Source of the DNA: Promethearchaeia archaeon
GTDB taxonomy: Archaea; Asgardarchaeota; Lokiarchaeia; Sigyniarchaeales; SOKP01
Direction of reading: 5' to 3'
DNA length: 55,527 nucleotides
Assembly (NCBI GenBank): GCA_029856155.1
Contig: JAHQWL010000021.1
Coordinates: 1-55,527 of the forward strand
In this document: positions 1 through 55,527 of the stretch, piece by piece
Layout of the letters: every line of letters starts with the position of its first letter
Position numbering within the stretch: position 1 is the stretch's first letter
Position numbers and translations under genes: made by a program
The notes under the pieces: model-generated
What the model saw: the letters and a program-made list of their open reading frames with translations, nothing else
The model's database searches: none
What the model was told of the DNA's origin: nothing

Positions 1-276
1 ATTGTTAAAAAGATAAGAGTTATTCAAATTTAAAATTTTTAATTGTCCTTATTTGGAACTCTTTTTAGTTCCAATAAAATCAAAAAAAAATAGGAATTTA
101 AATTTTGTTAGTGAAAAAAGCCAAAGATGATTAATTGTTTATTTCAAATGTATGGTTAAACTATTTGATTTTATAATTTATTAATATTAATTTTTTTGGA
201 ATAAAGAAAATCTAGAAAAAATTTAAAGATGTTAATTTTCATAATTTTTTAAAATAAAAAATTAAATGTGATTTAA

Positions 277-1149
277 ATGGGAGATTTTAAAAAGATGGAG
301 CAAGCTTATAAAGCTTCCTCTAAAATACTGGAAAAGAGAATGGAAAAAAAGCGTCCAATGGATCTCGACATATTGAGAAAGGTGAAAGAATCATCTATAA
401 TTATAGTTGCTGGTTCTTATGATAAAATTGAGTTAGTTTTAGAACTATTAAACGTTCCATTTATTTTAATTCAACCTTATGAGGTTAGTCAAATTGAATT
501 AAGATCAGATCAAATCTTAATTATTAATTGTCCTGGGAATGTAAATGATGATGCATTGCCCAAAATTAAAGATTTTGTTAAAGATGGAGGATTTCTCTTT
601 ACTACTGATTGGGCTTTACAAAATATTCTTGAAAAAATATTTCCTCGTTATTTAAAATACAATCAACGACCCACAGGAGATGATTATGTAAGAGTAGAAA
701 TAATAGATAAGAGTAATAAGTTTTTAGTAGGTTTATTTGATGAAAAAGCAGATCCAATTTGGTGGTTAGAGAGTTCTTCATATCCTATTCAAATTTTAGA
801 CAAATCTCAAGTTAAACTTTTAATTGTAAGTAAAGAAATGCAAGAAAAATATGGAGAAGCGCCAATCGTTATTACTTTTGAATTTGGTGATGGTACGGTG
901 CTTCATATGACCAGTCATTATTATTTACAGAGAGCTGAATTAAGGACAAAAAGACATAATATGAGTGCTAAAGAATACGCTATGAAAGAGATTGGATTAT
1001 CTGAAGATGAGGCTGAAATGGACGAATTAAAAGGAGTAAGTCTCGGTGAAGCGGAGTCTGCATATTCTACAACCCAATTTATTAGTAATGTGATTGTAGA
1101 GCAGCAAAAAAAAGTTAAAAAGAGGAAAAAAGAGAAGGACAATAAATAG
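277..1149 (+). CDS. Conserved hypothetical protein, possible class I glutamine amidotransferase-like fold
   Basis: 290 aa ORF; 'LIINCPG...FVKDGGFLFTTDWAL' resembles GATase1-like domains. Confidence 0.5.
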   Translation: MGDFKKMEQAYKASSKILEKRMEKKRPMDLDILRKVKESSIIIVAGSYDKIELVLELLNVPFILIQPYEVSQIELRSDQILIINCPGNVNDDALPKIKDFVKDGGFLFTTDWALQNILEKIFPRYLKYNQRPTGDDYVRVEIIDKSNKFLVGLFDEKADPIWWLESSSYPIQILDKSQVKLLIVSKEMQEKYGEAPIVITFEFGDGTVLHMTSHYYLQRAELRTKRHNMSAKEYAMKEIGLSEDEAEMDELKGVSLGEAESAYSTTQFISNVIVEQQKKVKKRKKEKDNK

Positions 1150-1240
1150 TAATATTTTATTTCTACAAAATTTTTAAAATAAATAACTCTTCTCCTTTCG
1201 AAATCAATAAATTAAATTGTGATAAATTGATTATTTTATC

Positions 1241-2698
1241 ATGGTAGAGAGACGACGGGAATTACATGGAAAACGACTCATAGGATATGCTTTAGGAAAC
1301 TTTGGCTTGATATTGACAAATATGTTCATTGGAATATTTATTTTTCAATATTATGTTTATACAATCAATTTGGACGCGATCCTTACATCGGTAGGAATTT
1401 CTTTACAGCTTATTATTTCGGCAATTTCCTCGATTATTTTTGGAATACTTGCAGATAATAAAAAACTGGGGAGATTTGGAAAGCGTCGACCTTTTCTTCT
1501 TTATGGATTACCAATATGGGTTTTTACTAGTATTATCATTTGGTTGCCTCCTAAATGTCCACAAAATAATTCATTATTTATACCTACTGCAGTATTTTTA
1601 TGGAGTGTTTTCATCTTTCAATCAATATCTGGATCTTCAATGTTGACTGTACATCTTTCAATGCTTACAGAACAATCACAAACGCATCAAAATAGAGAAA
1701 AAATTGCTGCAGCTATAACGTTTTTTCAAATACTTGCTTCAATTTTAGCTATGTTGCTACCACTAATTGTTGAAAGCATATTACCTAATCCCGAAAATGT
1801 AAAATGGTGGGAACCCTCAGGCCAAATAGTATTTGCTTACATGCCTTGGGTAGGAGCCTCATTTACTCTTTTTGGATTAATAGCTATTCTAACAACATTT
1901 TTCTCGATAGATGAAAGTTTTCATAAAGTTATAACTCCTAAAATTGAACAACAAAAAGTCTCAATAAGATCATTCATTCTTCATATGAGGGCACCAATAT
2001 GGGATAAAAAATATAGAAAATATCTATCTGTAAGGTTCTTTAATAGTATTTCAGGTAAAATATTAGGAATAATTGTAATACCTTTTTTAACTTATACACT
2101 AATGTTCACGGGGAGTAAGTATTATATTTATGTTATCGTCTCGATTATAAGTAAAATGGTAGGATTTTATATCTGGCGGAAACTACTTAAAAAGAATACA
2201 ATTCTTAAAACATATATGATATGTATAATATCTTCAATAATCGCTTGCTTTCTCGAGTTGATATTTTTAATTGAATTACTTTCTGCTGAGTTTGAAATTA
2301 TCCTATTTATATTAACTATGGGGACAATTTTGGGTTCCATGTATGGATTAGGATTGTTCAATCCTCCTTTAGCGAGTGTATTAATCTATGAAGCTGCTGA
2401 CAAGATTGAAGATTCTGAAATCGATGAATCTGTTTCAAACATATCTGGAGCTTATTTTGGTTTGAGCTCTTTTATAATGGCAGCTGGTCAATCATTGGCT
2501 TCATTCATAATAGGATTAGTTCTTACTGGGAATAATGCTGAGAACTCTACAATAATTACTCTTACATTGGTTTCAATGGGTGTATTCTATTTAATAAGCT
2601 TAATCTTTCTCAAACGGATTAAATTAGAAAAGAAATTCATAAGTAAAGAAATCTTAAGCTCTGGAGTTTCTGATGAAGCTTTATTTCGTCAGGAATAA
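1241..2698 (+). CDS. MFS transporter (GPH/MelB-like sugar:cation symporter)
   Basis: About 12 hydrophobic segments; 'GILADN...GRFGKRRPFLL' MFS_2 motif. Confidence 0.85.
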   Translation: MVERRRELHGKRLIGYALGNFGLILTNMFIGIFIFQYYVYTINLDAILTSVGISLQLIISAISSIIFGILADNKKLGRFGKRRPFLLYGLPIWVFTSIIIWLPPKCPQNNSLFIPTAVFLWSVFIFQSISGSSMLTVHLSMLTEQSQTHQNREKIAAAITFFQILASILAMLLPLIVESILPNPENVKWWEPSGQIVFAYMPWVGASFTLFGLIAILTTFFSIDESFHKVITPKIEQQKVSIRSFILHMRAPIWDKKYRKYLSVRFFNSISGKILGIIVIPFLTYTLMFTGSKYYIYVIVSIISKMVGFYIWRKLLKKNTILKTYMICIISSIIACFLELIFLIELLSAEFEIILFILTMGTILGSMYGLGLFNPPLASVLIYEAADKIEDSEIDESVSNISGAYFGLSSFIMAAGQSLASFIIGLVLTGNNAENSTIITLTLVSMGVFYLISLIFLKRIKLEKKFISKEILSSGVSDEALFRQE

Positions 2699-3778
2699 TT
2701 ATATGTTAGCCGGATTCCGTATAAAAGTCTCAATTAGCTGGATAGTTTTATATATATCATCAAGTTTTAGCAATGAAGTTGGCGAATGAATGTATCTACA
2801 TGGAACAGATACAACTGTGCATGGAACACCGCTACGACTAAATTGAATTTTACCTGCATCAGTCCCCCCATACCTTGGCTTCTTAAATTGATATTGAATA
2901 TTCTCATGCTCAGCGTTATTTATCAATCTTTTATTCACTTTAGGATTTGAGATTACCGATATATCTGCGACAGTAATTGCTGGTCCTTTTCCTATGCTTA
3001 CTGGGTTTTCAGAATTTTTTATCCCAGGCACATCAGCAGCGGTTGTATTTTCAATTGCAATTGCCATAGTGGGTTTAAGGGTATACGCACCGGTTATCGC
3101 ACCAAAACCTCCTACCTCTTCCTGTGCTGCAAAATTGAAAAGAACGGTATCAGAATGTTTATTTTCTTTTAAAAGCATCATTACGTGGAGGAGAACATTA
3201 CAACCTGTACGATCATCAAAAGCTTTACCACGAATCATACCATTAGGAAAATCAACAAATGGACTAAATAATGTACCTATACTTCCAATATTAATATTGT
3301 TATTAAGTACCTCATCTTCGGAAGTCATCCCAATATCAATATACATGTTGGGAATATCAACAACTTTTTTCCTTTCTTCAATTGAGGTAAGATGAGGGGG
3401 CTTTGACCCAATAATCCCATGAAATACTTGATCATCCCCTGATTTCAAAATAACAGACTGACCTAAAAGAATTCTGTCATCCCACCCACCAATTGATACG
3501 AAATGTAAAAAGCCTTTCTTATCAATGTGAGATATCATAAATCCAATCTCATCGATATGAGCATCTAATAAAATCCTATTTTGTCCAGTTGTTCCTTCTT
3601 TTACTGCTAAAACATTTCCAAGTGGGTCTATCCACGACTTATCAGCTAAACCTCTATTTTCAATTTCTTCAAGAATAAAAGTTCTTACTTCCTCTTCATG
3701 TCCCGATACGCCAAGTAGATTAGATAACTTTTTCTGTAATTCCTTAATACTTTCAATATTCAAATTGCTTCTACTCAT
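2699..3778 (-). CDS. M42 family aminopeptidase (TET/FrvX-like)
   Basis: GVSGHE, DAHIDEIG, GKAFDDR, QEEVG, GGTDAG and RYIHSP motifs. Confidence 0.93.
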   Translation of the reverse strand: MSRSNLNIESIKELQKKLSNLLGVSGHEEEVRTFILEEIENRGLADKSWIDPLGNVLAVKEGTTGQNRILLDAHIDEIGFMISHIDKKGFLHFVSIGGWDDRILLGQSVILKSGDDQVFHGIIGSKPPHLTSIEERKKVVDIPNMYIDIGMTSEDEVLNNNINIGSIGTLFSPFVDFPNGMIRGKAFDDRTGCNVLLHVMMLLKENKHSDTVLFNFAAQEEVGGFGAITGAYTLKPTMAIAIENTTAADVPGIKNSENPVSIGKGPAITVADISVISNPKVNKRLINNAEHENIQYQFKKPRYGGTDAGKIQFSRSGVPCTVVSVPCRYIHSPTSLLKLDDIYKTIQLIETFIRNPANI

Positions 3779-3923
3779 TAGTAAATGTCTTTTAAATTAA
3801 TAATTAAACTATTAACGATTCACATAAAAAGTTTAAGATAATTTAAAAAAAATTAGTTAAAACAACCAAAATCATAAAAGAAAAGAACCTAAAAGATTAT
3901 AGTAATAATAATATAAAATAAAA

Positions 3924-5591
3924 TTATTTTTTTCGCTTTTTTAGTTCAACTATTGATTTCTCAGCTAAGATTATAGCATTATCGTATTTTGATTTATATT
4001 TTTTAACCTGTGCGTCTAGTTCTATTATTCTATTATTCAAATCTAATACCATTTCGCTGTTATCATCTAAGGGGGCCATATCTTCTCCACCTTTCTCTGC
4101 CATTTCTTTTAGAAAGTTGTATTTCTCCTTCCATACATTTATTTCGGTTTGTAATTCTTCTATAGTCTCATCAGTAGCAACAAGTGGTATACCTTTTCCT
4201 TCTTTTACATCAGCTACTTTTTGTTTTAAACGATTAACTTCATCCTCTAATTCCCGAATTCTCACTTTTAGTGCTGTAATTTCATCTAGATAATCAGCGG
4301 CTCCTTTTGGTTCTAGCATTTCTTCAAACATAGATTTTCCAGTTTCTAATTCATCAGCAGATTTTCCTCCTAGAAGCCTCTCTTTTCGCCTCTTTAGTTC
4401 TTCAACCGTTTGATCCGAAAGGAAATCTAACGGATTAAAACTGACACCTCCATGTTTTGTTCTCCTTTTTCTTATTTTCACAAAGAGGGGAATTCCCTTA
4501 ACAGCCTCCCCGCATAATATTGCTTGCCCTTTATCTAATCCAGAAATGTCTGATTTATTTTCATTACTTAAATCTTCAGCACTGGAAATAGTAATTCCAA
4601 TATCTCTTATATCTGATAAATTATGAACAACCCAAGTTCCTGCTTGAGCTCTTATTGTAGTATCTAATAATTGTGGACGTTGTGTCCCTATGACAATATT
4701 TGCACCAAATTTTCTTCCCTCTTGAGCAAATAGTTTAACAACTTCGCAAGTTTCTGTCTGCTTCTTTCCCGCAAATAAGTGAGCTTCATCTAAAAATAAG
4801 TAGAATGGAGGTATACCTCTAGTTGTGCTAGCTTCATATAATTTTTTCAGTAATTTACCAGCTATGGCTTCTTGAACTTCTAAAGCCATACCATTTAAAT
4901 TCACTATAGTACACAGATTCGGCGCAACAATATCTGTAGGTTTTAATGAAAAAAGGTATTCTATATCAACGTCTCCCCCTTTATTTTTCTTTAAATCAGA
5001 AAATTCGATTATACCATCAACAAATTCACTTTCACCTTCGGGTAGATCTTCACCAGCAACCTTTAAACTACCATATTCTCCGTGTCTATCTAAAATTACA
5101 AGAGGAATTCCCTTCTTAAGAAATTCCTCACATAATACTCCCATTGTATAAGATTTACCAGAACCAGATTTTCCAGTAATGAAAATCCTACCAAAATTTT
5201 TAATTAATAAATACACTTCATAAGGATATCCAATTAAATTCCCTATAGAAAGAGATTCTTCCGGGGGGTTAAATATACCTAAGATTTTTGCGATTTGTTC
5301 TTCTTTTGCCATATAAACATCGAGACCTATTTCAAATGGTCTTTTTGGTCTTTCACCCAAAACCGCTAATTTCGCCATGCGTCCCTTATCTTCAGTCCAC
5401 ATATCAGTAATATAAAGTACAAAATATTCTCTATTTCCTTCTTCATCTCTCTCTCCATAGATAGTTAAATAGTTATTTCTTTCAACCGGAGGACCCTCAA
5501 ATACAACCGTAACTGTATGAGTTGTGGTCTTACCAGTCAGTCTGCCAACAGGTTTTTCTTCTTGTGAACTTTCTTCTGTCATTAATACCAC
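3924..5591 (-). CDS. HerA/FtsK-like (DUF87) ATPase with C-terminal coiled coil
   Basis: Walker A GKSGSGKS, LDRHGEY, Walker B FLDEAH, EGRKFG, TQRP; heptad-rich tail. Confidence 0.85.
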   Translation of the reverse strand: MVLMTEESSQEEKPVGRLTGKTTTHTVTVVFEGPPVERNNYLTIYGERDEEGNREYFVLYITDMWTEDKGRMAKLAVLGERPKRPFEIGLDVYMAKEEQIAKILGIFNPPEESLSIGNLIGYPYEVYLLIKNFGRIFITGKSGSGKSYTMGVLCEEFLKKGIPLVILDRHGEYGSLKVAGEDLPEGESEFVDGIIEFSDLKKNKGGDVDIEYLFSLKPTDIVAPNLCTIVNLNGMALEVQEAIAGKLLKKLYEASTTRGIPPFYLFLDEAHLFAGKKQTETCEVVKLFAQEGRKFGANIVIGTQRPQLLDTTIRAQAGTWVVHNLSDIRDIGITISSAEDLSNENKSDISGLDKGQAILCGEAVKGIPLFVKIRKRRTKHGGVSFNPLDFLSDQTVEELKRRKERLLGGKSADELETGKSMFEEMLEPKGAADYLDEITALKVRIRELEDEVNRLKQKVADVKEGKGIPLVATDETIEELQTEINVWKEKYNFLKEMAEKGGEDMAPLDDNSEMVLDLNNRIIELDAQVKKYKSKYDNAIILAEKSIVELKKRKK

Positions 5592-5776
5592 ATAAATTAA
5601 TATAAGTTATAATGATCTTAGAAATTTTAAAAATATAAATCTAAGCGATTTCAATTTTTAATTCTTACTTAAATTTGATTTCTAATTCTTAATTCTTTCA
5701 TAATTAGATATCTAAAGTAGAATCACCAAATTAAGAAAAATATTCAAAAAATAAAAAAAAAATTTAATATTTATTA

Positions 5777-6349
5777 CTAAAATTTTACTAATTCTTCCTG
5801 CATTAATTTTCTTATATTGTCGATCGCCCATAGAACGTACTTATAACATTTTTTTCCCCATGTACCGTCTTTAACGTATTCCATCATTGCATTGGGATCA
5901 CTGAAATCATACCCAGATAAATTTGGGCAAATTACTGAACCAAATTTCTTCTCGAATTCTTTCGCAAATTGTGCCGATTTCATATAAGCAACGGGAATTA
6001 AATCATTCGACATCTTTTCTCTTCCTTTTCCTCCTAAAATTGCTCCTACTGCAGCACAACCCCCAACTACCGCCCCACATGGACCACACCAGTCTTTTTC
6101 AGACTTATATCCCCCTAATCCCCCAGATAGGGGAATCATAATGTTGTTGATTAATCCATCTTGGATTCCTAGTATATTTAAAATACCTGTTAATGTTGCT
6201 TCCGCACAACCTCCTTCAGTAGGATTTATTTTAGGAAATATTTCTTCAAATTGCTTAAGTGCTTCATCAAACTTTGTATCAATCTCTCTATTCATTACTT
6301 TTTGTTCCATAATTTTTTTCATCTCTTTTTTTTGAATACTTAATCTCAC
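5777..6349 (-). CDS. C_GCAxxG_C_C family putative redox protein
   Basis: GCAE...GPCGAVVGG...FGSVIC...KC pattern; true start may be the internal MEQKV. Confidence 0.85.
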   Translation of the reverse strand: MRLSIQKKEMKKIMEQKVMNREIDTKFDEALKQFEEIFPKINPTEGGCAEATLTGILNILGIQDGLINNIMIPLSGGLGGYKSEKDWCGPCGAVVGGCAAVGAILGGKGREKMSNDLIPVAYMKSAQFAKEFEKKFGSVICPNLSGYDFSDPNAMMEYVKDGTWGKKCYKYVLWAIDNIRKLMQEELVKF

Positions 6350-6374
6350 ATTAAATATATAATATCTAATGAAT

Positions 6375-7340
6375 TCATTTTGTTTTGTTTTCTACACTTC
6401 TCTTATAAATAATATTCTTTTTAACCATTTGAATAGGTTTATAGGACTCTTTTGCTCTTCTTAAACCTTCAATACCTAAATCTTGTTCTCTATTGACATA
6501 AATCGTATCTACACAGCAATTTTTTAAGAAAAAATTGTTAACTGCTTGGTAAGCACCATCATACTCCATGTGTGCTTTCTCAATATGAATCACTAAGGTT
6601 CCATTATTCAACATTTCACCAAATGTATAAGCAGCACATTTATCATCTACACATAATAATCCACCATTAAAACCAAGTTTCTCAAAATTGTTTAATGCTT
6701 CATATATTGCATCGTGTTCTGCTTCTAAACTTTCATCTTCAGTACACGCTCGCATTACGCACCACTCTAACTGAAGTTCTTTACATTTTTCAACAAGATC
6801 TCCTGTTAATAATTGGAAATCATAGTTATAATTATCTAAGAACTTTTTTAGCCATCTTCTATTTTGCCTATACTTGTTTCCCGCTAAATTTAGAATCTCT
6901 TCTTTGTTATAAATATAATCCCAATTATTACGATCTTCAAGGCAATCCAAATTTAATTTAGAAAATTTCTCATTTTCCCTTAAGCTAATACATATATCCT
7001 CTGGAACTCTATGAACTTCTATATTTTCAATATCCTCAAATAATTCAATAATTATTTTATCAGGAGAAGGACCAATCGGAGGAAAGAAATAAATATACTC
7101 TATAGAGGCTGTATTAATTGGTTTTTTTCTATTTTTCAAATAATCAACAGAAAATAGGATTAAATGCTCCTTAAATTCAATAAATAAGAAATTATAATAA
7201 TTTCTCCACATAAAAAGGTTAGTAAATGTAAATTCAGAAATTTCTGGAGGATATTTTTGAAAATACTCGTCAAATAGCTTTTTATGAGTTATTTCAATTG
7301 GTTTTCCCTTGCTAAGATCCATGGTTATTTTATTATTCAA
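6375..7340 (-). CDS. DUF2156 / phosphatidylglycerol lysyltransferase-like GNAT-fold protein
   Basis: SEFTFTNLFMW, HIEKA, VNREQDLGIEGLRRAKESYKP. Confidence 0.88.
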   Translation of the reverse strand: MNNKITMDLSKGKPIEITHKKLFDEYFQKYPPEISEFTFTNLFMWRNYYNFLFIEFKEHLILFSVDYLKNRKKPINTASIEYIYFFPPIGPSPDKIIIELFEDIENIEVHRVPEDICISLRENEKFSKLNLDCLEDRNNWDYIYNKEEILNLAGNKYRQNRRWLKKFLDNYNYDFQLLTGDLVEKCKELQLEWCVMRACTEDESLEAEHDAIYEALNNFEKLGFNGGLLCVDDKCAAYTFGEMLNNGTLVIHIEKAHMEYDGAYQAVNNFFLKNCCVDTIYVNREQDLGIEGLRRAKESYKPIQMVKKNIIYKRSVENKTK

Positions 7341-7583
7341 AGAACTTTAAAAGGATTATCCTTTTAGATGAGAAGCTTGAAATAAATCGTTTTTTATAGA
7401 CATTTTAAAAAAGAATTAGTTTTAAATCAATATTATTATTTTAAAAAAATGATATTTCATTCAATTACACACTTTTTAATAATTATATTTATAATTTTGA
7501 AAACTACTTATTGAATTGAGTTATAAATTTTTTTATCTTAAGAAATTTTATTTAAGGATGGATTAATATCAATAGTCTCGGAT

Positions 7584-8609
7584 ATGAAGAGTATTCCACA
7601 AGTTAAATCTAGAAAGGATGTAAAAGATAAATATAAAGCTCTAAAGGCACTTGCTTTAGCTGTCTTAATTCTTGTTTCTATTGAAGGATTTTTATGGATT
7701 CTTGAAGAGAATGAGTATTTTGGTGAACCATATTTATGGGGGTGTCAACAAATAGTTGCTTATAAAATAAATCATTGTAAAGAACTTTTTTCTCAACCAG
7801 AGCATATAGGTAAATTAAAAATTGTTTCAATGGGGGATTCTTTCTGTGTTACAGGCTTTAACCCATTTAGATTTGATAAATATTTCAATGAAAGTACAAT
7901 AACCTATAATTTCGGAATAGTCGGTAGTGCTATAAGATCCCAATCTTTTTACATTGAAAAGGTAATCATCCCCCAAATTGCACCTGATGCTATTATATGG
8001 GTGTTAAATACACCTAGTGACTTTTCTTCTCATGAGAATACACTTACACAAGAATTGTTAATTTTGAATTCGTCAATGGTTAGGTACTATAGCGGTGATA
8101 TAAATAATATGAATTTAGAAGAAATTTTTAACATGTTATTCTTAAAATTTTCTCGATTATACAAATATCGTATAACATTTATACCTGAATGGCTAAATCC
8201 TGAATTGAAAGCAGAAATCGAAAGCTATGATAAAATGTACTCTAGAGGATTTAGATACACTTATAAAATTTATGAGGAAGACCCACCTGATTTTCGCATA
8301 CTTATAAGTAAAATAGAATATGATACATTTGCAGGAAATAAATTTATGGAGATTATAAATTTATGTGAAGAAAAGGAAATAAAGTACCTGGTTGTAAACA
8401 ACCCCCATTATTATAAATATATAGGATATAATTATACTAATCAATTATTTAAGCAACTCCCAAAAGAGAACTATGTAAACTTTAACAATCTCAACTCAAC
8501 TTTTTGTAATAATAAATTCTATAACGATGTATTACATCTGAATCTCTATGGTGCTCTAATTTATACTAATCTTGTAGCAAAAAAGTTTAAGGCAATTTTA
8601 TCTCACTAA
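7584..8609 (+). CDS. Membrane-anchored SGNH-like protein (AlgJ/DltD-like acyl-transfer partner)
   Basis: N-terminal TM helix; GDS block I, YNFG, C-terminal DxxHLNxxGA. Confidence 0.7.
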   Translation: MKSIPQVKSRKDVKDKYKALKALALAVLILVSIEGFLWILEENEYFGEPYLWGCQQIVAYKINHCKELFSQPEHIGKLKIVSMGDSFCVTGFNPFRFDKYFNESTITYNFGIVGSAIRSQSFYIEKVIIPQIAPDAIIWVLNTPSDFSSHENTLTQELLILNSSMVRYYSGDINNMNLEEIFNMLFLKFSRLYKYRITFIPEWLNPELKAEIESYDKMYSRGFRYTYKIYEEDPPDFRILISKIEYDTFAGNKFMEIINLCEEKEIKYLVVNNPHYYKYIGYNYTNQLFKQLPKENYVNFNNLNSTFCNNKFYNDVLHLNLYGALIYTNLVAKKFKAILSH

Positions 8610-8829
8610 TATCCAATAAAACATGATTTAATAGTTTGATTTTAATATAACCCTTAAATTGTACTTTAAATTATTAAACACATTTTAAACCTTAAAATAT
8701 ATTATTTTAAGAAGAATTTTATTAACAAATTAGTTTTGCCCCTTTCATAAAATAGGAAAAGATAGAACTTAATTTATAATCAAACTTATTTTTTATTAAA
8801 CTTGTTTGAATTTTTAAAAAAGACAAAAA

Positions 8830-10497
8830 ATGAAGAGTTTAAAATTAGCAACGGTAAATAAAGTAAGTTTTATAATCGAATTGTCTATATTATTGATTAT
8901 CTGTTCATTTCTTTTAAATATAAAATCTCAAACTAACACTTTTATATATAATTCCGTTGATGATACTAACTTAAATCAATTTAATCTTACAAATAGTCTG
9001 CTAAGAATTCAAAACAATGAGATTTTTAAGGCGTTTAATGTAACTAATTACGGTGGAGCTTTTGAAGGATATAATCTTTTTATTATAATTGAGTACAATA
9101 TAGATACAATAAGAAAACAAATGGAATTAATAATTACAGATATGGAGGGAAATATAATAATGCAACGAAATGATGTTAATCAGATGTCTGTTGAATTTTT
9201 AAATTCAACCACTTTAATGTTCGGAGAAGGGTATAAATGTACTCTATGGAATATTTACGATAATAGTACTGAGACCTTAAATTTTTTCGGACATCACGAT
9301 TATGAATATAATCCTCTAAATGATACTTTTTTCACAATTGTGCCAAAAACTGTAATATTTAACAACATCTCCTATGGATTTGACACTATTTATGAATACA
9401 ATCGAGCGGGACAAGCTGTATGGTTCTTAGACACATGGTCATTCATAAATTATACACAATGGTGCCCTTTCCATGATGTATGTCGTTCGGAGGGTAAAAT
9501 TATTCCAGAGATTACTCATTCAAATACTCTCTTTTTCGATGTAGAAGAAAATGTAATTTATTATAACCCAAGAAATGTAAATACATTTTATAAAATTAAT
9601 CATACCAATAAAGAAGTAATTTGGGGACTTGGGGAGTATGGTAATTTTACCCTTTTTGATCAATATGGAAATCAAAAGCAAAATCTTTTTTATCATGCAC
9701 ACGCTATAGAGAAAGTTGATGATAATACTTTTATCTTGTTTGATAATGATCTTCATAATCAAACGAATCCTCTTCACCAGAGATCACGACTACTTGAGAT
9801 TACAATAAATGAAACCACAATGACTGCTAATGAAACGTGGTCATGGACAGGTTCATCAGATTATTATAGTCGTGCATTTGGAGATGCAGATCGGTTACCA
9901 AATAAAAATCGTCTTGGAACCTTCGGAACAAATTCACATGGATCGAATGTGAGTATTGGGGCAAGATTGGTTGAAGTAAACAATTCTGGTCAAATAGTTT
10001 GGGAGATGAATATTCCTCATATAAATGATAGTAGTTGTGCAGTTTATTGCATGGATCGTTTTCATTTTACACCTATACTTAGTTCTCCTAAAGATCTCAA
10101 CATATTTGAACATGAAAGTATTTCAATTAAATGGGATGCTTGGTATAATTTTCGATCAAAACAAAAAATTAATGGATCTTATGTAATTTACCTCAATAGT
10201 ACCCCAATTCAATCGAGAATCCATGAATTTGATAAATTTTGGCATTCCACGAATTTAACATGTAGTTCAGATAAACTTGAAATCTTAGAAAACCTTGAAC
10301 CAGGAATTTATAATCTCACCCTAGAACTTGCTGACGAAGCAGGTCATAAAACAACTGATAGTGTATATCTCTATATTTTACATGTAGATAATGGTAAAAA
10401 AATAGATGGTTATCCTTTAATTTTATTAATTAATTTCTTATTAATCATTTGGTTAATTTTTATTTTTAGATTAAAAAATTTAAAAATTAAAAACTAA
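8830..10497 (+). CDS. Secreted arylsulfotransferase (ASST)-like protein with C-terminal membrane anchor
   Basis: GHHD, THSN, HAH, ILFDN, GDADRLPN motifs; C-terminal IDGY + TM + basic tail. Confidence 0.75.
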   Translation: MKSLKLATVNKVSFIIELSILLIICSFLLNIKSQTNTFIYNSVDDTNLNQFNLTNSLLRIQNNEIFKAFNVTNYGGAFEGYNLFIIIEYNIDTIRKQMELIITDMEGNIIMQRNDVNQMSVEFLNSTTLMFGEGYKCTLWNIYDNSTETLNFFGHHDYEYNPLNDTFFTIVPKTVIFNNISYGFDTIYEYNRAGQAVWFLDTWSFINYTQWCPFHDVCRSEGKIIPEITHSNTLFFDVEENVIYYNPRNVNTFYKINHTNKEVIWGLGEYGNFTLFDQYGNQKQNLFYHAHAIEKVDDNTFILFDNDLHNQTNPLHQRSRLLEITINETTMTANETWSWTGSSDYYSRAFGDADRLPNKNRLGTFGTNSHGSNVSIGARLVEVNNSGQIVWEMNIPHINDSSCAVYCMDRFHFTPILSSPKDLNIFEHESISIKWDAWYNFRSKQKINGSYVIYLNSTPIQSRIHEFDKFWHSTNLTCSSDKLEILENLEPGIYNLTLELADEAGHKTTDSVYLYILHVDNGKKIDGYPLILLINFLLIIWLIFIFRLKNLKIKN

Positions 10498-10688
10498 TAT
10501 AACAATAATTATAATTTAAAATTCTAGGGTATTCTAGAGGGTTTGCATTTACTTATCAGATAATATAAGAAGAAATTAAATTTAAAAATTTGATATTAAT
10601 CTAAACCATATACCATTTTTAAATTATTAGAAGTTTTTTAATAGTTACAATACATTATTTCATAAAAAATAATATATCCGAATTTGTT

Positions 10689-12173
10689 TTGTCACTAACT
10701 TTCACTGATTTTAGTTTCGTAATTATACTTTTTACAGGTATATTAATCTATTGGGCTTTTAGTAAATATATTAAGATTCAAAATACAATTTTTTTAGTTT
10801 TATGTTATTTTATTTATGGTTTTGGAAGTTATTGGCTATTAATTATAATATTGTCATCAACTATTTTTAATTATTTTAGCGGTGTTCTTCTAGGAAAAGA
10901 GTATAATAATAAAATAAAAAAAGCTATTATAACACTAACCATATTGATAAATCTATCGGCCCTTTTTATATTTAAATATTTTAACTTTTTTTCTGAAAGC
11001 ATTGCTCATCTATTAAATATTTTCGGATTAAATATTGAACCTTTATTGTTAAATCTTATTTTACCTATAGGAATCTCTTTCTTCACATTACAAGTGATAG
11101 CTTATAATATTGATGTGTATCGAGAAGATATTCTTCCTATTAAAAGGTTTATTGATTTAGCCATTTTTATTGCTTATTTTCCAAAACTTACATCTGGGCC
11201 TATTGAACACCCTAAAATTTTTATTCCTGAAATTGAAAAAAGAAAAAAACTCTCAAATTGCGATTTTTCTGGAGCAATTCAATTGATCCTTTTGGGCTAT
11301 TTTAGTAAAATTGTCATAGCAGATTTGATTTCTTATCACATAGGTGATTTTTATTTAAATCCTACTGTATTTAACTCTACAGATGCTTTAATTATTACTT
11401 TTTTATATACCATTCAAATTTATGCAGATTTTTCTGCCTATTCTAATATCGCTCGAGGGGTAAGTAAATTATTTGGTATAAACTTAATGATCAATTTTAA
11501 TCAACCATACTTATCAACAAATATTCGAACTTTTTGGCGAAATTGGCATATATCATTAACAGAGTGGCTTCGAGACTATCTTTACAAACCTTTGGGTGGA
11601 GATCGAAAAGGCTCAAAAAGATTAATATTAAACATTATGGTAGTGTTTGTGATAAGTGGTCTTTGGCATGGCGCTGCTTTAACCTTCATAATATGGGGAT
11701 TCATTCATGGAATCTTTATTATTGTCTATAGACTTAATTATATTACTTTAAATAAAAGGAATAAGAATCCTCTAAACTTAATTGAAAATTTAAGTGGAAG
11801 AAAGAAAAAAGTATCTTATGGTTGTTACAAATTTATAGGCCTTATTATTACTTTTCAGTTTGTGAACTTTGCTTGGATATTCTTTCGCTCAGATGATCTT
11901 AATACTGCCTTTTTAATTATTAGACTAGCATATTCGTTTGATCGTCTTTTTGTTGATCACATTATTCATAATTATTTCCTCTATATATTGTTATTTTCTT
12001 ATTTTTTCATTTTCTTAATTGATATATTCCAATTTAAATTGAAAAGACACGATATTATCACAAATCTGCATTGGTCACTTCAAGGAATAATTTATGCTTT
12101 CTTAATTTTTATGATAATTATTTTTACAAACAGTTTTGTAAAATATACGCCTTTTATATATGCTGGATTTTAG
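10689..12173 (+). CDS. MBOAT family O-acyltransferase (AlgI/DltB-like)
   Basis: LPIGISFFTLQ, YADFSAYS, NFNQPY, FWRNWHISL, SGLWHGA. Confidence 0.93.
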   Translation: MSLTFTDFSFVIILFTGILIYWAFSKYIKIQNTIFLVLCYFIYGFGSYWLLIIILSSTIFNYFSGVLLGKEYNNKIKKAIITLTILINLSALFIFKYFNFFSESIAHLLNIFGLNIEPLLLNLILPIGISFFTLQVIAYNIDVYREDILPIKRFIDLAIFIAYFPKLTSGPIEHPKIFIPEIEKRKKLSNCDFSGAIQLILLGYFSKIVIADLISYHIGDFYLNPTVFNSTDALIITFLYTIQIYADFSAYSNIARGVSKLFGINLMINFNQPYLSTNIRTFWRNWHISLTEWLRDYLYKPLGGDRKGSKRLILNIMVVFVISGLWHGAALTFIIWGFIHGIFIIVYRLNYITLNKRNKNPLNLIENLSGRKKKVSYGCYKFIGLIITFQFVNFAWIFFRSDDLNTAFLIIRLAYSFDRLFVDHIIHNYFLYILLFSYFFIFLIDIFQFKLKRHDIITNLHWSLQGIIYAFLIFMIIIFTNSFVKYTPFIYAGF

Positions 12174-12269
12174 AAAATTAATAATATTTCAAAATTTATG
12201 GGATCGTATAGTCTTGTTTGGAAATTGGTTTATTTATCAGTTAAATTTTAAATAAAGGGAAATTTAAAC

Positions 12270-12824
12270 ATGAAAATTAACGGATTAAAATTACATAGGA
12301 AAATATCTTGGTTGGTTGCTTTTTTTTCTTTAGTTGTGCTAATTATAGTGAGTTCACATAAATTTCTTGAAATTTATGATTTCTACCCTATTCTTCACTT
12401 GAGTCTTGAATGGGCTTTAATAGGATTACTTATTATACATTGTATTCTCTCACAAAAATATTTGAAACTTTGGTTCCCTCGTATCTTTAAAGGTCTTAAA
12501 AATGAGAGGACTCGCACCATATATATTTTTAGGCTGATACAACTAATTACGAATAGAGTAATAATTATATTAGCCGCGCTAGTCGTAATATCTGGTTTAG
12601 GATATTATGAGTGGTACGTCGAAAGCATTGGAATAGTAATACCATTTGGTTTGCATGTATATTATGATTTTTTCATGATGATATGCATCATAATTCATAT
12701 TGCGGTAGGATTTAAATTCATGTTTATAAGAAGAAGAATAAGAAGTCAGAATTCTAATCTATTCATAGTTCTATTTAGTAGTATCTTAATAGTTATAATT
12801 ACAATCTTAAATTTTATACTATAG
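12270..12824 (+). CDS. Hypothetical multi-pass membrane protein with intramembrane His (cytochrome b-like?)
   Basis: About 5 TM segments with repeated His spacing. Confidence 0.5.
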   Translation: MKINGLKLHRKISWLVAFFSLVVLIIVSSHKFLEIYDFYPILHLSLEWALIGLLIIHCILSQKYLKLWFPRIFKGLKNERTRTIYIFRLIQLITNRVIIILAALVVISGLGYYEWYVESIGIVIPFGLHVYYDFFMMICIIIHIAVGFKFMFIRRRIRSQNSNLFIVLFSSILIVIITILNFIL

Positions 12825-12859
12825 AAAAAAATAAAAAAAGGATTAAATAAATTAAATAT

Positions 12860-13870
12860 TCATAATTTCTTTACGATTAAATCAGCTAAACGGTTGGAAT
12901 AACCCCATTCATTATCATACCAACTAACGACACCACAGAAAGTACCACCAATTACTTTGGTCCACAAGCTAGAGAAAATAGAACTTGCGGGATTGCCAAC
13001 AATATCGGTAGTTACTATTGCATCATCGGTATATTCTAAAATTCCTTTTAGATAACCAGATGCAGCTTCTTTCATTTTAGCGTTAACATCTTCTACTGTT
13101 GTAGATTTCTCTAGATTTACTTTTAAATCAACAACGCTCCCGTTTGGGGTTGGAACACGCATTGCGATACCATCCATTTTACCGTTTAATTCTGGAAACA
13201 CGACACCAATCGCTTTTGCTGCACCAGTGGATGTCGGAACAATGTTTGCTGCACAAGCTCGACCACGAATCATTTTTATGGGATCTGCTGCTCTTGCTGT
13301 ATCGACCGGTTTTTGATCGCCTGTATATGAATGAACTGTAGTCATTATTCCGTTAACAATTCCATAATTGTCCAGTAATACTTTTACTACTGGTCCAAGA
13401 CAATTCGTTGTACAAGAAGCATTCGAGATGATTTTATGCTCGTTAGTTAATTTATCGTCATTACAACCTATTACAACGGTAAAATCAGGATTTACCGCAG
13501 GTGCACTAATCAACACTTTCTTAGCTCCAGCCTCTAAATGCTTTGCGGCGCCCTCTCTATTTGTAAAAAATCCAGTAGACTCGAGAGCAATGTCAATATT
13601 ATTACTAGCATGCGGCAAGTTTGATGGGTCTCGTTCTGCAGTAATAGGAATGTCCTTTCCATTTATTACTAAAGATTTTTCTCTAGCCTCTATAGTACCT
13701 TTAAACTTACCAAATACAGTATCATATTTTAAGACATAAGCTAAGTATTTTGGTTCAAATAAGTCATTAATTGAGACGACATCGATATCATTAGGATATT
13801 TTTCAGACAGTGCTCTAAAGAAGTTCCTTCCAATACGCCCGAAACCATTTATCGCGACTCTTTTTGCCAT
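12860..13870 (-). CDS. gap: Class I (bacterial-type) glyceraldehyde-3-phosphate dehydrogenase
   Basis: NGFGRIGR, SNASCTTNCL, STGAAKA, RVPTPNGS, WYDNEWGYS. Confidence 0.96.
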   Translation of the reverse strand: MAKRVAINGFGRIGRNFFRALSEKYPNDIDVVSINDLFEPKYLAYVLKYDTVFGKFKGTIEAREKSLVINGKDIPITAERDPSNLPHASNNIDIALESTGFFTNREGAAKHLEAGAKKVLISAPAVNPDFTVVIGCNDDKLTNEHKIISNASCTTNCLGPVVKVLLDNYGIVNGIMTTVHSYTGDQKPVDTARAADPIKMIRGRACAANIVPTSTGAAKAIGVVFPELNGKMDGIAMRVPTPNGSVVDLKVNLEKSTTVEDVNAKMKEAASGYLKGILEYTDDAIVTTDIVGNPASSIFSSLWTKVIGGTFCGVVSWYDNEWGYSNRLADLIVKKL

Positions 13871-14101
13871 TTGTTATCACTTTATTAATTTTTCATTTTG
13901 GTTATTCATATTAGAAATGACAATCTAAATATGTGGTAGATAGTTTTTTAATTTTATAGTTTTAAAATTTTCCATATCTAAGAATGGTATATTGGAAATT
14001 TAATACGGACAAAAATAGAAGAGATAGAAATAGGACTTTTAAGAAATTTAAAATTTTTATTTTAAAAGACTCTTGACAAAAGAAAATAAAGAGTTTTCCT
14101 C

Positions 14102-16474
14102 TTACATTTTTTCTTTAGCATGTTCGATATTTCTCATAATTGTTTGTGCTAGTGGACTTTCACTTAAACCTAATTGTTGTAAAATCTGTAATGCTTCTTC
14201 ATATTTTTGTACTGCTGCACCATAATTTTTTTGATAAAAATCAATAGTTCCAATATTGTGGATAACTCCTGCCATTCCTACAGGATCACCTATTTGTTTA
14301 TATATTGCCAGCGCATTTTCATACATCATAAGGGCTTCAGATAAATTTCTCTGATCTTCTAAAATCATCCCAATATCTTCTAAACATTTAGCTTGTAAAT
14401 TTGGTTGATTCATCTTTGCACTTAATTCTGAAGCCTCTTCGAAAGCTTTTAAAGCCTTTTTAAGATCTCCTTTCTCACGATATACTTTTCCTAAATTTAT
14501 AAGTGTATTTGTCTTTCCAAGTTGATATCCTACACGTTCGAAAATTTTTAAAACTTTTTCCCAAATTTTCATCGCATTTGATTGATCTCCTTTATAGAAA
14601 TATACTAACGCCATATTACTGAGGTTTGTACCCTCGAGTAAAGGATCACTCAACTGTTCTCCTAATTTTAAAGCCTCTTCAAAATAGTTCAATGCTTCAT
14701 TAAAGTTGCTAAGAGTTGTATATATTAATCCAATGTTATTAAGAGTAGATACTCTTTTTGATAAAGATCCTATTTTTATTGAGATATCAAGCGCTTGCTT
14801 GAAATATTCGAGTGCTTCATAAAATTTTCCAATAGCACGGAACAATTCACCAATTGTATTTAAACATGCAACTTTACCGTCAAGATCAGATAGAAGATCA
14901 TTAATATGAAGTGATTCTTCATAGCTCTTATAAGCAGCATCAACATTACCTAAGCTTAATTGAATCATCCCTATAATCATAAGCATATCTGCTTTATCAG
15001 ACAACTTTCCTAATTGATCAAAGATTTGAAGTGCTTCAGTGGCTTTTTCTAAAGCCTCAACATTGTTTCCCATATTTTTAATAATTGAACTAATATTTCT
15101 GAGAGTTATAGCCTTGGAAAAATAATCATTTGTTTGTTCAAATAATGGAAGTGCTACCTTAAAATAGTTTAACGCATCAGAATACTTCCCCCATGCATTA
15201 TAAATATTTGCAATATTATTATAACAAGCAGCTTTCCATTCTTTAGGTTCTATTTTTTCTGCAGATTTTAATGCTTGATTATATAATTTTAGAGCTTCAG
15301 AGTAATTTCCTTGCTCATAATGAATTTTTCCTATTAGATTGAGTGATTTTATAATCATAACTTCATCTTTAGTTTGTTCTGAAATCTTAAGTAATTTTTG
15401 CGCACATCGGAGTGAATCATCCATTAAATTAAAATCGAAATATATTGTTTGTGGAATAAAGTATCTCATTAGCTCATTTGGTGGGGTAATATTTTCTTTT
15501 AGCCATTCTAAGGGTGAGATTGAAAAATTATCTTGACTTAAGTTTGGGGGACCACTTAATAATTTATTGGCTAATCTTGATGTATTCACATCAACCCTAT
15601 AAATATTCTTTACATTATTCATTTGTTTTATATCTGTAAGAATTTGATCTACTTTTTCCTTGCTTTCTGACATACCAATATCAGTGGATTCAACTTCATA
15701 GATTATCTCCTTTCCCTTATCATCCCCGACAAAATTAATCCATGCAATACTATCGATATTTTGGAGTTTCTTTAAGGTAGGAACAACATCAAAATCATCA
15801 CTCCCAGAATACCCCATAACGATTATTGTGCGTCCTTTTGAGATATTATCAAATAAAGGGCGTTTATAAGGTTCTACTTGAAAAACACTCATTCCTTCTT
15901 TATTAGATCCAAATGCTTGTATAGTTGCTACTAAGGTATCTCTTGTACTTTCATTTGTAATTATATTTTTCGTAGAGCCATGAATTTTATAAACTGTCTT
16001 TAGACCATTTAAAAATAAGTCTGAGGGAACAGCGTAATTTTCGAAGTCTTTTCGTGTAATAATAATTTTTATTTTTTCCTTAGGTATATTTAACTGGAGT
16101 AGAGCATGTTCTATTAAAAAATCAAAATTAGTGGTCATGACGAAGTGTCCTTGATTTATCTTCTCTGCAAGATAAAAATGTTGAGTGTTTGGTTTATCAC
16201 TTAGTCCATAATAATCAATAATTTTTAGGTTTGAATCAAGATTATCTCTAATGATTTCTACCAATCCTTCAAACCTAAGTTCTTCTATTTTAAGGATTTT
16301 ATCTACTTCTGATTCTGCACATGTAAACTTTATCAAAGCTTCCATCATTGAACGCCCAGCAGGCTGACAAGAGGGAGCATCTACAGAACAACCAGCACCA
16401 ACCAAAAATGTTAATTTTTGGTCATTTCCTAAAAGATCCTCTATTTTCAAATTAGCTTTTTTCATATTATTCAT
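14102..16474 (-). CDS. SIR2-like domain fused to TPR repeats
   Basis: GAGCS, TTNFD, KIHGS, GYSGSDDFD in the N-terminal half; about 10-11 TPR-like units in the C-terminal half. Confidence 0.85.
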   Translation of the reverse strand: MNNMKKANLKIEDLLGNDQKLTFLVGAGCSVDAPSCQPAGRSMMEALIKFTCAESEVDKILKIEELRFEGLVEIIRDNLDSNLKIIDYYGLSDKPNTQHFYLAEKINQGHFVMTTNFDFLIEHALLQLNIPKEKIKIIITRKDFENYAVPSDLFLNGLKTVYKIHGSTKNIITNESTRDTLVATIQAFGSNKEGMSVFQVEPYKRPLFDNISKGRTIIVMGYSGSDDFDVVPTLKKLQNIDSIAWINFVGDDKGKEIIYEVESTDIGMSESKEKVDQILTDIKQMNNVKNIYRVDVNTSRLANKLLSGPPNLSQDNFSISPLEWLKENITPPNELMRYFIPQTIYFDFNLMDDSLRCAQKLLKISEQTKDEVMIIKSLNLIGKIHYEQGNYSEALKLYNQALKSAEKIEPKEWKAACYNNIANIYNAWGKYSDALNYFKVALPLFEQTNDYFSKAITLRNISSIIKNMGNNVEALEKATEALQIFDQLGKLSDKADMLMIIGMIQLSLGNVDAAYKSYEESLHINDLLSDLDGKVACLNTIGELFRAIGKFYEALEYFKQALDISIKIGSLSKRVSTLNNIGLIYTTLSNFNEALNYFEEALKLGEQLSDPLLEGTNLSNMALVYFYKGDQSNAMKIWEKVLKIFERVGYQLGKTNTLINLGKVYREKGDLKKALKAFEEASELSAKMNQPNLQAKCLEDIGMILEDQRNLSEALMMYENALAIYKQIGDPVGMAGVIHNIGTIDFYQKNYGAAVQKYEEALQILQQLGLSESPLAQTIMRNIEHAKEKM

Positions 16475-16625
16475 TTAAACTTCTTCTGTTATTTAAGATT
16501 TTTTAACTAAAAACCAGAGTTAAATCTTGAGAATTGGAATCTCAATAAGCACAACAGAAAGCTTTCTTTTACATTTCTAATATGCTTTAATTAATAAGGA
16601 AAAATATGGATTCTTCTTTTTATAA

Positions 16626-17363
16626 TCATTTTTGTAAAAATTGTAATGCTATCTCAGTTACATCTCTTGTTTCTTCACGTTGCACCATACCAATTGCGAT
16701 TGCGCATACATTATGTTTAGAAATGTATTCAAATGCCTTTTTTGGTTCTAAATTGCCAGCTGCCAAAGTTTTCATCTCAATAAATGCAGTATTTTTGTGA
16801 TTATCTACAATTTTTTCCAGTTTGGATTGATTTCCCATCATTATTCCATTTACATTAAAGGGAACTAAAACAGCTTTTACATTGAGATTATTTGCATATA
16901 TATACTCTAAGGTTTGAACAGGGTTATGAGTAGCAATCCCTGGAATAACTCCACGAGACGAAATGTCATCCAATAATTCAATTAATTTCTCTCCTTTACT
17001 ATCAGATATTGATGCAAATATAAAAATAATCTTTGCTTCTGCATTAATCAAATCTTCAATTAGAGGATCAGGGCCGAGAAAATTCGGTAAAGTAGAACCT
17101 GTGATAATGAAATCATCATGCGTTTGTTTCATTATTTTAGCTGCTTCACAGATCTTGCCAAAGGGAATTATTTCAAACCCCCGACCACCAACTTCATAAC
17201 TAGCCTCTAAAATTTCATTCATCGCATCAGGATCATTCAAAAACTTTTTTCTGTAAATTAGTGAATTCTTTCCAAATTGTGGAGAACCAATGAATGGTGA
17301 TGATCCAGTCGATACAAGGGGAATATCTATTCCTTCAAATTTAGAAAATAATTGTTTACCCAT
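16626..17363 (-). CDS. Hypothetical TIM-barrel protein, aldo/keto reductase-like
   Basis: GIATHNP, LVPFN..G, MKTLAAG, AIAIGM motifs. Confidence 0.55.
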   Translation of the reverse strand: MGKQLFSKFEGIDIPLVSTGSSPFIGSPQFGKNSLIYRKKFLNDPDAMNEILEASYEVGGRGFEIIPFGKICEAAKIMKQTHDDFIITGSTLPNFLGPDPLIEDLINAEAKIIFIFASISDSKGEKLIELLDDISSRGVIPGIATHNPVQTLEYIYANNLNVKAVLVPFNVNGIMMGNQSKLEKIVDNHKNTAFIEMKTLAAGNLEPKKAFEYISKHNVCAIAIGMVQREETRDVTEIALQFLQK

Positions 17364-17460
17364 TTATGTTTCCGCCTTAATTTGATAATCGAAATTGTTT
17401 TAATGCTTTAAAAACATATCTATTGAAATAATAATAAAAGTAAGATAAAATTGAGATTAT

Positions 17461-18234
17461 TTAGGCTTCCTCTTCTTCCTCAAATTCTTTTCCCATTAAC
17501 CTCATAACGGCATCAGCAAGCTTATTTTGACTTCGACTCAAAATTCCTTTAACTTTACCTTCTTTTCCAAGGACTCTTAACATGATGCCATTCCAAATAG
17601 AAGAAGGCTCTCCTTTTATGTTTTTAAACCTATCGCGATGGACCTCAACACTAATGTTATCATAATTCTCAGCAGCTTCAGTACATTTAAAGCATAGAAT
17701 GCATTTATCTCGGTCTACTTCAATTGCTTTACCCTTTCTTTCCATTGCGCTCACAGAGCATTCATCACAAAAAGCATCTAACACTTTAGCATCTTTCTCA
17801 TTACAAGTTATTGTTATAGAACCTTCTACAACCTTACGTACTTTTTGTCCATTCTCCAGAGTTCGAACTTCTTCGTCAAATTCTGGAAGAGAACCATTTT
17901 CTACAAGATTTAATTTCTTTTCTCCATTAATATAGAGTTCCAAGGTGTATCCTGGGCAAATCCAAGAGCATGAACCACACCATACACACTTATCTGTATC
18001 AACTACAATCTTTTTATCAGAATCTATCTTCATTTCTTTTGGTGTTCCAATTGCGGTTCTTTTCAAGACCTTATCGTATATAGAAACAGTAACAGGGCAT
18101 ACTCTATGGCAAAAACCACACTCTATGCATTTATCTTCATGGTAGACAAGCGACATTACATGGTTCAACATTTTAAACTCGTAATTTACAGTATTCTCAT
18201 CAACTTGAATGGCTTTTTTAGATGGCAGACTCAT
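17461..18234 (-). CDS. 4Fe-4S polyferredoxin-like protein (FwdF/G-like)
   Basis: CIECGFCHRVCP, CVWCGSCSWICP, CILCFKC motifs. Confidence 0.85.
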   Translation of the reverse strand: MSLPSKKAIQVDENTVNYEFKMLNHVMSLVYHEDKCIECGFCHRVCPVTVSIYDKVLKRTAIGTPKEMKIDSDKKIVVDTDKCVWCGSCSWICPGYTLELYINGEKKLNLVENGSLPEFDEEVRTLENGQKVRKVVEGSITITCNEKDAKVLDAFCDECSVSAMERKGKAIEVDRDKCILCFKCTEAAENYDNISVEVHRDRFKNIKGEPSSIWNGIMLRVLGKEGKVKGILSRSQNKLADAVMRLMGKEFEEEEEA

Positions 18235-18408
18235 TTTCTCTCTTATTCCTTATGAATTTTAGATTAATTATTTATAATTCATATAAGATAATAAACGTTT
18301 CAATTAAGAACATCTGATAAGAACTGCTGAGATCTGTAATTATGTATGTATTTATATAAGACTATCTTTTTTTATTATAATTCAATGTTTTAAAGATACT
18401 GATATGAA

Positions 18409-19140
18409 TTGCTTTCTTCTAAATTAAACAGATTTTCCCAAAAATTTTTGCATATTTTTATCATTATACTGTTAGTATTTAGTATTGCTTATTTTCAAGT
18501 GATATCTAATGGACAATCTGTAAAAAATAATACAATTAAAAGTTCCAATTTAGATTATGACAATGAAATTGAGTTAAAATATGGTATTCCAACCTTAATT
18601 TCGGAGGTATCCGTTCCCTCTGGCAATATTTTTGGAGGGCAAATTATTGAAGGATTATATTTAAAAGCTAACTTCACTGAAAATAATGGTTCAATATGGA
18701 TAAATGACCAGAATAACGATACAATATGGAGAGATTATTTTAATAAAACAATTGAAAGATATATAAATATAAATTCATCTTCTATTCTAGGATACGGTCT
18801 ATGGGCGAATTCTTCGACATTAGGAAATTGTACAGTATATTATACTTTCTCAGCAAGGATAATTCATGCAGAAAATTTTGGTTTAGGTATTCTCATTGTT
18901 TTATTACCCATCATTATTATAGGGATTATTATCTATTCTGTAACTTATGGGAGAAAAAAGGAACCACATTCAGTTAGAGTAGCTACAAGAATAGTAGATA
19001 GAATGAGGTTAAAATATGAAGCATTACATCAAGAAAGGACAACTAAAAAAGAGACAATAATTTGCCCAAAATGTGGTTCTAAAGTGCAAGACTATAGTGA
19101 AAATTTCTGCAGAGAATGTGGTTTTAAATTAAAAAGGTAA
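18409..19140 (+). CDS. Membrane protein with C-terminal zinc ribbon
   Basis: Signal/TM, extracellular region, TM, then CPKCG...FCRECG. Confidence 0.7.
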   Translation: MLSSKLNRFSQKFLHIFIIILLVFSIAYFQVISNGQSVKNNTIKSSNLDYDNEIELKYGIPTLISEVSVPSGNIFGGQIIEGLYLKANFTENNGSIWINDQNNDTIWRDYFNKTIERYININSSSILGYGLWANSSTLGNCTVYYTFSARIIHAENFGLGILIVLLPIIIIGIIIYSVTYGRKKEPHSVRVATRIVDRMRLKYEALHQERTTKKETIICPKCGSKVQDYSENFCRECGFKLKR

Positions 19141-19185
19141 AAATGATAAAAATAAATAAAAATTAGTTTTAGAAATGAAATCCTC

Positions 19186-19326
19186 TTAAAACATCAAAGA
19201 AATTGCGATATCTAGAATAAAATACAAGGCAAGGCTAAATAAATATGTCCAGTAGATGATTCGAAAATATTTCCATATTGTCCACTTATTCTCTTTTATT
19301 GATTCCCATAATTCTTTACGATTCAT
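19186..19326 (-). CDS. Small single-TM protein (46 aa, MNRKELWE...)
   Basis: GGAGG ribosome-binding site upstream of ATG at 19326; start revised from the track's 19401. Confidence 0.6.
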   Translation of the reverse strand: MNRKELWESIKENKWTIWKYFRIIYWTYLFSLALYFILDIAISLMF

Positions 19327-19342
19327 TCTTTTAGACCTCCGT

Positions 19343-19477
19343 TTAAATGAAGAAATGATATTTCCATAATATAAATGGAACAATAACGAGAAGACCCACA
19401 ATTATCATGATAATAAGCTCGATGATAAATTTTTGAATTTGAGTTAATTCTTTTTCCTTTACTTTTTCTTCAGTCAT
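19343..19477 (-). CDS. Small single-TM protein (44 aa, MTEEKVKEKELTQIQKFIIELIIMIIVGLLVIVPFILWKYHFFI), absent from ORF track
   Basis: ATG separated by 1 nt from the upstream stop, GGAGGT just upstream; fills the gap to the next RBS. Confidence 0.6.
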   Translation of the reverse strand: MTEEKVKEKELTQIQKFIIELIIMIIVGLLVIVPFILWKYHFFI

Positions 19478-19478
19478 A

Positions 19479-20969
19479 TTAACTACCTCCAAATTGATTT
19501 GCATATTGAATTAATCCAGTAGCACTAAATCTAGCCATCCTTATCTCCGTTGCTGTAAATAGCATTATCCCAACAATCCATGGATAGTCGTGATTGATAG
19601 GACATGTATAGTAGCTAACATAAATGTCATCACCTCTTATTACAACTCCCGTATAAGCGGTGTCACCATTGCTAGGGAGATCAAAAAGATGGATAAGTCT
19701 ATCTTGGTTAACTTCATAAATTGAAGTTCGTTTTTTACTTATGTGATTGCCAAGATCGATACTTGGACCGAGGTGATTACGTCCTGCAGCAAAAATTCTT
19801 TTTCCATCTTCCAACGCGAAAAGGGTTGCCCCATCTAATCGTGTTTGGAAATCTGTAGCATATGACCAGTTTAAGAGATTGTTATATGATGTAGCTATGA
19901 TAGTACAAGCATGAGGAGTACCAAATAAATAATCTTCCCAACTACTCACAGAACTCACGCGTAAGGTTGCAATTAATTCACCATTTGGTAAGAACATCAA
20001 GCAAGGTTCATCACTAAAATAAGTATCGTAAACTACAGATACTTCTGTCCAATTTACACCGTCATTAGTTTCTAATAAAATTGTTTCGGGGTTGTCTTCT
20101 TCTTCATTGCTAGCCATAACATACCAAGTATTATTATCATTAGTTATTGGTTCTTGTCTTCCAAAATGCCACCCACCTTCCAGTTGCCATGATGTTCCAT
20201 GAGAAACGTTGACAAATATTTGTTCTGGAATTGACCAAGTTTCACCATCTATACTTGAGCAATAAAAAGTCCAATTTGGACTAGGATCAAACTCAAAATT
20301 AGGTAAGAAGTATAAAAATAGTGTTCCTTTAATCTCCGTTAATAATGGATCTCTTACATCATTTTGTCCAGGACCTTTAATAGTAGCTACTGTCTGCCAA
20401 CTTCCAGCAGAAGCATTAGAGGATTTAGCTACAACTAATTCACCATTTAGATCCTGAAGGTGCCACTTAGAAGACTGATAAACTAGATAAAATTCATCAT
20501 TCCAATAGAATAGTTCAGTATTAGATTTATGATGCTTTTCTAAATTATTACCCGAAGGGATTGCTGTCCAAGTTTCCAATTGGAGAATAGGATCTACATT
20601 AAAGGAAGGAGGAAGACGAAGAGAATAATATGTAAGCATAGCTCCAAATAATGAAACAAGCGATATCATTAAAGTGAATAAAACAACGATACATTTTTTA
20701 CCACCATTTAGAACTTTATCTTTAAATTGTCTTGTTTCTTTTTTGATAAAAAACACATCTGTAAGAACAAGATATATAGTTTCAAAAATCCCAATAAATA
20801 AGAAAATTGCTATAACGATTCCAAAGAAGAAAGTGAAATTCCTTGTTCCTCTCCCAAATGGTTCTAATGTTCCAATCGTACCAATTATAATCATCAATAC
20901 CACAGCGATTAATATTGAATATAATGGGATTTTAACTTTTGTGATTAGTTTAAATTTTAATTTCAGCAT
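19479..20969 (-). CDS. Membrane-anchored BNR/sialidase-like beta-propeller protein
   Basis: Three N-terminal TMs; DVRDP, Asp-box-like SIDGETWS and TNDGVNWT, DLPSNGDTAY. Confidence 0.7.
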   Translation of the reverse strand: MLKLKFKLITKVKIPLYSILIAVVLMIIIGTIGTLEPFGRGTRNFTFFFGIVIAIFLFIGIFETIYLVLTDVFFIKKETRQFKDKVLNGGKKCIVVLFTLMISLVSLFGAMLTYYSLRLPPSFNVDPILQLETWTAIPSGNNLEKHHKSNTELFYWNDEFYLVYQSSKWHLQDLNGELVVAKSSNASAGSWQTVATIKGPGQNDVRDPLLTEIKGTLFLYFLPNFEFDPSPNWTFYCSSIDGETWSIPEQIFVNVSHGTSWQLEGGWHFGRQEPITNDNNTWYVMASNEEEDNPETILLETNDGVNWTEVSVVYDTYFSDEPCLMFLPNGELIATLRVSSVSSWEDYLFGTPHACTIIATSYNNLLNWSYATDFQTRLDGATLFALEDGKRIFAAGRNHLGPSIDLGNHISKKRTSIYEVNQDRLIHLFDLPSNGDTAYTGVVIRGDDIYVSYYTCPINHDYPWIVGIMLFTATEIRMARFSATGLIQYANQFGGS

Positions 20970-21135
20970 TATTTTTTCTCTTTTTTCTCGATTTTATATT
21001 GATTTATGAATAGATTTTAATTAATATTTATCTAGAACTAATATTTAAAGATTAAATACATAGATTTTACATTCTTTATCTTAAATGTAGAAAATTAATT
21101 GATTATGAATTAGTGAACTTCGCAAATCTTTTCAA

Positions 21136-21831
21136 TTAACCATAAAATAGTTGATATAACTCCTTATAAAGTTCAGCAAGTCGAGAAATTCTATATTGGT
21201 CATTTTGTTGTAAAATGTAGGAGATATAACCCGCTAGTCCTGTAGGATTATTAACCCATTGCAAAAAACCTTCAATTTCTGCTTTAAGATACGGATCAAT
21301 CTTAGGTTGAGTTGATGCAACTTGGTTCGCTACAGCTTGTCCTGATGATTTCTCATATGCTATCTCTTCCTTAGTTTCACTAGTTAATTCAACTTTAGAT
21401 TCAATAAATTCTGAGTGGGAGTCTTTTTCTAACATAGCTGCTGCTCTTGCTACAGCAGGATATGCCATATGAAACCAACCTTTGGCTTTAGGTTTAATAT
21501 GAGCCAACATATATTTATCTCCATCTGGAGTCGCAGCACCAATTAAATGTCCTTTCTTATGACGATTTGTGCTTATAAAACGTTCAGGTTCCATCTGCAA
21601 AATGGAGTACCTAATTCCATTAAGAGTGACAAATTGTGCATTCCCGCTAGACCATTTAGCTAAAATTTCATTTATATCTTTCTTAACATCCCATTTACCT
21701 GTAGAAAATAAAACTTTTCCTTTTTTATCCACTAATGCTACATCTGATGCATCAGGATAGTGTTTTTGCAATTTACTCACAACAGATTTGATACTAACCA
21801 TGATCAGGAAAGCTTTTGTTATTCTTTTCAA
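21136..21831 (-). CDS. Profilin-like domain protein with C-terminal extension
   Basis: 'VALVDKKGKVLFSTGKW...VTLNGIRYSILQMEPERFISTNRHKKGHLIGA' resembles Asgard profilin motifs (from memory); likely start ATG at 21801. Confidence 0.6.
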   Translation of the reverse strand: MKRITKAFLIMVSIKSVVSKLQKHYPDASDVALVDKKGKVLFSTGKWDVKKDINEILAKWSSGNAQFVTLNGIRYSILQMEPERFISTNRHKKGHLIGAATPDGDKYMLAHIKPKAKGWFHMAYPAVARAAAMLEKDSHSEFIESKVELTSETKEEIAYEKSSGQAVANQVASTQPKIDPYLKAEIEGFLQWVNNPTGLAGYISYILQQNDQYRISRLAELYKELYQLFYG

Positions 21832-23210
21832 TTACTAAATTTTTGTTTGGTTATCTTAATCCAATTATCAATGTCTCTTAAAAGTTCCGCCTTCTCTTTC
21901 GAACTTAATCCTATATTAGGTTCGGCTCGTTGATATACATTTATGTATTTACTGAGCTCCCATAAATAATTTACATGTAGAATTTTTTGCTTGATATTAT
22001 TTCTTACAATTTCAAGAGCTCTTCCAATTGTCTGGATATCATAATCTTCTTCAACTATTTTTCTTAATGTTATAAGTATTTCTAAAGGATTTTCATGCGG
22101 AATTAGGGGAAGTGGTTTAATTTCTATAAAAGGGCGTTTCATGGTCCTTAGTTCAAAGTTTTCTTCTTTTTTAATAAGTTTCATGACAGCGGGTTTTTCA
22201 AGTGTCTCCTGTTGATGAGGCTGATAAAGTTTAGTTTTCTTTTCTATACTTGCTTTCTCTAATTCTTCTTTAGTCTGTCTTTTAAGATTTAATGGCCATT
22301 CATTGAAAGAGTTCATTCTATCTTCAGCAGATATAAATATTGACTCTTTGGGCATTTTCTTATCCATTTGATCACCCTCTGGATTAAAGGTAAATGGTCT
22401 ACCAGATCTAAGGAAAGGTGCTGATTTTTCAATTATAGAAAATAGATACATAGGATCATATTGAATAGAAGAATAAATATCTTTAAATCTTAGAATTGTA
22501 TCTCTAATTATCTGTAATTCTGGAGGAGTGAAATTTTCAGTGAGATGTTTAACAGCCCCTAAAGTAATTCCAAATAATCCTGCTGTAGCTTCTAAGAATT
22601 TTGCTTTAGCATTATATTCCATATCTCCTGAAATCATTATTTTATTGTAGGAATCCCTAGAAGTACTTAATAGCATATGCCCATTTTTATCTATTTGAAA
22701 AGATTTTGGATCTCGTAAAAGTTCTATAAACTCTAGAAAAATATCTTTGTAAGGAATAAACAAATTTCTCATAATTGTTCCTTGAATAAACGTAATCTTA
22801 TTTTCTGATTTGAATGACATATCAATTGGTACTTTGAACAATTTTTCACCAATAATTACATCTCTATCATTTTCCAATGTAATATTTATTGATGTAGCTA
22901 AATGGTCATACACAAAATCAGATAAAATTAAACCTGTTAATTGGCGATTATCTGTAATATATCTTCCAGATTGCAATTCAAACTTTGTGTAATAATATCC
23001 TAGACCAAATAAGTAATATAATGTTCCCATTTCAGTTGTAATTGCACACTCAGTACCAGCTAAAAAGATAACGAGATCTTGAGAAATTTTGGACACTTTA
23101 TGATTAGCATATTCACCTAGAGTTGGATAACCAAGTAAATTTCCCCAACTTGGTATCACAAAAAAAATATTATGTGGAATAAGTCTGCTTTTGTTAATTT
23201 GATTTGACAT
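21828..23210 (-). CDS. Hypothetical protein
   Basis: 460 aa ORF, no motif recognised; directly upstream of the profilin-like gene. Confidence 0.7.
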   Translation of the reverse strand: MSNQINKSRLIPHNIFFVIPSWGNLLGYPTLGEYANHKVSKISQDLVIFLAGTECAITTEMGTLYYLFGLGYYYTKFELQSGRYITDNRQLTGLILSDFVYDHLATSINITLENDRDVIIGEKLFKVPIDMSFKSENKITFIQGTIMRNLFIPYKDIFLEFIELLRDPKSFQIDKNGHMLLSTSRDSYNKIMISGDMEYNAKAKFLEATAGLFGITLGAVKHLTENFTPPELQIIRDTILRFKDIYSSIQYDPMYLFSIIEKSAPFLRSGRPFTFNPEGDQMDKKMPKESIFISAEDRMNSFNEWPLNLKRQTKEELEKASIEKKTKLYQPHQQETLEKPAVMKLIKKEENFELRTMKRPFIEIKPLPLIPHENPLEILITLRKIVEEDYDIQTIGRALEIVRNNIKQKILHVNYLWELSKYINVYQRAEPNIGLSSKEKAELLRDIDNWIKITKQKFSN

Positions 23211-23415
23211 ATGTTTTTTTAATATATTAATTGAATTCCCATTTTAAATTGTGAATTCTTATTATTTAATTCTTTCTTGAACTCTTGATTATTTATTCTA
23301 ATATTATCAAGTAAAAGACTTGATCTATTATTTTTAATGTTAACTGTGTAAAAAGTGCAATTGTTACATAAATCATTAAGCTTTTGTTATTTAGGTATGC
23401 TTTTTTGCATAAACT

Positions 23416-25365
23416 TTATTTATGCACTTTATTTATTTTATCACGCTCTATCCACACAGTCATTTGGCTTTTGCCACGATTAGCCCAAGCATAATAGGGG
23501 ATAAGTTGTATTCTTTCCAAATTCTTATTATTAGTATGAATAGAACCTGTAATAATAACAATCCCATTTAGTAAATCTCTCTGAAATTTCTCTTGGAGTA
23601 CATCATTATCGTTCAATTTTATATTAAATATTGATTCGACTTCATTATCTACACTTTCAATACAATAAACAAGTGGACCTCGTTCAATTGCTACTTTATT
23701 GGTATTCTCTTTAACCTTTGGATTACTTAATACTCTTCGAATTGGCATTGGTAATTTTATTTCAATAACATCATTATTATCCCACAATCGTTGGATTTTA
23801 GTAAACCCATTGTGTATCTGATAGTCTATTTGATCACCATTAACTTTTAAAATTGCTGTCAAACTATTAGGTTTTAAATAATGATATAAATCACTTGGAA
23901 CTGGTCTATTCTGTGCCCAGCCAGGAATTCGAATTGCAATGGTAAATTCTGATGGTTGGTTAAGAGAAACTATAATTTTCACATCTTCATTCCAAGGATA
24001 ATGAGTTTCTTGAGTAAGTAATATTTTGTAGTTTTCAAGATTAATTGATGCCTTACTTCCAACGAAAAGATTAACAAAAATACAATTATTTACTTGTGCA
24101 TAAATATAACTCGAAATTTGGGGAAGAAATCGTACGATATTTGTAGGACAACAAGGAATTTTCCACCAAGATTTTCTTCTAGTATTTTCCTTTGAAGCAA
24201 GTGGATTTATATAAAAGAATTTCTTTCCATCAATAGAGATTCCTGAGAGGAACCCGTTATATAATATTCGCTCTAAAATATCAATATATTTAGCATTCCT
24301 ATGTAGTAAAAAGAGGCGGTGATTCCAAAAGATATTCCCAATAGCTGCGCAAGTTTCATTATATGCTTCAAAATTTGGTAATTTATAATTATCCCAGAAA
24401 CTTTCACCAAATTCGTGTGATCTCGATCCGATACCACCTGTTATATACATTTTCTTCGATACAACATTATTCCAAATTTTATTAACAGCAGATTCATATT
24501 CTGAATCATTAAAAAGATTAATAATATCTGTTACAGCGGAATACATATACATAGCTCTTACAGCATGACCTACTGCTTCATCTTGATCAATAATTTTTTT
24601 ATGAGTTTGGTTGTATTCAAGAGCATTTGTTTCTTGTAATTTAGGATTATCACTTTTTAGTTGAGTTAAATAATTTGGATACTTAAGTAAATCAATAGAA
24701 CCACGTATATCGAGAAAATACTTGGCTAACTTCAAATATTTATCATTATTAGTTAGTTTAAATAACTTTATAAGTGCCAATTCAATCTCTTGATGTCCCG
24801 GAATCCCTTCAATTCTTCCTGAACCAAAATCTTTCTCGATTAAATCTGCAGCTTTAAGTGCTACATTTAACAATTTTTGTTTATGTGTAGCTTGAGAATA
24901 TCCTATTCCTGCTTCAATAAGATGTCCCATATTATATAATTCATGACTTAATATTGAAACTAATTCCCAACGTTTTTTACCAGCCCATATATGAGGGTCT
25001 TCCGGATTTATTGTCCGTGCTGTATATAAATACCCATCATCTTCTTGAGCGGCTGCAATTTTTTCAATTAAATTATCAACATATTCTTCGAGTTTAGGAT
25101 CAGGTTTTATAATTAATGAATATGCTGCTCCCTCAATAACTTTAAAAACATCTGAATCATCAAAAGGAAATATCGGTCTTTTTCCGTCATTCAATAATCC
25201 GGCGGCTCTAGAAAAATTGGCAATACGTCCGGTTTTCTCACAATTTTTAAATACATGAGGAATTGTTATCTCATGATTAGCTCTTATTCTTGGAGCCCAA
25301 AAATTATCATCAGCTTTAACGCGATTAAGTGGGATTGGGTGAATAACTTTTTCTGAAGAATCCAA
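23416..25365 (-). CDS. GH127 family glycoside hydrolase (beta-L-arabinofuranosidase-like)
   Basis: HELYNMGH, GHQEIE, GHAVRA, YNETCA, CCPTN. Confidence 0.92.
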   Translation of the reverse strand: MDSSEKVIHPIPLNRVKADDNFWAPRIRANHEITIPHVFKNCEKTGRIANFSRAAGLLNDGKRPIFPFDDSDVFKVIEGAAYSLIIKPDPKLEEYVDNLIEKIAAAQEDDGYLYTARTINPEDPHIWAGKKRWELVSILSHELYNMGHLIEAGIGYSQATHKQKLLNVALKAADLIEKDFGSGRIEGIPGHQEIELALIKLFKLTNNDKYLKLAKYFLDIRGSIDLLKYPNYLTQLKSDNPKLQETNALEYNQTHKKIIDQDEAVGHAVRAMYMYSAVTDIINLFNDSEYESAVNKIWNNVVSKKMYITGGIGSRSHEFGESFWDNYKLPNFEAYNETCAAIGNIFWNHRLFLLHRNAKYIDILERILYNGFLSGISIDGKKFFYINPLASKENTRRKSWWKIPCCPTNIVRFLPQISSYIYAQVNNCIFVNLFVGSKASINLENYKILLTQETHYPWNEDVKIIVSLNQPSEFTIAIRIPGWAQNRPVPSDLYHYLKPNSLTAILKVNGDQIDYQIHNGFTKIQRLWDNNDVIEIKLPMPIRRVLSNPKVKENTNKVAIERGPLVYCIESVDNEVESIFNIKLNDNDVLQEKFQRDLLNGIVIITGSIHTNNKNLERIQLIPYYAWANRGKSQMTVWIERDKINKVHK

Positions 25366-25629
25366 AATATCCCCCCTTTAAAAAAAATTAAAATTTCTCA
25401 ATATTCTTTCTTAAACTCGTAAGTAGAGTAAAATTAGAAAATTTAAAAAAATTAGGATTATGATTATATGAACAATTCAGATAAAATCAAAATATTTTGA
25501 ATTATCGAATTAATCAGACTATATAGATGTTTAATTAAATTAACTTAAAAAATAAAGAATTTTTAGTCTATCCAACTAATTTATTTAAATTAATAATCTT
25601 ATACCAATAAATTGAATGGGTAATGGATT

Positions 25630-26616
25630 TTGAAAGAAAAAGAATTCTTAAAATATCTCTCCAATAATAATATTACTCAAGAACAGGCGACACTATACAT
25701 TTCTAGATTAAATGAATTTAACAAATTTCTGGAAAAAGAGAATAGTGATGTTGATTCATTTCCTAGTGGAGAAATTGTTAAGTACTCAGATATTTTGGTT
25801 GAAAAAAAAAGTGACATCGTATTAGATTTTCTGAGGGCTTTAATTAATTATGCTAATTTTACTAAAAGTTATGATTATATTATTGAGATTATCGACATCT
25901 CAGAATCTTATAATGCAATGGATAATATTTATCAAAGAATTGCTGAACAACATGGTGAGAAACTTCGAGATGAAATATTTGAAAATATATCAATTCCCCC
26001 TTTAGGAATTCATCCAGAGAAAAAACCTGAATTCACTAAAGTAATTATGAAAAGATTGGTAGAAAAAATTGGTGAGGAAAAAACAATAGGGTTATTAAAA
26101 CCGTGTTTGCATGGTCGCCCTGGAGATATCAAGAAGGATAGAGAAGATTTCTTAAGATTAAATGATATTGATGAATTTTTAAAACTAAAAAAGCAAGAAT
26201 TAATTGAAAGACTCCAAAAACATCAAAAGGAAGGAACTCTGGAATTTGCACAGTATATTGATGATGAAGTTATAGAATTCATAAAAAATACTCCGTCAAT
26301 TTCTCCTGGAATTAGAGATGGGAATAAAATTATCACATCAAAAATGCCTTATCAAACAAAGAAACATATACAAGCAAATGATAAGAGATTGAAAGGCTTC
26401 TATAGTTGTTATTGTCCATGGATACGAGGTGCCATCAAAAATGGGACTGATAAAGAACTTTTTTCTCACTTCTGCTATTGCAGTGCAGGATATACTAAGA
26501 AATACTGGGATGTAATATTCGATCAACCAACCAGAGTAGAACCAATCGAAACACCTCTTACAGGAGGATTACTCTGTAAGTTTACTGTTTATATTCCAAA
26601 AGAATATCAAAAATAA
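25630..26616 (+). CDS. DUF6144-like Cys-rich protein
   Basis: CYCPW...FCYCSAG...W...C pattern. Confidence 0.65.
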   Translation: MKEKEFLKYLSNNNITQEQATLYISRLNEFNKFLEKENSDVDSFPSGEIVKYSDILVEKKSDIVLDFLRALINYANFTKSYDYIIEIIDISESYNAMDNIYQRIAEQHGEKLRDEIFENISIPPLGIHPEKKPEFTKVIMKRLVEKIGEEKTIGLLKPCLHGRPGDIKKDREDFLRLNDIDEFLKLKKQELIERLQKHQKEGTLEFAQYIDDEVIEFIKNTPSISPGIRDGNKIITSKMPYQTKKHIQANDKRLKGFYSCYCPWIRGAIKNGTDKELFSHFCYCSAGYTKKYWDVIFDQPTRVEPIETPLTGGLLCKFTVYIPKEYQK

Positions 26617-26868
26617 GTATTAGATACTCTAATTAATATGCTTTTTGTATCAATTCTTCTATTTGAGCGGAATTGAAGATTCTTAATGTAATATTTATAT
26701 TATTAAAAAACATCTATTTTCTTGTTATGCATAAAAAGATAGAAATGTCTTTCTTAGTTTTTATTATTACATTTTCTGCAATTATCACCAGTAAATTTGT
26801 GGAAATTTATTATGAGAATTCTCCAAAGTTATCATTAGTAATAGAAATTGAAATTAGAAAATTTAATC

Positions 26869-26980
26869 CTATGTTATTTCTAATTCCATCTGGGAAATAG
26901 CTTTTCCAGATCGAAATGGAATATCTTCAAGAGGCGTACCGGCTTCATAACCGAATCTTTTTAAAAATTTCACTCAAAGG
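26869..26980 (-). pseudogene. Diverged 3' fragment of the frhB/fdhB-like gene
   Basis: Encodes EAGTPLEDIPFRSGKAISQMELEIT* versus EAGMSLEDIPFRSGKAISQMELEKT* at the 3' end of 28327..29466. Confidence 0.88.
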
Positions 26981-27682
26981 CTCATTTCCTTTCTCATGAT
27001 CTAGAATCTGGATATGGTTTTTGAATAGCTTTAATACTTCGGGATTTTGAGATTTATTATAGTATGCTCCTTGGGTCTTAGAAACCTTAAATGAAATGCC
27101 TTGTATTGCCGTAATTAAGACCCAAAATATTAAAAGAGCTCCCACTATCCATTGTAATATTGAATATTGTACGATGAGAAATATTACTGATAAAATTCCA
27201 GTAAAAATACCAAAATACACTAAGTATTTTTTAAATATTTGACCATTAGAATTTATAGACTTAGAACTTTGGTGCATCATTATACTGTAAAATACAATAT
27301 GGATTGAAGTTCCTATAAAGCCAACTACAGCTACAAATGCATGAAATGTTTGAAAAGCTTCTATATTTATAGGATCTGGAGGTATTCCGACAAGAGCAAC
27401 ACATGCATTAGTAAAAATAGCTATAGCCGTAGTAAGTCGTCTAACACTTTCTTTTATATTTAATAATTCTCTTTCCAAATAGATATAAAAAGGGATTAAC
27501 AATGAACCCCCCATTATTAATCCAATACCATATAACGAATTTGCAGTGCTATATCCTAAAGAGCTTATGGGATTTCTTAAAGGGGTAAATCCCGGGGTAA
27601 GAAAGGCTGTTAATAGAAGAAAAATTATAATAAATAACGCGCCAAAAAAACCAAATACTACTCCAATTCTAATATCCTTCAT
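26945..27682 (-). CDS. DUF998-like membrane protein; 3' end runs into the frhB-like remnant
   Basis: PGFTPLRNPISSLG, His-containing TM, about 6 TMs. Confidence 0.75.
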   Translation of the reverse strand: MKDIRIGVVFGFFGALFIIIFLLLTAFLTPGFTPLRNPISSLGYSTANSLYGIGLIMGGSLLIPFYIYLERELLNIKESVRRLTTAIAIFTNACVALVGIPPDPINIEAFQTFHAFVAVVGFIGTSIHIVFYSIMMHQSSKSINSNGQIFKKYLVYFGIFTGILSVIFLIVQYSILQWIVGALLIFWVLITAIQGISFKVSKTQGAYYNKSQNPEVLKLFKNHIQILDHEKGNEPLSEIFKKIRL

Positions 27683-27795
27683 TACTATCGAAATAAGCTA
27701 TCACAATGGTAAGTTATATATTAAAAACATTTGATACTAATAAATCGTTCTATTATTTATTTATAAAGTGATTAAGGAGAATAAGCAAATCACTT

Positions 27796-27964
27796 GATAA
27801 TAAATTTTCTCTCTGTTTTTAATCATTGCAGTATCGGCTATACTAAGAAATAATGGGATGTAATATTCAACCAACCAACCAAAGTCGAACCAATCGAAAG
27901 ACCTCTTACAAGAAGATTATTATATAAGTCTGCTTTTTATATTCCTAAGGAAGTTCAAAAATAA
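27796..27964 (+). pseudogene. Diverged 3' fragment of the DUF6144-like gene
   Basis: HCSIGYTKK*WDVIFNQPTKVEPIERPLTRRLLYKSAFYIPKEVQK* is collinear with the end of 25630..26616; TAC->TAA at 27851. Confidence 0.88.
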
Positions 27965-28326
27965 ATTGCATAATTACTTAATACCGAATAAAATAATAAA
28001 AGTTCATTTTATTACAAACCAGATTAGTTAACAATCTTTTTTTTAAATTAATGATCGTCAAGAATTCTTTTAATTAAAAACTAAAAGCCTCTTTATTAGA
28101 TTTGTTTTCACCTCAGACCGGTCTTTCGGTGGATCAACTCACATTAATCGGTTATTTTAAGAGCCCCGCTACCTATACAAAGTACGGAATTTGTATGTTG
28201 CAAATTTAACTCCTTTAAATTGACGTATAATACCACCAATTATAATCAATTTATTCCAAAAATAGATTAGATTTTAATTTAATATTGAATAAAACTATAA
28301 AATAAAGAATTTAAAAAAAATTTGGG

Positions 28327-29466
28327 TTACGTTTTTTCTAATTCCATCTGGGAAATTGCTTTTCCAGATCGAAATGGAATATCCTCAAGAGACATACCTG
28401 CTTCAGATTTAAACTTCTTTTTAAAGCTTTCATTTAATGATTGAAAATATAATGATAACGGTAAGTTTTGAGGGCAATTATTATCGCAATTGCCACATTC
28501 TACACATCTATCAGCAACATGAGCTATACGTGTTAATTGGTACGTAGCCTTATCTATATTTTTGTCTTTTCTCTTTTTCTGTAGAATGCAGTCTACACAG
28601 TAGCAAACAGGGCATCCTCTTATACAAGTGTTGCACATAGTGCATTTAAGAAGTTCTGCTATTTTTTCTTTTTGTGAAAGCTTCTCCCATTCTTCCAAAT
28701 CTTTTGCTCGCTTTTCTTTTGCTTTTTCGATTATTTCATTATATTTATCTGTGTGTGCTTTTTTCTCCTTATCTGGAAGTGTTTTTTTCTTGATTCCTGA
28801 TTTATCCAATATATCACTTCCCTTATCAGAATACACTTTTAAGATAATCTCATCTGAATCAACTGGAATTCCAAGATCGCTTACAGTTAAATCAGCGACT
28901 ACCGGAATTTTGCGATAGCATCTCAAACAATTCTCCGCAACAGTAAGATTAAGTTCTTTTGTGCTTCCATCTTCCATTTTGACAATAAGTCCTTTGTCTC
29001 CTACTTTTTCTTTAATAATTTTCGTAGCATCAACATCCTTAATTGATCTCATTTCTCTTGCTGCTTTAGGAAGCATCCCTCGATCTTCTATTCCAATTAT
29101 AAAAAGATTATTGAGATTTACTTGTTTTATTTTAGCAAGTTCAATTAATGCTCTGGTATCACACGGTCGTGCAATAAGACCCACCTTCTCTTTCATTGCA
29201 CCCGCTACGGACTTATGTAAATATTTTGAAGCTGAATCTGTTCTTGCATATCCAAATGCAATTAAAGGAGTTAATGGAAAATCTTTCACATCTTCTTCTT
29301 TTTCTGCTAATTTAGGCTGAACAGTAAATCTATCTATATTCCCGGATTTCTTGTCAACTTTCAATTCAGCACCAATTATTTTGTCTACTGCTTTTTCTTT
29401 TAATAAAGTTGTTAAGATTTTCGGAAAATCTTCAATCTTTATTAAATATTCTGCCATTGCTTCCAT
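28327..29466 (-). CDS. Coenzyme F420 hydrogenase/formate dehydrogenase beta subunit (FrhB/FdhB family)
   Basis: ARPCDTRA, CLRC, ADLTVS, CTMCNTCIRGCPVCYC, CVECGNCDNNCP. Confidence 0.88.
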   Translation of the reverse strand: MEAMAEYLIKIEDFPKILTTLLKEKAVDKIIGAELKVDKKSGNIDRFTVQPKLAEKEEDVKDFPLTPLIAFGYARTDSASKYLHKSVAGAMKEKVGLIARPCDTRALIELAKIKQVNLNNLFIIGIEDRGMLPKAAREMRSIKDVDATKIIKEKVGDKGLIVKMEDGSTKELNLTVAENCLRCYRKIPVVADLTVSDLGIPVDSDEIILKVYSDKGSDILDKSGIKKKTLPDKEKKAHTDKYNEIIEKAKEKRAKDLEEWEKLSQKEKIAELLKCTMCNTCIRGCPVCYCVDCILQKKRKDKNIDKATYQLTRIAHVADRCVECGNCDNNCPQNLPLSLYFQSLNESFKKKFKSEAGMSLEDIPFRSGKAISQMELEKT

Positions 29467-29530
29467 GTAATTCCAACTCTAATTATATACTAATTTTAAA
29501 TATTTTTCTTAAATTTTTTCAAACTATTTT

Positions 29531-29603
29531 ATGTGTTATATGGTGCACCCATTTCTTCAACTGAGTTCTCATTTTTTTAACTCAGCCTCATCAGTAAACA
29601 CAT
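29531..29603 (-). promoter_or_regulatory. Eukaryote-like SECIS element 3' of vhuD
   Basis: Minus strand: AUGUGUU-UACUG-AUGAG-GCUGAGUU-AAAAAAAUGAG-AACUCAGU-UGAA-GAA-AUGGGUGCACCAU-AU-AACACAU. Shows helix I, AUGA/GA core, helix II and A-rich apical loop, 6 nt after the vhuD stop. Confidence 0.88.
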
Positions 29604-29609
29604 TATTTT

Positions 29610-30062
29610 TTAAGCCTTAGCTTTCGCTTTAGCTTTTTCTTGTGTATCGCTTTTTTTTCGTAAAATACTTGGTCCTAGTTCTCGAATTACTTTATCGAAT
29701 TCTGTGGCTACTTTCTGGAACTTTGCACCTTCTGCAGAACTACAAAATTCCATTATTAACCTCTTTGGGTTTATTCCTACTGTTTTAATGACTGCTTTCA
29801 GATATTCAACTAGACGATAAGCAAAATAATTACCACTCTCGTAATCACATTCTCCCGGATATCATCCAACAATCATAACTCCATCAGCGCCTCTACCAAA
29901 AGCTCTCATTACTAGATCTGCTCCTACTCTACCTGTACATGGAACTAAGACGGTTCTTAAGGATGGTGGATACTGTGCTCTAATAGTTCCTGCCATATCA
30001 GCACCACCATATCCTCATTTTAAACATAAAAACGATAAAATTTTTATTTCATTATTTTTCAT
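29610..30062 (-). CDS. vhuD: Hydrogenase delta subunit VhuD/MvhD, selenoprotein with 2 in-frame UGA (150 aa), absent from ORF track
   Basis: MKNNEIKILSFLCLK(U)GYGGADMAG...VPCTGRV...GADGVMIVG(U)YPGECDYESGN...SSAEGAKF; TGA at 30017-30015 (codon 16) and 29864-29862 (codon 67); GAGGTG RBS; TAA stop. Confidence 0.93.
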
Positions 30063-30075
30063 TGTATCCACCTCT

Positions 30076-32052
30076 TTACTCCTCAATAGGTAATAATTCA
30101 TCAATATATGCAACATACTGATTATCTTTATAATGAGCTAGCTCTATAGCTTTTGAGGGACAAAGTGATTCGCAAATTCCACATCCTCTACAGCTAATAA
30201 TATCCACTTGAATTAATCCATTTTCATTGATTGAAATCGCACCATATGGACACGCTTCAATACATTTATAACATTTAGCACAACGTTCATCTAATGGTTG
30301 AGCACGGATTAATTCCATTGTATATTTCTCATTTTTCATAGGTATATTAGCTGAGGAAGCAGCCCCCTTCGCTTGACTAACAGTGAGATCTATAGATTTT
30401 TGTCCTTGACAAGAACCCGCTAAATAGATACCTGGGACTTTTGTATTAATTGGATCGAGCCGTGCATGCCTTTCTTTTAAGAATCCATCCGGTGTTTTTT
30501 CGATATTCATTACCGAAGCTATTTCATTTGTACCTTGAGAAGGCAAAGAAGCTGATGATAATACTACCATATGGAATTCCATTTCTACGATAGAATCTGT
30601 ACCAACTGGTTCAAATTGTATTTTTAGATTTTTAGTGAGAGGATCTTCTTCTATTTTTCCAATTAAACCTTTGATAAATAATATTCCCGCATCTCGAGCT
30701 CTTCTATAGTATTCTTCATACATTTTTCCAGCACATCTCATATCGATATAACTTACAACAATCTCTGAATCAGGGTATTCTGACATTATTAACTTAGAAT
30801 TCTTTACAGATAAATTACAACATACCACACTGCAATACTCATTTGTTTTTAAAGATCTTGATCCTACACAATTTATAAATAAAACCTTTGTAGGACGCTT
30901 TCCATCGGAGGGACGTTTCAAATGTCCAAAAGTTGGACCATTTGGCGCAATTATCCTCTCTAACTGGATTTGTGTAATTACATTCTCATAGCTTCCATAA
31001 CCATAATCATCACCTTGATAAAGATCCCAGCCTGTAGCGACTATTATTGTACCTACTTCCAATTCTAAGATCTTCTCTTGTTGACTAAAATCTATTGCTT
31101 CAGTATCACATGCATCTACACATGCAAAACATTCAATGCAAGAATCTCTTTCAATATCTGAGATTGCAGGAACTGCTTGAGCAAATGCTATATCTATGCA
31201 TTTTCGTGCGGAGAGATTTTCATCAAAGTAATTTGGTATATATACTGGGCATACTTCAGTACATGCACCACACCCAGTACATTTGTCTTCATGAACAAAA
31301 CGTGGTCTTCTCTTTACTTTTACCCTAAAATTACCGATATATCCTTCAACACTAATTACTTCACTATAAGATAAAATTTCGATATTTTCATGTCTATCCG
31401 CTTCAAGCATTTTTGGACCAAGAATTCATATACTACAATCATCGGTGGGAAATGTTCGATCAAGTTGGGACATTCTTCCTCCGATTGTAGTTTTCTTTTC
31501 TACTAAATATACTTTATAGCCTGCATCACCTAAGTCAATAGCTGCACTTAATCCCGCAATTCCTCCTCCAATAACTAGTGAAGTTGTTTTTATTGGAACC
31601 GTTTTTGTAGGAATATCCTCTAATAATTGTGCTCTTGAGATGCCTGCCTTAATTAATTCAATTGCTTTTACATTTGCTTTATCTCGAATTTCTTTTGCTT
31701 GATGAACATAACTACAATGTTCTCTAATATTAGTAAATTCTAAATATCTCTGTGGTATTCCTGCTTCTTTTAAGATTCCATGAAAAACAGGCTCATGGGT
31801 TAAAGGAGTTCAAGCAGCAACAACTACACGATTGAATCCCTTTTCTTCTATTTGTTCCTTTATATATTCAGCTCCACCAGATGTACACATATTTAAATAT
31901 TCATAACTATACACGTTAGGTAGTTTACCAATTTCATCTACAATTTTTGGAACATCTAAAATACCTGCAACATTGATACCTCAGCGACACACAAATACGC
32001 CAACAACTGGCTTTTCATCGTTACTATTTTCATTGGTCTGTTTTCCAGACAA
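30076..32052 (-). CDS. hdrA: Heterodisulfide reductase subunit A, selenoprotein with 3 in-frame UGA (658 aa); the track shows only the C-terminal 444 aa
   Basis: AGGTGA RBS plus TTG at 32052; GVFVCR(U)GINVAG, VVVAA(U)TPLTHE, NIREHCS, IGGGIAG, TFPTDDCSI(U)ILGP, continuous in frame with the ORF starting at 31410; TGA at codons 24, 81 and 209. Confidence 0.92.
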
Positions 32053-32345
32053 ATATATCACCTTAGTTAAACCTAACCTCCTAATTTTTAACGATCATAT
32101 TTCCTCTTAGTTTCTTAGAGTAAACATAAGAAATGTATTATGATCATGTAAATAGTCTATATTATTAAAATTAAATTATTATAACATGTCAATTCTCTTT
32201 TAGTAATATTTCATGAGTTTATAATCAATGTTTAATTCAAAGGACTCATTAAATTGAAACTTATAGAGGAAATTGTTTAATAATTATATTAAGTGAAATT
32301 TTAAAAATTTAGAATAAAAAATAAAGGAAATTGAAAATAAAAAAT

Positions 32346-32903
32346 TTAAGCTTCTGTTTCTTTTAGGATATCTCCAAATAGTCGTTTTACAGCATCAATT
32401 CGTTTCTCTTCACCAATTTGTTCTACGTCTTTTAAAGATATGGCTTCTTTTGGGCAAACATCAATACATGCAGGATATCTTTCTCCCCTTTCAGGATCTA
32501 TATATTCTTCCTTCATTGTTTCACAAAGATCACAGATAATAGCCTTCTGGGATTGTAAATGTAAGCTTAGAACCCCAAAATCACATGCACGGATACAAAA
32601 AGCACATCCATTGCATTTATCATCATTTACTATAATTGATCCAGTTTCTTTATCTTGCTCTAAAGCTTTTTCTGGACAACTACGAACACATGGAGCATTA
32701 TCACACTTTTGGCATGCTAATGCGACATTTAAGATAGGTTCAATCCTTACTCTATGAATTCTTGTATTAATTGGGTTAAATTCACCATCATGCACGAATG
32801 AACAAACAGATTCACATGTCTCGCAACCTGTACAAAGATTTGGGTCTACAATAATAAATTGGTGGACTATACCGCCTCTTTTTTTCGTTCCACTTTTTGA
32901 CAT
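32346..32903 (-). CDS. 4Fe-4S dicluster protein (AOR electron-transfer subunit)
   Basis: CTGCETC, CQKCDNAPCVRSCP, CNGCAFCIRAC, CDLC...PACIDVCP. Confidence 0.9.
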   Translation of the reverse strand: MSKSGTKKRGGIVHQFIIVDPNLCTGCETCESVCSFVHDGEFNPINTRIHRVRIEPILNVALACQKCDNAPCVRSCPEKALEQDKETGSIIVNDDKCNGCAFCIRACDFGVLSLHLQSQKAIICDLCETMKEEYIDPERGERYPACIDVCPKEAISLKDVEQIGEEKRIDAVKRLFGDILKETEA

Positions 32904-32906
32904 TTA

Positions 32907-34835
32907 CTATTTACCTCCAGCAGCTTTTAATTTACCAATTACAAAATCTAATCCAAGAGACTTTAATGTTTCATCAGTTGGAATTCCTGTCTTAGTATCC
33001 CAGCCACGAGCTTCATAATAACCACTTAATAACGTTTGATATCCTTCTTCCTTTAAAGTAACTCCTTTAGCTGGTCCTTTTGTATGTGATTCCTTAAAGA
33101 ACCTCTCAGGAGGGTGATCATCATCTCTTGTCCATCCTTCTCGAATGTTAAAGCATTTTGAAAGATTAACTATGGCATCTCCTCTCTTTTGTATAAATTT
33201 ATCAGTTACCGGAATTCCAGTTACAAGTTCAAAGACTTTAGCCATTTCAGCATCATTTTCATAAATTCCTCGAGTAAATTTACATACTATATATGAATCA
33301 ATAATTCCATAGATGTCTTCTAATTCCTTAATAGCTTTTCCTCTTTCAAGGGGTTTATCATAGGCAAATCTATCAAATTTACCTTTTGCGTCTAATCCAT
33401 ATGCTCCATTTCTTAAATGGCATGCTCCTCTAATGGAAACACTTTCTCCAACGGCAAATGAGGACATTCCATGAAGATCAAATGCCGGCATTTCCAAGCC
33501 TTTAATGTGCATACCGTAAAAGCTAGCATTTTTTATTCCTTTTTCCTCTAATCTGATGCCTGCTTGTTTAGTACCATCGCCAAAAATCTCCCCAGCAAAG
33601 CCCTTACCAAGTATCATTTCTTCTGTGAATTTCACGAGATTTACCGTTGATCCAAAGGGTAATTCATAGCCTAAATCCTTTTTAGTAATTAAACCGAGAT
33701 CATATAATTCACAGGCCATTGCGGCAGTTACACCTCCTGAAATTGCGTCAATCCCTAAATCATCGCATAATTGAACGCATTTAAATACGGTAGGCCAATC
33801 TGAACACCCCGTAGCACTGCCAAACGAATAACAAATTTCTACATCTATGCTTGCATATAAATTAGGCCAATTAGGATGTGTTTTTGGTACATGTGCGATG
33901 TGATCGCATGCAATAGAGCATTGAGAGCATCCAACCTTTTTCACTACCCAATCTTCATTAAGAGTATCACCTGTAAAAGTTCCATCGTCAATCTTTTCCC
34001 ATGTTCCCTCACGATGGTTACAAATTGGGAACATCCCTAACTTATTGTAGCTTGTTATCCCTGCAGGCGTACCTAAATCACGATATTTAGCAGTAGCAGG
34101 ACCATTAGCAACCTTAATTAATTTTCTCGCTAGCTTATAAAATTCAACTGGTTGAGCAACTTTTACGCCTTTTGTGCCTCTAAAGCATATTGCTTTTAGA
34201 TTCTTAGACCCCATAACTGTACCCATGCCAGTTCTACCTGCTTGTCTGTTACGATCATTAGTTATACACGCCATTCGGCTCATTCGTTCTCCAGCAGGAC
34301 CAATTGCCATGACTGCCAATCTCTGATCTTGAAATTCTTCTCTTACAAGTTCTTCTGTATCCCAACAACCTTTTCCCGCAAGGTCTGGGCATGGTACAAT
34401 ATAATAATCATCATCATCCACAACCATATATGAAAGTTCAGATGCTTTCCCTTTGAATACAACCATATTGATACCAGCGCGGCGAGCTTGAGCTCCAATG
34501 GATCCAGAGGATATTGACATACCAAACATACCGGTTAATGGAGATTTAGCAAATACTCCATATTTAGAACTTGTTGGTAGTATAGTAGCTGGAAATGGGC
34601 CATGTGCATACAAAAATACGTTCTCTGGGCTTAGGGGATCAACTCCCGCAGGACATTCGTCCCATAGGATTTTAGCAGCAAAACCATATCCACCAATCCA
34701 ATCGCGACAGAATTCATTAGATAGTGTAGATTTACTAATCTTTCCATCGGTTAGATCTACATCAAGTCTAAGTTGTGTATAACCCGAAATCTTATCAGGA
34801 ATAGTTATTTCTTTAGTTTTACTCATGTTTTTCAC
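32907..34835 (-). CDS. aor: Aldehyde:ferredoxin oxidoreductase family protein
   Basis: AKSPLTG, IGPAGE, GRTGMGTVMGSKNLKA, CDDLGIDAIS, RGACH, YYEARGWD; start possibly ATG at 34826. Confidence 0.92.
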   Translation of the reverse strand: MKNMSKTKEITIPDKISGYTQLRLDVDLTDGKISKSTLSNEFCRDWIGGYGFAAKILWDECPAGVDPLSPENVFLYAHGPFPATILPTSSKYGVFAKSPLTGMFGMSISSGSIGAQARRAGINMVVFKGKASELSYMVVDDDDYYIVPCPDLAGKGCWDTEELVREEFQDQRLAVMAIGPAGERMSRMACITNDRNRQAGRTGMGTVMGSKNLKAICFRGTKGVKVAQPVEFYKLARKLIKVANGPATAKYRDLGTPAGITSYNKLGMFPICNHREGTWEKIDDGTFTGDTLNEDWVVKKVGCSQCSIACDHIAHVPKTHPNWPNLYASIDVEICYSFGSATGCSDWPTVFKCVQLCDDLGIDAISGGVTAAMACELYDLGLITKKDLGYELPFGSTVNLVKFTEEMILGKGFAGEIFGDGTKQAGIRLEEKGIKNASFYGMHIKGLEMPAFDLHGMSSFAVGESVSIRGACHLRNGAYGLDAKGKFDRFAYDKPLERGKAIKELEDIYGIIDSYIVCKFTRGIYENDAEMAKVFELVTGIPVTDKFIQKRGDAIVNLSKCFNIREGWTRDDDHPPERFFKESHTKGPAKGVTLKEEGYQTLLSGYYEARGWDTKTGIPTDETLKSLGLDFVIGKLKAAGGK

Positions 34836-35253
34836 TATTATTTATGAGTTATTTTTTGTAGAAAATAATTATGAAAAAATAAAGTATCAAAATTTTAAAG
34901 GTTATTTGTTAATTATAGAAATCTCTTCCTTTAAAATTATTTAATAGATTTTTTTTCTAATTAAGCGAATATTAAACAAAATGATTTTACAAATTTGTAA
35001 GTATTAAGATAGAATAGTTATAAATAAACGAGTAGAATTATTGCGATGAATTTTGTTCCCATAAAAACGGATTGAAATTTTATAAACAAGAGGCGGTATA
35101 AAAATGCTTAATTTTTTAAGAAAAGGATAAGAAATATGATTAAATTACTTAAACTACATGTGTTTCGCTCCTAAGATTTTCTCATGGGAGAAAAAGTATA
35201 AATAAAAAATAAGCATACCATTCATAATCCAATAATATATAAAAACGTAAGGA

Positions 35254-37158
35254 ATGATAATGAGATATATTAAATTCTATTTATTAGGATTTATTGTATT
35301 CTTGAGTTTTAGTTATATATTACTAGGAACTAAAACTGTTAGTAATAAACAAGATGATCAGTATGATAGGAATATTGTATCCCCTCTAACCGCAGAAAGC
35401 CCCTTTGTTTGTGAATGGTATCGCATGTGGAGCGGACAAACTCATTCTCCGTGGGAGAATTATAGGGATTGTAGCAATTGAGTGGTAGTAGATTCGTCGG
35501 GTAATGTGTACATTGTGGGAACAATGACGCCAATGTATCATCCACACACTAATATACTACTGCTAAAATACAACAGTATCGGAACATTGCAATGGGAATA
35601 CACATGGGGAATAGATGATTGGGATGATGAGGGCATTGGAGTGGCAGTAGATTCATCGGATAATGTGTATATTACAGGATATGTATCAGGTCAAGGAGCA
35701 GGAGGTTGGGATATGATATTGAAAAAATTTGGGACGAATCCTTGGATTCGCATTTGGGGTGGAGTTTATAATAATGTAGGTACAGGAGTGGCGGTGGATT
35801 CATCGGATAACGTGTATGTTGCGGGACCTACAGCGAGTTTTGGGGCGGGAGGTTCGGATATGTTTTTGAGAAAATATAATGGAAACGGGGTAAAACAATG
35901 GAATTGCACATGGGGTGGAACTGGTTGGGATTGGGGCAGTGGAGTGGTAGTGGATTCATCAAACAATGTGTATCTTATGGGAACAACAGAAAGTTTTGGG
36001 GTGGGAGGTCGGAATATAGCTTTGGTAAAATATAACGGAAGTGGGGTGCAGCAATGGAATTGCACATGGGGCGGAGGTTTTGATGACTATGGCTGTGGAG
36101 TGGCGGTGGATTCATCAGATAATGTGTATCTTACGGGATATACAGGGAGTTTTGGGGCAGGAGGTTCGGATATGTTTTTGGTAAAATATAACGGAAGCGG
36201 GGTGCAACAATGGAATTGCACATGGGGCGGAATTTTTGATGACTATGGCTATGGAGTAGTGGTGGATTCATTAAATAATGTGTATGTTACAGGAGAAGCG
36301 GATCCATACTATGAATCATGTGCATTTTTAGTTTTGGTAAAGTATGATGAAAATGGCGTGCAGCAATGGAATTGCACGTGGAGTATGGGGGGTACCTATG
36401 GGACGGAGGGTAGAGGAGTGGCAGCAGATTCTTTGGATCATTTGTTCGTTGCAGGTACACATTATGATAATGATATAATTTTGGCGAAATTTGGTCCAGA
36501 TATTTACGATCCAATAATAAATGTAAGCAATCCAGAGCGAAATAACGCATTTGGAACGAACGCACCTGATTTTGATATTTCTATTATAGAGCCAAATTTA
36601 GATTCGACTTGGTATACCATTGATAATGGAATTACTAATATTACCTTTAATAGTTTAACTGGAACAATTAATCAAACAGAATGGGATAAGAAGAGTGACT
36701 ATGAAGAGATTACACTTACATTTTATGCAAATGATACCGAAGGACATATTGGATCAAAGAATGTTATAATTTGGAAAGATATAATTGCTCCAAAAATTAC
36801 GATTCATTCTCCCATAGCTAATAAAAAATTTGGGGAAAATGCTCCTAATTTCAATATTTCTATAATTGAAGAAGATTTACTATCTTCATGGTATACTATT
36901 GAAGGCGTATCGAGCAATTTTAATATTACTGAATCGACTGGAACAATAAATCAAGACGCATGGAGTGGTTTACCTCAAGGAGAAATTATGATTACTTTTT
37001 ATGCCCAAGATCGAGCAGGAAATATAGAGAGTGAAAGTGTTGATATTATAAAAAGCATCCCTACAGAACAAGCGATTCCAGGGTATAATGGGTTCCTTCT
37101 GCTTGGTATTTTAGCCGTTGGATCAATACTTATGATCAAAAAATTAAGGAAATCTTAG
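35254..37158 (+). pseudogene. Secreted SBBP-type beta-propeller surface protein with IPGY anchor, interrupted by in-frame TGA at 35479-35481
   Basis: Track ORFs 35254..35481 and 35482..37158 are contiguous in one frame. Signal peptide in the first; seven GV(A/V)VDSS-type repeats, two Ig-like repeats and IPGY-TM-KKLRKS anchor follow. Confidence 0.75.
35785..36408 (+). repeat. Intragenic 156-bp tandem repeats (propeller blades)
   Basis: 'ggagt(g/a)g(c/t)(g/a)gtggattcat' recurs at 35785, 35941, 36097 and 36253. Confidence 0.9.
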
Positions 37159-37273
37159 ATTTTAACTTTGTTTTCGATATTTTTTTTTTATCTCTTTTTA
37201 TGATTCTTCAATATCTCTATTGTAATATTGGAGTAAAATTGCACTCTTGGATAAGAAAAATAATAAAATTTAA

Positions 37274-40036
37274 TTACACTAAAAAGAGTAGTCTTCCGAG
37301 AAAACTTACGATATCGATAACCTTTATTTTATTTTTTAATTCTCTGTTTTCATTTAGATAACAATTTAAATGGGCAATACATTTAGGGCATGCAGTAATA
37401 AGGTATTCTGCTCCAGTTTCAATTGCTTGTAATATTTTTTTTTCTTGTAATTTTTTTGAATCTTGATTGCAAGAAACATAAGCCGAAACACCACAACAAT
37501 CTGCATCTTGCTTATTATCTTCCATTTCTATTAATTCTAAAGATGGTATAAGTTTCAATACCTCACGTGGTGCATCGAAAACGTTACTCATCCTCCCAAG
37601 CCTACATGGATCATGGTAGGTTACTTTAATTTTGTCAAAACCAGGAAAAGTTATATCTTTTAATAGATTTTCTTTAAGAATATATTCACTGATATGATAA
37701 ATATCAAAATCAAACTCGTCATTACCTTCAAATAATTTTTTATACTCATTTTTCCATGTATAATATCCTTCAGCACAACTAAAAATAAGAGTTTTCACTC
37801 CTGCATCTTTAAATAATTTTATATTATATTCCGCCAAAGTCTTAAATGTATCAACGTCTCCACGCCAAAGACTATCATGGCCACAACATTTTTCTTTTGG
37901 TAGAACAACTGGAGTTATGTTATTTTGATTTAATAAACCAATTACACTCTTGGGGATCTCATAATAATTAGGTGCATTTATTGAAGGCCAAATATCTTGA
38001 CTCCCATAATCACAGATCATAACACCTGAATCATCAAGTGCTTTTTCAAAATCCTCTGGCATCTGGTCAGTATTACAACAACAATTACAATTCAAACATC
38101 GATTAGCTTCTTTCTTTGCTTGTTCTTCAGTAAATCCTAATTCAATTTCCTCGAAACATACTAATCTCTCAGATCCAGGCATAAAATTCATGTCTTGACA
38201 TGTTTGAGTTTGAATGTATTTTTTAGGTATTGTAGATCGCTTAAGATCATTCTTTCTTATTCTTCCTTCCTTTAAGTCAAGTCCACGGAGATATCTATTA
38301 ATCGAATAAGCTGCTTCTCTACCATCTCCAATCGCATCAACAGCGCACATTAATGAGTTATAAATGATATCACCACCAGCAAAAACTCCTGGAATTCCTG
38401 TTTCATAAGTTAAATCATCAACTACAATTTTACCTCTTTCAATGTCTAATTTATTTTCTGTAGCAGCATTAATGGGTTCTGGATCAAGCCCTTGACCGAT
38501 AGCTATGACAATATAATCAACTACAATTTTAAACTCTGAACCTTCAATTTTACTTAATGGTCTTCTCCCTGTTTTAGGATCTGGATCTCCCCATTTTATT
38601 TTATAACAATTTAAGGCTAATTTACCATCAGATTCTTGTGTAATGTTTGCGGTTGATGTCTCAAAATGATACTCCATTACTTCTCGTTCAGCTTCATGTA
38701 AATCTTTAATTACATTCTTTAGAGCCTCTTCGGTTAAAATATCTACGAGATCAACTTTAGTTGCTCCTAACCGAAGTGCAGTTTCACCAACATCTACAGC
38801 AACTGCACCCCCTCCTATAATTCCAAAAGTTTTTCCTTTAAATTCTTCTGGATTTTCTGAACACTTATATTTTCGATCTAAAAGGAAATCAAGTGCCACA
38901 TGGACATTTGGTAAATTCTCACCTTCAAGTCTAAGAGTTTTTGGAACATATAAACCTACAGCTATAAAGATTGCCTTATATCCCTGTTTCCATATATCTT
39001 CTATAGTAAAATCTGGACCGAATTCTTTATTTAAAACAATTTCTACACCCATACTTTTTATAAATTCTACATCCTGATCTAAAGCCTTGTCAGAAAGTCT
39101 GTATTGTGGCACACCATATCTTACTACTCCACCAGTCTTATCACCTTTCTCGAAAATAGTCGGTTTATATCCCATTCTTGCAAGAAAATATCCTGCTGAT
39201 AACCCACCTGGTCCGGCACCAATAATGGCAATCTTTTCTTTAGTTTGTGGTACGGGTTTTATTTTACTTTGGTTAGGATGTTCAACTTCCCAGTCGCAAA
39301 CAAACCTTTTAAGTTCGCGTATCGCTATTGGATCATCAAAATGTTGACGGTTACAATTTAAGGCACATTGAGCTGTACAAATTCTCCCACATAAATATGG
39401 TAATGGATTTGTTTCTCTTATCAAATCGAGAGCTTCTTGATACTTACCTTCTGCTATTAGTGATACATAACCTTGAACATCTACTCCAGCGGGACATCCT
39501 ACAACACATGGAGCCGCACCTGTTAAAAAGGGAACACATCCCATAAAATAACCAATTTCTCCCTTATCAGTTGTTTTTAATCCCGTTCCATCAAGGAAAC
39601 CTATTTTATTAGTAAATTTAATTTTGTCTTCAGCCATTAATTTTGGTAGACTTGAATATACCCTCTCGTAATTACAACTTAATAATCCATCTTGTAATGG
39701 CTTATAGTTTGAAGCAAGAGAGCGAAGGTCCTTAATAATTTGGTTGAAATTTACTCCAGTATTCTCTTTAGTCATTGGACAGTAAATGGAACATAACCCG
39801 CATGTAAGGCATTTCCATATATCATTATTTTTTAAAGCTTCTTCTGGTGTTAGAAAAGTTAAATCAGTTATTAGGCTACGTGGGTAAAAAATGTTGAGAA
39901 AAGCAGTTGGGCATACATTATTACAACGATTACAATTATAGCAATAGTTAGCAGCAGAATTTACTTTTTTAAGCAACTCTATTGAAGTTGTTCCCTTGAT
40001 TTTATCATCAGCTATTTTATTGTTAGATTCAGTCAT
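37274..40036 (-). CDS. HdrD/GlpC-like Fe-S oxidoreductase with inserted GltD/NfnB-like FAD/NAD(P) module
   Basis: N-terminal CYNCNRC and CLTCGLC; APCVVGCP, CGRIC, GAGPGG, GVFAGGD; then KCCG, YHDPCRLGR, DCCG, TACPKC. Confidence 0.85.
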   Translation of the reverse strand: MTESNNKIADDKIKGTTSIELLKKVNSAANYCYNCNRCNNVCPTAFLNIFYPRSLITDLTFLTPEEALKNNDIWKCLTCGLCSIYCPMTKENTGVNFNQIIKDLRSLASNYKPLQDGLLSCNYERVYSSLPKLMAEDKIKFTNKIGFLDGTGLKTTDKGEIGYFMGCVPFLTGAAPCVVGCPAGVDVQGYVSLIAEGKYQEALDLIRETNPLPYLCGRICTAQCALNCNRQHFDDPIAIRELKRFVCDWEVEHPNQSKIKPVPQTKEKIAIIGAGPGGLSAGYFLARMGYKPTIFEKGDKTGGVVRYGVPQYRLSDKALDQDVEFIKSMGVEIVLNKEFGPDFTIEDIWKQGYKAIFIAVGLYVPKTLRLEGENLPNVHVALDFLLDRKYKCSENPEEFKGKTFGIIGGGAVAVDVGETALRLGATKVDLVDILTEEALKNVIKDLHEAEREVMEYHFETSTANITQESDGKLALNCYKIKWGDPDPKTGRRPLSKIEGSEFKIVVDYIVIAIGQGLDPEPINAATENKLDIERGKIVVDDLTYETGIPGVFAGGDIIYNSLMCAVDAIGDGREAAYSINRYLRGLDLKEGRIRKNDLKRSTIPKKYIQTQTCQDMNFMPGSERLVCFEEIELGFTEEQAKKEANRCLNCNCCCNTDQMPEDFEKALDDSGVMICDYGSQDIWPSINAPNYYEIPKSVIGLLNQNNITPVVLPKEKCCGHDSLWRGDVDTFKTLAEYNIKLFKDAGVKTLIFSCAEGYYTWKNEYKKLFEGNDEFDFDIYHISEYILKENLLKDITFPGFDKIKVTYHDPCRLGRMSNVFDAPREVLKLIPSLELIEMEDNKQDADCCGVSAYVSCNQDSKKLQEKKILQAIETGAEYLITACPKCIAHLNCYLNENRELKNKIKVIDIVSFLGRLLFLV

Positions 40037-40139
40037 TTTTTATCAAGAAAATAGGTTTATTACAGTTTATTAAAAAGGTTGGGTTAATTTGAATATAATT
40101 GTTATAATTTGATTATGTAAATTTTATATTAATTATTTT

Positions 40140-41000
40140 TTAGGATGACCTTGAAGGCATACAAATCCTTAAGCAGTAGCTGCAATAATTATTGTCTAAT
40201 ATGCTTTGTATACACTTGGATCGATCTATATGTGTGATTACACCATTTTCTTTTTCAATTGGAGTTTCAAGAACAGAACCTCCTTTACATTCCCTCACAC
40301 AAGCACCACACTTTTCACAGAAATCTTTTAGGTCACTAAAATCTCTTTCTTTTGTTTCAGGAATTTCTGCATCGGTAGTAATGATACTCCATCTTTGTCT
40401 GGGACCAAATTCCGGGGATAAAATTAATCCAATTCTACCCATAATACCTAAATTTGCTGCAGTAGCATGTGGACCATATAGAAGTTTTCCTCCAAAAGGA
40501 TGGTGAGCTTCACTTTTGTAGCCTTGTTCTTTTAAAAATTCAGTCAATTCCATTGTTACATCACCTAATATTTTATAGACTCGAAATACTTCTATTTCAC
40601 AAACCGCTCCTGGAGCTTCCTTGATTTTATCCCATTTCATTTCCATTCCGAGGACTATAGCATTTTTACCATATACTTTTAGGTCTTTAAAAATATAATT
40701 TTCATTAACAGGCGTATATCCTATGAGATCCACATCAAGTTCTTTAGCTTTTTTTTCAAACTTCTCCCAAAAATCAGTTGGAACCTCTGTTTTCTTATTG
40801 TTTTCATTTCCATATTTTGTTTTTCTTGCTTGTTCGAACCCCTTAAAAGTTCCTCTAAGATACTTACTGAATAGTTTAGCAGTTTCTCGATCTAAGACTT
40901 CTGCCGGACCTAAACTCATGCTAAATAGTTCTTTAGGAACAATAAAAACAAGATTTTCATTTTTTCCAGTATAAGTTGGCTCAATCCCTGCGTCTGACAT
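40140..41000 (-). CDS. QueG/reductive dehalogenase-like 4Fe-4S protein
   Basis: AANLGIMGR..LILSPEFGPRQR, FCEKCGACVREC, CSYCLRIC. Confidence 0.8.
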   Translation of the reverse strand: MSDAGIEPTYTGKNENLVFIVPKELFSMSLGPAEVLDRETAKLFSKYLRGTFKGFEQARKTKYGNENNKKTEVPTDFWEKFEKKAKELDVDLIGYTPVNENYIFKDLKVYGKNAIVLGMEMKWDKIKEAPGAVCEIEVFRVYKILGDVTMELTEFLKEQGYKSEAHHPFGGKLLYGPHATAANLGIMGRIGLILSPEFGPRQRWSIITTDAEIPETKERDFSDLKDFCEKCGACVRECKGGSVLETPIEKENGVITHIDRSKCIQSILDNNYCSYCLRICMPSRSS

Positions 41001-41077
41001 TTATTATCACTTTTAATTCAAAATACTAAAATTTTTACTTGTCTTCATATTAAATACAATATAAAGATAATGGTTTT
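40995..41077 (+). repeat. Diverged direct repeat of the divergent intergenic region at about 42752-42834
   Basis: Identical 'tcatattaaatacaatataaagataatggtttt' at 41045 and 42802; similarity extends left to 'tgacat'. Confidence 0.9.
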
Positions 41078-41113
41078 AAAGATAAATTCTCTTAAGTATA
41101 GTTGCCCTTTCTG

Positions 41114-41170
41114 CGCTAAAATAATTCTTGGAAAGTGTTCCTCAAATAAACGATATATCACATTGATCTG
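41114..41170 (-). pseudogene. Inverted diverged fragment of the SNF2 helicase gene
   Basis: QINVIYRLFEEHFPRIILA versus QINVTHRLSEEHFPRIILA at 43406-43462. Confidence 0.85.
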
Positions 41171-41385
41171 TGTGGTTTCAACTCCAATAATAAAGGTCAG
41201 GAAAAAATCTCTTAAAAAGGAGTAATTTGGACATAACCTATTAATTAAATTTTGATAATAAAATGAAAAAAACAAATTTAAAATTAAGATTTTCTAAAGA
41301 AAGTCGTTATAACTATGATATCGAAGATAATTATTTTTGAAAAATAATCTCACTTGATGTCAAAATGGGGTTAGTACATAATTTA

Positions 41386-42549
41386 TCATTCATTTATAAT
41401 ATTAGTCGTTATCTCTTTTTTTTTCAATCTTTTAACTATCAAAAAGCTAATTATTATTAATGCTGGATAACCTAAACCTATAGATAACCTCAAGATTACT
41501 CTACCTATAAAGACTTTTGGTATTGGTGTATTTATAGCGTGAAATGGTAATTCTGAAGGATAAGGGTCATACGATTTAGCAGAACCATCAACCTTATATG
41601 AACCAAAGCCCCACCAATCCGACCAATAATTTCCTTCTCGTAAAGATTCATTATACCAAACATTGTTTAAACCATCGTCTTTCGCCTGGCTTTTGCCTTC
41701 AAGGTGATTATTTACAAAAGAATTATGAAATATGGTATTATCGTTACTATCTATTAATAAACCATACCATTTTGTACCCTCTATCAGATTATATATAATT
41801 GAGCAAGAGTCTGGATAATATGGGCCAGGAGTAATTGTCAATAGAATGCCAAAATTGTTATTTACGATTAAATTGTCTTTTATTAAAAAATATCCTCCTG
41901 AATTTGCTAACCAAATCACTTCATAATTGTTGGTAATATTATTTTCAAGAATTCGTGAATATGGTGATCTATATTCAACTCTGATACAACATATATTATC
42001 AAATAATGTGTTATTTGCTACTAAGGCAAAAGGACAATCATTGAACTCTATAGCTTGTTCACAATTATAAATTACATTTTTTAAGATCTTAATATAAGGT
42101 GATTTACCAATGAATATGCCAAAATAATTGTCTGAAGTACAAGTATTATTTGTTATTGTTATAGTATTTTCAGTTGTATTGTAAATTTCTATTGCTCGAT
42201 AATGAGCATAAATGTAGCAATTTTGGATTAAGACATATTTGGTGGTATTTTCTAAATAAATACCATAATCTTTAGTAGTCGATATAACAAGATTTTCTAT
42301 ACGGTAAGGGTCGTTTTCGCTTCCTGAACCTGGGAAACTATAATTAATCAAATCTTGGTCTGAATTTATAAACATAAAGCAATCGCTAGGATCTGACGAA
42401 TATTTCGTATTCAAATTAATATCTTTTAAATAATTTTGCATACTATGCTCTTGTGATAGAGGAAATCCTTCAGATTTGGTAAAACACAATATAAAAATGA
42501 ATAAACATATAAGTACTAAATGTGATTTAAATCGTTGAATTTGGATCAA
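41386..42549 (-). CDS. Secreted right-handed beta-helix (NosD/PbH1) protein with C-terminal TM
   Basis: GSGSENDPYRIEN, NN..GI repeats, GNYWSD...DPYP. Confidence 0.85.
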   Translation of the reverse strand: MIQIQRFKSHLVLICLFIFILCFTKSEGFPLSQEHSMQNYLKDINLNTKYSSDPSDCFMFINSDQDLINYSFPGSGSENDPYRIENLVISTTKDYGIYLENTTKYVLIQNCYIYAHYRAIEIYNTTENTITITNNTCTSDNYFGIFIGKSPYIKILKNVIYNCEQAIEFNDCPFALVANNTLFDNICCIRVEYRSPYSRILENNITNNYEVIWLANSGGYFLIKDNLIVNNNFGILLTITPGPYYPDSCSIIYNLIEGTKWYGLLIDSNDNTIFHNSFVNNHLEGKSQAKDDGLNNVWYNESLREGNYWSDWWGFGSYKVDGSAKSYDPYPSELPFHAINTPIPKVFIGRVILRLSIGLGYPALIIISFLIVKRLKKKEITTNIINE

Positions 42550-42589
42550 TTCCCAAAAAGGATTGTATTGATTAAATAATAATGTATTT

Positions 42590-42757
42590 AATATTTAAAA
42601 TTTTCTCTAAGGTCTATTAGGGCTTTTATCATTAAACTAATGTTACGATCTAATACTTCTAATGACCTAAACTCAAATTAAGGAGTTCTAAGGGAAGAAT
42701 AAAAATAAGATTTTCATTTGTGCAAATATAAGTAGGGATAATCCTAAAATTTGACAT
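42590..42757 (-). pseudogene. Decayed 5' fragment of the QueG/RdhA-like gene
   Basis: MSNFRIIPTYICTNENLIF/ILPLELLNLSLG/LEVLDR (frameshifted) versus MSDAGIEPTYTGKNENLVFIVPKELFSMSLGPAEVLDR. Confidence 0.85.
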
Positions 42758-42826
42758 CTTTTATCATTTCTCGTCTAAAATGCTAAAATTTTTAGTTCTC
42801 CTCATATTAAATACAATATAAAGATA

Positions 42827-45800
42827 ATGGTTTTTAACTGTTACTTCTGCGGAAAAGCTTTAGAATCAAGATTTTCTAAATGTTTTAATATATATTGTCA
42901 AGGACAAAAGTTCAATATAGGTAATCTAGTCATATATAGGTTAAACCCAGATTTAGGAATAGGGCGTATAATTAAAAAGTTAGAAATTCCTACCTCAAAG
43001 TCTTTAGATGAAGAGGATACTTATTTTATAACTAAATTTAAAGTGTCTTTTAAAAATAATACAATCAAAATTATCCATCCGATTGATCTTGTCCATCTTA
43101 TTTTTGAGATTAATGACAAAATTGTGACTAAACAAGGAATAGGGTTCATTAATTCAAAGGACTTTCTTATTAAAGATGGAGTAATTTCCTATGAATTTTT
43201 AACGGAAAATGGTAAAGTAGCTCAAATTTTTGAAAATGAAATTTATTCTAAATATGAAACACCGATAAAAAATTTGATTTCAAAGGGGTTAATTGATCCT
43301 CCTAAGAATTTCTTGATTAAGTACTGGGCAAATTTATTCTATTCTTATTATAAATCATATCAAATCAAGTGTATTACTAATTCTCGGTTATCATTAATGC
43401 CCCATCAAATAAATGTCACTCATCGTTTATCTGAGGAACATTTTCCCAGGATCATCTTAGCAGATGAAGTTGGTCTTGGAAAAACAATAGAAGCAGGTAT
43501 TTATATCAAGGAAATGATGGCAAGAGATCTAGCAGAACGCATCTTAATTATTGTTCCTGCTTCATTACTTAGACAATGGCAATTTGAAATGGAAAATAAG
43601 TTTAATATTAAATTTACTATTTATGATGGAAAAAAAATCAAAGAATTGAAAAGAAAAGGGAGTTATAAGCATCCAGAAATTCTGCAAAATCCTTTCTATT
43701 ATGATAATTTAATAATTTGTTCACTTCAATTTGCGAGGAATAGAAACTATATTGAATTACTTTCAAATATATCATGGGATATTGTAATTTTTGACGAAGC
43801 GCATCATTTAAGAAGATATTTAATCAATGCAACAACTGGTAATTACCGAGAAACTCTTAATTATGAGTTAGCGAGAAATCTAAGTGCAAAATCAGAAAGT
43901 ATTTTATTATTGACAGCTACTCCTCTACAACTTCATTCTTTTGAATTATTCTCTTTAATTGAATTAATCCATCCAGAAATATTCCAAAACTTTAGTGGTT
44001 GTGAACATTTCCGTAAGAACATGCCATTCATAAATTTATTAACTACAAACTTGAATAATATTGAGAAATTAAACAATTTTGAAGTGAAAAACACAATAAA
44101 ACTTCTGAAAGACCTTAGATACGTAGAAAAAGACAAAAATATTAATGAAATTCTTTTAAAACTCAAAGATGACCCTTTTAAATTGAATTTATTGAGAAAA
44201 ATTGCAGAAGATCACACATTATCAAAATTCTTAATTAGAAACCGCAAGAAAAACGTGTTTACTGAAGATATGCTCAATAGAAGAATTGTAAACACAATTA
44301 TGGTGAATCCTACTAGAGAAGAATTAGAAGTCTATAATGAAATTCGTCTCTATTTAGCAAAAATATATAATTCTTCAATAAGTAAAGAAAATGTCGGGAT
44401 TGGATTTGTAATAACCACCCTACAAAAATTATTAACTAGTTCGAAATATGCATTTCTGAAGAGTCTTGAACGGAGACTAGACCAGATTGATAGATATAAA
44501 GATATATTACTTGATACTGATATCATAAAAGAAGGAAATCCTGAATATTATGAATCAGAATTAGAAGAAGAGTTATTAGATGCTGATGATATCTTTGAAA
44601 GTAAAGCAGAGAAGGAAAAAAAAAATGAAGAGATAGACCTTCTTAATCAAGAAAAGATATTGAAAGAATTTTATAGCAAATTAAAGGCATTACCTTATGA
44701 TTCAAAATCAGATAAATTATTGGAATTATTAAATAATATTTACACTCAAAATCCAAATGAAAAAATAATAATTTTTACCCAGTTTGTTGATACCTTAAAT
44801 CATTTAAAATCCCTAATAGAGAATCTTAATCATCAACTTAGTGTAGAATTGTTTTTTGGAGGATTAGATAATATACAAAAAGATGAGGCTGTTGAGAGAT
44901 TTAGGAACAGTATGGCGTTTTCTATCTTAATATCTACTGAAATTGGCGGTGAGGGTCGAAATTTCCAATTTTGCCGTGTTCTTATCAATTATGATCTTCC
45001 TTGGAACCCTATGAAACTTGAACAACGTATTGGTCGGCTAGATCGAATTGGACAAGAATCTCAAGAAATTTATATCTACAATTTCTTTATGGAAGGAACA
45101 GTCGAAACAGATGTAATTCATGCATTAATAAAAAGAATTAATCTCTTTGAAGAATCTATTGGAATTTTAGAACCTATTATCGGGAGAGTTGAACAGGATT
45201 TTAAAAGCATAATTTTTGCTCAAGAAGATGGTAAAAAGCGAAAAAGATTAAATGAATTTTATCGAACTCTCGATGATGAAATAAGAAAAGCAAGAGAAAT
45301 TGAGATGCAGTTAGATGATTTAATGATAGATAAAAGGTCTTTTCAAATGGAGGGGCTTGTGGGGTCATTAGCGTCATGTCTAGAAGTAAAACTTTCTCAT
45401 AATGAATTATATTTGTTGATGAAACAATTTTTTAATACAAATGATAAAAAATATGGAAATCTAGAAGATTTTCATGATGAATTGGGAGAAATTTCACCAG
45501 ATTTTTCTTTTCAATCAAAATTCAAATTATCCGATTATCTGTTAAATAAACTTAATTATAAACTTCAAGACGAATATAAAGGGACTTTTAATTTAGAACT
45601 TGCTAATAAAAGAGAGGAAATAGATTTTTTTGCTTTGGGGCATCCCTTAATAAATAACATTTTAGATTATATTTTACATGATGAATTTCAAGGAAATTTG
45701 AGTGTTTTAAATCTAAATAAGAATGAATTAAAGAAATATCATGATATAAAATTAATTCAAGAAAATGAATTGTATTTATTTATTTTCTCAGTTAAATTTC

Positions 45801-46408
45801 AAGGTTATATTATTGAAAATCAAATTCTTAGGACCATTGTAGATAGAAATGGAAATGAAATTGAAAATTTATCTGATATAATATTAGATATCAATATGTT
45901 CAATAAAATAATTAACTTCAATCGAACTGAAAATAAAATCACTATAGATTATAATTCTATTAATGATATTCAACAGAAAGCCAAAAAAATCATTAAATCA
46001 AAAACAACAAGCTGGAAAAGAGAGATTAAAATCCTAAATGATAAGATTTTTAATCAAGAAAAGAACAAAAAAGACAAGATATATTCTCATAAAAAAAGAA
46101 ATTTGAATCTTAAATTAGAATCATTAAATAGGGCATTAGAGAGAAATGAAAATAGACGCCCTAGTCCACGACAACTTCAAAATATTGAAAAAATAACTGA
46201 ATCAAAAAAAAAGCACGAACGTTTAGAAAATATTAAAAAATTGGAGGAAGAAATTAAATTTCTTAAGAGAGATATACAATCAATAAGTAAAAAATTAGAT
46301 GACTTAGCATTCGAAAATGAAGATTTAAGGAATGAAATGAATAGAAGGAATATAGCAAAATTTTATACTAATCTCCTATCATTTGCAGTAGTGAAAATAA
46401 TTAGTTAA
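42827..46408 (+). CDS. SNF2/RapA(HepA)-family helicase
   Basis: LADEVGLGKT, DEAHH, LTATP, GGEGRNFQ, DLPWNP, QRIGRLDRIGQ. Confidence 0.92.
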   Translation: MVFNCYFCGKALESRFSKCFNIYCQGQKFNIGNLVIYRLNPDLGIGRIIKKLEIPTSKSLDEEDTYFITKFKVSFKNNTIKIIHPIDLVHLIFEINDKIVTKQGIGFINSKDFLIKDGVISYEFLTENGKVAQIFENEIYSKYETPIKNLISKGLIDPPKNFLIKYWANLFYSYYKSYQIKCITNSRLSLMPHQINVTHRLSEEHFPRIILADEVGLGKTIEAGIYIKEMMARDLAERILIIVPASLLRQWQFEMENKFNIKFTIYDGKKIKELKRKGSYKHPEILQNPFYYDNLIICSLQFARNRNYIELLSNISWDIVIFDEAHHLRRYLINATTGNYRETLNYELARNLSAKSESILLLTATPLQLHSFELFSLIELIHPEIFQNFSGCEHFRKNMPFINLLTTNLNNIEKLNNFEVKNTIKLLKDLRYVEKDKNINEILLKLKDDPFKLNLLRKIAEDHTLSKFLIRNRKKNVFTEDMLNRRIVNTIMVNPTREELEVYNEIRLYLAKIYNSSISKENVGIGFVITTLQKLLTSSKYAFLKSLERRLDQIDRYKDILLDTDIIKEGNPEYYESELEEELLDADDIFESKAEKEKKNEEIDLLNQEKILKEFYSKLKALPYDSKSDKLLELLNNIYTQNPNEKIIIFTQFVDTLNHLKSLIENLNHQLSVELFFGGLDNIQKDEAVERFRNSMAFSILISTEIGGEGRNFQFCRVLINYDLPWNPMKLEQRIGRLDRIGQESQEIYIYNFFMEGTVETDVIHALIKRINLFEESIGILEPIIGRVEQDFKSIIFAQEDGKKRKRLNEFYRTLDDEIRKAREIEMQLDDLMIDKRSFQMEGLVGSLASCLEVKLSHNELYLLMKQFFNTNDKKYGNLEDFHDELGEISPDFSFQSKFKLSDYLLNKLNYKLQDEYKGTFNLELANKREEIDFFALGHPLINNILDYILHDEFQGNLSVLNLNKNELKKYHDIKLIQENELYLFIFSVKFQGYIIENQILRTIVDRNGNEIENLSDIILDINMFNKIINFNRTENKITIDYNSINDIQQKAKKIIKSKTTSWKREIKILNDKIFNQEKNKKDKIYSHKKRNLNLKLESLNRALERNENRRPSPRQLQNIEKITESKKKHERLENIKKLEEEIKFLKRDIQSISKKLDDLAFENEDLRNEMNRRNIAKFYTNLLSFAVVKIIS

Positions 46409-46417
46409 TAGGAGATT

Positions 46418-46948
46418 TTACTTAGAATTTACATTTTTTAACATTCGAGTAGTTAAATTTAAGAAAGCTTCTTCGACATTTTCGCCTGTTTTTGCGGAAG
46501 TCTCAACATAATATGTTTTTTCTTTTTTAGCAAAAACTTGAGCACTTTCTCGTTCGTACAGTTCATCACTTTTTTCAATTAAATCTGCCTTATTACCAAT
46601 TAACACAAATGGTATGTTTTCACCAGCATATTCATGCAAATCTTTTAACCAATCTTCAAGTTCTTCAAATGTATGCCATCGCGACAGATCAAAAACGATT
46701 AATGCTCCATTTGCGCCATCAAAAAAGCTTGATCGTAGAAATTTATATCTATCTTGACCACCAATGTCCCAAATCTGCAATTTTATTGTTGTCCCTGGTT
46801 TATATTCAATAATTTTTGATAAAAAGTCAGCACCAATAGTTAATTTATACCTAAAGGAGAATTTATTATCAACAAACCGGTGCAAGAGTGATGTTTTACC
46901 GACAGCCCCAGGCCCTATTATTATGACCTTGAATACATAAAGTGACAT
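46418..46948 (-). CDS. Rab-like small GTPase
   Basis: GPGAVGKT, TIGADF, WDIGGQ, NKAD, ETSAK. Confidence 0.93.
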   Translation of the reverse strand: MSLYVFKVIIIGPGAVGKTSLLHRFVDNKFSFRYKLTIGADFLSKIIEYKPGTTIKLQIWDIGGQDRYKFLRSSFFDGANGALIVFDLSRWHTFEELEDWLKDLHEYAGENIPFVLIGNKADLIEKSDELYERESAQVFAKKEKTYYVETSAKTGENVEEAFLNLTTRMLKNVNSK

Positions 46949-47064
46949 AATGGATGATCAATTACTTATACAGTTCTAATAAATAATCTCCATTAGATAT
47001 TTAAACATTTTCGAAACCATCGAGTTTAAATAGAAAAAATTTTGGAAAAAAAGGCAAAAAAAGA

Positions 47065-47595
47065 TTATGTAGAATTAATATATTTTATAATCTTCCTTGT
47101 GAGTTCGATGAATGCATTTTCTACATTATCACCTTCTTTGGCTGAAGTTTCAATATATAAACAATTCTCTTCCTTAGCATATTTAGATGGTTCATTTCGG
47201 TCGATTACCTCACCTATTTCAGAAATTAAGTCCGATTTATTTCCTATTATTACTACTGGAATCTTTTTTCCAATTAATTGTTTCATATCAGAGAGCCATT
47301 CTTTCATTCTGGGAAAAGTTTGAGCTCTTGAAAGATCAAAAACTACTAATGCTCCATTAGTTCCATTATAAAAACTAGGAAGCAATGATTTAAAGCGATC
47401 TTGTCCTCCAATATCCCATATAAGTAACCTTACTTTTTGTTTTTTTTCATATTCTACATATTTACTAAAAAAATCTACTCCGATCGTAAATTTATAGTTA
47501 AAAACAAACTTATCTTCTACAAATCGGCGTATAAGAGAAGATTTACCTACTGCTGCTGGTCCAATAACGATAATTTTAAATGAATAATCTTCCAT
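47065..47595 (-). CDS. Rab-like small GTPase
   Basis: GPAAVGKS, TIGVDF, WDIGGQ, NKSD, ETSAK. Confidence 0.93.
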   Translation of the reverse strand: MEDYSFKIIVIGPAAVGKSSLIRRFVEDKFVFNYKFTIGVDFFSKYVEYEKKQKVRLLIWDIGGQDRFKSLLPSFYNGTNGALVVFDLSRAQTFPRMKEWLSDMKQLIGKKIPVVIIGNKSDLISEIGEVIDRNEPSKYAKEENCLYIETSAKEGDNVENAFIELTRKIIKYINST

Positions 47596-47756
47596 TTCAT
47601 TGAAATTTAAGAACTTTCTTAATATAAAAATATATAAAAGTCAACTAATTTATATTGTTTCATTTTAAAAACTTTAATGAGCGGAGAAATCACAAAAAGC
47701 GTAAAAAAAAATAATGATAAAAATAAGCAAAGAATTAATTTTTTTTAATACTTATT

Positions 47757-48287
47757 TTAAGAATATTTTTCTATCATCTTTCGAGTAAGATCGAGAAAAG
47801 CTTTGTCAACATTTTCTCCTGTTTTGGCGGAAGTTTCAATATAAATACTATCTTCTTTTTGTGCAAATTGAAGAGGCTCATTCCGGTCAATTATTTCTCC
47901 AATCTCTGGGATTAAATCAGATTTATTTCCAATTATTATAACTGGAAAATCTTTCTCAATCGCTTGGCGAGCATCTGAAATCCACTCCTTCATTTTCTCA
48001 AAAGTATTTGCTCGTGAAAGATCAAAAACTACTAAAGCACCATTAGTCCCTTCGTAAAAACTCCTACGTAATACTTTAAACCGTTCTTGTCCACCGATAT
48101 CCCATAATGTAAGCTTAGCAGCTTTCCCCGTCTCATAGTCCACCGTTTTTGTCATAAAGTCTACCCCAATTGTAAACTTGTAATGTAGGGAAAACTCATT
48201 TTCTACAAATCTACGTATAAGGCTTGACTTGCCTACTGCTGCTGGACCAATTACGATCAATTTAAACGAATATACTTGTTCGGACAT
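47757..48287 (-). CDS. Rab-like small GTPase
   Basis: GPAAVGKS, TIGVDF, WDIGGQERF, NKSD, ETSAK. Confidence 0.93.
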   Translation of the reverse strand: MSEQVYSFKLIVIGPAAVGKSSLIRRFVENEFSLHYKFTIGVDFMTKTVDYETGKAAKLTLWDIGGQERFKVLRRSFYEGTNGALVVFDLSRANTFEKMKEWISDARQAIEKDFPVIIIGNKSDLIPEIGEIIDRNEPLQFAQKEDSIYIETSAKTGENVDKAFLDLTRKMIEKYS

Positions 48288-48444
48288 TTTTTATTAACCA
48301 TCTCTAATACTATTGATTTTTTAAGAGTATCAACTCTTTAAGCAAATAGGATTATAATTTTAAACTTGTTATTTTGCTAAATAAAACTTGTTTACTTCAA
48401 TATAATTCTAATATACCAAGTAATTTTCTAATATTAAAAACAAC

Positions 48445-49260
48445 TTAATCCTTAATTAAGTTATATTTTTTTCCATATTTTCTGAATAATTTAGTGCCCC
48501 CTCCCTCTTGTAAAACCTGTAGCGTTGCTTCTGAATCAAAGATTTCCATTCCGCCAACTATATCCACACCATAATCAAATAAGATGTCAGGTATCATACT
48601 AGCAGTAGGACCAATTAAAATTATTTTTCGAGCCTTCTTCTTGAATATTTCTAAAATAGATTCAAGAGTATTATTGATTAAAGTAGTTCCGGTACAAACT
48701 AATATATCAGTTGAAATTTCTTCTTGTTTTAGGTGATCAATACTACGTTTGAGCTTAATATCCTTGAATTCTGGAGAAATTGAAAGACTATCCTCTATTA
48801 CTGTAATTGAAGGAGATATTTTATAAATCTCTCTTATTAATGGTTTAATTAATCCTATAAATGTAACTTTAGTATCTCCATTAATTTTTACAAGCTTTAA
48901 TAAATTCTTTTCTTCGAATTTTTTGTAAGGATTTACAATTTTTAATATATGCTGTGAAACACCATTTAAAGTGGCGATTCCAATAATTTTTTTAAGACTT
49001 GGTGGTTCAAAAGCCCAATTCAAAAGCTTACTGATAGGTTGATCTGTCAGTTTACCAGCAAAACTGATTTTACTACATTCAGTTTTAGTAATAATACTTT
49101 GTAAGGTCGATGCTAAACCTAAAAAGGGTTCATACGCATATGCAGTAACTTCTACTCCAGTATAGCCTAATCCAATTATAACTTTTGTAATTTTGGGTGG
49201 TATAATTTTGTGAATTTTGTATATTTTTTTAACAAGATCAACAGTTTTTTCCAAAATCAT
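48445..49260 (-). CDS. DUF364 / Rossmann-like domain protein
   Basis: GIATLN, TGTTLINNTL, IGPTASM, GVDIVGG. Confidence 0.85.
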   Translation of the reverse strand: MILEKTVDLVKKIYKIHKIIPPKITKVIIGLGYTGVEVTAYAYEPFLGLASTLQSIITKTECSKISFAGKLTDQPISKLLNWAFEPPSLKKIIGIATLNGVSQHILKIVNPYKKFEEKNLLKLVKINGDTKVTFIGLIKPLIREIYKISPSITVIEDSLSISPEFKDIKLKRSIDHLKQEEISTDILVCTGTTLINNTLESILEIFKKKARKIILIGPTASMIPDILFDYGVDIVGGMEIFDSEATLQVLQEGGGTKLFRKYGKKYNLIKD

Positions 49261-49286
49261 AGTTTATAATATTCCTAAGATATTAA

Positions 49287-49730
49287 TTACCCTTTTACTT
49301 CATAAATAGTATCACAATAAGGGTCTCCTCCTGCAACAGTTTTAACAATCTTGAGTTCGATCTTATCATTAACCGCTTCACGGAAATATTCATGATCAAT
49401 AGCCATAACGGCTTCACATAATTCTCTAGACGTATTTTCAAGACCAAATGGGCACTTGGTACCTTGAATCTGAAATTTTTTATCCGAGATCGAAATTACC
49501 TTTATGGATTTTTGGTCAAAACTCTTCGAGAACGCTTTAGCTACAGAAGTTAAATTGTTCATTGGAAGTTTTTTTTTAACTTTTAGACCCAATGACTTAC
49601 CTTGCTTTAAACAAACATTTTTTATAATGGGTAATGCTTCTCTTCCAAACTTTTTATACACAGCTTTAATTAACAAACCTTGAGCTTCAATTGGATTTAC
49701 TGGTAATTTATCATCATTATTTTGTTCCAT
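49287..49730 (-). CDS. ATC hydrolase-like / V4R-like small domain protein
   Basis: KCPF...LC...D...GDPYC. Confidence 0.65.
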   Translation of the reverse strand: MEQNNDDKLPVNPIEAQGLLIKAVYKKFGREALPIIKNVCLKQGKSLGLKVKKKLPMNNLTSVAKAFSKSFDQKSIKVISISDKKFQIQGTKCPFGLENTSRELCEAVMAIDHEYFREAVNDKIELKIVKTVAGGDPYCDTIYEVKG

Positions 49731-49886
49731 TTTCTAAAACTTTTTTATTTATTTATTATGTCTAAAATATTATTGTTTAACAAAATTATACTTGGTTTTT
49801 TAGTTTTATTTGCTTGTTTTTTTTATTCTGTTTAAATACTAATGATTCTTATATATTGTTAAAACCCTAATTTATGAGGTTTTACC

Positions 49887-50270
49887 ATGAAATATGTAAT
49901 AATTGAAAATGAAAAAATCGGAGAAGTAAAAGCAAAATTGTTAATTGATAAAAATCCCAAAACATATCAAGTAATATGGGATGCTCTTCCATTTAAAGTT
50001 AATTTATCGAGATGGGGTGAAGAACTATATGGTGATTGCCCTGTCGTAATTCCTGCAGAAAATTCTCAAAAAGAATGTGATGTTGGAGATGTGGGGTATT
50101 GGATGCGTGGCTAAGGATTCTGTATTTTTTGGGGTCCTACACCAGCGAGTTCAAGCGACAAGCCTATTGCTGCGACTCCTGTTAATATATTCGCTAAAAT
50201 TGAAGGTGATTCTAAAATGATTTTTAATCCATTTTCCTCTTTCCAGGGAACGATTAAAAAAGGAGAATAG
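49887..50270 (+). pseudogene. Cyclophilin-like fold protein (TM1367/DUF369-like) interrupted by in-frame TAA at 50112-50114
   Basis: ...RWGEELY...GDVGYWMRG*GFCIFWGPTPAS...PVNIFAKI; the same frame continues to TAG at 50270. Confidence 0.82.
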
Positions 50271-50330
50271 TCAAGATGTTCCCATTTTTTAATATTATTA
50301 TTGTAAGCTAATGAGAATAGTGATTTTTTA

Positions 50331-51197
50331 ATGAAAAAGAAATGGTATAAAAGTAAAGTATTTGTAATTACGGGAGCTAGTGGTGATATTGGAAGTGAAG
50401 TGTGTCGTAAATTTGCTCCCTTAGGAATGAGAATGTACTTACTAGATCTACCAAATACACCATTAGATAAGTTGAAGGAGGAGCTTAGAGATTTAGGGGC
50501 GGAATATGTTGAAAGCTTCGATTTTGATGTTACCAATCGAAAGCAGATTGAAGAAGTTATTAAGAAAATTGGTGAAAAAGAAAATTATATCGATATTTTA
50601 TATAATAATGCTGGTATAGGAACCACTTGCTCAATAACTAATGGTGGGACCTTTGAAGAATATCGAAAAATCATGTCTATTAACATTGATGGTATATGGT
50701 TGGTGCTTCAAACAGCACTACCATTTATTGGACGTCCCGCTCCAACTAAAAAATTCCCTGATCGAAAAGAAGGGCAACTCATATTCACTTCAAGTTCAGC
50801 GGGAAAAACGGGGATTCCTAATATGGCAGCTTATTCAATGAGTAAATTCGCTATTGTAGGTTTAGCAAATTCTATTCGATTAGAGTATAAGATGCAAAAC
50901 CACAATATTCAAGTAATAACAATCTGCCCCGCTCCAGTAAAAACTAAATTTTGGGAGTCTACTGCTGAAATGAAGGAGTGGGTTGAGAATTATCAAAAAC
51001 GGGGTATTTTATACAAATTTGTGGATATTAAAGATGTTGCAAAAACAGTTTTGAAAGCTTCCCGCAAATACAAAAGGGAAGTTTTTGTACCGAGATGGTG
51101 GTGGTTATTGGCTTGGTTGCAACTTACAAGTCATAAAGCGGTGGGAAAACTCTTAATAAAAATTGAAAAAAGTAAAAAAAAAATACAGCAAGATTAA
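50331..51197 (+). CDS. Short-chain dehydrogenase/reductase
   Basis: TGASGDIG, NNAG, YSMSK. Confidence 0.92.
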   Translation: MKKKWYKSKVFVITGASGDIGSEVCRKFAPLGMRMYLLDLPNTPLDKLKEELRDLGAEYVESFDFDVTNRKQIEEVIKKIGEKENYIDILYNNAGIGTTCSITNGGTFEEYRKIMSINIDGIWLVLQTALPFIGRPAPTKKFPDRKEGQLIFTSSSAGKTGIPNMAAYSMSKFAIVGLANSIRLEYKMQNHNIQVITICPAPVKTKFWESTAEMKEWVENYQKRGILYKFVDIKDVAKTVLKASRKYKREVFVPRWWWLLAWLQLTSHKAVGKLLIKIEKSKKKIQQD

Positions 51198-51224
51198 AAA
51201 TATTATCTTTCTAGATATTCTATT

Positions 51225-51944
51225 ATGACAAAAAAAGCATTTGAACCTTTTGGTATAGCTCTTGAGGATTTTTATAATGGTAAAAAAGGAGTTGAGGTCA
51301 CATTATGTCGAGATGATGGAATAGAATGGAAAGTACCTATTGAATATTTCTTTCGAGGTCCTGAAAATTTTTCAAATATAGAAAAACAAGCATTACAATT
51401 ATGTAAAGGTAGAGTATTAGATATCGGAGCAGGGGTAGGGCCACATACCTTGGAACTTCAAAAATTAGGTCTTGAAGTTTATGCTATTGATATATCCTCT
51501 CATGCGTGTCAGATAATGAAAAAAAGAGGGATAAAAAATGTTCAATGTATAGATTGTTATAATTTAAAAATGGGTTCATTTGATACCATTCTTTTATTAG
51601 GACGTTCAATCGGGTTTGTAGAGAATTTAAATGGTATGAAAAAATTCTTATTTTACTGTAAAACTCTCCTTAATCCAGAGGGAATTATAATTCTTGATTC
51701 AATAGATTTTCCTTCAATTAAAGAACAAATTCTTCTTAAATATCAGGAAAGAAACCGAAAATTAGGAAAGTATAGTGGTGTGATGGTGTATCAGATAAAA
51801 TACAAAAATATCTTGGGAGATAAAATCCAAAATTTACAAATAGATCCCGATACACTTAAAGAAATAACCCAGGAACTAGGATTCTCTTGCAAGATCCTTG
51901 GTAAGGAAGAAGATGGAATGTATTTAGCGAAGATTTCTACATAA
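51225..51944 (+). CDS. Class I SAM-dependent methyltransferase
   Basis: VLDIGAGVG, AIDIS, LNPEGII. Confidence 0.9.
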   Translation: MTKKAFEPFGIALEDFYNGKKGVEVTLCRDDGIEWKVPIEYFFRGPENFSNIEKQALQLCKGRVLDIGAGVGPHTLELQKLGLEVYAIDISSHACQIMKKRGIKNVQCIDCYNLKMGSFDTILLLGRSIGFVENLNGMKKFLFYCKTLLNPEGIIILDSIDFPSIKEQILLKYQERNRKLGKYSGVMVYQIKYKNILGDKIQNLQIDPDTLKEITQELGFSCKILGKEEDGMYLAKIST

Positions 51945-52048
51945 TGCTTAAAAAGTATTAAATAAAAAATTTCTCTTTTGTTAACAATCTATTTATACAG
52001 GATGGACTTAACTAATTTTATTAAAATCTAAATCGAAAATAAAAAGAT

Positions 52049-52879
52049 ATGGTTTTGCATTATATGCGATTTAAAGATAAAGTAAAAAATTTTTATAAGA
52101 TGTTAATTCATCCCAAGGTTGTGAAATTTTCATGTATTGGGGCCACATTTGTTTGGATTTCCAGTGTAGTGTTAGCAATTCTAATTGGGCAATTAGATCC
52201 TGCTGGTCCTTCTTATGATCCAGCTGGTTTTAATATCTTAATCAATTATATAAGTGACTTGGGTAATCTTGACTTAACACCAATGCCTATAATCATTGAT
52301 TTTGGAATGATGCAAACATCAATCTTAATGATACCCGCTACTTTCTATTTACGAGTTATTTTAATAGGAGACGGATCGAAAAAGTTAAGAAAAGTATTAG
52401 CTAATTTAACGTTAATATCTATGGTCATTGCAATGTGTGGTCTATTTCTAACAGGTGTAATTTCTGAGGATGTCGGAGCAAAATTAGACAGTATTATTGG
52501 ACCCCCTATACCTAATTATTTCTGGCATGATATTGTCGCAGATTTCGCTTTTACTTTTTTCATGATTAGTGGGATTCTTGTTGCTTCGCAATTTATCATT
52601 TTTCCAGATATATTAGAAGTACAAATTGGATTAAAACATATAAAGACAGCTAGGGTTTTATTAGCGATTAACACATGGATTTTAACTCCAATATTCTTTG
52701 GCTTCTTTTATACAGTACCATATTTATGGTATACTGAAGCATTTTGGACCACTTTACCACTTTGGCAATGGGCTCCTTTTTGGGAATGGCTTCTTATGTT
52801 TTCACTCTCGTCATGGATATTAGTCGTATTAAATCTGATGTTATTAAAACCAATAAATAGAGAGTTAAAAAGAAAATAA
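52049..52879 (+). CDS. DUF998-like membrane protein
   Basis: NYISDLG, intramembrane H, WEW; about 6 TMs. Confidence 0.6.
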   Translation: MVLHYMRFKDKVKNFYKMLIHPKVVKFSCIGATFVWISSVVLAILIGQLDPAGPSYDPAGFNILINYISDLGNLDLTPMPIIIDFGMMQTSILMIPATFYLRVILIGDGSKKLRKVLANLTLISMVIAMCGLFLTGVISEDVGAKLDSIIGPPIPNYFWHDIVADFAFTFFMISGILVASQFIIFPDILEVQIGLKHIKTARVLLAINTWILTPIFFGFFYTVPYLWYTEAFWTTLPLWQWAPFWEWLLMFSLSSWILVVLNLMLLKPINRELKRK

Positions 52880-52904
52880 CTTAGTTTTTCTTAGTAATGA
52901 AAAC

Positions 52905-53516
52905 CTAATTCTTTCTTTTTTGTTTTTTCCTTTTATATGTAAGATACCTTTTAAAAATTAAAACTCCGAAACTTAAGATTATCATTACTGTAAAAATAAT
53001 CATAATACCTATATTTTGAAAATCTGTGCCTATAAGCACTCCGTGAATATAAGCTAAAAGTAAAGCAACATAATTGAGAATGTGAAGAATTCTCCAATTC
53101 TTAATGAATTTCTTTCGTAAAAGTGCTCCCAAAATAGCTAAATATATAAAAATAAGTGCCAAACGACCCCCTAAGGACCAGAATCCATACCATGAACTAA
53201 AATCTGGTAAAAATACAGTAATATCTAATCTTAAAATTGCGAATGCGACAGGATGAAGTGTTATTAATATTAACCCTGTAATTGAATATATATGATGCAT
53301 CTTTACAAAGGATTTCCCAAAAATTTTGTATAATTGGACAACAAAAGGGGTCATCATAGTTGCTATAAACATCGATGTAAATCCAAATAAGGCACCAAAC
53401 CTGATAATAAAGTTAAATGCATCTGAGAATGGTGTTAAAAAGAAATAAACTAAGACAAGAATATATAAACTAAGCGTTGCTGTTATTATAATTATTGCTT
53501 CTTTTTTAAATGGCAT
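52905..53516 (-). CDS. Ferric reductase-like transmembrane protein
   Basis: HH...LHP, WRILHILNY...IHG heme-ligand pattern. Confidence 0.75.
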   Translation of the reverse strand: MPFKKEAIIIITATLSLYILVLVYFFLTPFSDAFNFIIRFGALFGFTSMFIATMMTPFVVQLYKIFGKSFVKMHHIYSITGLILITLHPVAFAILRLDITVFLPDFSSWYGFWSLGGRLALIFIYLAILGALLRKKFIKNWRILHILNYVALLLAYIHGVLIGTDFQNIGIMIIFTVMIILSFGVLIFKRYLTYKRKKQKRKN

Positions 53517-53838
53517 ATTTCTATCCTAATTTTATTAATTATTTATTTTTTACATTTATAATTTAAAAATTCTGCATAAAATAAGATATCATTACAATAA
53601 TACCAGGGAATTCTTGTAGTAAGATTGTGGTAACTATAGATTATAGTGAAATGCGGGTTTCACGTATAAATTATGTTTAAATATAAAATTGATTTTTCTT
53701 TAAAAATGTGGGTTCTAATATTTAGTTTAGATAAGTTATAGTTTATTCTACAAGGTTTAAATATTTATCTCCATTAATTTCAAATAAGGCTGAATCTATT
53801 TTATTATAAGTCAAATTTATAATTTAGATGTACTGATT

Positions 53839-55473
53839 ATGGATGAGAACCAAAAATTCGAAGAAATAGTCAATAAAGGAATGGAGGAATATTTTAAGCG
53901 TAATCCGAGAATTGCTGTTTATTTTGGGAAAGAAGAATATGAAAAAGAAGTAGAATCTGGAACAAAGGAGCATATTGAGGAGAATTTAACGTGGTTCGGT
54001 CAATGGATTAATGAGCTTAAACAATTAGATGGTGAAAAATTAAATTTCGAAAATAAAATTTCATTAAAAGTTATGGAATACAATCATAACATCAATTTAT
54101 TTATGCATGAGGCTTTTCCTTCATGGAAAAGATTCCCTAATGGATTAGCCTTTTTTCAAGAGATTGTCTACCTTTTATTCCAGCGAAAAGGACCAACTAC
54201 AGATTTAGCAGAAACTATCATCATATATATAAAAAATTTACCAAAATATTTAGAGGAATTTCAATCGCGTTTTGATGAAACTCCAATTCCAATTGTATGG
54301 AGAGATTTAGCATTAGAAATAATTCAAACAACTCCTAAAATTTTAAAAAGTGTTGCTGAAGCTTACACTGAAACATCAGAAGTAAACCCTTCTCTTAAAA
54401 ACAAACTTTTAGAAGCCTTTAAAGATGTTGAATCAGTTATCCAAAGCCATGTAAAATGGATAAAAAGCTTACCTGTGGATACTGATGAATTTGCCTGGGC
54501 TTTAGGACCTGAAAAATTCGATAAGCTACTGAGTCTACGGAAACTTCCTTGGGATCGAAAGGCACTAATCTCAAAAGGGAATAAGATATTCAGCTTAGGA
54601 TTAAAAAAAATAAAACGAATTCTTAAAGAATTGTATCCTAACAAAACTCTTATTGAGGGAATTAAAGAATTTTTCAAAGAAGACCTAATCCCCACTTTTC
54701 AAGAAGTACTTGAATACACTCGAAGTGAAGCAGAAAGGGCAAAAGAGTTCTTAAAAGTCCATGATCTTGCTACAATCCCACAAGAGAAGTTAGTGATTAT
54801 CGAAACACCTCCCCATCTTGTCCCAATCATCACTAGTGCTGCGTATGATCAGGTTCCTTATTTTAAGAGAGAACAACCAGGAATTTTTATGATTAGTCCT
54901 ACACAAAAAGAATTTCAATCTTATACAAATATATCTCATTTCATGGTTCATGAAGCTTTTCCTGGGCATCATTTGGATTTCACTAGCAATAACATTTATG
55001 CACCTCTTGTTCGATTTTTAGGATTAAATAACTTTACATCGATGGAAACTGCTGAAGGATGGGCTATTTATTGTGAGGAAATGATGTTACAACAAGGCTT
55101 TTATAAAGATACTCAAAAAACTCAACATTTAATTTCAGGAATACAGATGCAATACGCGATGATTACTTTATTGGATATCCAATTACATTGTAGACAACGA
55201 TCAATTATAGAAGCTTGTGAAACTTTGATGAATATCTTGTCATATGGAGAGACAGCTGCCAAAGACACAGTTTTGGATTACACACGTACCCCCGGTTATC
55301 CATTATCTTATCTCACTGGAAAGCTCCTTATTGATAACTTACGTCGGGAAGTGGAAGAAAAAATGGGAGACAAATTTAGTTTAAAGTTCTTTCATGATAC
55401 CATTCTTAGAAGCGGGGATTTACCTTATTTCTTATTAAAAGAATATTTTGAAGAAAAAATAAAAAATCTATAA
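53839..55473 (+). CDS. DUF885 family protein
   Basis: HEAFPGHH, EGWAIYCE, PGYPLSYLTG, FHDTIL. Confidence 0.9.
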   Translation: MDENQKFEEIVNKGMEEYFKRNPRIAVYFGKEEYEKEVESGTKEHIEENLTWFGQWINELKQLDGEKLNFENKISLKVMEYNHNINLFMHEAFPSWKRFPNGLAFFQEIVYLLFQRKGPTTDLAETIIIYIKNLPKYLEEFQSRFDETPIPIVWRDLALEIIQTTPKILKSVAEAYTETSEVNPSLKNKLLEAFKDVESVIQSHVKWIKSLPVDTDEFAWALGPEKFDKLLSLRKLPWDRKALISKGNKIFSLGLKKIKRILKELYPNKTLIEGIKEFFKEDLIPTFQEVLEYTRSEAERAKEFLKVHDLATIPQEKLVIIETPPHLVPIITSAAYDQVPYFKREQPGIFMISPTQKEFQSYTNISHFMVHEAFPGHHLDFTSNNIYAPLVRFLGLNNFTSMETAEGWAIYCEEMMLQQGFYKDTQKTQHLISGIQMQYAMITLLDIQLHCRQRSIIEACETLMNILSYGETAAKDTVLDYTRTPGYPLSYLTGKLLIDNLRREVEEKMGDKFSLKFFHDTILRSGDLPYFLLKEYFEEKIKNL

Positions 55474-55527
55474 TTTGGCACCATTTAAAAGCAAAAATGT
55501 ACAAAGTTTATTTTTTTTCAATTATAG

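Follow-up and report, generated by a model that had tools for sequence, protein, structure and literature searches.

Background

All tandems of the selenoprotein genes hdrA and vhuD described in Lokiarchaeota by Mariotti et al. 2016 (Mol Biol Evol, PMC4989117) carry a single lokiSECIS, located after vhuD. HdrA always ends with UAA or UAG while VhuD may end with UGA, and the stop-codon argument was made in that study. The lokiSECIS is defined by an AUGA motif, a 9-bp stem, an 11-nt loop whose first five nucleotides are A-rich, and GA (rarely AA) after the stem. The last nucleotide of the loop is G, usually preceded by A, and the element lies just downstream of a selenoprotein coding sequence (PMC4989117). 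In the full-text literature, the term "lokiSECIS" was found in Mariotti et al. 2016 only. Huang et al. 2024 (ISME J, PMC11227280) confirmed the shared-lokiSECIS arrangement across hundreds of Asgard MAGs. Peiter & Rother 2025 note that Loki SECIS elements are known from bioinformatics alone, and that one of them did not function in Methanococcus maripaludis.

The locus described here is part of a window of 55,527 nucleotides (the whole stretch of DNA analysed, from contig JAHQWL010000021.1 of a Promethearchaeia archaeon). It is very probably an instance of the published Lokiarchaeota hdrA-vhuD pair, in which one SECIS would serve all five in-frame UGA codons. It shares with the published pairs (PMC4989117, PMC11227280) the lineage, the gene order, the very short gap between the genes and the single SECIS after vhuD. 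Every VhuD relative at 68-90% identity belongs to a MAG of Promethearchaeota/Promethearchaeia (Loki-type Asgard). The likeness extends to an HdrA with several Sec, one at the canonical site around residue 200 and others N-terminal, to the two Sec of VhuD, to the AUGA, 9-bp stem, 11-nt A-rich loop ending in AG and GA of the element, and to an hdrA that is never terminated by UGA. Nothing essential differs: the window has 3 + 2 UGA codons, compared with a published maximum of 6. The shared-SECIS reading is therefore already known, having been published for the lineage in 2016 and restated in 2024. An initial annotation of the window had proposed that one eukaryote-type SECIS serves five UGA codons in two cistrons. 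Model scans, synteny and hdrA stop usage support this proposal, which is a correct independent rediscovery since the same hypothesis was published by Mariotti et al. 2016.

The hdrA and vhuD genes and their UGA codons

The hdrA gene (heterodisulfide reductase subunit A; 30076..32052, (-)) is a selenoprotein gene with three in-frame UGA codons, terminated by the TAA at 30078-30076. With TGA read through, its frame covers 32061..30076 (-) when counted from a GTG codon. However, TTG 32052 is likely the true start rather than GTG 32061, because the AAGGTGA Shine-Dalgarno motif preceding the TTG is kept in orthologues; the initial annotation has the same coordinate. The TGA triplets are located at 31983-31981, 31812-31810 and 31428-31426 and correspond to codons 27, 84 and 212 (numbered from the GTG). 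The product includes FAD/Rossmann and 4Fe-4S Pfam domains and aligns over its full length (residues 18-657) with the solved HdrA 9sfi_A (E 1e-198). Codons 27 and 84 coincide with Cys columns of this structure, and codon 212 with the Sec position, written X. This last codon matches the position at which methanogen HdrA canonically has Sec. Among the 16 orthologues examined, codons 27 and 212 are always UGA, whereas codon 84 is evenly split between UGA (8) and Cys (8).

The vhuD/mvhD gene (FlpD family; 29610..30062, (-)) starts with ATG at 30062, carries two in-frame TGA triplets (30017-30015 and 29864-29862) and also ends with TAA. Its product matches the Pfam FlpD profile (E 2e-43) and the solved MvhD 8rvu_F (E 3e-37). 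Both UGA codons fall on Cys residues of MvhD 8rvu_F and both positions are UGA in 18/18 related loci. The spacer separating the two genes (30063..30075, (-)) contains a Shine-Dalgarno motif for vhuD, GAGGTGGA, as read from the sequence. The initial annotation had placed 13 nt between the hdrA stop and the vhuD start, and the same number is obtained by counting from 30075 to 30063. In the paralogous pairs this gap varies from 6 to 21 nt.

A third gene, frhB-like (28327..29466, (-)), encodes a Fe-S protein with FrhB_FdhB_C and 4Fe-4S Pfam domains. It has no UGA and ends with TAA. TAA was thus seen as the stop of hdrA, vhuD and the frhB-like gene, as first annotated, and the accompanying statement that TGA serves as a stop elsewhere in the window holds for 6 of the 39 ORFs of at least 150 aa (15%), including those ending at 6375, 16626 and 41386. 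As for hdrA, none of about 21 copies (the window, the 4 other Sec-hdrA genes of the genome and 16 orthologues) uses TGA as a stop; TAA or TAG is found throughout.

The SECIS element

The element following vhuD is a Loki-type (eukaryote-like) SECIS (29522..29609, (-)) recognized both by covariance models and by its conserved structure. Its AUGA core (29591-29588) lies 18 nt past the vhuD TAA and directly 5' of the main stem. This stem, helix II, pairs 29587-29579 with 29567-29559 (GGCUGAGUU : AACUCAGUU; 9 pairs including 2 G-U) and is closed by an 11-nt apical loop (29578-29568, AAAAAAAUGAG) which begins with five or more A and ends with AG. A GA dinucleotide (29558-29557) follows the stem directly on its 3' side. 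The hairpin thus agrees with all the published structural and positional features of the lokiSECIS (Mariotti et al. 2016, PMC4989117). Two further helices surround this core: helix I, of 7 bp, between 29603-29597 (AUGUGUU) and 29537-29531 (AACACAU), and a 4-bp mini-hairpin (29552-29540) on the 3' side of the internal loop. This larger architecture of helix I and 3' mini-hairpin was found in 11 of the 13 elements folded. All five UGA codons are upstream of the AUGA core, at 273, 426, 1837, 2221 and 2392 nt, in line with the 0.26-2.4 kb estimated initially.

Three covariance models, R1, R2 and R3, were built without the window element and run with filters off. R1 derives from six further SECIS of this genome, flanks included. 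R2 covers the elements of the 16 orthologues and carries annotations for helices I and II and for the mini-hairpin; R3, which is generic, describes a 41-nt core and draws on 15 elements from both sub-types. With R2, positions 29522-29609 reach 101.7 bits (E 4e-26) and the next match in the window 15.8 bits. With R3, run on the whole window, positions 29554-29594 reach 41.4 bits (E 1.2e-7) and the runner-up 15.1 bits. These E-values and the gap to the runner-up exclude a chance origin of the hairpin. The R1 scan of the window missed the element because this model is over-fitted to the sub-type of its six elements, in which the 3' flank keeps the sequence GA-CUAACC; R2 and R3 took its place. The miss indicates that the two SECIS sub-types differ markedly outside the core. 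MAFFT also misaligns the window element against the other sub-type of the genome, and that alignment was set aside.

Compensatory changes affect 7 of the 9 pairs of helix II among orthologues and 9/9 across sub-types. The covariation score of this helix was reached by none of 500 shuffles, and slid-register controls scored far lower. Rfam contains no SECIS family matching the window at the gathering threshold or at E<=10; it gave noise-level snoRNA-like matches only, one of which is driven by the CUGAUGA of the SECIS core. A descriptor for the euryarchaeal GAA_A SECIS returned two AT-only matches in the window, neither of them credible. A SECIS-like descriptor match at 18914(-) is antisense within an ORF, has no UGA-containing gene upstream and scores 10.8 bits; it was attributed to chance. 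The GC-rich island at 28110-28185 gave no structural signal (z = -0.48).

Orthologous and paralogous loci

The gene order hdrA, short gap, vhuD, SECIS, spacer and frhB-like gene is the same in the 16 orthologous loci. Their hdrA genes have 2-3 UGA codons and end with TAA or TAG, while vhuD has two UGA codons and ends with TAA. The spacer between the SECIS and the frhB-like gene is AT-rich and about 90-170 nt long. The same hdrA-vhuD synteny with a single SECIS occurs in three paralogous loci of the same genome. In each of 15 loci, paralogous or orthologous, R3 with filters off gives exactly one strong match (at least 30 bits), and it invariably falls behind vhuD. A comparison of synteny and stop codons in orthologous operons had been suggested with the initial annotation: the 16 orthologues and 3 paralogues repeat the pattern, and in none of them is hdrA terminated by TGA.

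The genome carries five Sec-hdrA genes. Four are followed by a Sec-vhuD and a SECIS (on contigs C21, which is the window, C98, C11 and C30). In the C30 pair, hdrA is represented by a C-terminal fragment only, located at the contig start; the missing part is probably supplied by an hdrA fragment with four UGA codons which runs off contig C3. The fifth Sec-hdrA (C22) has no vhuD behind it, and its SECIS lies 12 nt past its own stop. It constitutes a natural control: the element comes after whichever UGA-containing cistron is last, and an element of this type can serve an hdrA.

Search for recoding signals specific to hdrA

The sharing of one SECIS by hdrA and vhuD is argued mainly by elimination. 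The alternative that survives best supposes that hdrA has recoding signals of its own (a local hairpin, a Sec-redefinition-like element or a 5'-UTR SECIS) and that the element located after vhuD serves vhuD only. We consider it improbable. Neither hdrA, nor vhuD, nor the 284 nt 5' of hdrA contain a second SECIS above noise: across the three covariance models and two descriptors, hdrA and its 5' region give at most 13.4 bits (E 1.3). The three models and the two descriptor scans together agree with the initial annotation that the window holds a single SECIS and, with RNAalifold, that no second one is found within or 5' of hdrA. On a codon-threaded alignment of the 16 orthologues, RNAalifold detected no shared fold (0.00 kcal/mol) for windows starting 0-18 nt past each of the three hdrA UGA codons.

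The relaxed descriptor scan identified one other AUGA-preceded 9-bp hairpin, within hdrA and 12 nt 3' of its second UGA (AUGA at 31796(-)). In favor of a local signal, this hairpin is intact in the closest relatives keeping Sec at codon 84, and its AUGA (His-Glu codons) tends to be present where this codon is Sec. However, it has neither the A-rich loop nor the terminal G, nor a conserved GA/AA tail; its pairing decays to 5-6 of the 9 pairs in more distant orthologues, and its correlation with Sec at codon 84 tracks phylogeny. It was therefore rejected as a SECIS. Moreover, not a single candidate hairpin accompanies UGA codons 27 and 212.

Selenocysteine as the predicted product of the UGA codons

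The assembly to which the window belongs (4.1 Mb, 30% GC) includes a tRNA-Sec (tca), a SepSecS scoring over the cut-off (483.5 bits) and a SelD (182.6 bits) which itself has one in-frame TGA. Candidates for EFSec (238.7 bits) and PSTK (155.7 bits) both score below the curated NCBIfam cut-offs. With tRNA-Sec, SepSecS, SelD and these two candidates, the genome is predicted to possess the archaeal/eukaryotic Sec-decoding trait. Several small candidate selenoproteins without a Pfam family are also present in the genome.

A second alternative is that the hdrA UGA codons do not specify selenocysteine, either because the gene is broken or because UGA is read as another residue independently of a SECIS. 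Sec in HdrA is predicted here from the sequence, and an action over 1.8-2.4 kb across another cistron would be unprecedented for an experimentally proven SECIS. This alternative is nonetheless very improbable. The frame is open and the homology to HdrA continues over 640 residues beyond the UGA codons. These fall exactly on conserved Cys/Sec columns, codon 84 alternates between UGA and Cys only, and position 212 is canonically Sec in methanogen HdrA. The 6 window ORFs mentioned above have TGA as a normal stop, and the Sec trait is present in the genome.

Least credible of all is a role of the hairpin chiefly in transcript stability or at the transcript end, as a terminator or processing site, rather than as a SECIS: it does lie at the end of the vhuD cistron with AT-rich sequence and short U runs behind it, but no U tract of at least 5 follows it in the window, the invariant AUGA...GA kink-turn signature is conserved together with the A-rich loop and a fixed geometry (9 bp and 11 nt), while the stem sequence covaries freely, and genome-wide the motif is found only directly after ORFs with an in-frame UGA (10/10 strong R3 matches in the 4.1-Mb genome).

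Transcript organization and proposed mechanism

A conserved TATA-like motif, TTTTAATAATATAG (32157..32170, (-)), is located about 100 nt upstream of hdrA and is kept in the nearest orthologues (L026-L029 and L031). It may be the promoter of an hdrA-vhuD transcript. Together with the short gap and the Shine-Dalgarno motif of vhuD, this candidate promoter argues for co-transcription of the two genes.

A frhB-like gene of about 380 aa is found behind the SECIS in 16/16 orthologous loci, raising the question of whether the SECIS is internal to the mRNA. The frhB-like gene may or may not be on the hdrA-vhuD transcript, and the strict designation of the SECIS as intercistronic depends on its being so. 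A GAGTTGG motif is conserved 7-8 nt before the frhB-like ATG, which implies a 5' leader, and the AT-rich spacer could hold a separate promoter for this gene. A tentative proposal, possible although rather doubtful, is that the SECIS, instead of lying in a 3' UTR, is internal to a conserved three-gene mRNA (hdrA-vhuD-SECIS-frhB-like) and that its full functional unit is a three-helix junction composed of helix I, the kink-turn with helix II and the 3' mini-hairpin. If this is true, helix I and the mini-hairpin might dock a putative Asgard SECIS-binding factor. If, in addition, the construct tested lacked helix I or the mini-hairpin, this could explain the failure of the Loki SECIS in Methanococcus.

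For the shared SECIS itself, the following sequence of events can be proposed. Transcription from a promoter upstream of hdrA would probably yield a bicistronic, possibly a tricistronic, mRNA. Translation of vhuD would rely on the Shine-Dalgarno site of this gene, 13 nt past the hdrA stop. The kink-turn SECIS of Loki/eukaryote type presumably recruits the Sec-specific elongation factor with Sec-tRNA(Sec), directly or via a binding protein. Selenocysteine would thereby be inserted at the five UGA codons, which are 0.27-2.4 kb upstream; in the case of hdrA, the SECIS would act at long range and beyond the boundary between the two cistrons. The TAA stops of hdrA and vhuD cannot be recoded.

Contribution of the locus

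The shared SECIS is a published hypothesis, bioinformatic in basis, and the present comparison supports it. The window adds another clean example and no new principle. Several features are not in the main text of PMC4989117 or PMC11227280: helix I with the 3' mini-hairpin, the stand-alone Sec-hdrA with its own SECIS, and the frhB-like gene after the SECIS. The C22 control, a conserved unit larger than the published core and the frhB-like neighbor may help in designing a first experimental test. The small candidate selenoproteins lacking a Pfam family represent a further minor addition. A single SECIS that recodes as many as six UGA codons, spread over two cistrons and some 2 kb, would have no parallel. 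As recognized in 2016, such sharing bears on the origin of the eukaryotic 3'-UTR SECIS system from an archaeal one.

Comparison with other SECIS systems

The window hairpin is likened to the eukaryotic SECIS for its presumed working, yet it falls outside the corresponding Rfam family. Compared with the eukaryotic type I SECIS (Rfam RF00031 SECIS_1), helix II is shorter (9 bp against about 12-15 bp) and an extra mini-hairpin is present on the 3' side of the internal loop. Moreover, one element would here serve two cistrons of a polycistronic mRNA, and no SBP2 homologue is known in the Loki lineage.

The locus resembles those of Methanococcales and Methanopyrus in that HdrA and VhuD are selenoproteins, the hdrA-vhuD synteny is the same and the element follows the coding region on its 3' side. 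AUGA...GAC/AAC is likewise present in the VhuD SECIS of methanogens, according to Mariotti et al. 2016 (PMC4989117). However, the SECIS of these methanogens is a GAA_A kink-turn-like element in the 3' UTR, and the window has no GAA_A element.

The vertebrate selenoprotein P mRNA likewise contains several UGA codons, which are recoded processively from long-range 3' elements. There, one cistron is associated with two SECIS, whereas here two cistrons are associated with one.

SECIS architecture and sub-types

Eleven of the 13 lokiSECIS elements that were folded form a three-helix unit in which helix I (5-8 bp) and the kink-turn plus helix II are accompanied by a short mini-hairpin rich in GC, set in the internal loop on its 3' side. 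This unit is found in the window at 29531-29603 and also at L009, L010, L011, L012, L013, L022, L023, L041 and L042 (compared loci, either from the window's own genome or hdrA-vhuD orthologues elsewhere). Its sequences vary from sub-type to sub-type. The only extra stem described in the SECIS section of Mariotti et al. (2016, PMC4989117) lies within the apical loop, and the terms "hairpin" and "additional stem" are absent from the main text of Huang et al. (2024, PMC11227280).

The window's own genome (the 4.1-Mb assembly G000) carries two lokiSECIS sub-types. The first shows a GA-CUAACC 3' flank and an AUCCGAA-type helix I, and includes eight to nine elements of this genome. The window sub-type, defined by GA-AGAAAUGG and an AUGUGUU-type helix I, is represented there by a single element, with 16 orthologues elsewhere. 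In scans of this genome, a covariance model of one sub-type with its flanks misses the other.

Additional hdrA copies

According to both papers (PMC4989117, PMC11227280), Asgard hdrA and vhuD are always paired. Contig C22 of G000 carries a Sec-hdrA of 678 aa with UGAs at codons 17 and 201 (G000:C22:47481-49573, locus L019) which is an exception to this pairing, since vhuD does not follow: the next gene is convergent. This hdrA has its own lokiSECIS 12 nt past its TAA (core at L012:689-729), and it is a useful natural control.

Another copy is probably split between two contigs. An hdrA fragment with four UGAs, which align to codons 27, 59, 84 and 212, runs off the end of C3 (G000:C3:5-1531, minus strand), and an hdrA C-terminal fragment opens C30, followed by a Sec-vhuD and a SECIS (G000:C30:1-1052). 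If both contigs join, this single pair would contain six UGAs. Past the vhuD domain of the C30 copy, no in-frame stop codon occurs before the UGA within the AUGA core of the SECIS, and this UGA probably is the vhuD stop.

Other elements of the window locus

An AUGA motif with a 9-bp hairpin lies within the hdrA coding sequence, 12 nt 3' of the second UGA (31750-31812, minus strand). It was rejected as a lokiSECIS. Among the nearest relatives, those retaining Sec at codon 84 have the hairpin unbroken; in the compared locus L032 one U-A pair is replaced by C-G, a compensatory change. Where this codon encodes Cys the hairpin is degraded. This overall pattern is confounded by phylogeny. It may have a local stimulatory role.

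Upstream, a TTAGGAGGWT motif (32085-32095, minus strand), 21-30 nt from the hdrA start, is conserved with the orthologues. It is too distant to be the hdrA Shine-Dalgarno site, and AAGGTG lies nearer the start. Past the frhB-like gene, the AT-rich spacer includes a GC-rich island (28110-28185, minus strand), probably a gene remnant, with neither an Rfam match nor a folding signal (z = -0.48).

Other selenoprotein genes and candidates

Downstream of each of four small ORFs of G000, no more than about 15 nt away, lies a strong lokiSECIS (43-48 bits). Three have an in-frame UGA: 88 aa, motif GCGUGG (G000:C24:13367-13633, minus strand); 75 aa, VSURIY (G000:C103:54551-54778, minus strand); and 102 aa, DCFUHK (G000:C74:5787-6095, minus strand). 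The fourth, of 158 aa, has two adjacent UGAs, motif GCUUEK (G000:C26:63563-64039, plus strand). No Pfam family was found for any of them and they are candidate new Asgard selenoproteins. The genome also encodes a peroxiredoxin-like selenoprotein of 181 aa with a WUSHC motif and its UGA at codon 60 (G000:C57:28120-28705, plus strand; lokiSECIS score 33.7 bits), in agreement with the published PrxL family.

Follow-up and report, generated by a model that had tools for sequence, protein, structure and literature searches.

On bioinformatic grounds, elements of the lokiSECIS family are taken to direct Sec insertion in Lokiarchaeota (Mariotti et al. 2016, PMC4989117). According to that description, an invariable AUGA precedes a 9-bp stem and GA follows the stem. 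The apical loop consists of 11 nt, of which the first five are mostly A and the last is an 'ultraconserved' G, usually with an A before it (PMC4989117). Standard tools are described there as missing these elements. The family has been published for the same hdrA–vhuD gene pair that is treated here, with a single shared element behind vhuD (PMC4989117, PMC11227280), and the main texts of the two papers describe only the core, the upper stem, and the apical loop. In methanogen-type SECIS elements, an asymmetric GAA/A bulge separates the GC-rich lower stem from the upper one, which is short and all GC; eukaryotic SECIS elements possess an open internal loop (PMC4989117). A Lokiarchaeal SECIS failed in Methanococcus maripaludis, and no SECIS-binding factor is known in Archaea, as stated in the pertinent passages of PMC11881835. 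SBP2 is not known in Archaea, and the passages of three papers that touch on it report no Asgard homologue (PMC4989117, PMC11227280, PMC11881835).

Here we describe an element of a 55,527-nt stretch of DNA (the window). As judged from sequence comparison and structure modelling, the segment 29603-29531 on the minus strand is very probably the SECIS of an hdrA–vhuD operon, belonging to the lokiSECIS/Asgard type I eSECIS-like elements and possessing a genuine third arm. The SECIS as such is already published, as are the gene pair to which it belongs and its use for multiple UGA. The three-armed architecture of lokiSECIS is apparently undescribed. The main text of Mariotti et al. mentions neither a hairpin in the 3' strand nor a three-way junction; its supplement S4 may show the arm (PMC4989117). 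The main text of Huang et al. (2024, PMC11227280) does not mention a third arm either, and Fig. S11 of that paper may show it. There is likewise no mention of it in the relevant passages of Sun 2021 (PMC9723677), of a 2026 review (PMC13188914), or of PMC11881835. Nothing was returned by a full-text literature search on SECIS elements with a side hairpin or third helix, and papers combining SECIS with 'three-way junction' were judged unrelated by their titles and the openings of their abstracts.

The hdrA–vhuD locus and its SECIS element

The first gene of the pair, hdrA, was defined by translation and occupies 30076..32061 on the minus strand, with a tentative start. The start is probably the GTG at 32061, which is preceded by GGAGG; two additional TGA sit upstream of this putative start. 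The hdrA translation contains three in-frame UGA (31983-31981, 31812-31810, and 31428-31426), and Pfam places ferredoxin-type domains toward the C-terminal part of the product. After a gap of 13 nt follows vhuD/mvhD of the FlpD family (29610..30062, minus strand; 150 codons), the product of which matches PF02662 with an E-value of 2.4e-43 (Pfam). The vhuD translation passes through two in-frame UGA (30017-30015 and 29864-29862) before the UAA stop (29612-29610), and the same two TGA are present in vhuD orthologues. All five UGA lie upstream of the AUGA core of the SECIS, at distances of 273 to 2392 nt, and one element presumably serves the three UGA of hdrA and the two of vhuD, as published for the gene pair. 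One tRNA-SeC(tca) was found by ARAGORN in the 4.1-Mb genome, the tRNA being the sole component of the Sec machinery that was looked at; a tRNA search of the whole 55,527-nt window found none. The closest public relatives of vhuD are from MAGs labelled Promethearchaeota or Promethearchaeia, from one labelled Odinarchaeota, and from some labelled 'uncultured archaeon'.

The three-armed SECIS (29531..29603, minus strand, as are all of its parts) was delimited by the sequence, the minimum-energy fold, the score of a covariance model (R2), and the published lokiSECIS features. Helix I begins 6 nt past the vhuD UAA stop, and the six intervening bases are unpaired. Its 5' strand AUGUGUU (29597..29603) pairs with the 3' strand AACACAU (29531..29537), as indicated by the fold, by covariation, and by RNAalifold. 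A linker of two bases leads to CU (29593..29594), the 5' strand of a putative kink-turn C stem, which pairs with AG (29556-29555). Next come a bulge G-A-U (29592-29590), read from the sequence and from covariation, and G-A (29589-29588), the second half of AUGA (29591-29588). Helix II (29587-29579 with 29567-29559) is an uninterrupted A/U-rich stem of 9 bp, its two terminal G.U pairs included, and is capped by the 11-nt apical loop AAAAAAAUGAG (29578-29568), which opens with seven A. On the returning strand, the core GA (29558-29557) is followed by the AG of the C stem, a linker AA, and the third arm. The third arm is a mini-hairpin, AUGG-GUGCA-CCAU (29540..29552), with 4 bp and a 5-nt loop that includes a conserved GC, and a linker AU joins it to the 3' strand of helix I. 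An initial annotation of this DNA had described the same pieces, and all of them are present on the minus strand at the positions it gave. The stem that it called an 8-bp helix II exists and measures 9 bp once the two G.U pairs are counted, and the region that it called an internal loop is correctly placed and is not open, as it holds the 2-bp stem CU/AG.

RNAfold returned helix I, helix II, and the mini-hairpin together as the minimum-energy fold of 29612-29525 (-17.2 kcal/mol, z = -3.29), and none of 200 dinucleotide shuffles folded equally well. Inspection by eye of the apical loop and the junction strands revealed no partner for the GC of the hairpin loop. A terminator was ruled out, as no run of five or more U occurs within 60 nt downstream.

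The element displays every listed feature of lokiSECIS, namely AUGA, the 9-bp stem, the 11-nt A-rich loop ending in AG, and GA (PMC4989117), and it also fits the looser Asgard type I eSECIS-like model (Huang et al. 2024, PMC11227280). It shares with these published elements the gene pair, the core, the loop, and the position in the 3' UTR near the stop codon; beyond their description, its conserved parts include a short C stem, a GC(A)-loop hairpin, and a helix that closes the element (PMC4989117, PMC11227280). Covariance-model scoring, a check suggested in the initial annotation, gave 92.4 bits with R2, at a rough E-value of 1.5e-20 and with the element itself in the training set. Searched with R2 over the whole window with filters off, the element was the sole one of its kind (runner-up E 0.2), and no second element was found between hdrA and vhuD. 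No SECIS family of Rfam matched at gathering thresholds in the whole window, nor did any, including SECIS_1 (RF00031), match in 29450-29680 at E-values up to 10, which agrees with the statement that standard tools miss lokiSECIS (PMC4989117). A box C/D sRNA was rejected as an identity: the lone match, sR52 (E 0.14), scored 17.3 bits where the gathering score is 50, and it arose because the element contains CUGAUGA. The G of CUGAUGA, which stands before AUGA, is A or U in the remaining orthologues (14 of 17).

The methanogen-type archaeal SECIS was excluded, as helix II contains no GAA/A bulge. The VhuD SECIS elements of Methanococcales and Methanopyrus share with the window element the gene family, the AUGA...GA/AA pattern, and a further stem lying outside the main one, described as a 'short extra stem' with AUGA and GAC/AAC, whereas they carry the methanogen-type GAA/A bulge that the window element lacks (Mariotti et al. 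2016, PMC4989117). The eukaryotic type I SECIS (RF00031) has in common with the window element the AUGA/GA core with predicted tandem G.A pairs, the two helices, the unpaired A's atop helix II, the location in the 3' UTR, and, presumably, the action at a distance on several UGA. Helix II of lokiSECIS is shorter than the eukaryotic one (PMC4989117), and the third helix in the 3' strand of the window element has no counterpart in the passages on eukaryotic SECIS. The type proposed in the initial annotation, a eukaryote-like SECIS of the Lokiarchaeal kind with an AUGA/GA kink-turn core and apical A's, distinct from the methanococcal GAA/A kind, agrees with these features throughout.

The third arm in other SECIS elements of the genome

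Other SECIS elements of the genome were sought with a strict core definition that is blind to the hairpin. It required RUGA, 9 bp in which no more than one mismatch was tolerated, an 11–13-nt loop having four or more A among its first six bases, and then GA or AA. A core was regarded as supported when it lay no more than 25 nt after a frame that is free of TAA and TAG, spans at least 50 codons, and contains TGA. These strict cores and the independent ORF criterion replaced a loose three-way-junction descriptor, whose 85 hits in the genome were mostly false. A covariance model, R1, used via the genome search route, retrieved from its own genome itself and one weak hit; it was insensitive and was dropped. 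A model search with filters off recovered the other elements of the genome that the R1 route had missed. The hairpin was defined as a stem of at least 3 bp, with at least two G-C pairs and a 3–7-nt loop with GC, starting within 8 nt.

The genome contains 26 strict cores, eight of which are supported by an ORF. The GC-loop hairpin accompanies all eight supported cores and one of the 18 others (Fisher p 5.8e-6). As a background, 311 of 20000 random genome sites satisfy the same hairpin definition, and a looser one (at least 3 bp and two G-C pairs) is satisfied by 12% of random sites. The exception among the 18 other cores is on contig C74, 109 nt downstream of a small membrane ORF that ends in TGA; it too is probably a real SECIS.

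The other SECIS elements of the genome possess a closing helix and a small G+C-rich hairpin located 2–5 nt past the core GA/AA. The stems of these hairpins differ, whereas the loops are alike (UUGCA, UGC, UGCA, and UUGCGU types). The hairpin is CCCAU-UGC-AUGGG behind a second hdrA, AGGAG-UGC-CUCCU behind a 169-codon gene, CCUU-GCA-AGGG behind a vhuD paralogue, GCCCC-UUGCGU-GGGGU in the vhuU element, and AACCC-CUUGCUC-GGGUU behind another vhuD. The genes for two membrane proteins, of 89 and 77 codons, have ACC-UUGCCC-GGU and AAUCCU-UGCAC-AGGAUU, respectively. In vhuU and the C30 vhuD, the SECIS and the stop codon overlap, with helix I falling within the coding sequence, and the arm is still present. 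The initial annotation had taken the third helix to be a special three-way-junction variant, possibly linked to multi-UGA recoding. Neither idea survives this survey: the arm follows every SECIS identified in the genome, and it is carried by genes with a single UGA, namely vhuU and the genes for the 89-aa and 77-aa membrane proteins.

Conservation and covariation of the third arm

For comparison with orthologues, vhuD loci were collected from public genomes; the archaeal loci (L001-L018) were used, and 62 bacterial FlpD loci (L019-L080) were left out. Alignment A2 comprises 17 orthologous vhuD 3' UTRs. Its invariant columns (n = 17) include AUGUG of helix I, CU, AUGA, the A's and the AG of the apical loop, and GA, and they also include GG, GC, and CC of the hairpin. 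AUGA and GA are invariant in 17/17 orthologues, and the SECIS assignment of the initial annotation, which had been made to depend on a conserved core, is upheld in this respect. The hairpin stem and the GC of its loop are invariant or nearly so, on a par with AUGA/GA. The hairpin cells of A2 are 98.5% paired, yet only one pair is altered on both sides; in helix II, seven of the nine pairs covary. Among 30 further orthologous loci from the same family of genomes, 26 yielded a core to the parser, and all 26 of these cores are accompanied by the hairpin, as AUGG...CCAU in 25 and UAGG...CCUU in one. Within close vhuD orthologues, the arm is kept as sequence, more strictly than helix II, and the support that it receives at this range is conservation.

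Contigs assembled from RNA libraries (Logan, four metatranscriptome runs) contain pieces from relatives that are 88–95% alike and match approximately 29527-29611. The matches are flanked on both sides by unlike sequence, and one contig spans 29528-29766. These contigs, being from relatives, attest the conservation of the element and are not proof of its transcription, 3' end, or strand.

To widen the sampling, vhuD-like genes carrying in-frame TGA were located in 400 genomes belonging to the phylum and in another 15 that were chosen from other families, and 33 additional 3' regions were fetched. Model R2 was built from 24 elements and aligned 42, of which 41 are distinct (alignment A5). Model-guided alignments were used, and a MAFFT alignment of divergent SECIS elements (A1), in which AAUGA was paired with AAUGU, was discarded. 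In A5 (n = 41), pairs changed on both sides were found at 4/4 positions of the hairpin (94.9% of cells paired), 2/2 of the C stem (98.4%), 7/7 of helix I (90.3%), and 9/9 of helix II (94.9%); alignments A4–A6 were fitted to the model structure, so that these pair counts lean toward it, the E-values are rough, and the sequences are related and not independent. When the 3' partners in A5 were slid by 1–3 columns as a control, 31–42% of cells paired. RNAalifold independently predicts helix I, helix II, and the hairpin from A5, with compensatory changes at 20/20 pairs and a covariation term of -9.08 kcal/mol. In minimum-energy folds of the 41 single sequences, the hairpin appears in 36, helix II in 33, and helix I in 30. 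The covariation of the hairpin, which the initial annotation had looked for across orthologous UTRs, is hardly visible there (one pair changed on both sides) and becomes evident across the 41 distinct SECIS elements (4/4 pairs). Together with the RNAalifold prediction, this bears out the claim that the extra hairpin is a third helix in a three-way junction.

The arm extends beyond the close relatives. In at least eight other Asgard families it follows vhuD genes that contain TGA, and it occurs in the elements of collection families f3, f4, f5, f7, f9, f20, f21, and f28, whose hairpin loops end in GCA or GCG. The set from other families also includes cores that deviate from AUGA, as well as two type II-like elements whose apex bears a mini-stem. 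A5 and the best 14 of the 17 rows of A6 together give 55 distinct elements, and the hairpin is present in 55/55 of them, with 47 different stems. The loop contains GC in 49 elements and GCA in 34, GC being absent from 6/55, and the spacing between the core GA and the hairpin is 0–5 nt. The 47 distinct stems are the robust part of the covariation evidence. Since the hairpin is part of the model by which these sets were chosen or aligned, the count was repeated with a parser blind to it. In this recount, 18 of 81 vhuD 3' regions yielded no core to the parser and were left out, and the remaining 63 gave 52 distinct elements. The hairpin was found in 50/52, with GC in a 3–7-nt loop in 45/52. In one of the two misses (L121) the wrong core had been chosen, and in the other (L188) the loop measured 8 nt.

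A model search at 16 loci of Cys-type FlpD genes (nine of this genome and seven from other classes) found no SECIS behind these genes. One of the 16 loci holds the SECIS of a neighbouring hdrA on the opposite strand, and two weak hits (E 0.42 and 0.62) were recorded at the Cys-type loci. No SECIS was found within 400 nt in two TGA-containing vhuD-like regions, L184 and L187, with one TGA each. On this comparative evidence, the extra helix is real and general: it covaries, its stem is variable, its loop retains GC, mostly as GCA, and it accompanies TGA-containing genes and not their Cys paralogues.

Other explanations of the hairpin were weighed against these results. It could be a separate signal beside the SECIS, such as an mRNA 3'-end, a stability or processing element, or a site for a regulatory protein. 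This would suit its position in the 3' UTR, where such signals occur, and the fact that the published SECIS models work as search patterns without it (PMC4989117, PMC11227280), but the hairpin is enclosed by helix I, which covaries at 7/7 pairs, and keeps a narrow spacing of 0–5 nt from the core GA. Moreover, there is no run of five or more U within 60 nt, the arm is present even in vhuU and the C30 vhuD, whose helix I is part of the coding sequence, and it is absent behind the 16 Cys-type FlpD genes. We consider a separate signal improbable. A SECIS of eukaryote-like form with two helices, and with a large internal loop whose 3' motif is single-stranded and bound by a protein, is an even less probable alternative. 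The 47 stem sequences keep pairing across 55 distinct elements, 4/4 hairpin pairs covary, and the hairpin is formed in 36/41 single-sequence minimum-energy folds. These results outweigh, in our view, the conservation of the stretch as sequence, almost without covariation, in close vhuD orthologues and the precedent of the open internal loop in eukaryotic SECIS (PMC4989117). A meaningless chance fold, imaginable for a stem of only 4 bp when loosely defined hairpins occur at 12% of random sites, is a negligible prospect in view of the presence of the hairpin at 8/8 supported SECIS against 1/18 look-alike cores, its invariance in orthologues with a diverged helix II, and its covariation across families.

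Junction architecture and possible roles of the third arm

In the SECIS core, the two or three bases just 5' of the bulge pair with the bases right after the 3' GA; the pairing is CU/AG in the window element, and AAG/CUU, UUG/CAA, UGG/CUA, and UAG/CUG occur elsewhere. We infer from these sequences that the supposed internal loop is a standard kink-turn, composed of a C stem of 2–3 bp, a 3-nt bulge RAU, tandem G.A/A.G pairs, and helix II. The AU of the bulge RAU corresponds to the first two letters of AUGA. The helix II pair adjoining the G.A pairs is the one least often standard, being unpaired in 11/41 elements of A5, which fits a role of helix II as non-canonical arm. Because the hairpin interrupts the non-bulged strand, it forms a three-way junction with the C stem and helix I, the A-rich linkers being 1–2 nt long. 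We likewise infer, from covariation, energy models, and sequence, the geometry of the kink-turn and the way in which the arms stack.

The arrangement resembles the k-junction (Wang et al. 2014, PMC4005666), known from the TPP riboswitch, in which a third helix enters directly across from the loop and is stacked on the C helix. In the window element, however, the C stem of 2–3 bp and 1–4 unpaired bases separate the G.A pairs from the hairpin, which places the junction a short helix lower than the kink-turn. Although the hairpin occupies the non-bulged strand, the intervening short C stem led us to reject the k-junction as a classification (PMC4005666). The apical hairpin of the bacterial SECIS, whose loop bases are the recognition point of SelB, offers a functional analogy to the mini-hairpin and no more (PMC4989117, PMC11881835). 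In bacteria, the element follows the UGA immediately, within the coding sequence; it is devoid of a kink-turn and obeys other loop rules.

In the mechanism that we propose, the 3' UTR element would let Sec-tRNA(Sec) read five UGA across two cistrons. The junction would fix the geometry of the kink-turn by dictating the angle of its arm. The hairpin loop would be the recognition point for an archaeal SECIS-binding factor, either a protein or SelB itself, which would bring SelB/Sec-tRNA to the ribosome. The loop was chosen as the candidate contact because it is the only base-specific conserved feature outside the core. The hairpin would also set SECIS kink-turns apart from the numerous other cellular kink-turns of the L7Ae type. 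The docking of a recoding factor to the hairpin is put forward as a tentative possibility.

The third arm gives a concrete handle on the coupling of a 3' UTR SECIS to far-upstream UGA in archaea, with a stem that is free to vary and a loop that is fixed, and it could be used as a bait in pull-down experiments, as a precise mutational target, and in a better search model for Asgard selenoprotein genes. A fuller proposal would have the GC(A) loop dock an Asgard-specific protein or the C-terminal domain of SelB, recognition be bipartite, and the arm be lost toward eukaryotes; that all of these parts hold jointly is somewhat unlikely. If true, the proposal would mean that the bacterial mode, in which a factor reads a small hairpin loop, is combined in these SECIS elements with the eukaryotic mode, which relies on an L7Ae-type kink-turn, and that the arm may have been lost en route to eukaryotes as SBP2 took over.

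Sequence context of the window SECIS element

The first bulge base 5' of the AUGA in the SECIS element behind vhuD in the window (29531–29603, minus strand) is G on the minus strand (position 29592), and the resulting CUGAUGA gives a weak match to a C/D box in Rfam. In most orthologues, as well as in the contigs from RNA libraries of relatives, the position is occupied by A, not G; apart from the genome of the window, only a few therefore have CUGAUGA. The gene for a protein with an FrhB/FdhB C-terminal domain and a 4Fe-4S domain is located 64 nt downstream of the SECIS element (28327–29466, minus strand), and its start region is kept on the 3' side of the element in the orthologous loci.

SECIS elements behind other frames of the genome

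A frame of 169 codons with two adjacent in-frame TGA codons is found on contig C26 of the same genome (about 63563–64039, plus strand). A full three-armed SECIS element, that is, one with helix I, helix II, and a mini-hairpin in the 3' strand, lies 11 nt 3' of this frame (core at 64051, plus strand; locus L082). If both TGA codons encode Sec, the motif would be G-C-U-U-E-K. Three small predicted membrane proteins of about 60–89 codons each, encoded on contigs C24 (13367–13633), C103 (54551–54778), and C74 (about 5913–6095), all on the minus strand, have one TGA and a three-armed SECIS element behind the frame. The terminal TGA of the C74 frame is 109 nt upstream of the SECIS core, and owing to this distance the frame probably continues past its TGA.

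A type II-like SECIS element is present on contig C29 (core at 40259, minus strand; locus L141), scoring 36.5 bits with R2, the covariance model built from 24 related elements. It comprises an apical mini-stem, the hairpin CUC-UGCUC-GAG, and a closing helix of 9 bp. A frame of 304 codons with no in-frame TGA ends 14 nt before this element; either the element serves another gene or the Sec codon is located farther upstream.

FlpD-family genes and their SECIS elements

The genome of the window has 15 matches to the FlpD/MvhD family, four of which, on contigs C21, C98, C30, and C11, possess two in-frame TGA codons. The remaining genes are of the Cys type, and several of them are fused, with frames of about 800–1150 codons. 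The UGA stop codons of a vhuD paralogue (C30, 550–1011, plus strand) and of vhuU (C33, 26755–26904, minus strand) are themselves the UGA of the AUGA core, and thus helix I and the 5' strand of the C stem lie within the coding sequence. Two three-armed SECIS elements about 1.3 kb apart were observed at an archaeal vhuD locus from a public genome (L016, CAZYEE010000045.1; 558–638 and 1885–1972), one 3' of vhuD and the other upstream of it. In this lineage, the gene upstream of vhuD seems to have a separate SECIS element instead of a common one.

Follow-up and report, generated by a model that had tools for sequence, protein, structure and literature searches.

The hdrA and vhuD genes described here very probably form a bicistronic selenoprotein unit, in which five UGA codons would be read as selenocysteine (Sec) through a single lokiSECIS element and the genome's own decoding machinery. 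The window that we analysed is a stretch of 55,527 nucleotides (contig JAHQWL010000021.1 of assembly GCA_029856155.1) from a Promethearchaeia archaeon, Promethearchaeota/Promethearchaeia being the present NCBI name for Lokiarchaeota. On our reading, the UGAs at codons 24, 81 and 209 of hdrA and at codons 16 and 67 of vhuD would be decoded as Sec under the direction of one eukaryote-like lokiSECIS in the 3′ untranslated region of vhuD, located 0.27 to 2.4 kb further downstream, and the decoding would be carried out by the tRNA-Sec, PSTK, SepSecS, SelD and EFSec of the same genome. We infer that the genes are transcribed as a polycistronic mRNA. The HdrA product would serve as a flavin-based electron-bifurcating subunit and VhuD as a [2Fe-2S] adaptor, with an FdhB/ElpB-like protein encoded downstream as the likely electron-input module.

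The hdrA gene and its UGA codons

The hdrA gene occupies positions 30076..32052 on the minus strand and encodes a 658-residue HdrA-family electron-bifurcating flavoprotein, with a TTG start, a TAA stop and three Sec codons. Translated with TGA as U, the frame yields 658 residues followed by TAA; U24, U81 and U209 are the sole interruptions, and there are no frameshifts and no internal TAA or TAG codons. Codon 24 (31981..31983, minus strand) lies in the motif C-R-U-G (VCR-U-G), codon 81 (31810..31812, minus strand) in A-A-U-T-P (VAA-U-TP), both within the N-terminal domain, and codon 209 (31426..31428, minus strand) in D-C-S-I-U (DCSI-U-ILGP), which is the canonical HdrA Sec site. A preliminary description of this DNA had proposed a 658-residue HdrA with TGAs at these three codons, and its coordinates and motifs were exact. 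Under translation table 11, only 30076-31410 remains as an open frame, corresponding to the C-terminal 444 residues. Gene callers truncate the gene, so hdrA annotations need correcting. Upstream of the TTG by three codons (region 32053-32064) is an in-frame GTG. In three orthologues (L040, L042 and L044) TGA takes the place of this codon, an observation in favour of the TTG, or its equivalent, being the true start. A scan for sigma-70 promoters and terminators is uninformative for archaea.

We aligned the read-through protein with the solved HdrA chains. Residues 15-654 align with 9sfi_A (E = 1e-198), and the alignments with 9sfi_A, 8rvu_a, 5odc_A and 7bkb_A are all full-length (E = 1e-198 to 8e-173). 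Each of U24, U81 and U209 falls opposite a Cys of the solved chains or, at the canonical site, opposite an X of 9sfi_A that is presumably Sec. These alignments bear out the proposals that the canonical Sec site of methanococcal HdrA is at codon 209 and that codons 24 and 81 replace conserved Cys residues of the N-terminal Fe-S domain.

The protein displays a four-domain layout, comprising an N-terminal Fe-S domain, a thioredoxin-reductase-like FAD domain, an inserted ferredoxin domain and a ferredoxin domain at the C terminus. Pfam recovered Fer4 and FAD/NAD-binding domains, and gave no match for residues 1-150. Conservation extends to all of the cluster-binding Cys motifs and to the DCxxC pair, with Cys or Sec present in essentially all orthologues at columns 22, 24, 56, 81, 206 and 209, and likewise at columns 258-268, 305-315, 395-412, 591-601 and 621-631. 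The scores lie below the NCBIfam equivalog cut-offs (738.8 bits against 1100 for NF040770, and 609 against 1400 for NF041778), so a function with CoM-S-S-CoB should not be assumed, and on its sequence we regard this HdrA as a family homologue. A fifth Cys of the N-terminal domain, at codon 113 (31714-31716, NIREH-C-S), occurs in 54/54 Loki orthologues and in at least 90% of paralogues; the position is Asp in the aligned methanogen HdrAs (9sfi and 8rvu).

No hdrBC genes are adjacent to hdrA in the window. A 920-residue fusion, which might be a disulfide-reductase partner, is encoded 5 kb upstream (37274-40036, minus strand), comprising an HdrC-like 4Fe-4S part, a GltD-like flavoprotein part resembling the small subunit of NADPH-glutamate synthase, and two HdrB-type CCG domains. 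Also upstream, in a subset of loci, is an AOR and ferredoxin gene pair (32346-34835, minus strand), kept in 18-27 related loci. Downstream of hdrA-vhuD, after the SECIS, lies a gene for a 379-residue FdhB/ElpB-like protein (FrhB_FdhB_C; 28327..29466, minus strand), which matches 9t1s_M, 7bkb_E and 8rvu_E (E = 4e-38 to 7e-32) and is kept in 72 fetched loci.

Codon use at the UGA columns and competing explanations

We examined the recoding signature in hdrA genes, orthologous and paralogous, of 60 genomes belonging to the same order, together with named Promethearchaeota/Promethearchaeia MAGs. This tabulation of TGA against TGY, which the preliminary description had proposed as a check, found the TGAs in dozens of independent assemblies, so that they are not unique to this one and greatly exceed what chance would produce. 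TGA stands at column 24 in 54/54 orthologues and at column 209 in 53/53, while column 81 has TGA in 24 and TGT or TGC in 30 of 54; no other codons occur at any of the three. The HdrA UGAs therefore align with Cys of homologues and alternate with Cys codons only. Between and beyond the TGAs, the gene is under purifying selection: pairwise comparisons with seven orthologues give a dN/dS of 0.03-0.10 for each of the segments 25-80, 82-208 and 210-658. Residues 2-23 are poorly conserved, with a dN/dS near 1 that indicates nearly neutral evolution. The hdrA stop codon is always TAA or TAG in the loci examined.

The source genome (4.1 Mb, 30% GC, 97% complete) holds four further Sec-type hdrA paralogues, at C98:52549-54486, C11:28429-30351, C22:47639-49546 and C3:5-1534, with 2, 2, 2 and 4 TGAs; in the copy on C3, Sec falls at columns 24, 56, 81 and 209. 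Both N-terminal sites had been termed atypical, a label that is not supported, since 54/54 orthologues and the five Sec-type paralogues of this genome alike have TGA at codon 24. The term holds only relative to Methanococcales; within the lineage, U24 is universal and U81 variable. Additional Sec columns were seen in three relatives: L090 (column 258), L109 (columns 56, 81 and 308) and L110 (column 624). Column 258 is the first Cys of a CxxCxxC motif in the inserted ferredoxin domain, column 308 is the second Cys of CIEC in the same domain, and column 624 lies in the last C-terminal cluster motif of HdrA. At columns 258 and 308, the residue would be a classical ligand of a ferredoxin cluster. 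With the TGAs of these relatives, Sec occurs at seven HdrA columns in the sample (24, 56, 81, 209, 258, 308 and 624).

The alternative that survives best accepts recoding and supposes that some or all sites receive Cys, or receive Sec in part according to selenium supply, giving a Sec/Cys mixture, especially at site 81. Sec and Cys have replaced each other at column 81 no fewer than five times (a minimum of 5-6 on a tree of 49 orthologues), which argues that Cys is functionally tolerated there, and the genome keeps three all-Cys full-length HdrA paralogues (C51, C55 and C71). However, every orthologue has TGA at columns 24 and 209, a fixation that points to a selected advantage specific to Sec, and we consider such a mixture improbable.

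The remaining alternatives deny recoding to Sec altogether, and each seems to us to be scarcely worth entertaining. If hdrA were a pseudogene with three nonsense TGAs, at most the 444-residue C-terminal frame left open by table 11 would be made; yet as many as 54 independent MAGs share these TGAs, the low dN/dS persists between and after them, Cys codons are the only alternatives at their columns in a frame free of other lesions, and the genome has both a conserved SECIS and the Sec machinery. Errors of sequencing or assembly, or a peculiarity of this assembly, might be suspected in a MAG of 104 contigs with 5.7% contamination, but identical TGA positions are shared by assemblies from many separate projects at 67-96% protein identity, leaving this explanation with almost no probability. 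Equally negligible is a genome-wide reassignment of TGA (for example to Trp or Gly) that would be independent of a SECIS: several genes in the genome do contain in-frame TGAs, but these are limited to known selenoprotein families, where they always fall on Cys columns and have SECIS elements downstream of them, the genome encodes a dedicated tRNA-Sec(UCA), and TGA terminates 218 of the 1681 frames of at least 300 codons (13%). The column codons, the dN/dS values and the use of TGA as an ordinary stop thus exclude pseudogene, assembly error and global reassignment for practical purposes. That the hdrA UGAs are recoded codons and not products of decay, as had been proposed, is well supported by these comparative sequence data.

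The vhuD gene, the lokiSECIS and the selenocysteine machinery

The vhuD gene (vhuD/mvhD, FlpD family; 29610..30062, minus strand) begins 13 nt after the hdrA stop and encodes 150 residues, with two Sec codons. The product matches PF02662 (FlpD) with E = 2e-43. Codon 16 (30015..30017, minus strand) lies in C-L-K-U-G-Y, in gapless alignment with Cys16 of M. marburgensis MvhD, and codon 67 (29862..29864, minus strand) in V-G-U-Y-P-G-E-C. Both U16 and U67 align with conserved Cys residues of the solved MvhD/VhuD chains.

A lokiSECIS starts 18 nt past the vhuD TAA (29557..29591, minus strand), with the sequence AUGA-GGCUGAGUU-AAAAAAAUGAG-AACUCAGUU-GA. The element displays the AUGA...GA core, a 9-bp stem (GGCUGAGUU paired with AACUCAGUU) and an 11-nt, A-led loop (AAAAAAAUGAG). 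From this element, the distance is about 0.27-0.43 kb to the vhuD UGAs and 1.8-2.4 kb to those of hdrA. The strict lokiSECIS pattern matched six times genome-wide, compared with 0-3 times in shuffled genomes, and one of the other matches is directly after another Sec-type hdrA (contig C22). A strict-pattern scan found no second SECIS on the hdrA contig, and the 13-nt spacer leaves no room for one between hdrA and vhuD.

Across the orthologues, the SECIS holds the equivalent position after vhuD, and it was detected in 28 of the 37 loci scanned; the pattern missed some loci, with no match in L022, L033, L035, L051 and L059. In the stems of 22 orthologues, 93.9% of cells pair and compensatory double changes are present in eight of the nine pairs. 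This covariation was matched by none of 500 shuffles, and no slid register came close. Reads through TGA stops, such as the L052 'VhuD' with 6 U, are artefacts of translating TGA as U and were left uninterpreted. At gathering thresholds, Rfam returned no family match and the eukaryotic SECIS models did not match, while a permissive search gave chance snoRNA-like matches only. Rfam is without a lokiSECIS model, so this result says nothing against the SECIS.

We found tRNA-Sec, SepSecS and SelD genes in the genome, with candidates for PSTK and EFSec, and the expectation that Sec machinery would accompany the gene was borne out to this extent. The tRNA-Sec(UCA) (C44:153205-153297) is located 223 nt from SepSecS (C44:151825-152982, 385.6 bits), and the EFSec candidate (C44:157330-158373) about 4 kb from the tRNA-Sec. 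SelD (C63:7561-8400, minus strand, 182.6 bits) carries one in-frame TGA, consistent with a Sec-containing selenophosphate synthetase; Sec-containing SelD is known from Asgard archaea. The EFSec candidate scores 238.7 bits against a cut-off of 242.25, and the PSTK candidate (C28:32914-33663) scores 155.7 bits against a strict cut-off of 290.5 and covers positions 1-247 of 249; both cut-offs are curated NCBIfam values. We count these sub-cut-off scores, the Rfam nulls, the sub-equivalog HdrA score and the lack of adjacent hdrBC genes against the bicistronic selenoprotein unit, which we nonetheless hold with high confidence.

Possible roles of the Sec residues and comparison with known systems

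U24 and U81 would occupy two of the four invariant Cys positions of an N-terminal domain that probably carries HA3, a 'shuttle' [4Fe-4S] cluster. In the crystal structure, as described in PMC9012536, the N-terminal Fe-S cluster is bound by Cys residues of the N-terminal domain together with Cys197 of the partner protomer. U209 corresponds to this Cys197, to U197 of M. maripaludis and to Cys205 of M. marburgensis (PMC9012536, PMC13518236 and PMC13580544). Only four N-terminal-domain Cys columns (22, 24, 56 and 81) are invariant across Loki and methanogen HdrAs. By homology, the protein ligands of HA3 would be drawn from these columns, to which the partner's residue 209 may or may not be added, where the ligand residues are those of a secondary description within PMC9012536. 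If all four N-terminal positions are ligands, U24 and U81 would both bind HA3; if three of them and partner residue 209 are ligands, at least one of U24 and U81 would. At least one of the two would therefore be a direct HA3 ligand if three or four of columns 22, 24, 56 and 81 ligate.

The preliminary description had suggested that the N-terminal [4Fe-4S] cluster may have several Se ligands, which is plausible from the sequence and fits the reading of the crystal structure in PMC9012536. A stronger form, in which the HdrA Sec trio converges on one redox site, a [4Fe-4S] cluster whose two or three selenolate ligands would tune the low-potential bifurcation branch, is a tentative proposal that we judge somewhat more likely to be wrong than right. 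A competing account comes from two cryo-EM studies of 2026 (PMC13580544 and PMC13518236), which depict the N-terminal domain as a mobile arm that bears HA3 as the shuttle cluster. There, the canonical pair (Cys202/Cys205 in M. marburgensis, Cys/Sec197 in M. maripaludis) binds an unknown ligand or forms a selenylsulfide near the FAD, and MvhD Cys16 is named as another 'additional' Cys along the route by which the [2Fe-2S] cluster is linked to the FAD (PMC13580544 and PMC13518236). The relay role that these studies give to the canonical Cys/Sec near the FAD competes with a role as Se ligand. Since U209 aligns with Cys205 and VhuD U16 with MvhD Cys16, two of the five Sec residues of the operon would lie on the proposed relay, at 'additional' Cys positions between the VhuD/MvhD [2Fe-2S] cluster and the FAD.

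We also modelled the HdrA N-terminal domain (pLDDT 90.7; match to 5odh_A with a TM-score of 0.92). In this model, U24 is placed just after β1 and U81 just after β3. A Foldseek search with the domain returned MvhD (5odc_D) as the first non-HdrA match (E = 2e-4, TM-score 0.45), among generic flavodoxin-like folds. The model hints that U24 and U81 share topological spots, after β1 and β3, with the Sec pair of VhuD, as a parallel Sec pattern. Comparison of the N-terminal domain with the VhuD sequence was not significant (BLASTP E = 0.02-0.8, local hhalign probability 0.05%) and the fold match is weak, so an equivalence of U24/U81 with VhuD U16/U67 stays a topological hypothesis. As comparative material, the Sec pattern could help in designing experiments that ask why bifurcating Hdr enzymes have Sec selected at these positions: site 24 is Sec in every orthologue examined, site 81 has alternated between Sec and Cys, and two of the five Sec residues fall on the 'additional' Cys positions (HdrA Cys205 and MvhD Cys16).

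Among the known systems, the Elp-Hdr and Fdh-Hdr complexes of methanogens (PDB IDs: 8rvu and 7bkb; PMC12350162) are comparable with the window, where an FdhB/ElpB-like gene comes after an MvhD-like gene beside hdrA. Their electron-input module is the FdhB/ElpB subunit, which docks on HdrA via the MvhD homologue (PMC12350162). The presence of the FdhB/ElpB-like gene after the SECIS in 72 fetched loci suggests that hdrA-vhuD-fdhB-like is a conserved module analogous to the Elp-Hdr/Fdh-Hdr input modules. FdhA/ElpA-like and hdrBC genes are not adjacent in the Loki window.

The HdrA of Methanococcales and Methanopyrus (PDB ID: 9sfi) shares the four-domain architecture and about 50% sequence similarity. 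The canonical Sec in DCxxU is also shared, as are the two Sec positions of methanococcal VhuD. Methanococcal HdrA has a single Sec (for example U197 of M. maripaludis), with Cys where Loki HdrA has U24 and U81, and methanococcal hdrA uses the classical archaeal SECIS, whereas Loki hdrA-vhuD uses the lokiSECIS. Methanococcales and Methanopyrus are methanogens with CoM-S-S-CoB as the substrate, while Lokiarchaeia are non-methanogens.

The closest system is the published Loki tandem. Mariotti et al. (2016, PMC4989117) describe Lokiarchaeota HdrA with up to four Sec residues at five Cys positions, encoded by an hdrA that, in their account, is always directly upstream of vhuD, never stops at UGA and shares one lokiSECIS with vhuD. 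As given there, the lokiSECIS has a 9-bp stem, an 11-nt A-rich loop and an AUGA/GA core, occurs only after vhuD, and serves as many as six UGAs across some 2 kb (PMC4989117). In the catalogue of 1439 Asgard selenoproteins by Huang et al. (2024, PMC11227280), HdrA and FrhD/VhuD are the most abundant, with SECIS elements in common. HdrA with multiple Sec residues, including N-terminal ones, is thus already published in the accounts of PMC4989117 and PMC11227280, and the novelty implied by the preliminary description falls away. As those accounts present it, the hdrA-vhuD arrangement is already known, having been described for Lokiarchaeota in 2016 and extended across Asgard archaea in 2024. Since they describe the same system, the present pair is another member of that class. 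It resembles the tandem, as set out in PMC4989117 and PMC11227280, in the position of hdrA just upstream of vhuD with a very short spacer, in the two Sec residues of VhuD, in the sole SECIS after vhuD and in an hdrA stop that is never UGA, and it resembles the lokiSECIS of PMC4989117 in the core, the 9-bp stem and the 11-nt A-led loop. Measured against these descriptions, nothing essential differs; the Sec columns number seven in the fetched relatives compared with five in PMC4989117, and the unit with its long-range, eukaryote-like SECIS is a further example of the published Loki HdrA-VhuD class.
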